From positions 60,680,985 through 60,744,984 of the forward strand of contig NC_068983.1 in assembly GCF_001194135.2 (NCBI RefSeq): DNA of 64,000 nt, in the 5' to 3' direction. Below are positions 1-64,000 of the stretch, piece after piece; position 1 is the first letter of the stretch, and every line of letters begins with the position of its first letter. Below the pieces are notes generated by a model. That model had not been told where the DNA came from and made no database searches. It saw nothing but the letters and a program-made list of their open reading frames with translations. The DNA comes from Octopus bimaculoides (taxonomy: Eukaryota). Made by a program: the position numbers and the translations under genes.

Positions 1-2
1 AA

Positions 3-1234
3 TTGTGCAAATTTGACATTCATAAAAACAACTTACAGAATTTGCCAAATTCAATGGCAAATCTCAAAAAATTGAAAGAATTAGATTTATCCCAAAATCT
101 TTTTGAGCAGCTTCCTCCGGTTATATGCTCATTATGCAATACTAAATCCTTAAATTTTAGTAGAAACTTATTGACTTATATAATACCTTGCATGGATAAC
201 TTGAAGAACTTGCAAGAACTAAATGTCTCATACAATAACTTAATGTCAGTGTGTTTATCGATGAGCAAGTTAAAGAAGATGAAGTATCTAAATCTGAGTT
301 ACAATCAACTGACGGAAGTGCCAACATCTCTACAGCAGTTGCCATATCTGAGAATACTTCACATTCAAGGAAATAAAATTAAGCATGTACCAAATGGCTT
401 CACAAGTTTAATGTACCTGAATCTTTCTAACAATCAAATCTATAATTTCACAATAGGGAAAATGAAAAATTTGTTATCATTGAACATCAGTCACAACAGA
501 TTGAGTCAATTACCTCACGGCTTCTATCAACTGAAACGACTAGAACATCTGATTGTTAATGACAATCAGATAAAGTCCATACCTTATGAAATAGTAAGAC
601 TAAAACATCTACGCACACTGGATATTAGCAACAATAGGTTAACAAGTGTACCGCCATATATTCCTCAAATTACAAGTTTGGAATATTTCAATACAGAAAA
701 CTGTAACGGTGAACAAGAGACAAACTCACAAAGAAACGAATTAATCACAGCAAAGAAACACTTTATGAAAAAACACGAAAGCAATTTAATTCAGAAGAAG
801 AGCCTTGAAGCTAAATCTCCGAAGCAATATTCCTCAATGAAAAGTTTTACTGGTGATAATCAATATACAAAAAGAAAACAGTGCAAACGTCTCCAATGCC
901 AGACGGGGACATTGTTGAAGAACACTGCTTTATTACAATATGACACAACACATTACACAATGCCATCATATAAGGCTCAGGCATGGAATAACACGGATGC
1001 CAACTCAATATCAAATGTATCCAATCAAAGGCAAATCTTAAACAGAGGAAACCAATGGCTCCATGCTTACTCTAAAAGCACAGACAGCAAACGAAACCTT
1101 CATACAAGTGACAGCACAAGTGGTTTTGCAGATGAGATTGAAGTCAGTATTGCTAGTGATGTCTCTTCAAACGATCCAACAATAATGACCATTCATGACT
1201 GGTTGGAACCAGAACAACACAGGGATACTAACTG
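3..1234 (+). CDS. LRR + ZU5 protein (PIDD1/LRRD1-like architecture), first visible exon, open at the window edge; tandem LRRs then a Ser/Thr/Asn-rich linker
   Basis: Repeated LxxLxLSxNxLxxLP motifs over roughly the first 225 codons. The ORF ends at AACTG|GTGAGT, a phase-2 donor. Confidence 0.9.
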
Positions 1235-1510
1235 GTGAGTACAACAGATATTATAAACACAAATTTTTCTGATAATTAGAACATAATTACATTTCTAGAT
1301 TAGTTTCAGAAAAATATAACTTGAAGGTGAAAAAAAATAATTATAAGCATTGTAGGTGCAGTTGTGTAGTAAGAAGCTTGTTTATCAACCTGGTTCTGGG
1401 TTCAGTCTCACTGCGTGGCACCTTGAGCAAGTATCTTCTACTAGTTTTGGGCTGGCTAAAGCCTTGTGAATGGACTTAATAGATGGAAACTGAAAGAAGC
1501 CCATCGCACG

Positions 1511-1544
<34 letters not shown>

Positions 1545-2719
1545 CACATACATATATATAAATAAAGAACACCTCTCAAGCATTGGGCTTCACGGAGGCA
1601 ATGACCAAGACCTTTGGCATTATGTCGTGCTTGAGAAGACCCATCAAGCCAAGCAAAATCCCAGCTGCGGCAGATACCAGTGTCACGCAAATTGGCACCC
1701 ATGCTGGTGGCACCTAAAAGCACCCCAGTGTCAAGCAAATGGCACATAAAAGCACCCATTACACTCTTGGAGTGATTGGCGTTAGGAAGGGCATCCAGCT
1801 GCAGAAAACCATGTGAAATTGGACTGGAGGTTGGTGCAGCCTTCCAGTATGCCAGCCCAGTCAAACTGTCCAACCCATGCCAGCAGGGACAACAGCATGG
1901 ATGATAGGTGTGATTGCCTTTGTGTCTGTGTTTGTCCCCCACAACTGTTTGGTAATCAGTGTTAGTTTGTTTACACCCCTGTAACTCACAGACTGATAGA
2001 ATAACTACCAAGTTTAAAAAAAAAAAATAAAGTACTAATGTTGATTTGTTGGACAAAAAATTTTCAAGGCGGTGACCCAGCATGGGTGCAGTCTGACTGA
2101 AGCAAGTAAAAGATAAAGATTTCCACTGAAATTTATTTGAGAAAAGTTGGATAAAGTATGTTTCATTTAAAATGGAAATCTTGGAGCAGAGAGACATATT
2201 GGAAGGAGAAAAAAAAAACTGGTACTACGTTGATTATGATGACAAGTGTTCCTGTTGATTTGATCAACAGAACAGCCTGCTTGTCAAATAATTAACAGGC
2301 AAGTGGCTGGGTACTCCACGGACATATGTACCCTTGATATAGTTCTCAAGGAGATTCAGTGTGACACAGAATGTGATGAGGCCGGTCATTTGAAATACAA
2401 TTCATTTCTTCTAGCTGAGTGGACAGGAGCAATGTAAAATAAAGTGACTTGCTCAGGGACACAACATACTGCTGGGGATTGAACTCATGATCTTACAATC
2501 GTGAGCCGAATACCCTAACCCAGCATTTCTCAACTGGGATTCCCCCGGAAAGCTAGGATTCCGCAAGAAAGAGTGAGATAGCTAATGCTAATTTCATGAT
2601 TGTAATATTACTATATATGCACAACATATCATTGGTTATTGTAATATAGACATCATCCTATCTAACCTATTATGTTGTCAAAAATATATAACAACCATAT
2701 ATATATATAGGTATATATA

Positions 2720-2794
<75 letters not shown>

Positions 2795-3059
2795 ATATTT
2801 ACCACTTGAACTACGATGAAAAATATATGAAAAAGTTATGGTATAGAATTTTTTTTTGTGTAGGGGTTCCTTGAGAGATGTAATTTATTTTAAGGGTTAC
2901 ACAAGAGTAAAAAGGTTGAGAAACACTGCCCTGGCCACCAAGTCATGAGCCTTCATCTATATTAGAAGTGAGAAACTGAAAGACATAAGAAAATAACTCT
3001 TTAACCAAACTATTTTAAATGGGCTAAAAGCAAAACATGAAACATAAATTACATTGCAG

Positions 3060-3282
3060 GCCGACAGTCCAATTCAACTTTGATGAAACTATTTCATGTG
3101 GCTGTAGTGATTCTAATGCAACAACGGCTAATCCAAGAGCACACGGTCTGGTGAAGGTATTTAAAGAGATATTCAGCATAACACAGGACGGAGGAGAGTT
3201 TGTCTCCTCAGACAACTCTAACATATCTTTAAATATACCAAGTGATAATAATGTGGAACAACATCTACAGGTTATCATGCAG
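3060..3282 (+). CDS. LRR-ZU5 gene exon: start of ZU5-like domain (ITQDGGEFVS...ISLNIP)
   Basis: TTGCAG acceptor. TG+G gives Trp in frame with the previous exon. CAG|GTGAGT donor. Confidence 0.85.
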
Positions 3283-3779
3283 GTGAGTGAAAACATTTTA
3301 ATAGATTATGAAATTTCATTCAAAATCTTCCAAGTAATTTTTGAAATACATGAAATTTTGTGACTGTTTAAATAGATGCCAATAATCCATTATCTGGACA
3401 TTTCTACATGGATGGACTTGAGGAAAATTTCATTCTTCAGTTGTCTTTGTACTCAGATAATTCTCAAACAGCTTACACGACAGTGAATGATTAGTTAGAT
3501 TGCTAGACTAAGGCCATGCTACAGTATCACTTTCAAAGCTTTATTTTTTAGTCAATCAAATTGTTCCCAGAGATTATTTCAAGACTGGTACTTGTTCTAT
3601 CAGTTTCTGTCTTTGCTGAACCATTAAGTTATAAGGATGTAAAGAAACCTACACAACTTCCATCTACCAAATTTATTCACAAAATAATAATTGGTGGTTC
3701 AACCTAGACTTAAAAGATGAAATTATTTGCCCATTGAACCTATATTTTCTTTTCGATCATGGATAGAGTCAGCCCATAA

Positions 3780-3962
3780 CGTGCGCAATACAAGCATGTA
3801 CTGGACTCCGTAGTTTGTAAAAATGCATCTAAAATCCAATTTGTGCAAAGATGTTGCTATTTTCTTTTAGAATTAGCAGAGAACCTCAATGATTTCAGAT
3901 TAGGTTACATACAACAAGAAAAGCTTGAAAATGTTTCCCATGTCAGACAAGTAGATCATTAA
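3780..3962 (+). mobile_element. Possible P-element/THAP9-type transposase relic
   Basis: A stop-free 60-codon stretch, ...FLLELAENLNDFRLGYIQQEKLENVSHVRQ, resembles the LLGxFQxDxLExxFGxxRQ motif. Confidence 0.4.
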
Positions 3963-4229
3963 AGAATTATACTATCACTCAACTTAGCAGTTTGGCAAAA
4001 GTGACCCTGATAGAATAAGTGCTAGGCTGAAAAACAAAAAAAAAAAAAAAAAATGTACTGGGGTTGATTTGTTTAAAATCCTTCAGGGTGGTACACCAGC
4101 ATGGCTGCAGTCTAATGACTGAAACAAGCAAAAGATAAATTTGCCCTACTTTTTTTTTTTTTAAATTCATTCACAGTATGATGGAAAGATAAATGCAACA
4201 TCTGGGGATCATAAAAAAAAAAAAAAAGG

Positions 4230-4620
4230 AAGCTACTCAAATTCGAGGTTTTGTTTCCATACCTGGAATTTCTTCTCTAATTCTTCTATAGATTCAGCTA
4301 TAAGAACTAGATGATCAGCATATAGGAGTTCCCATCGACAGTAGGTCTTGAACTCCTCTCTGATGGCCTGTAAGACTATGAATGAGGATTGAACCTAAAT
4401 GGATTCCTGTCTTCATGCCAAATTAATTGCTCAATGTATTGCTGACTCACTTTACTAACTGCACACATATACATAGATTGTACAACCCTAACAAGCCATT
4501 TGTCTACACTTAGTTTCTTTAATGACCACCAGATTACAGAGCAATGGCATCCTATCAAAGGCCTTCACCAAGTCAAAAAAATGCTAGATATGGTGTCTCA
4601 CTTACCACATTTACAACAAA
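4230..4620 (-). mobile_element. RTE-like LINE RT fragment
   Basis: The minus strand encodes ELLYADHLVLIAESIEELEKKFQVWKQNLE, a degenerate YADD motif region. Confidence 0.75.
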
Positions 4621-5183
4621 TTAAGTGGTTCACAAACTAATCCTTCAAGCATATAACCACAGTGTTGATGGGTCAAGTTGGCTAGTGTACAAACATTACT
4701 AAATGTGAGTTGGTTTATAAACAAGAACCTCTCCAACAAGAATCCAGAATACCCAAGTTGTAATGTTCAGTTCCTCACAATAAGATGAAGATTGAATTGG
4801 CAATCCAGAGTATTTAAACAATAACAAATGATGATATATTTAGATTTCAAGATTTAATTCAGTTTAAATATTTTCTTCTCAAAAGGGTAGACTGCCAGAA
4901 GAGAATTCAAGACAATGTTTCATCAGAAATTTGAATTTAAAATATTTAAGGGGGGAAAAAAAAAACCCCCAGTATATAAATAGAAATCTAACTGAAGCAA
5001 TAATTTATATATATATAAAAGTAAAAAGTTTTCACAAGCAAATATCTCAATTGTGGACCTCAGAATGATAGAGTATAACTCCTGAAAGTACTTTATATTA
5101 CATTTGCTATCAACATTAGAGCAGCTGATAAACTGATTACGTGCGTGTCTTTTGCTTTCTTTTATTGTTGGTGATTAATACAG

Positions 5184-5470
5184 GTAATCAGTATCAGTGA
5201 AGATGCCATTCTATCAGCTCAAATCCAAGACCCTCTACTGAACAACATACTTTCCGTAAGTGTTATTGTGATGCTAACCCCCAACACTGACGTTCCATTT
5301 ACCATTCCTATAACCATCAACCTGCCAGCACCACCAACACTGGAAGATAACGAAGTCAGTGGCTGTTTGCATGTGCTGACAGCAAAGAATGACAATACAT
5401 GTACTCCTTTCTTTAGAAATTATACTCTTGAAAACGGATACATAACCTTGCAAACCTACCATTTAGCAGG
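5184..5470 (+). CDS. LRR-ZU5 gene exon: ZU5-like core (LSVSVIVMLTPNTDVPFTIPITINLP...YITLQTYHLA)
   Basis: ATACAG acceptor in phase 0, GG|GTGAGT donor. The S-x-V-x-L-x-P...F-x-x-P-I-T-I-x-L-P pattern is typical of ZU5. Confidence 0.85.
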
Positions 5471-6709
5471 GTGAGTGAACATTTCATTATTTATCATAAA
5501 TAAAAAACAATTTATAGACATTTAAACCATCCCCACCTCACAATTCAAAACAGTTTATATTAGTTTTCAAATTTTGGCAGAAGGCCAGCAAGTTCAGGGG
5601 AGTGGGGGTAAGATGATTACATTGACCCCAGTGCTCAACTGGTACTTATTTTATTGACCCAAAAAGGATGAAAGGCAACTTTGGTCGAATTTGAACTCAG
5701 AACATAAAGGCAGATGAAATGCCACTAAGCATTTTGCCTGGTGTGCTAACGATTCTGCCAGCTCGTTGCCTTACTCTCAATTTACATTGAGAATCATTCA
5801 TTTAAATCCTAAATTTAGAAGAAATGACTGACTGAAAAGAAAGGGACATTTAATCAGTTGGTAATTTCCATCTATAGGCTTACTTGAGTTAGAATATTTA
5901 ATACTAACTCACAACAACAATAATTAACCCATTTGTACTGAAATTTTTCTAGAGAATGAAATTGCCTGAAAATTCAAATACTATTATTTTGACCTAAATA
6001 ACTGAAAAAAATTTCCTTGAAACCCGTTTGATACCAACTGCATACACATTAAGAACACGTTTCATTCTTTGATACAGATCATATACAAATCACAATTAGT
6101 GTCAAGTATTTGTTTTATACCCTTATAAATTAAAGGTCAGTTTAAATGGACAATCGGCATGAATGGGTTAAGGTATTTTCTTTTGTTAAACTTACATTGC
6201 TGCAGTGATTAGCTTCTATTGCTAGATGTGATGTGTGCTTGCCTCTGAATGCATACCTCAGGTTATATAGCTTTGACACACTTCTGTTTTACTGTTCTAA
6301 CAAAGCTGAGAGGTATTAAGTCCCAACTCACAACACTTGCTTTATAATTGTACTCTGCTAACAAAACTAAGCCGACATTGGAAACCAAATCAGCAATTGG
6401 GAATTGTTACATTTCCTTTCTTTCTTTTAAGTTTTGATCGTTATAATTGGTGCACTGTAACAAAGCTATATGGGGAAAATTTATTGATTAACATTCTGAG
6501 CAGCTTTGCAACTAATTCTGAATAAATATTAGTTGAAATCCAGCTTAAGAGAGCAAGCTTACACATGTTCAACTAGGCATAAACATATAATGTTTCAGTG
6601 TCATTTAATTTTTTTCTAACAGAGCACATGTCTGGAAGAGTTTTTTTCTTTTTTTTTCTTCTTAAAGCAGGTCAAGCTGTAACCTGAAGATGATCTGAAA
6701 TTATTGCTA

Positions 6710-7150
6710 GATGTAGGACAGATTATTTTTTGAAGATGTAAGACAGATTATATTTTTTAAGATGTAGGACAGAGAATTTTTTTTAAGATGTAGGACAGAT
6801 TATTTTTGCAAGATGTAGGACAGATTATTTTTTTGAAGATGAAGGACGGATTATTTTTTTAAGATGTAAGACAGAGAATTTTTTTTAAGATGTAGGACAG
6901 ATTATTTTTGTAAGATGTAGGACAGATTATTTTTTTGAAGATGAAGGACGGATTATTTCTTTAAGATGTAGGACAGAGAATTTTTTTAAGATGTAGGACA
7001 GAGAATTTTTTTTAAGATGCAGGACAGATTATTTTTTTAAGATGTAGGACAGATTATTTTTTGAAGATGTAGGACAGATTATATTTTTAAGATGTAGGAC
7101 AGATTATTTTTTTTAAGATGTAGGACAAATTTATTTTTAAGATGTAGATT
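6710..7150. repeat. About 26-bp minisatellite, roughly 17 units (agatgtaggacagattatttttt)
   Basis: Seen directly as a tandem array. Confidence 0.95.
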
Positions 7151-8124
7151 TAAGAAGGTTATGACAGACAAAAAAAAGTATTCATATGAGATGAAAAGGA
7201 TTCTGGATACTATCTGATGTATGGATTTAGTGAAGAAGTAAATCAGTGGTTCTTCACCTTTTTTTGTGTAGCACCCCACTAAGTGGTGAGTGAGGTATCA
7301 TGACTAAACTAACTTCACATGGATGATAATTTATAAATTTTACTCTAAAAATGGATTGTATAAGCTTTTAACTGGGAAATGATAAAAAAATGATATAGAC
7401 AAAAGTTGAAAGTTTACTTTATACATTACAAATTAATGACTGCTCTGTGCTTGATGAGATCACATTTTGTGTTAATAACCATTGCTAGTTTTATCATGTA
7501 TAATATAATTATTTTAGGTAAAATTTAGTGTACAAATTATGTTACCTCACTGCCCACTAAAGCCTAATGCCTTCTTGAGGGCAATACTGCTCACATTGAG
7601 AATCTGTTAGACTCAACTGATGGCCACAGTGGAGTAACATGCCCACATCTAGGATAAAGGTACTACACACACACACACACACACACATATATCCTGGACT
7701 GCATTCAGAGAAGAGCTATCCACCTAATTGTTATTCAATTATTTACAGACATACTCCATCTTCTGGCCCACATGTGTGCTGCCTCCACTCTCTGTCTTTT
7801 CTAATGTCACTCTAATGCCTCTGTTCTTCTTCAGAGCTGGCTTGCCTCCTATCCTTGCCACTCAGGCACCCCTAACCTCTCATCACTCTTGCTGTATTCA
7901 TTCCACTTGGTCCTAACCATTATTTCTAGCCCTTTCTTCCCATAACATCAACCTTCTAAAATCTTGTTCTTGCTCATGTCATTATTTGATGATATGCTTC
8001 AAAAATTAACAACAATACAAAGATATGTGTAAAACTGAACAATCTACATAAAGCACAACAAAATGATATTAACTGATTCACACACCACAAGTTTATCAAT
8101 GTTGTTTTTGTGTGTTTTACACAG

Positions 8125-8209
8125 GAAAGTTGCAGTAATGACCAGATCAAAATGCCAATATAAGGCCTGTAAATGCACTGAAAGTCTGCTGATGATGATT
8201 TTGTCCTGA
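8125..8209 (+). CDS. LRR-ZU5 gene probable last coding exon (G-KVAVMTRSKCQYKACKCTESLLMMILS*)
   Basis: Polypyrimidine tract plus TTACACAG acceptor, phase-compatible (GG+G). TGA at 8207-8209 and AATAAA at 8309-8314. Confidence 0.7.
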
Positions 8210-8737
8210 AGATGGAAACACGAAGAACGGAAACTAAACTTAAGACAGAAGTCAGCTGAAGTTTTATTCTATTCAATTAAACTCTAAAGACACAAAATTT
8301 AGCAACAAAATAAATGCTTGTCTTTTTTTCTTTTAATTTAATTTTGTTGAATTTGTTTCAACAAAACCGTTCCCTCTACCAAATACAATTGATTGAAACT
8401 CACACAAGTTATAATGAGTAAGAAACCTGTTGATAATTAAAGATAATCACAATTTTGATTCGTTACATTGGTATTAGGCTCCAGGATTGAACAGGATGGT
8501 TATATATGATTGACACTAGGATATGTCAGGTACTTGTTGACCAGAAATAAATGAAAAGCAATGTCAGAAATTGATGAGATGGATTTTGAAATGGCTAAGA
8601 CTTATTTCTACCATAAAGAATATTCCCAAACACTATACATTTTGTAGAATACCAAAAAGGAATTTTCATACAGCAAACACAATATATAATCTTTATATAT
8701 ACATATATATATAATATAATAATCTTTATTGACTTAC

Positions 8738-8864
8738 CATTATAGAACAAGAAAGGAATCTCTAATGGTTCGATCTTTTCTTTAATGTTCTGTGCAGAGA
8801 CTGTGCAGGATAAAACATACTCAAAACCATCTTTTCCTGGTGTATTTTCTTGTAAGGTAATTTT
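8738..8864 (-). CDS. SMCHD1: SMCHD1 exon 40, last visible (KITLQENTPGKDGFEY...IEPLEIPFLFYN)
   Basis: 127 nt, TTCTAG acceptor and a strong phase-1 GTAAGT donor. Matches ESSPGRDSTEY...LPFMFYN, the segment just before the coiled coil. Confidence 0.94.
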
Positions 8865-10171
8865 CTAGAAAATTAAATGATACCATTTAGTACCAGAAGT
8901 TCAGGACAATGAAATAAGTCAAATATAATTTCTTAGATGAAAAAGATATCGAATAACCAAGACTAAAATCATGAGTATTTGTTATGACAAGAGAGAAAGT
9001 TAACCCTTTAGCATTCAGATTTCTCTGTCAAATGTAACGTTTGTTTATTCATATTGATTTGAACTTGTCATGCTTTACCTTGTGGCTTATGATGCGTTTA
9101 TTTCATCATCATTGTTTAATGTTCGCTTTCCATGCTGGCATGGGTTGGATGGTTTGATTGAGGACTGGCAAGCCAGGAAGCTGCACCAAGCTCCAATCTG
9201 ATCTGGCAAGGTTTCTACAGCTCCACTGTCTGTTCTGGGTGGATGGCCTTCCTAAAACCAACCATTTAACACACTGTACTGGGTGTTTTTTTTAGATGGC
9301 ACCAGCACCAGTGGGGTCACCAAGTACCCACAAGATCCCTAATCTGAGTTGGGTATAGACTGGAGAAAGAAACTATTATAGAGGGAGACGAGCAGGTGTC
9401 ATGCTGAAGAGGTGGGTGAATACATGGTTTGCCTACTAGGAAAGTGAGAAAGAAAGCAAAAAAGTGGTACATTTGTGTGAATCCATTGAAGAATTTTCTC
9501 TCTCTTTCTGGCAATGTCATGTTTTGTTTTTGCTGTTTCAACTCTTGCCAATAGACACTGGCAGATGGTTCTTTATTTTTGTTATGACAAATGAGACAAT
9601 TTGAGAGGTGAGGCCCCTACTGAAGATACTAATTTTATTGTCTAGTACCTGTTGCTAGGTCTGAAATTAGTAGAACAGATCTGTTGTATAACCTACGAGG
9701 ACGAAATACTGAAGGACAACCTCAGGATGCTGAACCTTTCAGATAAAATGACATAGGACCAAGATATCTGGTACCTTGCTGTACCCAAGAAGACCTGTCC
9801 AGCATGAGCCCTGTGTTGGTGCCACGTAAAAGTGCTTGTGCTGTGGCACATTAAAAGCACCTATCGCACACTGTAAAGTGGTTGGTGTTAGGAAGGGCAT
9901 CCAGCTGTAGAAACCTTGCTGGATCAGACTGGAATCTGGTGTAGCTCACCAGCTCCAGTGAAACCATCCAACCCATGCCAGCATGGAAAACGGACATCAA
10001 AGGATGATGATGATGATGATGAATGTTATTCTGAAATTTAGAATCAAAACAGGTCCTTATTTTAAAGATTATAATTTATTGTACTGAGCAGGTGAAACAA
10101 AGACTTAGAAGTTCTCCTGGTTTGTCAAGCTGAATTAGATTTTGAAAAACATTTCTGATTGAAGACTGTAC

Positions 10172-10321
10172 CTGTAAAAGGGCTCGCCCTTTGAGTAATG
10201 GAACCAAAAGCTGTTTTGAAGGCCCTACAAAAGCAGGTATTTCATCCACCTCATCTAGGGCTTTAACAACTATTTTGACCGACCCATCAAATTTTGGCTC
10301 TACTGGATTATCAAACTGGTC
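10172..10321 (-). CDS. SMCHD1: SMCHD1 exon 39 (DQFDNPV...EIPAFVG...KGRALLQ)
   Basis: 150 nt, TTTTAG/GTACAG boundaries. Confidence 0.93.
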
Positions 10322-10408
10322 CTAAAAAGATATCAAAATAATGTCAATAAATAACTTGGGATAATTAAGAAAATAAAACAAACTTTGAAGATAAAAAAAT
10401 TTACTTAC

Positions 10409-10540
10409 CCTGAGCTCAAGAAGAAGAGATTCAATTAGGCAACGACTGGTATTATTCTTGGAATTGCTCACTGTGGGAGTCCCTAGTGTCTCTAATGGCA
10501 CTAACTTGGTTGGCACACTGGGGAGCACAGTAAGTGAGAT
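10409..10540 (-). CDS. SMCHD1: SMCHD1 exon 38 (VLPSVPTKLVP...TPTVSNSKNNTSRCLI)
   Basis: 132 nt, TCCTAG/GTAAGT boundaries. Confidence 0.94.
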
Positions 10541-11189
10541 CTAGGAGAAAAATGGTTACAATGATATTATTAACTTCTTTATATGGAGATGCAACACAAC
10601 CATTACATACAATGGTCATTCCATGCATCCACACTTTACAAAAAGATAAAATCTGTTGGAATGTGCTTTTTATCTAAAAAAAACAAAACAAACAAAAGCT
10701 AAAACAAACAAAAAACCCACAAATAAAACAAACCATCTTTCACTTATTTAGAAAGAAATTACTGACAATAAACTATGTTAATCAAATATTTGAAAGTTGA
10801 GACATGACATAAATACCAAGAAATATTGAATTTCAAATTTTGGCACAAGGCCAACAATTGTGGGGGAGGGGATAAGTTGATTACATCGACCCCCAGTACT
10901 CAACTGGTACTTATTTTATCCACCTCAACAGGATGAAAGCAAAGTCAACCTTGCTGGAGTTTGAACTCAGAAAGTAAAGATGGACAAAATGCTGCTGAGT
11001 ATTTCGCCCAGTGTTCAAAAAACCCCTAAATTACAAAGAAATATTAAAATAACATTCCCAAAATATGCATGCATGTTTGTGTATCACATTTAATTTGAGC
11101 AGACGAGATAAATGTATAAATGATTGGTGTGGTTTGAACAAGTTTACTTAACGGGAAACAGCAATCATTTGCTAAATCCACACACAACT

Positions 11190-11786
11190 TTAACCCTTTC
11201 GTTACTATATTTCTAATTAAAACATAATCCTTATAACTTTCAATTAAATTCTAAAATAATCACGAATTTAGACTGGTTTCATTAAACAACTGTAACTTCT
11301 TTTTATTTATCGACATATTTGTGTAATTTTTGGAACACAATTGAAGAAAAGGTTCTTAATCAATTCTATTGCACAACTTTTGACTCAAAGTGACTAAGTT
11401 TGTTTCCATAGTGATTTCTTCAAACAAGCTTACATTTGCTTGATTTCTCCATATCTTCTGTTGAAAAGCCCTCAAATTCAGAATCACTGCTTGATAGCAT
11501 GAAACTGTTCTCCATTTTAAAAGTTGAAAAAAAAAAAAAATCGCCAAAGAAAAAATGGGGAAAAAAATCTCCCAAAATTTGCAGAGCTCAGATATCATGT
11601 CAAACAATGTTGGATACTGTAACTCGACTATTTACAAGGTGAAATCATGTGTTTTCATGAATGTACTAATGAAATTTATGCTGAAATTCACATTTAAATA
11701 TCAATGGGTTCGTTTGGCTAGCTTCGGTCAGGTTGGTCATCTAAGCCAAAAACTTTTTCAGACAAGTTGGTAACGAAGGGGTTAAA
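11190..11786. mobile_element. TTAA-flanked non-autonomous element, about 600 bp
   Basis: ttaaccctttcgttac...gtaacgaaggggttaa TIRs. Confidence 0.7.
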
Positions 11787-11856
11787 TTGGCTACAAAACC
11801 ACCCCCAAAGACCAGCAGATTTTACTCTAAATAAATAAATAAAAAGAGAAACTCAC

Positions 11857-11941
11857 CACTTCACTATCTACATTATATTTCCCATCATAATATACAAACA
11901 TAATACTGAACTTGCCAGCCAACTCTGGACAGCGTTTGTTG
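11857..11941 (-). CDS. SMCHD1: SMCHD1 exon 37 (NKRCPELAGKFSIMFVYYDGKYNVDSEV)
   Basis: 85 nt, TAACAG/GTGAGT boundaries, phase 2 to 0. Confidence 0.88.
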
Positions 11942-12118
11942 CTGTTAAATATAGGAAAAATAGAAAATAAATAATGTGTATTTTATAGAAGAGATCAAAG
12001 TAGAAGTGAGATTTATGAAATAAGAAACAAATAGGAAATTAAGCGAAATGTTCTTCCATGATGGATTATTGCTACAATGGAATCAATGGAACAACAAGAT
12101 ACTAAAATATCGTCATAC

Positions 12119-12174
12119 CTGAAAGTAAAGATTCCTTTCTCATTGTTCACGTTGTCAGGTGCATATGAAATTGC
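12119..12174 (-). CDS. SMCHD1: SMCHD1 exon 36 (AISYAPDNVNNEKGIFTF)
   Basis: 56 nt, TTTCAG/GTATGA boundaries, phase 0 to 2. Confidence 0.85.
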
Positions 12175-12289
12175 CTGAAAGTAATTTAGTGTGATAACAC
12201 ATCAAATAGAAAATCATATAAATGAATTTAACATTTAATCTGCATATGGCTGGTTACGTTCATCTTTTGAAAGTGTACTCTTTTACTTC

Positions 12290-12835
12290 TTCATTATCAT
12301 CACCATCATTTAGCTTCTGTTTTCCATGTTGGCATGGGTTAAATGGTTTGACTGGAACTGGTAGGCCAGAGAACTGCATCAGGCTCCAGTCTATTTTGGT
12401 TTAGTTTCTATGAATGTATGCCCTTCCTAATGCCAACTACACTCCAGAGTGTACTGGGTGCCTCTAACATGTCCCTGGCATGGGTGCCTTTTATGTGTCA
12501 CCAGCACTGGCCATGACTACGATTCCACTAAGTTTGACATGTCTTCTCAAGCACAGCAAATCACCAACAGTCTCAGTCACTTGCCATCTCCTCCATGAGA
12601 CTCAGCATTCAAAGATCATGCTTCACCACCTCATCCTGGGTCTACTTCTTCCACAAGTTCCCTCCACTGAGATCGGTACTTCTTTATGCAGCTGTTCTCG
12701 TCCATATACATCACATGGCCATACCAGTGCAGTCTTCTCTCTTGCACACTACATCCGATGCCTCTTATATCCATTTTCTCTCTTAAGGCACTAACATTCA
12801 GTCAAATGTGCACACTGACAATGCACACCCGTTAA
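12290..12835 (-). mobile_element. RTE LINE 3' fragment (RT C-terminus plus UTR tail)
   Basis: Starts with a (CAT)n tail. It is the reverse complement of segments in 59050-59760. Confidence 0.75.
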
Positions 12836-12967
12836 CAACTGTATTAACAAAGGTAAGTAGTTATTTGAAAAGGAAAAACTATACTGCAAGGATTCCTTTT
12901 AGAAATAAGTTCTTAACCCATGTTTATTGAACATAACACCGAAACTTCTACCCCAACACACACATTT

Positions 12968-13010
<43 letters not shown>

Positions 13011-13051
13011 NNNNNNNNNNNNNNNNNNNNNNNNNNNNNNNNNNNNNNNNT

Positions 13052-13096
<45 letters not shown>

Positions 13097-13607
13097 CATA
13101 CATACACACACACATACACATTTCTTGCTCCCTACATTCTGTAATTATATGTAAAAGTTAAATATTTTGAAAACCATTTCTATGTTATTTACCAGCTGCT
13201 GAAGATTTTATAGACCTTGCTGGTATCATGTAACAAGCACCCAGTCCACCTTGTAAAAAAGTGGTTGGCATTAGGAAGGGCATCCGACTAAAACCATGTC
13301 AAAACAGACCGTGGGACTTAGTGCAGTCCTCTGGCTTGTGAGCTCCTGTCAAACCATCCAACCCATGCCAGTATGGAAGACAGGCGTTAAAAATGATGAT
13401 GATGATGACGACGCTGAAAACCTGAAAAATGGTTGTCTATTTATGTCCCAAATGTTTTACAAATCTGCTTAAGGCAGTTTCAATGAAGAGCTTACAATTT
13501 TCATAGAGAAAATATCAAGGGTTTAATAAGAATTGTTCGATTCAAGTCAGCAAATTTTAACTGAGGTGGGGGCAGGGGACTGTGAAATACATAAAGAAAC
13601 TACTTAC

Positions 13608-13726
13608 TTTGGGAGGTGGTATTGACTGGTGACTAGAATCTGAAGGCCATTGTTTCATTGACAGATGTGAATGCTTTGCCAAAGTTAATGGATTACCATC
13701 TTCAGCCAATACTTTCACTGTGTATA
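13608..13726 (-). CDS. SMCHD1: SMCHD1 exon 35 (YTVKVLAEDGNPL...LSMKQW...PPPK)
   Basis: 119 nt, TTAAAG acceptor and GTAAGT donor. Phases fit both neighbours. Confidence 0.9.
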
Positions 13727-14327
13727 CTTTAAGAAATTAGGAAAATAAATATTACAGTCTATTTCATATAAAAAATTGGAAAGTGAAAGGTGTGTGTGTG
13801 AAACAGATTTGATAAAGAAGTCTCAAAGCCTATTTTATCATACTTTTTATTACTAATTTGGTTGTATCTATAAGATCAAAAATATATATTATTCTATATT
13901 TTTATATTTATTATTTGGTTATTAAGTGTGTGAATTACTACTTTTGTATGTTTAATGCCAGCTAGGAGCCTGAAAGAACTTGAACTTGTGCAAATGTATT
14001 TCTTCTGTTTGAAATTACAAAGATCTATTTGGGCAAAATTTTCCAATATTTTTAAGAAATTGATTTAAGTTATAGTTATTAATTTAATACCCTTATAATT
14101 AACTGTAAAAATATTCACTTAAAACGATTCTAAATAATATGTCACTTTTAAAAATTTTCCAATTACATGAATTTTTTACAATAAGAATTGTCATAGATTA
14201 ATTTTAATCCCTTAGGAATTCCTAAGCTGTGTATGAAATATTTCCATCATCTCTCATCTCTTTGTATTAAGTTCTCATTCCTGCTATTTTAAAAATTTCT
14301 GTGTCCGCATCATGCAAAAAGACTTAC

Positions 14328-14488
14328 CAGGCAACTTTGAGCCAGCTTCTACTGCTATATTACTTTTACAATCCACCTCAAGACGTAAAGGTTTGGTTGG
14401 ATCTGGTCGAATGCTGATCTTAATTCTTGGCCCTGCGATGGTTCTACTCCCTCCAAGCAGAGCTTTCACTGACAATTCATAGACACCC
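14328..14488 (-). CDS. SMCHD1: SMCHD1 exon 34 (GVYELSVKA...IAGPRIKISIRPDPTKPLRL)
   Basis: 161 nt, TTACAG/GTAAGT boundaries. Confidence 0.94.
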
Positions 14489-14615
14489 CTGTAAAACAAA
14501 ACAGTTCTCTTTCATAATCAATTTAAAAAAGGCATGATGAAGTTTTTGAATTCAGCAGAATTAATTGTAAATGGAATCCTAAGAAGGAAAAACAAAAACC
14601 AAAATTTGGTCTTAC

Positions 14616-14695
14616 TTTGGCCCATTGACAGAGAAGGTTCCAAAGTCTACTTGTCCTTCATTATCGGTTTTCAATGTAGTAGCAGAAGGCACAAT
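14616..14695 (-). CDS. SMCHD1: SMCHD1 exon 33 (IVPSATTLKTDNEGQVDFGTFSVNGP)
   Basis: 80 nt, TTTCAG/GTAAGA boundaries. Confidence 0.92.
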
Positions 14696-14847
14696 CTGAA
14701 ATTATAAATCAATTTAGTAATTAAATCAATTTATCATGTCTTTTTTTTCTATTATCAATATTCCAGAAGTAAAACAATAGTTTATATGACTGCAATATCA
14801 GATGAAGGTTTTCTTAATCCACTAGAGGTGGGAAGATTAATAAATAA

Positions 14848-15255
14848 TTTACATTTGACAGATATTTGTCCACATCTTGTTTGTTGTTAACACAACATTT
14901 CAGCTGATATACCCTCCAGCCTTCGTCAAGTGTCGTGGGGAAATTTCAAACCTGGGTTCTCATTCCTAAGGTATTTTTCGATATTATTATTATTATTATT
15001 ATTCAGGTCACTGCCTGGAATTGAACTCGGAATCTTGGGGTTAGTAGCCCGCGCTCTTAACCACTATGCCTTATGCCCATGGGCATTCCAGGCAGTGACC
15101 TGAATAATAATAATAATTACATCGAAAAATACCTTAGGAATGAGAACCCGAGTTTGAAATTTCCCCAAGACACCTGATGAAGGCTGGAGGGTATATCAGC
15201 CGAAACATTGTGTTAAAAACAAATAAGACGAGAACAAATATACGACAAATGTAAA
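14848..15255. mobile_element. Foldback element: inverted ~170 nt arms carrying a minimal type-I hammerhead motif (Penelope-like) with a central tRNA-derived head
   Basis: Arms 14848-15021 and 15085-15255 are reverse complements. The right arm reads GACAC-CTGATGA-A-GGCTG...CAGCC-GAAA-CATT-GTGTT. Minus-strand A box is at 15056-15066 and B box at 15017-15028. Confidence 0.8.
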
Positions 15256-15558
15256 TCATGTACATAATTCCTCATCTCTTAAATACAGAACTGAAATCTT
15301 GAAAAGATCAGCATTTTTTCAATACCAATGTCACCTGTTTACTATAACATGTATATAATACTCATGGGTTGTTTCATTTAATGACTAACGGAAATTTTCA
15401 AGAGACTATAATGAATTTACTGGCATTAAATTTCAGTATGCTATACATTATATGTTGAACTTATGTTATACGGAAAAACTTCTATAAATTATTCAATTTG
15501 TATTATTTTTAAAGAAATGCAATTTATCAAAATGTAATAATTTACTGATAAAAAATAC

Positions 15559-15684
15559 CTTAATTTTTTGATCCTTATTCAAAAGGATTTTTACATCTTT
15601 CTCTTTACATTGGTTGCCCCTGTCATCACACAGCGATACAACTAAATGTTGATTAATTTTTCCACCATCATACACCACAATAGG
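15559..15684 (-). CDS. SMCHD1: SMCHD1 exon 32 (PIVVYDGGKINQHLVVSLCDDRGN)
   Basis: 126 nt, CTTCAG/GTATTT boundaries. Confidence 0.92.
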
Positions 15685-16661
15685 CTGAAGAAAAAAAAAA
15701 TATACACACACATATATACAGAGGTTTGGTTTGCTATAGCATGGCTCAGTATTTGTGCTGAATCTTTAAACCCTTCCCACAAAATATAACAACTAAACTG
15801 TCACTCTGCCAACACGATAACATGTACAAGAGAAATACTTACCAACAGCCAATCCAGATATATTTTGTGATACATTTCAGATATATTTCAGTCTTTGATT
15901 ATCTGCATTCCATTTTACGAGCAATTTTCAAGCAAACAAAAACACATTTTTCATAACACCTTAAGCAACATTTATTGTGTAAATAAATGAAACACTGAAA
16001 AGTGTTTATTATTGAATGTCTTAAAAATTATCAGAATGAGGGAGAAGACAGACCTTCTAATGCAAGCTTATGGAATAGCAAAGGGGGAAATAAGTCATAA
16101 GAAACGTGCACAATTTAGCAGAGAACAAAAAGCTCTCTATGTACTGAGCTGGAAAAGGTTTGCTGAAAGTAGTAGCTTAGTGACATTTGGAGACAGAGTT
16201 AGAATAGCACCAAGAATGGCTGTTCTTGGCCACTCCTATTTCATAATGGTCTCTTTTTTTTTCGTATCAAGGGCAGATAAAACCTTTAAGATGTCTTCCC
16301 ATTTAGCAAATAGATTATATAGAACATACCAAAAGTCTTGGAAGAAAGGAACAATAGAGATCAAAATCAAAATAATAAAACCAACACTAACAAGAAAAAA
16401 ATCTGTTTGAAACACAAATGAATAAGCAACAAAGAAATATGAACAAAGAGGTAAAAAAAAAGACGATAATAAAGATCTGAATTTTTCTGTTCAGAGTATA
16501 AAGTATACATAGCTAATGGTTGGCAAATGCAGAGTTAGAGTTTACTTAGATATTTATTGATCTTAATAGAGTGTAACTTTCACATCACCAGTTGAAGGCA
16601 TAGAGTTTCTTTGTGTTTATAAAAAGACAAAAATCTGTTGCAAAAGAAAGAAAAGGCCTAC

Positions 16662-16820
16662 CTCGTCCAAGTCCCATCCTGGAATAATAAGCTGAGAAGG
16701 GGGCCCTGATACCAACTCAATGCGAATGTAATCCTTGAGTTTCTTCCATTGAAACATCAACTCTTTGGAACCAGTGTGAACATCCTCTAACTGGATGCCT
16801 TTTACACAGAAGGCACATTG
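16662..16820 (-). CDS. SMCHD1: SMCHD1 exon 31 (VKGIQL...KELMFQWKKLKDYIRIELVSGPPSQL)
   Basis: 159 nt, TTTCAG/GTAGGC boundaries. Confidence 0.94.
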
Positions 16821-17545
16821 CTGAAACAGAATCAGAGGAAACAGTTAGAATTTAAACAGAGCGAACATCATATTCAATCATCATCATCGTTTAATGTCTC
16901 TTCTTCATACTGGCATGGGTTGGATGGCTTGATAGGAACTGGCAAGGTTAGGGGCCACACCAAATTCCATGCTTTAGTTTTGGCTTGGTTTCAACAGCTT
17001 GATGCCCTTCCTAATGACAACCATTTTGCAGAGTGTATTGGGTGCTTTTTATGAGCCACCAACACCAGTGCTTTTTACGTGGCATAAGTAATTACATTTT
17101 AAATTGTCACAATAATCTTAGGTTAATTCCTAATATTTATATATATGCACCACTGAATATTGTAATCCTTTAACTTCAGATTCATCATCATCATCATCGT
17201 TTAACGTCCGCTTTCCATGCTAGCATTCTTATCTATTCACATTGTTTTGAATTAATCAGGTATTACCATGGAGCTTTGAGATTTTGATGATGTGATAGCC
17301 TAGTTTTAGAGTGACATTGTAGAGCAGGTGCGAGAGGCCAGATCTGGCTAGTTGGAATATAAAATGGGTAGAATATTTGGGTTGGATTAAATGCTAAAAG
17401 GTTAAACAAGTGACAATTTTTTGCAAGTGAAATTCTGAAACAATTCTACAACTTTATCAATCTGTTCCAATTTCCAGGTCATTAAAATATTTGCATCAAC
17501 AATCCAAATATATATTTATCATATTCTAACAAGGACAAATGAATA

Positions 17546-17578
<33 letters not shown>

Positions 17579-17631
17579 TTTAATGCAAATTTAATTGCTA
17601 TAAAAGTTTTCTGTTTGTCATAATTACTTAC

Positions 17632-17712
17632 CTGACCTTTATACTTCTGGATTTTGTCAGTTATTAAGCCATCACCACTAATGTTCAGTTCTTGTAGTTC
17701 TGAAGCTTGGAA
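17632..17712 (-). CDS. SMCHD1: SMCHD1 exon 30 (FQASELQELNISGDGLITDKIQKYKGQ)
   Basis: 81 nt, CTTCAG/GTAAGT boundaries. Confidence 0.9.
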
Positions 17713-18848
17713 CTGAAGAGGAGAAAATAAACATTCATTTCATATTTTGAGAGAAGACAAAAAAAAAAAAACTCTTGTGTAAAAACTTTATATATCATCA
17801 TCATTTAACGTCCATTGTACATGCTGGCATGGGTTGGATGGTTTGACCGGAAGGCTGCACCAGGTTTCAGTCTGATTTGGCATGGTTTTCCACAGCTGGA
17901 TGCCCTTCCTAACGCCAACCAATCTGAGAGTGTAACAAGTGCTTTTATGTGCCACCGGTACAGGTACTATTTGTGTGACACCGGTATCTGCCACGACTGC
18001 AATTTTGCTCGGCTTGATGGGTCTTCTTCTCAAGCATGACATAATGCCAAAGGTCTTGGTCATTGCCTCGTGAGGCCTAACGCTCGAAAAGAACTCAGCC
18101 ACTGCATTTGAGTATTAAAAAAAATTAGTATTAAGGTAATAATCCATTTAACATGTTTTCTATGCTGGTATGGGTTGAATAGTTTGACAGGCTTGTATCC
18201 ATATTTCTTTACCATAGAATTGGATTATCATCATCATCATCATCATCTACATCTAGTCTCCATGCTGGCATGGGCTGGACAGTCTGACATGGAACTGTCC
18301 AGACTCCAGCTGTCTGTTGTGGCATGGTTTCTAGCGCTGGGTGCTTTTTACACACCGTTAAATGGTTGGGATAAGGAAGGACATCCAACCGTAGAAACCA
18401 TGCCACAACAGACAGTTGGAGTCTGGACAGCTTCCTGCTAGCCAGCTCCATGCCTAAAACTATCTTAATTTTATAAAAAATGGTTATTTGGATGCATTTG
18501 TCATCTCTCAAAGGTCTCATTTATGAAAAGTAGCAGACAAAAATGGTTGGGTCACCATCTTTTTCAATGCTAGTAAGAAGGTGGATCATTTGTCATACAT
18601 CATACAACTGCCCACCTTGGATGTTTTTCTGAAACCCAATTAAGGCAAAAGACTTCTCGGATATTCTGGTAGATTAGGAGACAACTAATCTTATATATAA
18701 ACATCAACATGAGGCTTATTATGTAAGGAATTCAAAGACTTGTCATTACACAAACAATATAATGACAATTTAAAGAAAGAAAAATGTGTCAAAGTAAATA
18801 TGACTTTATAAAAATTTTTAAAAAAAAAGGAGAAATGGATTAACTTAC

Positions 18849-18978
18849 ATCTATTATTTCATTGCCATTTTTATCTCTGATGCTAACTTGAATTTCACTT
18901 TCCATTTGCTCCTTAATACGTAAACTGCAACTTCCTTTTACCTTGCACTTCATCTGAGAAGGCTCTCCTGCTTTGGCT
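18849..18978 (-). CDS. SMCHD1: SMCHD1 exon 29 (AKAGEPSQMKCKVKG...IRDKNGNEIID)
   Basis: 130 nt, GTGCAG/GTAAGT boundaries. Confidence 0.92.
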
Positions 18979-19271
18979 CTGCACATTGAGAAAGTTAAAT
19001 CATGACAGGAAGCTTAATAGAAAGTAATAAACAGACAAGCAAGAGAAAGAGAGAGAATAAGAAAGAAAGTTCTGCACACACACACACACACACTTATAGA
19101 TATACATTAATGCAAATGATATATGAGCATATGCATATATACGTACATGTATGTACATACCTACATCTACATGTATATATAGATGCATATCCGGGTACAG
19201 GACGTCAGAAAATGAACGGGAACATAAAACACAAAAACGGACTTTTTTTTTTTTTTACAGACACCAGAATG

Positions 19272-19275
<4 letters not shown>

Positions 19276-19340
<65 letters not shown>
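19276..19340. repeat. (GA)n microsatellite; (TA)n/(CA)n tracts also near 2700-2790, 47917-47990 and 63570-63745
   Basis: Seen directly. Confidence 0.95.
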
Positions 19341-19363
<23 letters not shown>

Positions 19364-19397
19364 CATGTAGGAAAAATAAAGAGGAAATCAAACTTAC

Positions 19398-19543
19398 TTT
19401 ATTGTGAAACTAAAGTGAGTGTCCGATCCATCTAGAATACTAACATGGCAATACTTTTGGTCAGAAATTGAAGTTGGAATTTTGATATCGGGCAATTTTT
19501 TTTGAAGTAGAAGTTCTTTATTCATTTTAGGGGTCCAGTTTAC
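19398..19543 (-). CDS. SMCHD1: SMCHD1 exon 28 (VNWTPKMNKELLLQKKLPDIKIPTS...KYCHVS)
   Basis: 146 nt, TGTCAG/GTAAGT boundaries. Confidence 0.94.
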
Positions 19544-19651
19544 CTGACAATACAGAAAATGAATTAATTATGTTTGAAAGATGAAAGAAGACTGGGCTTT
19601 ACCAATACGACAATGGTGATATCACTGAATGGCATGATATATGCAATCTAC

Positions 19652-19719
19652 CTTTATCTTGGAGGAGATCTTTTCATCCATCTTGATTTCCCGACCAGCT
19701 TCATCAAGAAGTAAGAATG
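19652..19719 (-). CDS. SMCHD1: SMCHD1 exon 27 (FLLLDEAGREIKMDEKISSKIK)
   Basis: 68 nt, TTTCAG/GTAGAT boundaries. Confidence 0.92.
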
Positions 19720-21092
19720 CTGAAACAAAAAAGAATATCTACATAAAGCTGAGAAACAGATAAAATTTATCAAAAGAAGAGAATTATAGGTACTAAAGAA
19801 GAAAAGCTTATACTTTTCAAACCTCAAAGATCCCACAAGGCTAGCTATTCTCACTGGTTGCTATAACATAGAGTTAAGTAAATATTACCCCAATATCACA
19901 GGTAGCTTTTCCTAACAGAGGAAATGAACTTACCACCATCTGGTACCTAGTTAGAGACAACTGGGAGAAAAAAAACCCAAAAAAAAACAACTTAACTGTT
20001 AAGAATTAAAGGGTTCTGATCCCATATTGGTGACAGCCCCTTCCCTCAACAGTTGATTACTCAGTGAACAACAACAACAACAACACATGCTAAGCACCAT
20101 AGGACTTCCACCTCAAATAACTTATGAAAAACAACAACCGACTTATCAAACACGTAACAACTTATTGCCAAGTAAGCCATCTATGTCCCCACGAAGCCAA
20201 TTTAACCCTGTCATGCTGTATTCCCACTATAGGAGGAATAGGTTAAACATCATCTCTGTTGGATTCCCAGTAAAGCGGTAATAAGCAACAGACATACAAA
20301 AAGAAGATGCAACTGATTCTGTCCATTAGTTTGTCTGCAATCGTTACTCTTGAACTGTATATGCAACTATTTTTCTTTTTGCTAAGGTGGAGGGTAAAGT
20401 TAGACACAGAGGCTCAGGACTGAGAAGGTTAAATTTTATGACAGTATGATTTCCCCCACCTCTAGTAAAGGGTAAATGGCCACAGAATAACTTTTCAACT
20501 GATTCAGTTCCAGATTATAAGTCTAACAGAACTACAACTTTACAAACAATTACACCTAACATCTGAATCTTACTCTCTATTCATCACTATTAAATCGTTA
20601 GAGTTTGTAGGCAACATTCGATTTTCTTCTTTCTTATTCTATTTGTTTTAGTAGAGCAACTGTGCTGGTGTCACGTAAAAAAACTTCTGTGCTGGCTTCA
20701 TGTAAAAAGCACCCAGTACACTCTGTAAGGTGGTTGGCATTAGGGAGGGCACTCAGCCACAGAAACCATACCAAAACAGACAACTGGGGCCTGGAGCAGT
20801 CCTCCAGCCTGCCAGCTCTTGTCAAACTATTCAACCCATGCCAGCATGAGAAACAGACAATAAATGATGATGATGTATTTTGTAGGGAGGAGGTTTTGAA
20901 ATGATTGAAAATGAAGACAAATACATTAATGTAATCTTGTACCTTAACCATCTTCATTAAAACTAGCACATTGTATAAAAATATTCAAAATAATCTGTTT
21001 TCCTGAATTAAAAAAAATGTTGATTTTAAACTTGCTGAAATGCTAATAAGTAAAGTTTAAGAAATCCGTTGCAGACACTTGATAATACTTAC

Positions 21093-21270
21093 TTAAACCC
21101 TGCATGTATTCACCTGCAACAGCAACTACTTCCTGAGAGTTTTTAATGCGTACTGTCTTCTCCACAGTGCCATCTTCATTGTACAAATTATAACTCAAAT
21201 CAATGCTTGCAGTCTTTCCACTTGGTATCAAACATAACTTCCGTTCCACTGTTTTCACGTCTTTGCTATT
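21093..21270 (-). CDS. SMCHD1: SMCHD1 exon 26 (NSKDVKTVERKLCLIPSGK...AGEYMQGL)
   Basis: 178 nt, CTACAG/GTAAGT boundaries. Confidence 0.92.
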
Positions 21271-22087
21271 CTGTAGAAAAATAAAGGAAGCTTACGTAAG
21301 AAACTGCATTGTCCCACATGTGTATTTATTCATTACTTCAATGTGGGCTACATTTAAGCCTAAAATGATACAATTTCAACGGTTAATAATCATGAGAGTT
21401 CAATCATTGTGAAACTTGGCTCCCATAACAAACTGGAGGGTTTAACTTGTGTTGTGCATACCTAGTATTGATATGTGACCGATGGACTGGCTCCTGTGCA
21501 GGTGGCACGTAAAATACACCATTTCGAGCGTGGCCGTCGCCAGTACCGCCTAACTGGCCCTCATGCCGGTGGCACGTAAAAGTACCCACTACACTCTCAG
21601 AGTGGGTAGCATTAGGAAGGGCATCCAGCTGTAGAAACTCTGCCAAATCAGATTGGAGCCTGGTGTTGCCTCCTGGTCCACCAGTCCTCAGTCAAATCGT
21701 CCAACCCATGCTTGCATGGAAAGCGGATGTTAAACGACGATGATGATGATGATGTGGTTGAAAAAGGCTTTTCTATCTCTATCTCAAGATTTAAGACTTA
21801 GCATCCTCTATGTCCCTCTCTCAGCTGAGAAGTCCTGCTCTTGAGGGCTCAGGGGTACTGGCATCATGAAAAAGCATTTGTCCCAGTGCCACATATAAAG
21901 CACTTATACCAGTTCCACATAAAAAGCACCCAGTACACTCTGTAAAGGGGTTGGCATTAGGAAGGGCATCAGGCCATAGAAACCACACCAAAATAGACAA
22001 CTGGAACCTGGCCAGCTCCTGTTAAACTGTCAAACTCGTGCCAACATGGAAAGTGGACGTTGATGATAATGATAAACTAAATTTTAC

Positions 22088-22222
22088 CTGCAGTTCAATT
22101 TTGGCCACAACTTCCTGGTTACTTTTCACTTTTTTCATGTATAATGATTCTCCAGTCAATATTCCAGTGCCACTACTTGAACAGTCAAGACTATAAACTG
22201 GTAAACCAGAGATTCCTTGGAA
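22088..22222 (-). CDS. SMCHD1: SMCHD1 exon 25 (LPVYSLDCSSSGTGILTG)
   Basis: 135 nt, TTTTAG/GTAAAA boundaries. Confidence 0.94.
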
Positions 22223-23174
22223 CTAAAAAGGAAAACAAATTGATATTTATTATCAAATTTTAATATTGGTAATCAATCATTATCACCTAAAGATGCAAAA
22301 TATTGTAACAAAAACCAAAAAACCAACCCCCCACCTCCAACTTTTGTTGTATTTGGATTTGTTAATGCTTCACCATCAATTTGCATCCTAGTTGCAAGTC
22401 AACCTTATATTTATTTTAGAATCATTTTCTTCAATATTAATCAGCTTAACAACATCAATGCAGATGAAGCATTGTGAACTTATTTTGTTGCACGTGACTT
22501 AACAGTTCTCCCTAACACTCAAAGCTATGGGCACTACAATTTTCATAATCCCTTTCCTCATTACACGAGACTTTATACCTATGGCTGTGTCTACTCACCA
22601 TCTGTGCTTCAATCTCTCTATATAAGTCTCTGCTAATAGGTCAATTCTTTCATCAATTGAAAGCATTCGACAGAGAAAGAATGATGTGCTGAGATAACTG
22701 CATGATAATAATAACAACAACAATCCTTTCTGCTAAAATTATCTGTTTTCATTATTATTCTTTAATTAATCCAAACCCAACCCTTTTAGGGTAGATAAAT
22801 TCTCTTGACAACTACTTAACTAAAAAACAGAGGTAACTATTATGCCAAGCTGTTCCAGAGTCCCATTATCACCTCTTTGCAATTTAACTCCTCCCTACGT
22901 CATAGAGATATGAGACTGCACAGCCATAGTAAAGCTTATCTGTCGACAAAGTTGGATATATAGAATAAAAACTAACAGACTCTTTAGCATTGCTGCAGAT
23001 AACATCTCTAGTATTAGTGCTAAGATAAAATACTCTCGGTCCACACTCTAATGCAGTTGATGATGAGCAAGGCCTCAAGCTATAAAAACGAAGAGGATGA
23101 GGACCAACCTGTGCCATACAGAAAATATGATGATAAAACATAACTCATAAAAGAAAAGAAAAAAAATGTTTTAC

Positions 23175-23311
23175 CTTACAAGTAACCACCAGTTTATTCT
23201 CAGTAGTAACATTGCCTGCAATATCTAGAACTTCTACATTGAACACAGGAGCAGTTCCATTTTCAAGGTTCAAGTTTTGATCTGGTTTCACAGAGAGCTG
23301 ATAGGGAGGAC
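23175..23311 (-). CDS. SMCHD1: SMCHD1 exon 24 (GPPYQLSVKPD...ENGTAPVFNVEVLD...VVTCK)
   Basis: 137 nt, TGCCAG/GTAAAA boundaries. Confidence 0.94.
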
Positions 23312-24722
23312 CTGGCACAAAAATAATCCAATCATAAATTAAGAAAAACAATCTTCAAAGGACGGAATTTTGTCTGAATATTTTTTAACAAATTTGTATT
23401 TAATTTCTAAAGAAATTAAATAAGATATTGGCACAGGCAGCTAAGTCCCAAGCAACTTATTCAATACAGAACATTGAGTCTTAAAATCATTTGTCATTTA
23501 TGCCAGCATTAATTAAAAAAACCAAAATATTAGAGTGCCATCATCATTTATTTTACATTTTGTAATATCATGTACACAGTCTCACACACACACTTCCAAC
23601 CAATTATCAAATCTAGTTTACAAGAAGCAACTATACTGCAACATGAAGCTCAACAAAGATATTCTTCAAACAGTTTCATTAAGTTCCACTCATTTTCAAG
23701 CAGAAGGTGTCCATGGGTATGCCCCACCACCAATCTAGTCATTCTTCAAAGTCAGGGTTTGACAAATTTTGGGGGAAGTGGTTTGTAGACCAAAGTAAAT
23801 AAACAATAAAACTATGATGAGACAAGGCTATGGAAATAGCTTTAAACACCCCCAGTTGTAGCAGAGGAACCACCACACATTTAACCCTTTAGCATCCAGA
23901 TTATTCTGTCAAACATAATGCTTATTTATTCATGATACCCTCTAGTGTCACCTTCCTGCTCTTACCCTTTTCCTCACTGCCCACTCTGCTACAGCTTCTA
24001 TGCCTTCTCATCTTAATCCTCTGATTTACCCCCTACAAGCATCCCCATTCTTTCCTTCAATGATTCTCGGTATTCCTCCCCACTCTACTTCTCCCTTCCT
24101 GTCCCTTTTGCCTCAGACCTGTCCATACTAACCACTTATGTTGGAAAGTTCTACAGCCCCCCTCCCCCAACTACCCCATCACCAATCAACTCTAACCCAC
24201 TTTCTCATCAACCCTTGTTCATAATTCCTTCCTCTTCTATCATACTTCTCTTACTATCCCTCTATCTAGAATCATTGCCCACTCTCTCATCTACTCTCCC
24301 CCACTAAAAGGGGTTATTTTAGTCTTGCAAGTTATAAGGCACCCCTCACTGGTGTTAGTGTCATCATCATCATCATCATTGTTTATCGTCTGCTTTCCAT
24401 GCTGGCATGGGTTGGACGGTTTGACTGAGGACTGTCAAGCCAGAAGACTGCACCAGGCTCCAATCTGATCTGGCAAAGTTTCTACAGCTGGATGCCCTTT
24501 CTAATACCAACCACTCTGAGACTGTAGTGGGTGCTTTTTTTATCATGAACAAAAAAGTACTCAGTACACACTGTAAAATAGTTGGTGTTTGGAAGAGCAT
24601 TTGGTCATAGAAACCTTGCCAGAGTAAACTTTGGAACAGGATACAGTCCTCTCCATCTCATCAGATCCAGTCAAATCATCCAACCCCTGTCACTATGGGA
24701 GATGGAATTTTAACATTTCTAG

Positions 24723-24943
24723 GTTTAACTCTTTTGATACTAAACCGGCTGAAACCACTTCTGGCTCTGTAGTACAAATGTCTTGTTTTCATAAGTTCTG
24801 AATTAAAATCTTCCACCAAACCTTCGTCACAATTTATGTTCCTTACACTAGCTTAATGATGACTAAGTTATTCTTTATTATATTTAAAATTAATTGAAAG
24901 AAATATAGAGCATCTCAACAGAAATTCAGTAACAAAAGGGTTA
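24723..24943. mobile_element. TTAA-flanked MITE (piggyBac-type ends); second copy at about 36442-36650
   Basis: Ends ttaactctttt...aaaagggttaa. The internal sequence closely resembles 36442-36650. Confidence 0.7.
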
Positions 24944-24959
24944 AAAATCATTTTCTTAC

Positions 24960-25029
24960 CAGGAAGTAAACGGATTTTTAAGGTTTGTTTTTCTTCTAAC
25001 TCATCCACTTTCACGGTCAAATTGAAATT
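24960..25029 (-). CDS. SMCHD1: SMCHD1 exon 23 (NFNLTVKVDELEEKQTLKIRLLP)
   Basis: 70 nt, TTACAG/GTAAGA boundaries. Confidence 0.93.
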
Positions 25030-25405
25030 CTGTAATAAAACAACATCAACACTATTTTAGAAACAATTCACTTATTCAGACTTTTACTATAACAACACAT
25101 GAATAGAATGAAATTATTCTCAAAAACTTTTCACTTTTATTCTGGTCAACTATTGGTTCATTAACCCCACTTCTTATATTTTAAATCTTTCCTTATCTTT
25201 AGTGACCACTACAACAGAGGAGCCAAATCCACCAGAGACTTGTCTTTAAATGTTGTATGCCATTTTTCTTTTGTTCTCTTGATATCAACAAAAACATTTA
25301 ACCCAGCCATATCTGGCTTCTCCCACCTAACTTGCAATGTCAGTGAACTTTGCTTGGAAAAAGGGACATTAAAGCAATGATGAAGATGAGCCAAAGCAAA
25401 CTTAC

Positions 25406-25505
25406 CTTTCCTGTAGTACAATTAACCAGGCCTTTTGCAGAAATACCCTTAATCAACAGATGGTTACCTTTCACTTGTAAACTATCGTAACTAATATCCA
25501 GTCCA
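25406..25505 (-). CDS. SMCHD1: SMCHD1 exon 22 (GLDISYDSL...IKGISAKGLVNCTTGK)
   Basis: 100 nt, TTTTAG/GTAAGT boundaries. Confidence 0.93.
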
Positions 25506-25741
25506 CTAAAATGAAAACAAACATCAAATTACTGACTGCTTCACATTTATATGTTCAATTTATTTTCTAACGTTAGATATAAAATAAAATTTTTATATTG
25601 AGTAAATAAAATAATTATATTCATTCCTATTCAATATTTGGAAAGACAAACATTTCATATTTTAAAAAAACTGAAATTAATAGAAATATACACTTGATAA
25701 AATTGATAAAAACACACACACAAACGTATTAAAAATATTAC

Positions 25742-25886
25742 CTAGCCTCAAGAGTAGGTTTGCAATCACTGTTTGGTGCTGTTATGTGGTTGAATTCATC
25801 TTGGAATTCAAGAGGAATTTGAAATGGAACCCCAACACGAAAGGGTCCATCCAGTAAAGCAACTGTAAACTTTTTGGGTTCAGCTT
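25742..25886 (-). CDS. SMCHD1: SMCHD1 exon 21 ([24 protein letters not shown])
   Basis: 145 nt, TAACAG/GTAATA boundaries. Confidence 0.95.
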
Positions 25887-26029
25887 CTGTTAAACATTAA
25901 AAGGAATTTTGATCAAATGAATGATGTGCTAATTTGCATAACAATTGTAATCAAATAGCATTTAAATACTCTTTTTTTTTTTTTTTCTGTTTTACTTGTT
26001 GAGACAGGGGGCAGGGATAGAGGCCATGG

Positions 26030-26560
26030 CCCTAGTGAAGTTGATGTGAAATGTTCTGGTCAATACCTACAGAAAAGATATGAACAGGGAGGAAATTCCA
26101 GTGGGGCAAATTTTCAGGGGATGAAGGACTGGGTATAGTGGTTGATGCATGGAAAAGAGGATTGGAGGCACCAAGGGCAGTGGGAGGTGGGGGTACAGGA
26201 CCAGCCAGCTCTGAGAAGCAGAAACTATTATAGTTGAGATAGAAAAGATAAAGCGGGAGGACAGCTTGCTCATGGGATAACGGTTGGAGTGTGTAGGTTA
26301 GTGAGATGGTATCCCAATCCACTGGGTGGCCCTTCTCTGCAATGTGACCCAGGAGGTCAGTGTTAATAGAAGTAGCCTCATCCCAGATGTGAGAGCAGGG
26401 CCTAGCCTTGTAAAGTGTCAGCAGCTGTTAAGAGCTGAAATACCTTCTGGTCCTAAAAAGGTCTATTCTTTGGGATGTAGTCCTAGCTATGTTAGTGGTG
26501 AGCTTTCAACAAGAGAGATCCTCAGTAACGGTGAGAGATCTAGCTGAGTGCTGCTCTTGT
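26030..26560 (-). mobile_element. Degenerate CR1/L2/Jockey-group LINE RT C-terminal fragment
   Basis: LQRRATQWIG and LQPLSHEQAVLPLYLFYLNYNSFCFSELAGPVP patterns. Confidence 0.6.
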
Positions 26561-26644
26561 TTAGAGGGTGGGGGGTTATATGGTGTTTTATTGAAAAATT
26601 AGAATTATTTTAAAAAAAAATATTTATCCAAACTAATTACTTAC

Positions 26645-26764
26645 CAGTGACAAAAAATTTGATACGGTGCGACGGCAGATCTTTTCCAGCAAAAGTTGTT
26701 GCACCACTCTCATTCAAAACAACTTGGAGCTGAAGTGTGTGATGCCCTAAGTTTTTGATGTTTT
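26645..26764 (-). CDS. SMCHD1: SMCHD1 exon 20 ([19 protein letters not shown]...IKFFVT)
   Basis: 120 nt, CTGTAG/GTAAGT boundaries. Confidence 0.95.
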
Positions 26765-27154
26765 CTACAGGAAAGAAATTTTTTATTGAAATAAGTCATT
26801 TATCATAAAATATTGAAATTGGTTTTTGTGAAAGAAAAAAAACAAAAACAAACAAACCTATATTGAATGTGAAGTACAATATCAATTTTGAATGTTATGT
26901 TCTAACAGTTATTTTACACCTATTTTTGTTTCATTAAAAAGTAACAAACTTTCAGTACAAACAACTGTAATGCTTGAAACAATTACAAAAACATATTAGG
27001 AAAACATGTTTTATAATTTAATTGGCTGAGTCAGAAAGAAGCAGCAGGGCTTATAACCATTTCAGGTTTTACAATTTTACTGGAAGTTGAAAAATGTTTG
27101 TACATAACAGAAACCAAACAAAACATGATATTTATGATATAATTGTGAACCTAC

Positions 27155-27232
27155 CCATTTTTCTGAACCAATATGGCCAGTTTTTTCCATGTTGACTAAT
27201 ATGTGATACAATCACTTCATCACCATTGGAAG
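27155..27232 (-). CDS. SMCHD1: SMCHD1 exon 19 ([19 protein letters not shown])
   Basis: 78 nt, CTCTAG/GTAGGT boundaries. Confidence 0.96.
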
Positions 27233-27439
27233 CTAGAGAAAGAGAAGAGTTAATAAAATCACTTAAAATATGAATTTTGAAAAAAAAATAATCAAAAGAG
27301 GATGTTAAAAAGGCAAAAAAAAAGTGCTATTTATAAGAATATTTTTTTATTGCATCTTTAGAGGAAAGAAAAAATAATATTAACAATTACTAAAAAAGAA
27401 AAAAAATTAAAACAAAAGTTTGGTTTTCAGTTTCTTAAT

Positions 27440-27667
27440 TAATCCCATAGCATTTAAACCGGTCATATCGATCCCAAATATTCTATCTTGCTTTATGTTG
27501 AGATGGGCCAGATCTGGTTTCTCACTCATACCTTACAATATCATTCTAAAAGTAAATAATCAGATCATTGAAATCTCAAAGCTATCCAATGATGCCTGAT
27601 TAATTTGACACAATGTGAATAAATAAAGATTACATTTGACAGAGTAATCTGAATGCTCAAGGGTTAA
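27440..27667. mobile_element. TTAA/CCCTTTAGCATT MITE family (partial copies near 9001, 17225-17404, 23881)
   Basis: The 3' end gaatgctcaagggttaa is complementary to the family end ttaaccctttagcattc seen at 9001 and 23881. Confidence 0.65.
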
Positions 27668-27772
27668 AGGCTTATTGATAATGTATTGGGTATTTGAAAT
27701 ATCTACAAGTCAGAAACAGGAGGGAAAACGTTAAGAGTTTGCTATTAATTTAAACCAAAGTTAAAAACTTAC

Positions 27773-27883
27773 AATGCCAGATAATCTTGAGTTCCACTAA
27801 CAATTTCTTGTGTGCTGGGGCAGTTCCAGGTAACTGCTTGATGGTTTCACCTTTTTTGTTTATAATTTCTACCTTAATATCAC
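27773..27883 (-). CDS. SMCHD1: SMCHD1 exon 18 (VEIINKKGETIKQLPGT...KKLLVELKIIWH)
   Basis: 111 nt, TTTCAG/GTAAGT boundaries. Confidence 0.95.
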
Positions 27884-28542
27884 CTGAAATGACAGGAAAA
27901 AAAATGTTTGAGCAATTTTCAAATCTATCAATAAACATTAACAGTTTATGGGGAAAAAAAAAAAAAAAAAAAATGAAAGAATACAAATATGATTTCAAGG
28001 ATGACAATATCTAACACCCTTCAATAGTTTCTCATTTTAATTTTTGGGCTGTCAAAAAAGGAAGAAAAGATTGGCAAACTAAATATGAGAATAATAAAAT
28101 ATTGCGATAAGTTTGTGATGGTTCATTTGAGTCAGCAAAAGGCAGATACATGGATTTACTTCTTGGATCAGTAAGATATCAATGCAAAACAGATTTGAAG
28201 AACATGATAATCCTCTGATCTTGTTCCTCTCTTGAAAATGTAATAAACTACCATTAAATCTATAGTTTGAACTACCACGTATACTCAAGTGATATTTGAT
28301 CCCAGTTAAAAGATGACCACTAATCTGTGGCCAAAATTCAACCTTAAATAATGGTTTGAAAAACTCAACTTATGCCAGGGTATATACAGGTGTATAGTTT
28401 CTATAAAGTTTCTGAAAAGTGGTTGATATACTGAAATAGAGACAGATTATTTTCAACTTTGTCTTATTCCAACAGCTGTTTATAGTCTCACATCAACTCA
28501 TGTGTGAATCAACAAGATAGAAAGAAACACAAAAATTAGTAC

Positions 28543-28625
28543 CAATGGTTTTCCCTGCAGGTCTGCGTTCACCTTCTACAACTTCATTGTCATCAGGCCA
28601 AGAAACAACTAATTGATCAGGTAAC
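28543..28625 (-). CDS. SMCHD1: SMCHD1 exon 17 (LPDQLVVSWPDDNEVVEGERRPAGKTIG)
   Basis: 83 nt, CTTCAG/GTACTA boundaries. Confidence 0.93.
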
Positions 28626-29213
28626 CTGAAGGTAATATGACGAAAAGAAAAAAGGTTTGCAATAGAATTCAAAAAACAACTGGAAATAAAACAACAACAT
28701 ACAGTTAAATCCACCCAACTTCTTTGGAATTTGATCTCAAAACAATAATGTTCCAAATCAAGTATGAATCACTCAAATTATTTCTATAAAATAAAGCAAC
28801 CAGTTGTCAATTTGACTTCTTTAAAATATTCATATTTATATTTTCAGAAAGTGTCTTTGAATTGTTAACCCTCTTATGGCCATATTTTAACAAAATATAA
28901 TAAATATTTATACAAAAAACTCGACTCCATTGGTCACGAATGACCATAGGTGCACCTAAGAGGTTCCCTTCCAGGATACAAATCTGGGTGACTGAAGAGG
29001 AGATAACTACTCCGAAATGCTTGCATCTCACAGTCTGGGTAGGTAGAGCTGCAAGCTGATCTAGGTGTATACACACCATTTGTCAACAAATGGGATATAT
29101 TTTCCATGACAAGACGCAGTGAGTAGCTTGTTCACTGGTTCGAACATGCCTCAAGCATATTCAGACTGATTACAGTAATTACAATAATTAATAATAAATA
29201 GAAGCATTCTTAC

Positions 29214-29320
29214 TTGGCTTCTTCTTCTTCAATTGCTTTTTTAACTTGATGAGGTGTGGCCAAACGATCTAATTTAAACAGAGGTTGGACTTTTACTTCA
29301 TTATACAAGCAACGTGGTTC
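29214..29320 (-). CDS. SMCHD1: SMCHD1 exon 16 (EPRCLYNEVKVQPLFKLDR)
   Basis: 107 nt, CCCCAG/GTAAGA boundaries. Confidence 0.94.
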
Positions 29321-29531
29321 CTGGGGAAAAAAAAAACAAAACAAAGAGAATATAAATTTATCAAAATGTAATTAGAAAAAGAAAAATCACAAAATATTTT
29401 TCTTTCCTTATGCATAAAAAAATTCATGAAGATTCAAAAAAATGTTCTGATGCTGAGCTTTGTAAACAAGTTAATTATACCTGTATAAAGAAATGTTATG
29501 AAGCTGAGCCTTGTAAACAAGTTAATTATAC

Positions 29532-29645
29532 CTGTATGAGTTGAATGTCGCCACCAGTTGCATACACTTCTCCCTCATGGTCTCCATACAATAAAAAGCA
29601 TTTAATGGTACCAAGAATTGTAGGAACAGTGCGACTGATTCTAAC
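29532..29645 (-). CDS. SMCHD1: SMCHD1 exon 15 (FLLYGDHEGEVYATGGDIQLIQ)
   Basis: 114 nt, TTTTAG/GTATAA boundaries. Confidence 0.95.
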
Positions 29646-29789
29646 CTAAAAATTAAAAAAAAAAAGAAAACATTTCTCAGAAATATTTATTAAAAAGAAA
29701 TAATTTAACCAAATTCTCATATTTTACACAAAACCTTTTTCAGAGAAAATGATTTTTTTTTATTGGAGATTTTAATTAGTCAAATATTG

Positions 29790-30200
29790 ATTGGAAAACC
29801 TTTCACTGTCTGCAAAGTACAAAACATTTCCTTGACTTAATGCTGGATTCAAACTGGTCCCAAGTACATCCACTCTTACAGTTTTGCATCTCTAGTTGAG
29901 AAACTCCATCTTATTCAGAGTATTGATCCACTGGAAGCTGTCAAGAGACATACAACCAGAAGAATACTCACCATCAATTACCTGCCATATCTTGAGCATC
30001 CTGCTTCATGAGGCATCAACAAGCGAAAGGTTCAATGTCTAGCAGGTGATTTGGCAAAAGTCCACAAGATTACCCACCATCTTTCCAACATTTTGGATTC
30101 AATATTTCCAGTGCCTGTTACGCAGGGAGATGGCAGAAGTGTTACTGTACTGGACAAAGTGCTTAGCAGCATTTCCTCCAATTTTACATTCTGAGTTCAA
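29790..30200 (+). mobile_element. Degenerate CR1-like LINE fragment
   Basis: An IDPLEAVKRHTT-like segment homologous to 43170-43260 in the opposite orientation. Confidence 0.5.
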
Positions 30201-30611
30201 ACACTGCCAGTGATGAGTTTGCCTTTTATCTCTTTGGGGTTGACAAGTACCAGTTAACTGCCTCCAAAATTGCTGGCCTTGTGCCCAAATTTGAATCCAA
30301 GATCTCTAATACTTGTGGACAGGGTTATACAATCCAAAAAACTGCAGCATCTATGGATTTACTTTTTTAAATTTCTTTTTCTATTTCAATTATAACAAAC
30401 AGAATAAGCTGAGGTCTGCTTAGAACAAGGCAATATTATTTACTCTGAATTTTATAGAAGCTGCAAATTTCACAATGGATACTGAAAATTTAAAATTTTC
30501 AAATTTAACTTCATCTTTTGTATGTTTGCCTAGATAGCAGATTGACCATTTGAGAAGCCCAAACAACATATAAAAAAAAAAAGAAAAGAATAAAACTTAA
30601 TGAAAACTTAC

Positions 30612-30806
30612 CAAGTTGCCCTTTTTAAATATTTTCCCATCCCATTCAACTTGTTCATAAACAGACCAAGGAGTTTGTCTATGTTTGGGGAGATCAGGCC
30701 GGAGAGCATGACCTTTAAATTCTGAAAAGTGAATTTGTTTGTCAAATTTTTCATGACATTCTTTAAGCCAATTAACAAATTCCTTGTCAATACCAGTTCG
30801 CTTTTC
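30612..30806 (-). CDS. SMCHD1: SMCHD1 exon 14 ([20 protein letters not shown]...[12 protein letters not shown])
   Basis: 195 nt, TTTCAG/GTAAGT boundaries. Confidence 0.96.
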
Positions 30807-30959
30807 CTGAAATAAGAAAAAAAAAAAATTAAAACAAATTTTTAATATTGCTAGAATATTTTTGGATAAATATAAGTTTTCTATTTTGTGTTTTTATTTT
30901 GTAGTGTTCCTGGTGATTGTAATTAAATAACCTAAAATTAACTGAACTAAACGTTTTTT

Positions 30960-31650
30960 CACATTGATGGCTTCTCTAAATAACTAACACATTTAACAGA
31001 CATTCATAATACTGATTAATCTGATTAAGAAAAAGAATGCTGCTGCTATTGGTAGGAGGAGTAGGCAACACATATTTTGACAGGTCATTCTCATGAAAGT
31101 TAAACTGAAATAGGTTTTCAAAATTTTTTAGAATGCCCAGAGAAATTGCTATATACATGTAAGGGTATGTTGAAATAGTTCATTTTCAACTAGCTTTTAT
31201 TGATATTGAGGCAATTTCTTCTAGAGCTACACTATTTGGAAGATATAGAAAATATTTGTCTTGAAAATGTTATGTCCAATTTTGTTTTGTCATGCATGTC
31301 CAGGTAAATGAGAATTGTGACCACAGGCATTGTTGTCCAGCAAACTCATTAGCATTATTTGAACTTTCAAGGTTCAAATATAACTAAACACATTGAGGTT
31401 TTTGATGTTGCTCTGCAGAAATTCAGAGGAATTATCAGTTAAAATTTTCAGGTGGAAACAGTTATTCTGTGCAATGTCCTGTACATCACATATTTTGGAT
31501 CCACTTTAAGAAATTCAACATGCATTCCAGCTAAGAAAAAGTTTTTAGCTTAATATTTGTCTGGGTGGTCACACTTTACTATGGAAAATGAATCAATACA
31601 ATTCTTGAAAATGTTCAAAATTTAAAGCTTAAATATTTCATAATTTGGCT
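30960..31650 (-). mobile_element. Possible hAT transposase C-terminal relic
   Basis: LSKYVLPTPPTNSSS resembles the hAT dimerisation motif LAKxVLSIPxSNA. The match is weak and by eye only. Confidence 0.35.
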
Positions 31651-32022
31651 CTGACTGTCATCATACATCATGTGAAAATGGCCCATCTCCCTAACTGCCA
31701 CCTGCTTTATTTGTTTTTGTCTACCCTCCATGCTACTGATATCAATTCTCAATGACACTCTGCAATGTGTTTGGTTTTAGATAGCTAAGGAATTGTTACC
31801 TTTCTAAAATTTGTCACATTCAATTATTTCGCTAACCATCCTTCTTTTCACACTGCCATTGTCCTATCTGTGACATGCATCACATAAATACATTGTATAT
31901 TGAGCTGCCTCCCATATCAGGTAACTGAGGCTACACATCTCACAATAATCTTTTATCTTTTACTTGATTCAGACACTAGAGTTGAAAACTTCTTGCAAAT
32001 CTAGGTTCTAAAGTAGACTTAC

Positions 32023-32146
32023 ATGGCCATTAATAATTCGACAGAAAACAGTACTTTTTTCCTTGAGCTTCATCTCCAAATCAATGAAAGTCAGTTTGTT
32101 AGTACTGACTTGGAATTTGTCGTTAGTCCACAACACACCAGAAACT
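32023..32146 (-). CDS. SMCHD1: SMCHD1 exon 13 ([24 protein letters not shown])
   Basis: 124 nt, TTCCAG/GTAAGT boundaries. Confidence 0.96.
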
Positions 32147-32404
32147 CTGGAAATAAAGAAAGAAGTTAACAGAGTTCAGTTTTGAGGAAAGATTATGTTT
32201 CAACATCAAACAAGTAGCTCTCACTCTCTCTCTCTCTTATGAGTGAAGTAGAGAAAAAGTAGAGTTGAGAGGTCCCTTTACTCCTGACATGGTCAGGACT
32301 TGGCAATCTCTCTCTCTCTAGTATTAAAAAAAAAATCTGATCTATTAAACACTGTAAAGTAGTTGGTAAGTGAGTGGAGAAAGCAACACAGAATAAAATA
32401 TTAC

Positions 32405-32464
32405 CTGTTATAGCAATCTGCTGGGACAACTTTTGACTTTTTTGGAGCACTACACCAATCGAAT
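32405..32464 (-). CDS. SMCHD1: SMCHD1 exon 12 (FDWCSAPKKSKVVPADCYNR)
   Basis: 60 nt, TTACAG/GTAATA boundaries. Confidence 0.93.
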
Positions 32465-33169
32465 CTGTAAAAAAAAAAAAATCACCAAAACTAACAAAAT
32501 TCCCCTCAAATAAAAGAAGCAAAAGATTTTCCTTGTATTAATTATAAATCTACAAATTAAAAAACACTCACAGCTCAAAAATAACTGAATATAATTATTT
32601 TTAATTAATTGTAAATTAAATTGCTTATATTCTTCGTGTGTAGAGGTATGGCTGTGTGGCCAAAACATTCATTTTACAACTGCATGGCTCTGCATCTGAT
32701 CCCACTGTGCAAAGCATTGGGGCAAGTGTCTTCTATAACTTGTGAGATGCTGAGTGCTTTCTAAATGAAATTTGGTAGACTGAAGTCAGTTATCAATATT
32801 GGGGAAAGAATATTGTCAATAAACTGGTGAGTCAAATGAAAAGACCTTACATGGACACTCTTGCCATCAAAAAATGTTGAAAACCAATGAGGTTATAGGT
32901 TTCTAATATTGTTTACAAAATGCTGGATATAAAATAAAAAACTAAAAACGATAACACAACATTAACATCTTAAGAATTAGTTGCCAGAAGTTGAATTTGC
33001 AGAACAAAACTACATCTCAGCATGAAGAAGAAGACAATGCACCCCATAATATATTTAATTTTACAATATCAGCCACTGTCTCAGGGAGGAAAAAATATGA
33101 GATATATAAAATCAAATATGAAGGTAAGTATATTTAATAAGGTCTGATGTGGATTAAACAACACATTTG

Positions 33170-33502
33170 ATCGTTACCAGCGTCACCTTACTGGCACTTG
33201 AAAAAAACATTCGAGCGAGGTCGTTGCCAGTGCCGCTGGACTGGCTCCTGTGCAGGTGGCACGTAAAAAACACCATTTTGAGCGTGGCCGTTGCCAGTAC
33301 CGCCTGACTGGCCCTCATGCTGGTGACACGTAAAAAGCACCCACTACACTCTCGGAGTGGTTGTCGTTAGGAAGGGCATCCAGCTGTAGAAACTCTGCCA
33401 GATCAGATTGGAGCCTGGTGCAGCCTTCTGGTTCGCCAGTCCTCAGTCAAATCGTCCAACCCATGCTAACATGGAAGGCAGACGTTAAACGAAGATGATG
33501 AT
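33170..33502 (+). mobile_element. RTE LINE 3'-tail repeat (representative of >20 copies)
   Basis: Shared core gcatccagctgtagaaactctgccagatcagattggagcctggtgcagcc...ccaacccatgc...gacgttaaacgatgatgat. Other approximate copies on plus: 1700-1890, 9780-10022, 20640-20878, 21480-21755, 53700-54270. On minus: 9110-9320, 16875-17090, 17795-18100, 24360-24530, 34695-35280, 37670-37925, 41865-42070, 46935-47370, 57980-58380. Confidence 0.85.
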
Positions 33503-33697
33503 TTCTTGAATAGGAGTAGGTAACATGTTTTGGGTTTAGGTGGTTGTAAGTGAAACTAACTTACAGGCTTTAAAATGTTATGATAACTTGCACAAAAAAG
33601 ATGAAGCATGAAAGGCTTGATGGAAGACATATTTCTATAGTTCTTATTGAATTCATATTTCCATGGAAAATAGTTAAATTGAAACAAAAACACTTAC

Positions 33698-33815
33698 TCT
33701 TCAATAAGTGTATAAGGAATTAATCTACCATTCCAGTAGCATTCAAATACAGGGCGTCTTCCACGTGCTGGCCGGTCATTGATAGCATAATCATGGTCGT
33801 CTTCGGGTTCTGAAT
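33698..33815 (-). CDS. SMCHD1: SMCHD1 exon 11 (ARGRRPVFECYWNGRLIPYT)
   Basis: 118 nt, TTGTAG/GTAAGT boundaries. Confidence 0.96.
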
Positions 33816-34019
33816 CTACAAGGGGAAGAGAGAGAGAGAGAGAGACATAAAAAAGAATAAATTATATGTGAAGAAAGATAAAAATTAGGGATGATGATAG
33901 GGGCAATTGTGGAAATGGGGCCAATGATAAATTGGTAAAGGAATTAGAGACTATTTAAACCAACAAAAGCATAAAGAGAGTCAAGTCATTTAGAAGTGAT
34001 TAGTAGCTAAATTTGTGAA

Positions 34020-34280
34020 GGTGTGTGGCCTAGTGGTTAGACTGTTGCACTCATGATTGCTAGAGTATGAGTTCAATTCCCAGACTGGGCAACATGTTCT
34101 TGAGCAAAACACTTCAATTCACGTTGCTCCGGTCCCCTTTTCAATCAGGGGAGAATGTCGGTCTGCTTGCCTAGCCAGCAAGGTGATGTCATCATTCAAA
34201 GGCTAAAACGATGCAAAGCGCATTGTGACTAGTGGTGTGTAACAACATGATAGTCTTGTCAGTCATGTGATCATACCATA
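34020..34280 (+). mobile_element. tRNA-derived SINE family D (copies about 2220-2520 -, 52990-53100 +)
   Basis: A box TGGCCTAGTGG, B box GAGTTCAATTCC, followed by ttgagcaaaacacttc. Confidence 0.7.
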
Positions 34281-34392
34281 AGCTAAATGAACAAGAAATG
34301 ACTGAAAGAAACATTTGCTTGTGTGTGCAAAATACTAAATCAATATATTTAGTAGAAATGGAGTGTAAGAGGAAGTAAAGTTGACTGCTTAC

Positions 34393-34603
34393 ATCTGGGA
34401 TCAATAAAGTCTGTGGGGAATGTTTCATGGTCATATAAAAATGGATGATATCTGAGGACTCCTTCAACCACTCCGGCACCCTCTACTTTAGCTTTGAAAT
34501 CAAATACTGAAGCTCCTGTCTTGACAAACTGACTCTGAAGGTCATCGTTAATATCGCGAAGGTTCAAGTTTTTCATCAGCACCAACCCCTTGAATAATTT
34601 GAT
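34393..34603 (-). CDS. SMCHD1: SMCHD1 exon 10 (IKLFKG...GVVEGVLRYHPFLYDHETFP)
   Basis: 211 nt, TTGCAG/GTAAGC boundaries. Lies within ORF 34349..34609. Confidence 0.96.
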
Positions 34604-35842
34604 CTGCAATACAAGAAAATGAAACCTCCAGTATTGTTAATATACATGCTGAAAGACAAAAAAGAATTCCCAAATAATTTTGTACACAAACAACATCATC
34701 ATTGTTTAACGTTTGCTTCTCATGCTGGCATGGGTTGGACGGTTTGACTGAAGTCTGGAGAGCCAGCGGCTGCACCAGGCTCCAATCTGATCTGGTAAGA
34801 TTTCTACAGCTGGATGCCCTTCCTAATGCCAACCACTCCAAGAGTGTAGTGGGTGCTTTTTACTTGCCACTGGCACGGGAGCCAGTCAAGCAGTACTGGC
34901 ATCGATCATGTCTGGATAGTGCTTTTTACATGCCACTGGCATGGGAGGCAGTCAGGGGGCACTGGCATTGGCCATGTTTGGATGATGCATTTTACATGCC
35001 ACCGGAATGGGAGCCAGTCAGGGAGCACTGGCCACAGCTACGATTTTGGTTTTACTAGATTCAACAGGTCTTCTCAAGCATATCATATCGTCTGATGCAC
35101 CAAGGGTACTTTTAAATGGGCCGGACATGCAACACTGGCATCAGCCATGGCTACAATCTCACTTTAGTTGTTGGGTCTTCTCAATCACAGTATATCTGCA
35201 AAGGTCTCGGTCTCCTGTCATCACCTCTGTGAGGCCCAACGTTTGAAGGTCATGCTTCACCACCTCATCCCATCAAATGTGAATTTAACAATTTTGTTAT
35301 AAACCAAAAAATTTCCATAGATTTGCAAAGAAATAATAAGTTCAAACCAAAGCAGCTGTATAGGTTTTTCATTAAATTATACATTCAACTAAAACTAAGT
35401 ACATTAATTTTCAACTTAACAGAAAAATCTTCATTGTTACCAATGTAAACTGGTGACATATCCCCACATAAAAGTGGACGTTGCATTAGAACACAGAATT
35501 CTGCATTAATTACCACAAGAGAACCTCTCATATGGACTTGGGGTGCTTCTAGTTTTAAGCAGGGATAAATGTTACTTTTGGGATTAACACTGCTTTTGTC
35601 ACTATTAATTATATATTAATTAAATATAATTTACACTTTTTTAAATGGTTCCACAATATGGACAGTGAGCAATATAATGAAAACTGTAGAAATCTCATAA
35701 CTTTTCTCTAATGAGAAGCTGTTATCATAGAGATAGACTGTAGGCCTTATCAACAACTGAGGTTATCCATTAAAGAAAGGAAAGGATGTATTCTTTCAAC
35801 TTGATGGGATATTAGAAGTTTGGAGATTATAAGTCAGCTTAC

Positions 35843-35954
35843 TTCAATGTTGATATGTCTGAATGGACTAGCTGGTCGCATTACTCTGTTAGGATCATGG
35901 GCTGGAGGATCTTGGTTGCCATTGGGGCCGTGTAGATAATAATGGTAAATGTGA
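35843..35954 (-). CDS. SMCHD1: SMCHD1 exon 9 (HIYHYYLHGPNGN...FRHINIE)
   Basis: 112 nt, TTTCAG/GTAAGC boundaries. Confidence 0.95.
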
Positions 35955-36917
35955 CTGAAAAGAACAGACAAGATATTCAAATATTTCACAAACCACATCT
36001 TTATTTAGCTGATGATTCATTTTCTATAGTGATGTTTAAACAAAATTTTAATATTTTTACCTTTTGTCAGTTTACTCGGATTTACCTGTAATTAGAGTCA
36101 CTTTGAGACAAAAGTTATGCAATAGAATTGGTTAAGAACCCTTTCTTTAATTATGTTCCAAATATCACATTAATATGTTACAGTTGTTTAATGAAACTAG
36201 TCTAAATTCCTGATTATTTTAGCATTTAATTGAAACTCATGAGGGGTGTATTTTGGTCAGAAATATAGTCTAAATTAGTAAACAATTGATCATGCTGCAA
36301 ATTTTTGAGATTTGCATATAGTCACATATGCAGCCACTTGTTATCTTTTCTTGTGTTAACTTTGTTGACTGATAGATTAATGAGCTTATTTAATAATTCA
36401 AAACTAACATTTATTAACACATATTTACAAAATACTTGGCTTAACCCTTACGATACCAACCTGGCTCTGTAGTACAAATGTCTTATTTTCATAAGTTTTG
36501 AATTAAAAATCTTCCACCAAACCTTAGTCACAATTTATGTTCCTAACACTAGCTGAATGATAACTAAGTTATTTTACTAAATTGTATTTAAAATTAATTG
36601 AAAGAAACACAGAGCATCTCAACAGGAATAGGGGTAATGAAAAGGTTAAATTTCTGTAGAAAGTTCAAATTTGTTAAACAAAAATTATAATGAAATCATA
36701 CAGTAAGTTTATTATTATTTTCATAAATTATCTTTTTAAAGTAAAAACTGAAAAAATACATAAGAATTCATTAAAATCAAAATACATGAGAAAGTTTTAG
36801 CATAAATTTACCAATTACAAAACTCACATAAATGCCTCACAACACTGAATTTAAATTTGTGTTACTGTAGTTTTCATTATATTAAATCACATCTTAAAGA
36901 TCTCCTCTCTATTTAGA

Positions 36918-37135
36918 TCAATGGTTCTCAACCCTTTTCTATCTATGGATCCCTTTGACTCCTATTTTATTCGGATGGACCCCCTCATAGTCATTCGATC
37001 TTTAAAAATTCCTATTATATTTTTGTAATTAAAGTTGGTAAAATATTCTGTGTACTATAGAAGTATAACTAATTTATTGCAGATAAACTTTAATAATAAA
37101 CTCTTACATGGACCCTGGTTGTGAGAACCATTGAT
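36918..37135. mobile_element. hAT-type MITE (related ends at about 2520-2928 and 51234-51420)
   Basis: TIR caatggttctcaac...gtgagaaccattg of the CAGTGGTTCTCAA class. Confidence 0.6.
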
Positions 37136-37237
37136 TTAGATGCTAACATAAAGGGTTCTAATTTTCTCATAGCAGACAAGACAGAATTGCTCAAATGCTT
37201 AAAATCAGAGTTTTGGAAAAAAAACCCAGAAACTCAC

Positions 37238-37401
37238 GCTAATTGCCGACACCACTCCCTCAGATTGTGTTTTAGATATGGAATGTGACCTGAATTGATA
37301 CCAGTAATGGCAACCACTGTAAAACTTTCACGGTATTCTTCTTCAGTAATAATTTTTCTGAAAATTTCATCTTCTGGAGCAACGTGGCTAGAGTCACTAG
37401 G
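37238..37401 (-). CDS. SMCHD1: SMCHD1 exon 8 (PSDSSHV...FTVVAITGI...WCRQLA)
   Basis: 164 nt, TTTCAG/GTGAGT boundaries. Confidence 0.95.
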
Positions 37402-38499
37402 CTGAAAAAAGAAGGCATGAAAATATGGATACTGAAATTGTGTTTAGGAGAAAAGTTTGCTGGATGTCATTGAATAAAAGCACACCTTAGTTTGTAATGC
37501 AATAAAAAGCTATATAGCATACAACACCTTAGAATAGGCTTTCCAGTGAAGACAAAAAGCTATTTTTTTCTTGTGAATATGTCAGTTTATCTCGGACTAC
37601 TGACTTGGAAAACTGAATGGTCTAACTATTCTTTATTTTGATGTCTAATAGATTATTCTAATCCTCTTTATTCATCATCATTTAACGTTCATTTTCCAAG
37701 AGTTGGACAGGAGCTGGCAAGCCAGAGGATTGCATCAAGCTTCACTGTCTGTTTTGATGTGGTTTTTACAAGTGGATGCCCTTTCCAACACCAACCACAT
37801 TACAGAGTGGATTGGGAGCTTTTTATATGGCACCAGCACTGGTGAGATATATTGGTGCTGGTGCCATGTAAAAAGCACCAAGTCCACTCTGTAACGTGGT
37901 TGGTGTTAGGAAGGACATCCAGTTGTAAATTCTAGGATGAAATTTGTTAATACCTTCATTATTATCATTAGACATTTTTTACATGTTGACATGAATAAAA
38001 ATTTTTTTTTTAAAAATGATATCTTATTCAATTCCCTTTCTACTTCCAACTACATTTGAACCATATGACATGGCAATGCTAGCCACCATGACCACCACCA
38101 TTTAACATCCAGCTTCTGTGTTAGCATGTCTTGGATCCTATAACGAGATGCCCATCCAAACACCAATGACTTTACAGTGTGTACTGGGTGCTTTTATCAT
38201 GGCACCAGCACAAATAAACACTTGCAAGGCTAAAGGCTTAGAGTGATCCTGATAACTGAGAGAGAATGGAAAAGCAAACTGGAAACAGATTTTCTTAAAT
38301 GCTTGGTTGGCTCACTGGGCGTAGTCAATAGGTTCTTTTACTTATGTGACATAATCAGTAAGAGAAGTGCTTGTTCAGAAAGCACTGTAACCAGGATAAG
38401 AACCAGGGTGGAGAAAATTTAGGGAGCTACCAACTCTGCTGGCAAAGAAGGTCGTTCTCCGCAGAAATGCAACCTCTCATCTACCTTATCAGTCACAGG

Positions 38500-38655
38500 C
38501 ATGGCTGTGTGGCCAGAAGCTTGTTTCCCAGCCACATGGTCCTGGGTTCAATCTCACTACGTGACATGTTGGGCAAGTGTCTTTTATTATAGCCTTGGGC
38601 TGACCAAAGCTTTGTGAGTGGATTTGGTAGATGGAAACTGAAAGAAGCCTGTCAT
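38500..38655 (+). mobile_element. tRNA-derived SINE family A (other copies about 1350-1505 +, 32645-32790 +, 44270-44405 -, 57685-57790 -)
   Basis: B-box-like GGTTCAATCTC, then ttgggcaagtgtctt...ggaaactgaaagaagcc, ending in a TG microsatellite. Confidence 0.75.
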
Positions 38656-38803
38656 GTGTGTGTTGCCCCCCCCCACCACTTAACAAAAAAATAAATATTG
38701 GAATCGGTTTATTTGACTAAAAATTTTTCAAGTCAGTGCCCCAGCATGGCTGCAGTCTAATGACTGAAATATAAGATAAAAGGTTAGATGAGAAAGAACT
38801 CAC

Positions 38804-38923
38804 TTTTCTGTTTCTAATGAAACCACTGTAAATTGACTCATTATTTTTCTCTTTCTTTTCAAAATCATCTTTTGATATAGTTAATTCATGAATATCTTTT
38901 GAACCAGCTGGTCGAGTTATCAT
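38804..38923 (-). CDS. SMCHD1: SMCHD1 exon 7 ([40 protein letters not shown])
   Basis: 120 nt, TTCAG/GTGAGT boundaries. Lies within supplied ORF 38717..38923. Confidence 0.96.
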
Positions 38924-39081
38924 CTGAAAAAATAGACATGATTAAAATAAGTCTACTAACAAGAAATTGTTAAAAAAAAAAAAGACTTTAAATTACATGC
39001 ATTTAAAGATTTGTCAATGTATTCTCTATAAATGATGCTGTTGTTTATATATGAAATATGTCTTTTCAAACTGTGCGTGTG

Positions 39082-39631
39082 TACGAGGACTGATCAAAAA
39101 AGTATCGAGATTGCTGCTATAAAAAGAAAATTACAACACACATCACATTGGTATTTAATCTCCTGCAAAGTAGTCCCTTTCTGAAGCCACACACTTTATC
39201 CAGCATCATTTCCATTGATGGGAAGCATTCCTGGAACTCCTTGTTTTTGGATAGTAAACAGCTGCCTTATCGCATTCTCTTGGATTTCCATGACACCTTG
39301 AAATTTTGTTGGGCCCTTCCACTGCAAAAACTGAGCCTTGGTTTTGAGGTCATAGCCAAAGACCCACAACTCAACACCTGTTATAACCATTTTCAAAAAA
39401 AATCTTTCATCTTCCTTGCCACAATCAAGGAGATCTTGTGCAGTTGAAACCCAACCTTCTTTTTGAGACGACCTCACTCTATACACTTTACTTTCAAGTT
39501 CTGCTGTAAACAACAGAAGTGAGTGAGAATGTTATAACTCAGTGTGCATGTGTGACAGAGTTCAAGGTCAATCTGTGTACTTTAGCTGTTACCATAGCAA
39601 CAATCCCAATAATTTTTGATCAAACCTCATA
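39082..39631 (-). mobile_element. Internally deleted mariner (Tc1/mariner) element with both TIRs
   Basis: TIRs tacgaggactgatcaaaaa at 39082 and tttttgatcaaacctcata ending at 39631. The minus strand encodes FLKMVITGVELWVFGYDLKTKAQFLQW, matching the ITGDETW.Y.YDPETK.QS.QW motif. Confidence 0.82.
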
Positions 39632-40423
39632 TGTGCGTGTATATATATACAAACACACACACACCAATTAACACATCAGCATCACTTGTATTGCATTATT
39701 CAAATTACAAATATTAAAAATCAATCCTTTAAAGGAGTTTATTTGGAAGTTTAAAGATTTTCTATAAAAAATACTGTTATTTAAATTGCTATAATAATAC
39801 TAGTCAATGTACACTAAATATGGGATAAATTGGTAAGGAACGCCTCATATTGATTACTGAATTTTATAAGAAAGCAATGAAGCTAAACATTTTGATGGAG
39901 CGGAATAGCCATAACAATTTTTTCAGTTATATCTGTATTAGACTAATCAACCCAGTTTGTTTACTTCAACTAAATACCAGCCAACTCATTTAACATGGGA
40001 TGTCTACAGCCTAGTTTAACTCACTTGCATTCCGCACATAATAGCAGATGTTAATGTGCAGTGGTGGAGTATCTCGCTCATTTTCACAGTTGTGATTTAC
40101 GAGTTGTGTTGGATCAATGAGGTGTTTCCAAACATTTTTTTTTATCAAAAATCCCTATAGTACCACACCTAATTCACTAGTACTGATTGGGTTTGTATAA
40201 CAACAAATGCGGTTATATAATTCGGGAAGGGCATAGCTTAAATGATGGATAGTAACAGAGCAGAGGGTAAAGCAAATTAGTTAACATGATGAATCTATTT
40301 TGCAGATATGAATTAAAATAGGAAAAAATCATCAGATAAGTAGGCAGTATATATATATATATATATCTCATGGTTTCATTAAATAAAAAGCATTTAGGTA
40401 AGAGGAATAACAATCAAACTGAC

Positions 40424-40553
40424 TTTAGTAGCATTTCCTATATAAAAGATAGCCTGTTTGCCACCAACTCCAAAATAGGATATGTCACTGTTTAAAGACC
40501 TCGGTGGTTCATATCTTACTGCACTGTTATCATCTCGATCAACTGAATTTCTG
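40424..40553 (-). CDS. SMCHD1: SMCHD1 exon 6, ATP-lid/G2 (PRSLNSDISYFGVGGKQAIFYIG)
   Basis: 130 nt with a TAGCAG tandem acceptor (alternative start 40550) and a GTCAGT donor. Confidence 0.95.
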
Positions 40554-40610
40554 CTAAAAATAAAAGAAAAATGAAATATGAACTAAAACAAAATAAATAA
40601 AAGAAATGAA

Positions 40611-41283
40611 NNNNNNNNNNNNNNNNNNNNNNNNNNNNNNNNNNNNNNNNNNNNNNNNNNNNNNNNNNNNNNNNNNNNNNNNNNNNNNNNNNNNNNNNNN
40701 NNNNNNNNNNNNNNNNNNNNNNNNNNNNNNNNNNNNNNNNNNNNNNNNNNNNNNNNNNNNNNNNNNNNNNNNNNNNNNNNNNNNNNNNNNNNNNNNNNNN
40801 NNNNNNNNNNNNNNNNNNNNNNNNNNNNNNNNNNNNNNNNNNNNNNNNNNNNNNNNNNNNNNNNNNNNNNNNNNNNNNNNNNNNNNNNNNNNNNNNNNNN
40901 NNNNNNNNNNNNNNNNNNNNNNNNNNNNNNNNNNNNNNNNNNNNNNNNNNNNNNNNNNNNNNNNNNNNNNNNNNNNNNNNNNNNNNNNNNNNNNNNNNNN
41001 NNNNNNNNNNNNNNNNNNNNNNNNNNNNNNNNNNNNNNNNNNNNNNNNNNNNNNNNNNNNNNNNNNNNNNNNNNNNNNNNNNNNNNNNNNNNNNNNNNNN
41101 NNNNNNNNNNNNNNNNNNNNNNNNNNNNNNNNNNNNNNNNNNNNNNNNNNNNNNNNNNNNNNNNNNNNNNNNNNNNNNNNNNNNNNNNNNNNNNNNNNNN
41201 NNNNNNNNNNNNNNNNNNNNNNNNNNNNNNNNNNNNNNNNNNNNNNNNNNNNNNNNNNNNNNNNNNNNNNNNNNNNNNNNNNN
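40611..41283. other. Assembly gap (others at 13011-13050, 42117-42579, 48729-48950, 62814-63070)
   Basis: Runs of N, mostly next to (TA)n tracts. Confidence 0.99.
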
Positions 41284-42076
41284 TTAAATTCTTTAACTCA
41301 TTGACTGCTAAGTTTTTTTATTCATATTTTTTGGCTTTGCCATGTGTCTTAGGAGTAAAAATAATATATAGTATTCAAATTTTCTTCATATGTGAATTAT
41401 TTTGGAAATTATGATTTTTCGGAAATGGGGATCACTGAAAAAAAAGGGATATTTATCCTTTTCTATTCAATTGCAATAATAAACATCTTAGTTGTTTTTG
41501 AAACTCTAGTATCAAATGTGAATGTGATATGAAATATCAATGAATAATACAGGTGGGAAGTGCAAAAAATAAAAACAAAACGTTTTCAAAACAGTCAATA
41601 ATTTTGTAGTTCAAAAACTGCAATTTATGACATAAAATGTCCTCTAGAATTAACCAGAGCTAATAATGACAAACTTTAACGATTAAATATTGTTAAACAC
41701 ACCTCTACAAATGCAACGTACATAAGCAATTCACTTTAAATACAACGAACAACCAACAGTGAGACTGTTTTTAGTATATCCCCAAACGGGGCTCATAGCA
41801 AGCAATGGGTTAAATTGAAATGTCTTAGATTTACTTCTGCGCTATTTCCACCTCCATCTTTTCAACATCATCATTTAACGTCTGCTTTCCATGCTGGCCT
41901 GGGTTGGACAGTTTGACAGAGGACTAGCAAGCCAGGAGGCTGCACCAGACTCCAATCTGATCTGGCAAGGTTTCTACAGCTGGATGCCCTTCCTAACGCC
42001 AACCACTGAGAGTGCAGTGGGTGCTTTTTACATGCCACCGGCATGGGACCAGTCAGGCAGCACTGGCATATATAAT

Positions 42077-42116
<40 letters not shown>

Positions 42117-42879
42117 NNNNNNNNNNNNNNNNNNNNNNNNNNNNNNNNNNNNNNNNNNNNNNNNNNNNNNNNNNNNNNNNNNNNNNNNNNNNNNNNNNNN
42201 NNNNNNNNNNNNNNNNNNNNNNNNNNNNNNNNNNNNNNNNNNNNNNNNNNNNNNNNNNNNNNNNNNNNNNNNNNNNNNNNNNNNNNNNNNNNNNNNNNNN
42301 NNNNNNNNNNNNNNNNNNNNNNNNNNNNNNNNNNNNNNNNNNNNNNNNNNNNNNNNNNNNNNNNNNNNNNNNNNNNNNNNNNNNNNNNNNNNNNNNNNNN
42401 NNNNNNNNNNNNNNNNNNNNNNNNNNNNNNNNNNNNNNNNNNNNNNNNNNNNNNNNNNNNNNNNNNNNNNNNNNNNNNNNNNNNNNNNNNNNNNNNNNNN
42501 NNNNNNNNNNNNNNNNNNNNNNNNNNNNNNNNNNNNNNNNNNNNNNNNNNNNNNNNNNNNNNNNNNNNNNNNNNNNNNNAAATTCAAGTTAATAAATCCT
42601 TTGTTTTCCAGATTTAAGAATTCTGTTTAAAATAAAGTAATCTCAAATAACAGTGATGAGTTTGCTGTATACAGTACACAGATGCATGGCAATTTGAAAA
42701 AGGAGAAGAGGGGACTGAAGCAACAATAAGTAAAGAAAGAGAGTAATGAGAACCAAAAGTACATGCATAGTAAAGAGCAGATAAAGACAAAGAAGTGACC
42801 AGTAAAAGGGCCACAAGGGGGGGGGGTGCAGAGGCACAAGAGTTGGTGAAGTTTGGGAAGCTTGAAATTTAGGAAGGAT

Positions 42880-43700
42880 GCAGTGTCCTGGCATCTGACA
42901 ACCGATGAGAGTAGTTTATTGCATGCTGTGGCAATTCTAAATATGAAAAAAAAAAAATGTTACTGAATGTCTTGGGTGCAGCAGTTTTTCTTGATTTCCT
43001 AAGCATGTTTACAGGGGTTGAGATACTGAATTCAAAAGGCTGGCCAAAGTGGTTGTTGCAAAGATGGCAGATAATCCTGTGTAGTTCTACCAAATCGGCT
43101 GCCAGATGTGAAAACTTTAGAGTATTGAAACCCAGAGAAGCGATATATCCAAGGCATGGTTAGTGATTGACAAAGAGTATGTGTCTGGTTGCACGTCTCT
43201 GGACAGCTTCCAGTAGTCAATATTCTGCACAAAACAGGTTCCCAGACTGGAGATGCAAAATGCTATATGTGGACATACCATAACCACATATCAGTTTAAA
43301 TAGATAGCTGGTTAGCAGCTGACAAAGGGCTTAATAAAGAGATGCTGCCTGACGATTTTAGTAATATAGTTTGTCCATCATGGATCATTGCTGACAATAA
43401 TGCCTAGGTCATGTTCACCAGCAGGCTTCATACAGTTGGCATTATCGAGAGAGTAGGTAAATTCCAAGCTTTCCATCCTAAAATGTCGAGTGGAGCACTT
43501 GTCTAAAGCCATCTTGATTTACCGGTCAGCAATCCATTGCTGCACTTCGTCCAGATCAGATTGCAGGAAGATGTCTAGAGTATAGGATCTGTTCTTTTTA
43601 TCTCAAGGTACAGCTCAATGCCATCTGCATGTTTTAATAGAGTAACATACTTCATGCTGTCATTCTCCAAATACAACCAATGAAAGAAACAGTGTAAAGT
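42880..43700 (-). mobile_element. Degenerate CR1/L2-group LINE RT fragment
   Basis: The minus strand gives HADGIELYLEI (YADD-like) and ASPVWEP...VQRRAT-like motifs with frameshifts. Confidence 0.65.
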
Positions 43701-44231
43701 TACGAAACATTCCAGAGCTTCTGCATCTGAGGTGCCTGAGTTGAATACATTCAATCACATGGATATATGGAATATACACAAACAGTAAGAATCACACTCA
43801 CTAAAATGATATGCATACAGAAACACACTAACCTACCTACATAGCCACAAAGCAAAGGCCAAGAGCTGCTTTGATTTGAAAGGAAGAACCTTGCAGCTTT
43901 GTTAGTGATGGCTTTAATTCCACAAAGGAAAGGAAACTTAAATTCTCAAATCATACACATCTTTTATCCTTTACATGTTTCCATCATTAGACTACCACCA
44001 TGCTGGGGCACTGCCTTGAGGAACTTTTTAGTCAAATCTATCAACCTCCAGCATCCATTATTTTTTTTTGTAAGACTGGTACTTATTCACTGGACTCCCC
44101 TGTCAAACTGCAAATTTATGGGGACATAAACAAAGCAACACTGACTGCCATTGTTTATCCCCAATGGGGGATACACACAGACACAGAGGGACACACATAC
44201 ATGATGGGATTCTTACAACTGTAAGAAGCCC

Positions 44232-44272
<41 letters not shown>

Positions 44273-45040
44273 CAAATCCACATACAAGGCTTTGGTTGGC
44301 CTGAGGCTATAGCAGAAGACACTTGTCCAAGGTGCCATACAGTAATACTAAACCCAGAACCATGTGTTTGGGAAGCAAGCTTCTTACCACGCAGTTATGC
44401 CTGCACCTAATGCAGAAATTAGTTTTAACAATTTCCTATTTAATACTGGTGTGTGCAGAAAACCAGAAATGCATGGAGGCTTGTTTTTTTTATATAAACG
44501 TTTCCAAGGAAACTGTATTAATATTAGTCATAGTGGAATAATAAATTTAAATTTAGATTCTGTTTCACAGCCCTTCACATTCTGCTTTTTACTTTCTTTA
44601 GCATTTTTAAAAAAAAATTATAAAACTGAGGTGTTGATCATAAACTAAAATTGTTGGAAAGAAAATGAAATCTTCAACATAACCCAATAAAAACAACTTA
44701 ATTATTATGTATTAGTCAGAGTGGTGTCCTCATCTTGGTCGTTGCTTTTCACTGCATTTCAGTTGTTGTGTGCTCCAGCCTTCTTCAGGTATCTTATGAT
44801 TCACCTTAGTACCTTGCCTAGGACTGAACCCAGAATCTCTATGTGACACCGTCTATGGGCATAAATTACAAAGTTACAAGTTCAACTCACACCCACAGCT
44901 ACGGTCAACTCATACAACCAAGCTTACTCCTGAACAACACATAATCGGAAGTCCCCTATTACACATAATGGAGTCTTTGCACCAGATGACTTGTTAGGAG
45001 AGGCTGACGGTTTTGTAATTATATTGCCTAAAAGGAAATG

Positions 45041-45258
45041 TACAAAGGGGTGCTGAAAAGTTCCTGGCTTTGGGTAAAAGAAAATACAGGAGGATCTGTT
45101 AATTATGGTTTTATTCAACATATTCCCCTCTCAGATAAACACACTTATTGCAGAGATCCTTCAGTTTTTCTAAGCCCTGTAAAAGAACTCAGAAGGTTGA
45201 GCCTTCAACTAGGCCTTTCAGGACACCCTTAAAGCTAGGAACTTTTCAGCACCCCTTC
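45041..45258. mobile_element. Mariner-derived MITE
   Basis: TIRs aaggggtgctgaaaagttcctggcttt and aaagctaggaacttttcagcacccctt. Confidence 0.75.
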
Positions 45259-45853
45259 ACAATGCAGGCATTTCAATTTGTAAATAGGGATGTTAAAACT
45301 GATGCCATTGTAAAAGTTTAGTTTTTCTCCTCCTAAATGAGAATAAGGTACTGTAGCCACCTGGGTCTTAAAGGGACCACTGCTCTTCAAAGCATTATAT
45401 ACATAGAGAGGATTTCAACATCCTGCAATGCCTAATCCCTGGCAAATCCACATTGCAGCAACTGACAAGGACCAGAGTAGCAGTGATGATCTCTCTCTAT
45501 CATCAAAAGGATACCATGGCAGTGCCCCTGAATGGCCACAGTCACGTGTGTGTGTGCACACGTGCATCTGACATATATAAATTAACTGGAACACCAACAC
45601 AGCTTCTATGAGATTAAAGCTGTAAAGAAAGTTACATAAATGATTGAAAATTTAATTTTAGTGAGATTAGAACTATATTTGGTACCATGGCAACTTTGAT
45701 AATTTTTACATAAGGCACAAATAAATTTCATTTCTCGTTAAATAAACTGAAATCTGCTTGAATCAAATCCTAACAATCAAGAATAATGAATATTGAAGTT
45801 AAACACAGAGGTGATCTACAAGCGTCAGCTTGTGTATAAGTTACTCAACTCAC

Positions 45854-45984
45854 CGCCGTTTATCCTTTCTTATAAACTTTGAAAGTCTGTAGATAGCCCA
45901 GTTGTTAAGTTGCCGAGGTGTCATACCTTTGCCATTATCAAGGACAAAGATACAGTTTCGATTTGGATTCCCTTCATCAAAATG
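45854..45984 (-). CDS. SMCHD1: SMCHD1 exon 5, GHKL G1 motif ([24 protein letters not shown])
   Basis: 131 nt, GAACAG/GTGAGT boundaries. Confidence 0.96.
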
Positions 45985-46081
45985 CTGTTCAAAGACAAAA
46001 ATAAAAAAACACATGAAACACATCCAATTTACGTAATGTTATATAAAATTTCACGGAAGCATCAAATGATTAATTACTCAC

Positions 46082-46164
46082 CAATCTGATTTCGATGTTA
46101 CGGTCAGCATTGTTATTTGCTGTTGCTGTTAAGGCATTGTCGATCAACTCAGCAAATGCATAAG
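46082..46164 (-). CDS. SMCHD1: SMCHD1 exon 4, GHKL motif I (PYAFAELIDNALTAT...IEIRL)
   Basis: 83 nt, AG/GTGAGT boundaries, ExxxN catalytic motif. Confidence 0.96.
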
Positions 46165-46211
46165 CTTAATAAAGGAAGACAAAAAAGATTATGTTATCAC
46201 ATCTGTATATG

Positions 46212-46425
46212 AGGCAGCGAGCCGACAGAATCGTTAGCAGGCCGGGTAAAACGCTTAGCGGCAGTTCATCCGTCCTTGCATTCAGAATTCAAATTCAGCC
46301 GATGTTGACTTTGTCTTTCATCCTTTCAGGGTCGATAAATTAAGTACCGGTTGAGTACTGCGATCGATGTAATCGACTTAACCACTCCCTTAAAATTTCA
46401 GGCCTTGTGCCTCTATAGTAGAAAG
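46212..46425 (+). mobile_element. tRNA-derived SINE family B (other copies about 5570-5772 -, 10835-11015 -, 47465-47660 -, 51672-51830 +)
   Basis: A-box-like GACAGAATCG, B box ATTCAAATTC, and the conserved body ctttcatcctttcagggtcgataaattaagtacc. Confidence 0.75.
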
Positions 46426-47910
46426 GATTGTTACATCCGTATACAAAATGAAGAAACTCAGCTAATGAGTTATCATAAAAAATGAGTTGAAAGGGTCAGA
46501 AATTCTACAAAAAAACATTTTGCCAAAAACTGTACACTCAAAATTTAAAGAGGACTAAATTAAATACAAAACTTTTAAAAACAAACGAAACAAAAGTCTT
46601 TTCTATGTAACCCCACACCCTTTTTGTTTTTACTTTTGATTTATAATATCCTCTTAGGATTCCATTTCAAAACAATTATTATAGACTAGAAGTATCTGTC
46701 GAAATTCCAGTGACTTTGAAAACAATTGCTACAAGTTTTTAGAAAACCATGAAATCCATCATTTTTATGAAAATGTATTTTTACTGAAATAATCAATTCT
46801 TGAGATGGTGTAAAGTCCATCCAAATATCATTGGAAAGTAGAGTCTCAAGAGAGAACAACTTTGAAGATTATTTATTCTTACACATTTGTCAATTCTTTT
46901 ACACTGAAAGTGTTATCTGTGAGCTTTATCTTTCATCATCATCATTGCTTAATGTCTGCTTTCCATGCTGGCATGGGTTGGATGGTTTGACTGAGGTCAA
47001 TCTGATCTGATCTGGCAAGGTTTCTACAGCTGGATGCCCTTCCTAACACCAACCACTCTGAGAGTGTAGTGGATGCCTTTTATGTGCCACTGGCACGGGG
47101 TCCAGTCAGGCGGCACTAGCATCGACCATGCTTGAATGGTGTATTTTTATGTGCTACCAGCACGGGAGCCAGTCAGGTAGCACTGGCATCAACTACGTTT
47201 GAATGGTGCTTTTTATGTCCCACCAGCACTGGCATCGGCCACAGCAACGATTTCACTTGACTCTATAGATCTTCTCAAGCACAGCATATCTCCAAAGTTC
47301 TTGGTTGTTTGTTATTGCCTCTGTGAGGCCCAATGTTTAAAGGTTCACCACTTCATCCCAGGTCTACCTCTTCCATAAAGGTGATAAGCAAACAAATCCT
47401 AGAAAGAGCTACAGCCAGCTTCACTTTTCCATTGTCTCTATGTTATAAAATTTTTGGATGGAAATAATATATATTGGTTTCAATCTTGGGGAAGGGGCTA
47501 AGTTGATTACATTGACTCCAGTACTCAATTGGTACTTATTTTATTGACTCTGAAAAGATGAAAAGAGAAGTTGACCCTAGTGGAATTTGAACTCAGAACA
47601 TAAAGATGGATGAAATGACACTTAGCATTTTACGTGGTGTGTTAAAAATTCTGCCAGCAAATGCAGTAAACAACTTTAGGTAAAAAGAAAAAATAAAAAA
47701 ATAAAATTAAATATAATTTTCTTCTATGATAATGGTGGTGTTTAAATAATGTTTTAATAAATCTTAATATGTTGTACATGTTTATTTTTGTATCAGAAGA
47801 AAATGCATATAGTTAGACTATCACTGAATGAAGTAGGATAGCTGCTCTTATGAACTGTGAAGTCTATAAAAAGTTGATTTCATACACACATACAAATATG
47901 TATGTGCATC

Positions 47911-47974
<64 letters not shown>

Positions 47975-48559
47975 TACATACATACACACACACAAGTATT
48001 ATAATTTATTTTCCAATAAATTGTTTCAAGAATTGTCATTAAAAGGGTTTCTTTTACTCAACAGTCAATTATCCTATGAAATAATATACAAGTGAACAAT
48101 AGAGTAGGACTTTGACATTGTTCCATAGTTAAGTGTGACATAAGTCGACAACAGTTGATTAATATTATAATTGTTGTATCTATAAGAGATTGTATTTGAT
48201 TTCCTTCCATAGTTTACCAATCAACTATTTTATAAACACCATAAATGCTGTGTGTTCAACAGACTATGTATGTTTTGTTCTGTGTGCAGTGAACCGAGAA
48301 GAATATTAAAAAGATCATCAAAAAAACTTTTGACAATTTAGGGATTTAAGTAAGCAGCCAAGCAGTTCTATCCACAAAGAATAAACAGTCCAGTATTTAA
48401 TTTTTAATGTATTGTTTTTAATCAACCATCTTATCTTCACATTCACACTTGCATGTTAGTTTGCTTCATGCACTTGTTTGATGGGGCTGGGGTCACCCCA
48501 GTTTAATGGTCCCAGGGGCATCATCCTATGTAGAGCCAACTAGGTCCACCAGTGCTCCC

Positions 48560-48728
48560 CGTCATTGGCAGTCCTGTGCCAACACCTATACATCCTCCAA
48601 GATGACGCCGAGTCTCTGGAGATCTTCCTTAATCATTTCTAGCCATCTGGTGTGAGGTCTGCCATGGGGCCTCTTCCAACTTGCAGCTGCTTCGATGAAT
48701 GAGAGTAAGACACTGATAGGATGATCTG
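48560..48728 (-). mobile_element. RTE-type LINE RT extreme C-terminus next to an assembly gap
   Basis: WKRPHGRPHTRWLEMIKEDL fits the GRP-x-x-R/T-W-x-D motif. Confidence 0.65.
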
Positions 48729-48951
48729 NNNNNNNNNNNNNNNNNNNNNNNNNNNNNNNNNNNNNNNNNNNNNNNNNNNNNNNNNNNNNNNNNNNNNNNN
48801 NNNNNNNNNNNNNNNNNNNNNNNNNNNNNNNNNNNNNNNNNNNNNNNNNNNNNNNNNNNNNNNNNNNNNNNNNNNNNNNNNNNNNNNNNNNNNNNNNNNN
48901 NNNNNNNNNNNNNNNNNNNNNNNNNNNNNNNNNNNNNNNNNNNNNNNNNNN

Positions 48952-48996
<45 letters not shown>

Positions 48997-49518
48997 CTAT
49001 GAACGTGGATAGCTAAACATATAGGAAAACTGACAAAGAATATAAGAACAATGTCTATCAGTAGAGAATTTAAAAAATTACGTATCTTTAGAGTGATATC
49101 TGACTGAGCAAAATGAGTTTGGTAAAAATTGTCTTAGTTATACAATATGTGTGTGTGTATGTATTATGCAATATGAAAATATCAAATTTGTAATTTTGAT
49201 TTCTTGCAATGATACAAACATTCAGACTTGTAGGAGGAGTTGTGATCGTTCAGTCTTTCCAAACAGAGAAACATAAGTGTCAAAATAGCCAGAGATAAGA
49301 TCACCAGGTCAGTCATGAAACTCCATATTTTACTGCAATGACCAACCAGCAAAGAATAGTCACCAGCTTTCTGTTTTGAGATTAATTTTAGAATTTAAAA
49401 TCTAAGGGCTGATAAAGGAATGCATTATCCATTTGGTCATATTGCTTTTGCCTTATTTGGCAAAAATCACAATAGAAACAAGTTAGTTCAGAATAAAATG
49501 GTAAGAAATATTACTCAC

Positions 49519-49677
49519 GTAAAGGATTCTGGCCTTCTGAAGCATAATATTCATACATGCCACCTTTAACAATAGTGTCATAATGTGGGAGGAAATTGAC
49601 CCTTTGCTGTGCAGGGGCACACAACTCTTGCAGAAGAGTGTTGAGTATGTAGAGAGTGTCCCCCTTCTCAACGCTAT
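49519..49677 (-). CDS. SMCHD1: SMCHD1 exon 3 ([12 protein letters not shown]...[25 protein letters not shown])
   Basis: 159 nt, CTACAG/GTGAGT boundaries, near-identical to the SMCHD1 motif. Confidence 0.96.
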
Positions 49678-50743
49678 CTGTAGTGGCAGAAACAAGAGGA
49701 AAAAAAAATGCAAAATTAAAACAAACAGAAATGTGAATTAATCAAATACAAACTCATTCCATGCAACATTTTTATAATTCTAAACTGCTTTAGTATAACT
49801 GGATTGAAATAGAAAAATGTGATATAAAACAGTAAAGAGAAAGAAAAAAAAATTCTGAATAGTTTAACTCCTATTAATCCTTATAAAATTACCAGATTAA
49901 TCTATTAGACTACAATTTTTCAAATATTCATTTTCTCTGTTTATTAAGTGAGTTACAAAATTTAGGTTAAGAATTCACGACTACAATTTCCATTTGATTT
50001 GATTTTGATGTCGATCAGTAAACATATTTTTTGCTGTCTACAAATAAGAACAGTAGCTCTTAAGTATGCTATGAAAGAGAGAGATTCGGTGTCTATAACT
50101 GATGAAGTGTGACAAGGCAGAAACGAGTTTTACAGTTTGATTACATAATTCACAGCCCAGCTTTGTTTCTCCACATACATGGTGTAAAAGGAGAATTTCT
50201 CATCCAGAACAGTTACCACAGAGGAGGGTCTTCCATATTTGACTGTACATGAATGTGCTAAATATGAACGTAGTCAGTACCATTTTAAAGATTATTGCTT
50301 GGTGTACCTTTAATTATAAATATACTTTATTGAAATCTCTGCATGATTTCTTTGATTTCACACACTAGATATTTTCAGTAGTGGCAAAGACCAAATATAT
50401 TTAATAGATGGTTAAACGATTAATAATATACATACAGAAAATTATGATTACAACCTTTATGAGATCTGTTTTCTCATCTTTCTAAGAGTTAAATAAATCA
50501 TTCAGGAGATGTCTATGCATTTAAAGATATTTCATTCCTTCTGCGGTTCCATAGCCTGAAGCCTATCCTAACTGATGCCTTCCGCTCTCATGACTGCCTT
50601 ATATAGACACATGATGAAATATGAACAGAGTACAGTGAAAGTTTCACTCACTATGAAATGTAAATATCATGTATTTATACACAGATTAAACAATGACACC
50701 AACAAAACAAAAAAACAATATTTCAGTATTATTATTTACTTAC

Positions 50744-50819
50744 CCCAAGAAGAGTCATCACAAATTCCATCTCTGTTTGTGGATGCAATTACAAAATCAT
50801 CATTATCAGATTTAAGCTC
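50744..50819 (-). CDS. SMCHD1: SMCHD1 exon 2 (ELKSDNDDFVIASTNRDGICDDSSW)
   Basis: TTGCAG acceptor, GTAAGT donor, 76 nt, phase 0 to 1. Resembles FVITTTSRKEI. Confidence 0.85.
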
Positions 50820-51899
50820 CTGCAAATATAGTTAGCATCTGTATATACCTGTATCTATATACATACATATATATATATATCAATCATTATCATCATGAGC
50901 AGCATTTCATGTGTAGGCATAAGGTAGGATGTTTTGACAAGATTCAATAGGTTGGGGAGTCACATTCTACTTTGATGTCTCATCTTTGACATGGTTTCTA
51001 TGGTGATGAGGATGTGGGTCAAGTAGGTGGAGCCAGTGATGGAGTGGGTCAGTCTTTCTACCATACCAGAATGGGTTGGAAGATCTGTCAAAATCCCTTT
51101 CCTCCACCTCATCATCCTTATCACTCTGTTCATCTCATTCTCACTAACCCTTTCACTTTCCATTGTTCCTCTCATACTCCCTTCCCCAATAAGTCTCTAC
51201 TCTCTTACTCCTTCCTCTACAACACTCTCTAAACCAGGGGTCTCCAAAGTGATCGATACTGACCTTGGGGGTTGATGGGACTATTCAAGGGGTCAATAAA
51301 TGCACATCTACTTAATTATTATTATTTATTTATTTTCTGGTACATGCCTGGGGATTGATGAGGGGTCAAGGATTCCATGAAGGGGGTCGATAGCCTAAAA
51401 AGTTTGGGGACCCCTCCTCTAAACTATAAATCCATTCCTCACCAAACTTCATTTTTTTCTCTCTTTACTCCTTCAGTTAATGTTGAAAGTTGTAAGGTGA
51501 CCTCAAGAGTGATGGTGCCCCACAAGAATTCGCCCAGTACACTCTGTAAAGTGGTTGGCATTAGGAAGGACATCCAACTTTAGAAACTATGCTGAAACAG
51601 CCACTGGGGTACATCACGGTACTCTAGCTCATGAACAGAGGAAGCTAAACAAGGATTATTTACTTGCAGTAAAAGGTGGTGAGCACACAGAATCATTAGC
51701 GTGCCAGACAAAATAGTGAGCACTATTTTGTCTGTCCTTATGTTCCGAGTTCAAATTCCACTGAGGTTGACTTTACCTTTCATCCTTTCAGGGTCGATAG
51801 AATAAGTACCAGTTGAGCACTGGGGTCAAAGCTTTGTACTTGGGAATGGGGGAATTTCTTTGAAAGATAGAGAGAAGGGGGGAGGGGGTCAGAACAAGT

Positions 51900-52520
51900 T
51901 TCTGCAGAGGAACTTGCATGGCTACTCACATCTAGTATGGAAAAGAACAATAAAAGGTGGAAGACCAGGAAGAGCTACAAGGCATGATGGTGTTGAGAGG
52001 GTCTGGCTACTCTTAAAGTATATTTGCTAGAGTAAGAACTGGATGGAAAAAGTTCAGAGAGATACTACCACTGCTGTTAGTAACAAAGATCTTTTCCCTC
52101 AGAGTGAAGAGCAGACTGTAGGATGCTTGTGTTAGAACTGTGATGCTACATGACAGTGAGACATGGGCTTTAAATGCAGCAGACTTGGAGAAAACTGAAA
52201 AGAAATGAAGCAAGCATGTTCTGATGAATGTGCAGTGTGTGTGAAAGAATTAGTTCAAAAGTGTTGAGTGAAAAGCAGAGTCTAAGAGGAATCAAATGTG
52301 TTCAAGAAGACTGCACTGGTCTGGTCATGTGACACATATCAATGAGGACTGCTGCAAAAAAAGGAAGTGCCAGTTGCTGAATGTGGTTGGAACCTGCAGG
52401 AGGAAGACCCAGGAGGACATGGCATTAAGTAGTGAAAGCTGACCTCAGAACTCTGAGCCAGACAGATGAAATGACAAAAGACTGGGATATCTGGCAATAT
52501 GAAGTTCCCAAAATGATTTG
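51900..52520 (+). mobile_element. Degenerate RTE LINE RT C-terminal fragment
   Basis: Homologous by eye to 58800-59340 (TKIFSLRVKSRL, RLHWSGHV). Confidence 0.7.
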
Positions 52521-54379
52521 CTCTTCTCAACAAAACTAAGTCCTGGTAGTGCTATATTTTGGGTTCTCCATCACCTCATGCAGTCTTCCCTTCCACCTCA
52601 GCAGCAACTATATCATCTTTACTACTTCTGATGTTCACTGCCCCTCCCTCTTCTTCTGCATCTCTCTATTGTCCCCTACTCATTCACCTTCCCAGACTAT
52701 CTTACAAACCACCACCCAGACATACATAACATCAGCATCATTGTTTAGCAGCCACCTTTCCATGCTTGCATGGGTGAGATGGAATCTACTGAAGCAGATT
52801 TTCTATGGCCAGATGCCCTTCCTGTTACCAACTGCCACCTGTTTCCAAACCAGGTAATATTTTTTTCCATGGTCAGACATGTTTCCCATTGAACACTGGC
52901 AACAAACAACATCACTTGTATGGCAGTGATGCTTGTTTACAATCATCAAATGATGTCTAGACAAGGGTATACACAAAAACACATATATATAGAGTGTTGC
53001 ACTCATGATTGCAAGGTCAAGGTTTCAATTCTTGGACTGGGCAGTGCACTGTGTTCTGAAGCAAAACACTTCATTTTATGTTGCTCCAGTCAACATGCAA
53101 GACTAAAATCCTTAATGGCCATTACAAACGAGAAAGAATAGAAGAGGGTATAATGATTCTAGGAAGAGTGATGAGAGAGGGTAGAGATGAAAGGAACAGC
53201 TGTGATAGGAGAGTAGTGGAGGAAGTAATTGAGAAGACACTATTGGGATGAAGGGAAAGGAGTCATGTCAGGGGTCATTGAGAAAAACTGAGGGACAGAG
53301 TGAAAAGGTGATAGGATAAGATGTGTAAGGGAGGGGGGCAATGTGTTATCCTACATTATAAAAGCATGCATGGATGGTGAGGAATCCCTGAGAGTTGTGG
53401 GGGCAGGTCAGAATGGGAGAGGTGAGGAGTGTTGAGGGGGCTGGCAAGGTGTACCCTAACAACTTGACAATTGGTGTTGATTTGGTTATGGCCTTGGGAC
53501 TACCTGTATGCTGATGACATAGTTTATAAAGCAGAATCAGTAGAAGAACTGAAACTGAAATTCCAGACATGAAAGCAAAATATGAAATTGAAGACATTCA
53601 AAGTCAATTGAACAAAGGAGGTAACAGAAGACCATGCTGACTCAACCGAGATAGACAAAGTAGGCAATAATGGAAATGAACTGAGAGTAATTATGGACAA
53701 CAGCAATATTTCGCTGGACTGGCTCCTGTGTAGGTGGCACATAAAAAACACCATTTTGAGCGTGGCCATTGCCAGTACCACGTGACTGGCCCTCGTGCCA
53801 GTGGAACGTAAAAGCACCCATTACACTCTCGGAGTGGTTGGTGTTAGGAAGGGCATCCAGCTGTAGAAACTCTGCCAGATCAGATTGGAGCCTGGTGCAG
53901 CCATCCAGTTCACTAGTCCTCAGTCAAATCGTCCAACCCATGCTAGCATGGAAAGCGGACGTTAAACGATGATGATGATGGTGATGAATGATATGGTGGC
54001 ACGTAAAAAGCACTGTTCGAACGTTGGCTCTCACAGAGGCAGTGACAAGTGATCAAGATCTTTGGTTATATACTATGCTTGAGAAGACCTGTCAAGCCAA
54101 GTGAGACCACAGTCGTAGCCAATACTGGTGCCAGTGCCAGTGGCATGTAAAAAGCACCCACTACACTCTTGGAGTGGCTGGCATTAGGAAGGGCATCCAG
54201 TTGTAGAAACCATGTCAAATCAAACTGTCCAACCCATGCCAGCATGGAAAATGGACATTAAATGATGATGTGATATGCCCCATAATCAGGACTGGCAGAC
54301 AACCAGGACCCTACCTCAATGGAGATTGACAGCAACTTCATCACCATGGCTGATGACTTTAACAACCATGTTAGTTAAC

Positions 54380-56810
54380 ATCTGTGATGTTCATAGAAGT
54401 TATGGCTAGGATGCAAAGAACTGAGGAGAATCTAAGGTTCCTGGAGTTCTGTGATGTAATCAACATAACAATTTGCAGCATGCACTTCAAGAAATCCGTT
54501 GGTCAGCCAAACACACAAGTCTCACCAGGAAAGAAACTGATAGGCCACCATTGTAAGTACCAAAACCTTTCCTGGTGAAGAACACACTAAACAACATAGA
54601 TTTGTGGCTAGTGACTTCAGAGTTGAAGCTGGAATGGCTCAGAGACAAATGTTGATATAGAGTTGAAAGACATGGAAGCTAGAAGGACCTGCAGTTAGCT
54701 ATAGATTTAGAGAAATTCTAATTGATGCATATGAATGTGTGGTGGAAGAGTTAGATACCTATAACATAGAAGACACCAGGGAGTTCCTACAGGACAACCT
54801 GTTCAAGACAATAGATTAGATGTGTAGCTTGTTCAAAGTTTAAGATGGTCTAAAGGTGATGTGATGGTAGAATGACTGAGTAGAAAGAGCTGTAAAAGCT
54901 ATAAGGCAAACCTTCCAAAGCCGGGAAGGAAAGTAGAAGTAGTGAGCACTATCAGGTGGTTAAAAGGAAATCTAGGTGTCAAGCACTCTTAGCTAGAGGA
55001 GAAGTGGAAAAGAAGAGATTGACACATGCTTGGTGATGTGAAGATGAGATGCATGAAGTGTTTAGGACTAAGTCACTGTGTCAGAGACAACCGAGACACC
55101 AATGGGGAGAAGTGTATCTGGGAGGATAGAGGTACACTTACCCTTTGTGCTGATGGTTAAGAAACATGGAAGTACTATTGTGAGAGGTTTGGTGAACAAG
55201 TAGAATACAAGGAATAAAGAAGGGGCTACCTCATGTTGACCCAACAGAGGAAGCAACAATTCAAATCACCAAAGTATGGTAGATTAAAGAGTATGATTGT
55301 GATAAAAGGTATGAAGGTAGGGAAAGCTGCCAGCCCATTGAGTATCGACACTGTGACGCTCAAGATATGTGGTGAGGTAGGATACATATTAATCACCCAA
55401 ACATTTAATCAGGTAATACAGGAAGGTGTCATACCCAATGACTGGTGTAACAGTATCATTGTAAACAGTTACCATGGCAAAGGAGACACTGCTGAGAGAG
55501 GAAATTAAAGAGACTCAAAATTGGTGGATCAGGTTACAAAGGAAAGGACATAGCACAACTGATCAGGAACAGAGTTAACTTAGATGAAATGAAGGAAAAG
55601 GTACCATAGGCACCTTCTGAGGCAACCTCAGGAAGGAATTGTACTCAGAGTAAGGCATCAGTGTGGTTGTGTGCTTAAAGGATTAGTTTGTGAACAACAT
55701 AGTTTGCTATAAATGTGGTGAGATAACAGCAGAAGTACTTAGCAAAGAAAAAGGCACCATATCTTGGACGCTGTGCTCAGTAATCTGGTGGTCACTAAGG
55801 AAACTAAGTGTACCAGGTATGGCATAATTATTTACCATTATTCATTTTATTATATAATAAAAGCGTTTTAGGTTTAGGCTAATGAAAATTTACATATATT
55901 TACAATTCAAAATGGCCATCCTTTGCTCTCAACATAATCCTTATTGTTTTCCCCAAGGAAGTGTATGACATGTTTAAATAATGAGCATGTTTGCTGCATT
56001 TAGGTGATGAATGGTTTGTAAGGGTTGTACAATCTATCTATATGAGTATAGTTAGTAAAGTGAGAGTCAGAGTCCCAATAAGTTCAGCAATTAATTTAGC
56101 ATGAAGACAGGAGTCCATTTAGGTTTTGTCCTCATCCGTAGTCTTACAGGCCATTGGAGAGTAGTTCAAGACCAATTGTCTATGGGAATTCCTGTATGCT
56201 GATGATCTGGTTTGTATAGTTGAATCTATAGGAGAATTAGAGAAGAAATTCCATGTACAGAAGCAAAAGGCCTGAAGGTAAACTTAGAAAAATCTAATGT
56301 GTTAGTGAGTAAGAAAGTCAGGATACTGGTCTCCTTAGAGAAATGGCCTTAGTTGATATGCAGGGAAGGAGTAGGTAGGAGCTTCACATGCCATACACAG
56401 AGTAAGCTTTGGGCATATAATAGGTGTAGTGAAATCACACGCAGGCTAACCATGAAGGCTAGCTTTGTATGGGATAGATTCACTGGAGCTAAGAAATAGG
56501 CATTAGAGCACTGGAAAGACTTGCTCACATGACTGGCTGGTTTACAACTCATTGTTGGTATCTTCAGTAACCTAGACAACATAAATCATAAGGAAGTTGG
56601 ATATTCAGAAAGTAGAGAACCAGGGTAAGAATGAGTTGGAAAAAGTTCAGGAAGCTATTACCTCTGCTGTGATTGTATGGAAGAAGAAGACCAAGAAAAA
56701 CTTGGGACAAAATAGTGAAAACTGATCTGAAAATGCTGCATATCACAGAGGAGATGACAAAAGACTAGTGATTAGCAGTGCATGAAATAGCAGGAGACCT
56801 GACCACCCAT
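54380..56810 (+). mobile_element. Highly degenerate, interrupted RTE-like LINE (endonuclease end to RT)
   Basis: Fragments MKVGKAASP...EGVIPNDWCNSIIV...KGD (ORF 55233..55508) and EFLYADDLV near 56185-56215, with many stops and frameshifts. Confidence 0.75.
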
Positions 56811-58799
56811 GACAAAATGTACCTCCGATATGAGGGTTGGTGTTGAGATATTTTTGTACCCTTTCGAGCATACAATCTGCTTTCCATCTCACCTTGTGCC
56901 TAGACACTCTCTTCTTTATTGCCCACTCTTCTTACATAGCACCCCACCTCTCTACCACCTGTGTTGTTGTCCATAATCACTCTTCATAGATCTATATATA
57001 ACATACTGTACTAGATTACCCCTGTATCTCAACCCAATACAAAGTAGCTTTGCCCTTCAGTAATAGTCATCACTCTCTCTCCTCCTCTTTTGCCACCCAT
57101 CACCTACTCTTACCTTTATGCTGTCACCCATCCTTTGCCCACCTCTGCTGTTGCCAATCACTCCCTTCCAAACTACACCTCAAAGAACACTGCCCATCAG
57201 ATTCTATTCCTGCCTGTCCCTTGGTTTTAGGATATCAGTTTTGTTAGTGGGCAGATCTTCTTGAGTACAGCAATGTGCCACATACCTCAGTCCTTTGTCA
57301 TCTCCTTCGTAAGGATGACTCATACCTGATGAAGACATAACTGACCCATGTCAGCATGAAAAGCAGACATAAGAAACAGAAATACACACATGTATGTGTA
57401 TCCTCATCATAATTTTCATGTCCACTTTTCCATGCTTGCAGGAGTTGGATGGTTTAGTGAGTTTACTGAGGCAAATTTATTTACAGCTGGATGCCCTTAC
57501 TGTTGCCATCCCTCACCTATTTCCAAGCAAAGTAATATTGCCCCATGGTCAGGCATGTTCTTACGGAGTACTGGAAATGAATAACACTGCTTGTATGACA
57601 GTGACACTTGTTTACAGCTAAGATGCAATGTCAAGACAAAGAGATACAAACATGCACACACATGATGGGCTCCTTTCCAGTTTCCATCTACCAAAACCAC
57701 CGATGAAGCTTTGATTGGTGCTGGGTTACAGTAGAAGACAGTTACTCAAGGTGCCATGCAATGGGACTGAACCTGAAACTATGCTTTCAGAGCATCCTCC
57801 ACCACTGCTAATTTGGCCATCTAAGTAACAGAAACTATCAACAACTACTAAGGATTTCCCTGCACATTTTTAGTGTTTATTTGTATCTGCACATCTGTCA
57901 CACAAAGACTACATTCTCTGTTAACCTTTCTGCAATTCCACTGCACCACTTATGTATCCATAACTTGCACTGGATACATCATCATCATCGTGTAACGTCT
58001 GCTTTCCATGCTGGTATGATTGGATGGTTTGACTGAGGACTGGCGAGCCAGATAGCTGCACCAGGCTCCAATCTGATTTGGCAGAGTTTCTACAGCTGGA
58101 TGCCCTTCCTAATGCCAATCACTCCGAGAGTGTAGTGGGTGCTTTTACGTGCCACCGGCACGAGGGCCAGTCAGGCAGTACTGGCAATGGCCACGCTCAA
58201 ATGGTGTTTTTTCTGCGCCACCTGCACAGGAGCCAGTCCAGCAGCACTGGCAATAACCTTGCTTGAATGTTGTTTTTCACATGCCAGTAACGTGACGCTG
58301 GTAACAATCATGCTCGAATTGTTGTTTTTCATGTGCCACCAGCACAAGTGCCAGTAAGGTGATACTGGTAATGATTACGCTCGATACACTATATGGAATT
58401 CTTACCTACATCTTTTCTACATTCTAAGGCCCTTTGATTTCAGTCCTTGCTGCCACACTTGAAATTTCTCCACTAATTCTAGTAGAAATTCAGTTATATA
58501 TATATATATGTATGTGCATATTCACACAAATACATACATACATGGCATTTGGGAGGCCATCCAGCTGTAAAAAAAAAAAATGCCAAAACTGACCTCACTT
58601 GTGCTGGTGCCACACAAAAAGCACTCCGTCCACTCTGTGGAGAAGTTGGTGATAGGATGGGTATCCAGCTGTAAAAACCATGCCAAAACAGACAGCGAAG
58701 TATGGTGCAATCTTCTGTCTGGCCTGCTCCTGTTAAAATGTCCAACTCATACCAGCATGGAAAGTAGACATTAAATAACAATGATGATATACTATATTT

Positions 58800-59765
58800 A
58801 AAAACATACTAAGAGTGTAGCTGCTAGAATAAGAATAGCCTGGGCAAAGTTCAGAGAGCTCCTACCTCTGCTGGTGACAAAGGGCCTTTCGCTCAGAGTA
58901 AAAGGTAGACTGTATGATGCATGTGTACTAACAGCCATGCTACATGGTAGTGAAACATGGGCCATGACTGCTGAGGACATACGTAAGATTGCAAGGAATG
59001 AAGCTAGTATGCTCCGCTGGATGTGTAATGTCAGTGTGCATACATGACAGAGTGTAAGTGCCCTGAGAAAAATGTTGGACATAAGAAGCATCAGATGTGG
59101 TGTGCAAGAGAGACGACTGCGCTGGTATGGTCATGTGTTGCATATGGATGAGGGCAGCTGGGTGAAAAAGTGTCACACCCTAGCAGTAGAGGGAACCTGT
59201 GGTAGAAGCAGACCCAGGAAGACCTGGGATGAGGTGGTGAAGCACGACCTTTGAACGCTGGGCCTCACGGAGGCAATGACAAGCGACTGAGACCTTTGGA
59301 GATTTGCTGTGCTTGAAAAGACCGGGAAAGCCAAGTGAGACCGTAACTGTGGCATATGCCAGTACAGCATAACCAGCCCATTTTAGAGCACCCTTCAATC
59401 ATTGGGCAATAAACTGCTTGCAATGACCTGCCTGATTGACACCCATGCAGGTGGCATGTAAAAAGCACCATTCGAGCGCATAGCCGATGCCAATGCCGGC
59501 TGGCTGGTCCTGTGCCGGTGACACATAAAAAGCACCAATCGAGTGTGGTCGTTACCAATGCTGCCTGACTGGCCTTCGTGCTGGTGGCACGTAAAAGCAC
59601 CCACTACACTCTCGGAGTGGTTGGCGTTAGGAAGGGTATCCATCCAGCTGTAGAAACTTTGCCAGATCGGACTGGAGCCTGGTGAAGCCTTCTGGCTTGC
59701 CAGCCCTCAGTCAAACCGTCCAACCCATGCCAGCATGGAAAATGGACGTTAAATGACGACGCTGA
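58800..59765 (+). mobile_element. 5'-truncated RTE-clade LINE: RT C-terminus plus complete 3' UTR and (GAT/GAC)n tail
   Basis: Translates as RIAWAKFRELLPLL...KGRLYDACV...HGSETW...RRLRWYGHV...GRSRPRKTW with internal stops. It is followed by the 3' UTR that is repeated throughout the window. Confidence 0.88.
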
Positions 59766-61384
59766 TACATATGAGCTGTTAAAAGACAAATATGCAACTT
59801 GGGCTATCCACTATGGTGCTAGTCTAATTTACGAATGATTTATATAGCAGTAGGTGTATGCTACTGATTAGGGGGGGAAAAAAACAAAATAAATCTACTG
59901 TGAGAAATGGTCAACAAACCATGAAATGGTTCATTTGCAGACTATTTCTCACTTTTTTCCCCACAAATTAATAGCATGATTTATTGTAACAGATTTATCG
60001 TTATGAGAGGGGAAAATACCAGAGGGAACAGTGTTGGAGTGGGAGTGAATGAGGAGACAGAGGAAGGGATGAGCATCATCAGGGATTATTAGTGTAAATA
60101 GAAAGGGGGAATGATAATGGTGATGAGTTGAGTAGGTGATCCCAAAGATAACATGGGCCATGCTAGCATGGTTTGGGTGGTTTATCAGGGTCCAAGAGAG
60201 TTCTTATTAAGAGTGAGACATGTTTATTGTTGAGAGATGATAGGGGATAAAATAACAGAGACAGTGTTAAGGAAAAGGGTGAAATAGTGTCAGGGGTTTA
60301 GTGAGAGAGAGAGAACGATAGGACAGTGTGCAGAATTGAGGAGATGCATACATATATATATATGTATGCATGTATGTAAACATCATCATCTTTGTCTGTT
60401 GTCCTTGGTGAAATGGGTTGGATGGGTCTGCTTACCTAACTGTGTCAGAGGTCCTTGTCTTGTTTGTATTTCCTTTTTAGCTTGGTTTCTATGGCTGGAC
60501 TTCCTTCCTAACACCAACCACTTTACAAAGTGTACTGCATGTATTTTCTTTTTTTGTGCAGCCAGCTCCAGAGAGTTGCCACATCGTCACAACTAAACCG
60601 ACCTCACAACTCCATGTTCCTGCTCGCTTATCCATGCATATAACAATACACACATGCATGCAGAGATATATACTCTTACATATTCTCACATACGTATCAC
60701 CATCATCATCATTTTAAGTCTGCTTACCATGCTGTCAATGGTGAGACAGAAGAAGATTCAACAGGTTGGAGAAGACCATCCTACCCCAACGTCTCCGTAT
60801 TGGCATGGTTTCTATGGCTGGATACCCTCCCTAACAACCAATCACTTTACAAAAGTGTACTTACTGGGTGCATGGCTTGTGATTCCAGCACTGTTTGGGG
60901 TTGCCTTGTAGTTTACAAAGTAAATGAGAGCTTCCATGAAGGAAGTAATAATAGATTTATTGAGAGGAAGGAAATGGAGAGAGTAAGAGACGGGGATAGT
61001 ATTGGAGTGGGAGTAGAGGAGAAGGGAAAAGTAGTGCCAGGGGTTAGTGTGAAGGAAGAAGGAGTCAACATGGTAATGGAGGGAGGTTGACAAGGTGGAT
61101 CTAATAATGGGATGTTTCACTCTGTGTGCCATGCCACCAGCATGGTTTAGACGATAGCAATTCATTCAGGTCCACGACGTAATCGCAACTGACCTCCTAC
61201 TACAACAATAACAGACACACACACACACATACACCTTGCCTGAAGATCCTGTGCACCCACAAGTGAAACTCAGAGTAGCAAGAGACTGACTCGATCAAAA
61301 TAAGATATATCATCAATATCTACTATGGCACTAAGTACTATTTCTCGACAGTTAATACAAAATGTATATATATATATATACACA

Positions 61385-61546
61385 CTGACATATACATATA
61401 TATAAAACATAGTTATAAATAAAACGTATGTATATATATATAAACACACATCTATATTAAACATAGTTATAAATAAAACGTGTGTATGTATATATATACA
61501 CACGTATCTATATTAAACATAGTTATAAATAAAACGTGTGTATGTG

Positions 61547-61582
<36 letters not shown>

Positions 61583-61612
61583 TATCTATAAATAAAACGT
61601 GTGTGTGTGTAT
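61385..61612. repeat. About 55-bp tandem repeat (aaacatagttataaataaaacgtgtg...), 3-4 copies
   Basis: Seen directly, with units separated by TA/CA microsatellite. Confidence 0.85.
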
Positions 61613-62359
61613 ATATAATATATATATATACACACGCACACACGAGTGAGTGAGTGAACAAACGAATGGAAGTAGCATTCAACACATTTGTTTGGAGTTA
61701 CGTTTATTTAATAACAATTCGAGTCAGGTTCCGCGGGTGCAGGACACGTTCACCTCATCACATGTTCGGAAAAATAGTTTTGTTTCCAAACATTTGATGA
61801 GGTGGATGTGTCCTGGGCCCAGAAAACTTTCTTACCCACACATATATATACATTACATATATAGACGTATTATATACATACAAACACACACATATATGTA
61901 TCCACACGCACATAAAAATACATAGACACACGTAATTTTGTACGTAATAACATCTGTAAAAAACAGTGATATATATACATATATATATAGGCACGACACC
62001 ACACGCACTTACACAATATAATAGATATGTGTGTGTGTGTGCGCGTGTACTGAACGACTACTGAATTGGGTGGTTGGGATATTAAGGAAACGACCATTAA
62101 CACACCTAAGTCCATCTCTACTCTATTAAAACATCCAGCTTATAGCCTAACCACAAGAAGTTGAACACTTTGCAGGAAATATATACCATATATATGTATA
62201 TATATGTGTATATATATCGATGGATAGCTGCACACGACTGTATGTAGTAACAGTTTTTAAGAACAATAAGTTCGGTGCCGTCTCACACTTGCAATACTCC
62301 TTCTCCTCCACATAATAAACTACACAACATACAACACATTGGAGAGTAAAACAATTGTG

Positions 62360-62720
62360 ACTTCGCACACAAATATCGTTGCGTCCGTCACATAAACAGC
62401 ACTTACCTGTTTCACTTTAACTTTGAAGTCTTCGAAAGTGAACAATCCACCCGTATGCAGTTTAATTTCTGGCGAAGCTCCATTTCTTCTGTCGAAAATG
62501 TAGACAAAAGCGTCGTCATCGTCGTTGGAGGCATTCATAGACGAAGCCATGACACCGCGCTGGGGAAAAAAAAAACAAACAAAATAATAAACGGATGTAG
62601 ATGGCGCTCGATGATCGTAACTGCTATTTTGGGAGGTACCGATGGGGTGACTTGTCTCTAAGAACGCTAGATTCAGCACCAGGTGCTCTTTGTTGATATT
62701 GACGCAGTTTACATGGCTTT
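62360..62720 (-). promoter_or_regulatory. CpG-containing 5' region/promoter of SMCHD1
   Basis: CG dinucleotides are visibly denser around coding exon 1 than in the flanking intron. Judged by eye, not computed. Confidence 0.4.
62407..62550 (-). CDS. SMCHD1: SMCHD1 coding exon 1 (MASSMNAS...VYIFDRRNG...KVKQ)
   Basis: ATG at 62550, 48 codons, donor GTAAGT. The VYIFDRR motif matches the SMCHD1 N-terminus. Confidence 0.9.
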
Positions 62721-62764
62721 TCGGGATCTATTAATAGCATGTGCATGTGTGTGTGTGTGTATAC

Positions 62765-62813
<49 letters not shown>

Positions 62814-63071
62814 NNNNNNNNNNNNNNNNNNNNNNNNNNNNNNNNNNNNNNNNNNNNNNNNNNNNNNNNNNNNNNNNNNNNNNNNNNNNNNNNNNNNNNN
62901 NNNNNNNNNNNNNNNNNNNNNNNNNNNNNNNNNNNNNNNNNNNNNNNNNNNNNNNNNNNNNNNNNNNNNNNNNNNNNNNNNNNNNNNNNNNNNNNNNNNN
63001 NNNNNNNNNNNNNNNNNNNNNNNNNNNNNNNNNNNNNNNNNNNNNNNNNNNNNNNNNNNNNNNNNNNNNNN

Positions 63072-63104
<33 letters not shown>

Positions 63105-63136
63105 CATATATACATATAGATATATGTATTTATAAT

Positions 63137-63167
<31 letters not shown>

Positions 63168-63364
63168 GCATGTGTAAGTACGTGTGCGTTAATGGTATCT
63201 ATCTATCTAGCTAGCTAGCTAGCTAGCTAGCTATGCATATATACATAATACATTCATACAACAGGCATATGTATATATAATATTGAAGCCCCCCTCTCTA
63301 TGTATTTATAATTATATATATATATGTATATATATATATAACACATACGTATATTATAATCATG

Positions 63365-63570
63365 TCTTTTGTCTTTTACTTGTTTCAGTTATTGGACTGC
63401 AGCCATGCTGGAGCACTGCCTTCAAAGGTCCAATCGAAGGAATTAACACTAGTTCTTCTTTTTAAGCCTGTTATTTACGCTTTCGGTCTTCTTTGCAACA
63501 CCGCGAAGTCACGTGGATTTCAACAAACCAACACCGGTTGAAAAGTGGTGGTGGTGGGCAAACACAAACA
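63365..63570. repeat. Interspersed repeat family C (fragments at about 2035-2120, 4000-4135, 38690-38785, 43965-44215)
   Basis: Shared core cttttacttgtttcagt(c/t)att(a/g)gactgcagccatgctgg. Confidence 0.65.
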
Positions 63571-63696
63571 CAGACACACACATATACATGCATACATACA
63601 TACATTTATACATACATACATACATATCATACATACATACATACATACATTCATACATACATGCACACACACACATACACACATACTGTGTGTGTG

Positions 63697-63747
<51 letters not shown>

Positions 63748-64000
63748 CAAAAAAAATATATGTATGTATACACACATATATGTACATACTTACATCTACA
63801 TGTGTATATAGATGCATATCAGGGTACAGGATGTTAGAACAATGAACTACAGACCACGGAACGAACACATAGGAAAACAGATAGCCACTTGGAATTAATC
63901 CTTCGTCAGCTGCTTCTATTCTAACTAGACGTTTCGAAGATAAGACAGAACGTACTCTAGAATAGTCTCTTCCTGAGTAGTGGATCGACCCACTAAACAG

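Follow-up and report, generated by a model that had tools for sequence, protein, structure and literature searches.

The question raised by this locus of Octopus bimaculoides is whether a plus-strand gene for a leucine-rich repeat (LRR) and ZU5 protein lies whole inside an intron of SMCHD1, which is read from the minus strand, or instead marks a place where SMCHD1 is split or stops short of its hinge. Both possibilities had been put forward in an earlier note on the window, by which we mean the whole 64,000-nucleotide stretch analysed (CM046603.1). Coordinates are given for the window or for L001, to which the window aligns with 0 mismatches (L001 position = window position + 10,385). In our judgement the plus-strand gene is very probably a complete and independent antisense gene in an intron of an intact SMCHD1, anciently nested there and most likely retained passively.

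Table 1. Features of the SMCHD1 host intron and of the gene nested within it (window coordinates unless stated).
Feature	Position	Strand	Description
SMCHD1 exon	8738..8864	-	KITLQENTPGKDGFEYVLSCTVSAQNIKEKIEPLEIPFLFYN+G; phase-1 donor GTAAGT at 8737..8732
SMCHD1 host intron, part in window	1..8737	-	full extent L001 8160..19122 (window -2225..8737)
Nested gene, exon 1	1..1234 (cut by window edge)	+	entire LRR domain and disordered linker; donor TG|GTGAGT at 1234/1235
Nested gene, exon 2	3060..3282	+	first half of ZU5; acceptor cag|G, donor CAG|GTGAGT
Nested gene, exon 3	5184..5470	+	ZU5 core, ending ...TYHLAG; internal alternative donor 5255|GTAAGT
Minisatellite, 25 bp x 17 copies	6709..7147	.	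nested-gene intron 3, outside both coding sequences
Nested gene, last exon	8125..8209	+	conserved tail KVAVMTRSKCQYKACKCTESLLMMILS; stop TGA at 8207-8209
Putative poly(A) signal AATAAA, nested gene	8309..8314	+	100 nt past the stop; read from sequence

The assignment of the minus-strand gene to SMCHD1 was borne out by a match of its ATPase exons in the window to the mouse SMCHD1 structure 6MW7 (E=9e-52), and by the Pfam families HATPase_c_3, SMCHD1_S5 and Ig_SMCHD1 in the annotated product of 2065 aa. Read on the minus strand, 8750..8738 is TTG TTC TAT AAT G and 8737..8732 is GTAAGT; the exon 8864..8738 (127 nt, acceptor ttctag) therefore ends ...IPFLFYN-G|GTAAGT at 8738, in phase 1 and without a stop, just as had been described. 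As far as the window itself extends, this donor is followed by no exon, which favours the reading of SMCHD1 as split or hinge-less in octopus, with the LRR-ZU5 gene standing between two genes or after a truncated SMCHD1. That reading becomes highly improbable once the sequence to the left is considered. The next SMCHD1 exon lies on the same strand at L001 8159..8041 (DCKKQSRMASLSKERD...), where the acceptor ttctag|AT, followed by the exon sequence DCKKQSRMASLSKERDTIQIAIRAYKSMFETTEQLINELK, is compatible in phase and completes the codon split across the intron (G|AT, Asp). The motif D.KKQQQM, which had been expected of the coiled coil, is present left of the window as D-CKKQSRM. With exons read on both flanks, the host intron is a phase-1 intron of 10,963 bp, in line with the proposal of an intron larger than 8.7 kb, and it separates the exon that immediately precedes the coiled coil (...IPFLFYN) from the first coiled-coil exon (DCKKQSRM...).

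A search for the hinge left of position 1, as the earlier note had suggested, revealed three exons at L001 ~6.7, 5.7 and 3.5 kb (3.5-7 kb left of the window). These contain MSADMDCVVT and QQVLPLDSI and align consecutively to residues 6-51, 48-82 and 83-114 of the mouse SMCHD1 hinge 6N64 (overall E=3e-15), and one extra conserved SMCHD1 exon was matched by tblastx at L001 1511..1386. Of the 222 residues in 6N64, the 10.4 kb on the left thereby cover 6-114, approximately the hinge's first half, together with one more exon; for the remainder the sole source is the annotated model, which extends past the locus. Pfam SMC_hinge gave no score on the short hinge-exon fragments. Since the coiled-coil and hinge exons continue along that strand over the next 10 kb, the annotated product is a single protein, and the same exon-intron-exon junction recurs in six other species, we rejected the split or hinge-less reading. 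As far as its sequence can tell, octopus SMCHD1 is neither split nor hingeless, but is a complete gene with a guest in one of its introns, a result that for SMCHD1 is reassuring rather than dramatic, the hinge being included. Octopus SMCHD1 shares with the vertebrate protein (mouse 6MW7 and 6N64) the ATPase match, the hinge exons in consecutive order and the Pfam domain set; in octopus the pre-coiled-coil intron carries a nested gene, which may set it apart from the vertebrate gene, the mouse comparison having been made with protein structures.

The interval 1-8737 had been described as free of coiled-coil and hinge exons, and this held. By tblastn each such exon maps once, left of the window, with none in 1-8737; by tblastx against seven other species no minus-strand exon is conserved in the interval, the only conserved exons there being four on the plus strand. 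Host exons are thus not interleaved with those of the guest. The annotated minus-strand SMCHD1 model covers the entire locus, with the annotated 737-aa gene inside it, and the guest coding sequence (L001 10001-18594) lies entirely within the SMCHD1 intron (L001 8160-19122).

The spliced plus-strand gene itself was recovered with the stop and poly(A) signal previously reported; 424 bp lie between the signal and the SMCHD1 exon, and 529 bp between the stop and that exon. It consists of four coding exons with GT/AG borders throughout, and their spliced translation equals the annotated protein P0001 exactly. The start codon is at L001 10001, 384 bp left of the window, in which the frame is open over 3..1235. 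The protein of 737 aa comprises ~16 SHOC2/LAP-like LRRs (Pfam LRR_8, E=2.9e-41), a low-complexity linker of ~200 aa, one ZU5 domain and a tail of 27 aa. Exon 2 is conserved in Pecten, in Haliotis and on the contigs L003 and L013. The annotated isoforms P0122 and P0123 lack exon 3, and P0124 uses its internal donor at 5255. The C-terminal tail is a conserved, basic, Cys-rich helix with the motif K-C-x-Y-K-A-C, of which five residues are invariant in 10/10 aligned family members, and in each of the seven loci compared it is encoded by an exon of its own, likewise conserved. In comparison with O. sinensis the gene has a dN/dS of 0.067 (dS 0.23, dN 0.016), with values of 0.058 for the LRRs, 0.096 for the linker and 0.042 for ZU5 and tail. 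Judging from these substitution rates, purifying selection on the nested gene is strong. Annotation and isoforms in two Octopus species predict that both genes are transcribed and that SMCHD1 is spliced over its guest.

Could the plus-strand gene nevertheless come from a misplaced contig, be a pseudogene or be no more than a spurious model? Such an assembly or annotation artefact is barely credible. The window does contain five N gaps, though none in 1-8737, and the protein taken singly has a marginal score for ZU5; against this, the assembly is free of gaps across 1-8737 and leftward until L001 4108-4250, and 737 open codons with canonical splice sites and a dN/dS as low as that given above are not what an artefact would leave. 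The identical layout in independent assemblies of seven species excludes the misassembly that had been named as a possible refutation, and on these cross-species data the artefact reading was rejected.

The check for synteny elsewhere revealed the same layout in six further species. An orthologous gene lies antisense in the same SMCHD1 intron of O. sinensis, Pecten maximus, Haliotis rufescens, Patella vulgata, Owenia fusiformis and Lineus longissimus, so that the nesting is found in cephalopods, a bivalve, two gastropods, an annelid (Owenia) and a nemertean (Lineus), or seven annotated genomes from three phyla. In all seven the host intron is a phase-1 GT...AG intron of 7,066-15,305 bp between ...YN and D/N.(K/R)KQ(S/T).M. 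The SMCHD1 exons on either side of it are conserved across phyla: those orthologous to 8738..8864 end ...FLFYN in Pecten, Haliotis, Patella, Lineus, L003 and L013, and ...FQFHN in Owenia. L003 and L013 also have the same convergent adjacency of SMCHD1 and the LRR-ZU5 gene. As molluscs, an annelid and a nemertean share the layout, the arrangement must be older than the split of these phyla, and we infer from the aligned loci that the nesting probably goes back to a single event no later than the ancestor shared by these lophotrochozoan phyla. That ancestor lived more than ~500 million years ago. The same antisense LRR-ZU5 gene at the same intron position and phase in seven genomes of three phyla is a new comparative fact, and the pair can be used as a synteny marker for Lophotrochozoa. 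In the compact genome L004 one homologue lies away from SMCHD1, showing that the two genes can come apart, as both passive retention and functional coupling would allow.

What, then, has kept the two genes together? The layout has most likely persisted passively, by entrapment, and can be explained with no regulatory coupling. Separating the genes would take two breakpoints inside one intron of 7-15 kb, sparing both selected genes; any single breakpoint in the host intron would break SMCHD1. The SMCHD1 pre-mRNA would presumably be spliced over the nested gene in the usual manner. We weighed this against a functional coupling in which transcription of the guest, convergent with that of SMCHD1, would collide with elongation of the host; premature termination or intronic polyadenylation would be promoted just past the ...FLFYN exon, shifting the balance between hinge-less and full-length products, and selection on this switch would have preserved the layout. 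This is what might be expected from the position and orientation of the guest, identical in all seven annotated genomes; constant position and orientation are, however, predicted equally by passive entrapment. Likewise, the nested 3' end always faces the SMCHD1 exon and lies close to it (126 bp in Lineus, 529 bp in O. bimaculoides, up to 3.2 kb in Pecten), but the spacing varies 25-fold among species. Read-through of the donor at 8737 would reach a stop after 46 codons and there is an AATAAA on the minus strand at 8730..8725, although in this intron of 65% A+T an AATAAA occurs by chance ~1 per kb. Mammalian hosts have a greater variety of transcripts when co-expressed with their nested genes (PMC11694760). 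The SMCHD1 models on record in the loci examined are full-length only, at 1930-2065 aa. Taken together, these observations make functional coupling unlikely, and we infer that passive entrapment is the simpler explanation compared with truncation by convergent transcription. Broader still, and distinctly unlikely, is the idea that the nesting is a selected regulatory unit, in which antisense transcription of the guest gates the SMCHD1 coiled coil and hinge, or the two products share a chromatin or stress pathway. If this were true, either form of coupling would account for the shared intron having been kept since before the divergence of molluscs, annelids and nemerteans, and under the first, guest transcription would set the balance between ATPase-only and dimerising SMCHD1. 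That intron and orientation have stayed the same over three phyla, including the cephalopods with their heavily rearranged genomes, is also to be expected from selection for functional coupling. Whether nested genes are kept over long times passively or through transcriptional interplay is a question for which the pair is a natural test case.

Conserved pairs of this intronic kind include TIMP in synapsin and VAChT in ChAT. Nested genes are common in general, with 17% of human and 12% of mouse genes acting as hosts (PMC11694760), and SMCHD1/LRR-ZU5 adds another case, a very old one. Known examples include the LRRTM genes within the alpha-catenin genes of vertebrates (PMC3933685) and 2mit within Drosophila timeless2 (PMC3786989). 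In known pairs, as here, a complete antisense gene has long been retained in one intron of a larger, unrelated host, and in the LRRTM and 2mit pairs the guest is an LRR protein, as in octopus. What sets the present pair apart is the identity of host (SMCHD1) and guest (LRR-ZU5), its spread over Mollusca, Annelida and Nemertea, and a functional interplay that is putative. In the literature searched, no publication was found linking SMCHD1 with 'nested gene' or 'microsynteny'.

In the case of the guest protein, the LRR half of its proposed LRR-ZU5 identity was clear, whereas the ZU5 half was borderline on the octopus protein alone, scoring 18.9 bits for the full-length protein and 22.0-22.2 bits for the isolated C-terminus against a Pfam cut-off of 21. 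At the level of the family, 8/10 members match Pfam ZU5 (best 4e-6), and the family profile matches the ankyrin ZU5 (E=3e-9). An AlphaFold 2 model of the region (pLDDT 85.1, pTM 0.79) had ankyrin ZU5 domains as its best 13 Foldseek matches in the PDB (E 4e-8 to 2e-4, TMq <=0.69; top match E=4e-8, TM 0.68). The assignment, as modelled, thus appears solid at family and structure level. Ankyrin ZU5 (4D8O, 3UD1, 6M3Q) gives the best profile and structure matches to this C-terminal domain, but identity is 13-16%, the nested protein has neither ankyrin repeats nor the tandem ZU5-ZU5-UPA-DD supramodule, and there is no evidence that it binds spectrin.

A second point of comparison is PIDD1/LRDD, an LRR-ZU5-ZU5-UPA-death domain protein that is autoprocessed at HFS and that likewise has N-terminal LRRs followed by ZU5. 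From its domain description it differs from the nested protein, which has one ZU5 and ~16 LRRs rather than 7; in the latter Pfam gave no UPA or death-domain match at E<=1, and the chain stops 27 aa past the ZU5. PIDD, Nup98 and ZU5-like FIIND domains self-cleave in the loop that precedes the final beta-strand (PMC3210808), and in the family alignment most relatives have H-F/L-S/T in that loop. The HFS, HLS or HLT of relatives corresponds in the octopus protein to HLA (5460-5468); both Octopus species have H-L-A, and relatives have HFS, HLS, HLT, HFT, QLT or QFA. Compared with the HFS of PIDD1 and its Ser nucleophile, the Octopus protein thus has Ala for the nucleophilic Ser/Thr. These data define an uncharacterised lophotrochozoan protein family, made up of LRRs, ZU5 and a 'KCKYKACKS' tail, most of whose members have, in alignment, the motif of self-cleaving ZU5/GAIN-type domains, its nucleophile replaced in Octopus. 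The NCBI name of one scallop orthologue is 'leucine-rich repeat and death domain-containing protein 1-like'.

The gene on the minus strand is identified as SMCHD1 by ATPase exons located farther right, which match 6MW7, the structure of the N-terminal part of mouse SMCHD1 (E=9e-52), and by an annotated product of 2065 amino acids with the families HATPase_c_3, SMCHD1_S5 and Ig_SMCHD1. The Octopus bimaculoides locus L001, which has no mismatch to the window over 18,209 bases of overlap (L001 position = window position + 10,385), adds 10,385 bases beyond the window start that lay outside the view of the earlier note. When read on the minus strand, the SMCHD1 exon that the note had numbered 40 does end directly before a GTAAGT donor, leaving a single G, and the next exon, left of the window, opens with the AT that restores the split codon (G|AT, Asp) and carries the coiled-coil motif D.KKQQQM that the note had sought. 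Because five N runs interrupt the gene body, an SMCHD1 exon count such as 'exon 40' is reliable only if nothing is hidden in these gaps.

Farther left, a PDB sequence search aligned three open stretches to successive segments of 6N64, the crystal structure of the mouse SMCHD1 hinge, and a further exon was found by tblastx to be conserved with five other species. The coiled-coil, hinge and further exons each have one map position, all outside window positions 1-8737, in agreement with the claim that this interval holds no coiled-coil or hinge exon. The annotated SMCHD1 model runs past the end of the fetched locus, and the rest of the hinge exons lie beyond L001. The suggestion that SMCHD1 might be split or hingeless here therefore falls to the in-phase next exon and the 6N64-matching hinge exons: octopus SMCHD1 is neither split nor hinge-less. 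This analysis is based on exons, PDB sequences and cross-species tblastx rather than on the full 2065-aa sequence. A protein search with the concatenated SMCHD1 C-terminal exons gave no match, the octopus protein included; the hits listed were all of at most 1011 amino acids, and the collection searched may omit very long proteins. A Pfam scan of the hand-joined coiled-coil/hinge exons and the last Ig-region exons, fragments too short or incomplete, returned no family.

Features of the SMCHD1 (host) and LRR-ZU5 (guest) genes and of the sequence around them
Feature	Position	Strand	Remark
SMCHD1 exon KITLQENTPGKDGFEYVLSCTVSAQNIKEKIEPLEIPFLFYN + one base (G)	window 8864..8738	minus	donor GTAAGT at 8737..8732
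Next SMCHD1 exon, AT + CKKQSRMASLSKERDTIQIAIRAYKSMFETTEQLINELK	L001 8159..8041	minus	acceptor ttctag before, GTAAGT after
Hinge stretch ...RPRRLCGLAQTPSDPEILGKV	L001, left of window		aligns to 6N64 residues 6-51
Hinge stretch ...SWHMSADMDCVVT	L001, left of window		aligns to 6N64 residues 48-82
Hinge stretch ...GKQQVLPLDSIYKKTLPEWDK	L001, left of window		aligns to 6N64 residues 83-114
Further SMCHD1 exon	L001 1511..1386		tblastx match
Guest coding exons	window ..1234, 3060-3282, 5184-5470, 8125-8209	plus	canonical borders throughout
Guest stop	window 8207-8209	plus	
AATAAA	window 8309-8314	plus	
(AT)47 microsatellite	window 2697-2791		first guest intron
25-bp minisatellite AGATGTAGGACAGATTATTTTTTTA	window 6709-7147		third guest intron; 17 copies, 86% matches
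N-run assembly gaps (n=5)	window 13011-13050, 40611-41283, 42117-42579, 48729-48951, 62814-63071		inside SMCHD1 gene body
Dispersed repeat	window 1390-2220, 9100-9300, 9740-10000, many others	both	SMCHD1 introns
279-codon open frame	window 2224..1388	minus	copy of the dispersed repeat
Short open frame ...RWELLYADHLVLIAESIEELEKKFQVWKQNLE	window 4236-4394	minus	

With the exons on the left flank read, the host intron is therefore L001 19122 to 8160 (10,963 bp), and it encloses the entire guest coding sequence (L001 10001-18594). The guest ATG and the downstream host exon are 1.8 kb apart, the guest stop and the upstream host exon 0.53 kb. Of the alternatives put forward earlier, an LRR-ZU5 gene wholly nested in an SMCHD1 intron of more than 8.7 kb is thus the one that holds, both flanking exons having been read. 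The exons, stop and poly(A) signal ascribed to a spliced plus-strand gene were all confirmed in the sequence, and the translation of the four joined exons is identical to P0001, the 737-aa product recorded from one contig (chromosome CM046603.1, O. bimaculoides assembly GCA_001194135.2). Cross-species conservation inside window positions 1-8737 is limited to these four exons. Nei-Gojobori distances between the rebuilt coding sequences of O. bimaculoides and O. sinensis (XP_036356726.1, 739 aa) gave a dS of 0.23, a dN of 0.016 and a dN/dS of 0.067 overall (LRR 0.058; linker 0.096; ZU5 plus tail 0.042); the guest introns, where alignable, are 87-94% identical. Judged by its sequence, the guest is a real gene.

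An isoform skipping guest exon 3 is annotated in both Octopus species, with the last exon frame-shifted to ...ESCSNDQIKMPI* and a stop at window 8161-8163, and a third O. bimaculoides isoform uses an internal donor (5255|GTAAGT; 650 aa). Both alternatives remove the ZU5 core, and their annotation is a hint of transcript support.

At the protein level, Pfam finds strong LRRs from residue 1 to about 370 of P0001. For ZU5 the Pfam match is borderline: with the cut-off at 21 bits, the whole protein scores 18.9 and the C-terminus on its own 22. An exhaustive representative search with the last 216 residues yielded the family, 26 proteins including P0001, whereas a ZU5-alignment profile run against a word-indexed collection gave three short fragments only. 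Those that are named belong to bivalves (Mytilus, Pecten, Ylistrum, Mya, Sinanodonta), gastropods (Haliotis, Patella, Elysia, Plakobranchus, Candidula, Biomphalaria), an annelid (Owenia) and a nemertean (Lineus); they are inconsistently labelled SHOC-2-like, lap4-like, LRRC7-like, scribble homolog, LRDD-like or uncharacterized. Full-length relatives are LRR proteins that carry the domain at, or close to, their C-terminus. A ten-sequence alignment shares the tail K-C-x-Y-K-A-C, with five residues invariant; eight of its members match Pfam ZU5, and its profile finds ankyrin ZU5 domains in the PDB (E=3e-9). The AlphaFold model built from it (pLDDT 85, pTM 0.79) has ankyrin ZU5 structures as its best Foldseek matches (E=4e-8, TM 0.68), followed by weaker GAIN-domain matches. 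Taken together, these search, profile and model results show that the name 'LRR-ZU5' is correct. The guest is not PIDD1, from which it differs in having one ZU5, neither UPA nor death domain, and an end 27 residues past the ZU5. A guest that goes on downstream, with exons for UPA or a death domain placed among those of SMCHD1, was ruled out, since the 27-aa tail exon and its stop form the conserved C-terminus in the aligned full-length relatives.

In most relatives, the loop before the last beta-strand reads W-H-F/L-S/T-G-K. Motifs of the H-F/L-S/T type are the self-cleavage site in PIDD, Nup98, FIIND and GAIN-type domains (PMC3210808), and the guest family may be self-cleaving, with release of a strand-plus-helix tail. 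Both Octopus species have H-L-A (window 5460-5468, at the end of guest exon 3), with Ala in the nucleophile's place, and the ability may have been lost in Octopus; the cephalopod-like contig L003 retains HLS.

The same antisense nesting was found in O. sinensis, Pecten maximus, Haliotis rufescens, Owenia fusiformis, Patella vulgata and Lineus longissimus. The SMCHD1 exons on either side of the orthologue in O. sinensis are the same two, and in the other five species the LRR-ZU5 gene is opposite in strand to SMCHD1, with an upstream SMCHD1 exon ending ...FLFYN (...FQFHN in Owenia) and a downstream one starting D.(K/R)KQ(S/T)QM. In all seven genomes the host intron is phase 1, GT...AG, at a homologous codon and 7,066-15,305 bp long. 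This shared intron and antisense guest across phyla place the nesting, on sequence comparison, at least as far back as the last ancestor shared by molluscs, annelids and nemerteans. The nesting cannot be an assembly error, and the local misassembly raised in the earlier note is ruled out by the same layout in seven genomes. Two ENA assembly contigs, L003 and L013, show the same adjacency of guest tail and SMCHD1 exon; full nesting is implied in L003, where no coiled-coil exon was found in the 4.7 kb upstream of the LRR gene. The only guest seen outside SMCHD1, a homologue that also has the KCKYKACKS tail, lies in the compact, gene-dense genome of L004 (Logan SRR23372228, 7952-10627), with no SMCHD1 exon within 10 kb and unrelated neighbours that include fucosyltransferase, ESCRT-II, CRT-like and myotubularin genes. 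In Lineus, annotation splits the guest into a 783-aa LRR model (L012 5503-9997) and a 160-aa ZU5-tail model (10001-11005), 3 bp apart, which are probably one gene. Just 126 bp separate the guest stop from the SMCHD1 exon there, so that the guest 3' UTR may be antisense to part of this exon.

SMCHD1/LRR-ZU5 is a host/nested pair of the same well-known kind as TIMP in synapsin and VAChT in ChAT. It likewise resembles LRRTM genes inside alpha-catenin genes (PMC3933685) and 2mit inside timeless2 (PMC3786989). Within the literature collection searched, no paper pairs SMCHD1 with 'nested gene' or 'microsynteny'. The pair is unusually old and clean, and the genomic home of the LRR-ZU5-tail family is described here for the first time.

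The layout requires no special mechanism. SMCHD1 pre-mRNA would be spliced across the 11-kb intron, and the guest has a start, splice sites, a stop and a poly(A) signal of its own. Undoing the pair would be difficult: a single rearrangement breakpoint in the intron would destroy the host, and clean removal of the guest would take two breakpoints inside a few kilobases. For these reasons, the best explanation is that two genes, each selected on its own account, have been retained together passively. Gene nesting is common: in human 17% of genes host a nested gene, in mouse 12% (PMC11694760). It had also been proposed that convergent transcription promotes premature SMCHD1 termination. The constant guest orientation and the short distance between guest 3' end and host exon, as in Lineus, are compatible with such coupling, but both are expected equally under passive retention, and we consider coupling improbable. 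A minus-strand AATAAA 8 nt past the donor was dropped as evidence for a premature SMCHD1 poly(A) site, since with the base composition found here chance alone would give this hexamer about once in every kb.

The dispersed repeat in the SMCHD1 introns, with translations such as ...FPCWHGLDGL.../...FLQLDALPNANH..., is presumably an octopus SINE-like element; its 279-codon copy has no Pfam match. The short open frame in the table, which has no Pfam match at E<=0.01, looks by eye like a LINE reverse transcriptase around its YADD motif. Beside the SMCHD1 coiled-coil exon of Pecten maximus (L008 5381-4965), a 56-bp unit encoding ERKLRGDLRRLKVPLVHLQNV occurs in about seven tandem copies, most of them unable to code because 56 is not divisible by three. 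Finally, the coiled-coil stretch NHEASHLEQQ...EILGKV (L001 6849-6637) is a single unbroken open frame in both Octopus species, whereas the match to it in Haliotis, Owenia, Patella, Lineus and Pecten falls into two separate blocks (for example 7748-7662 and 7377-7264 of locus L009), which suggests an intron loss in the octopus lineage.
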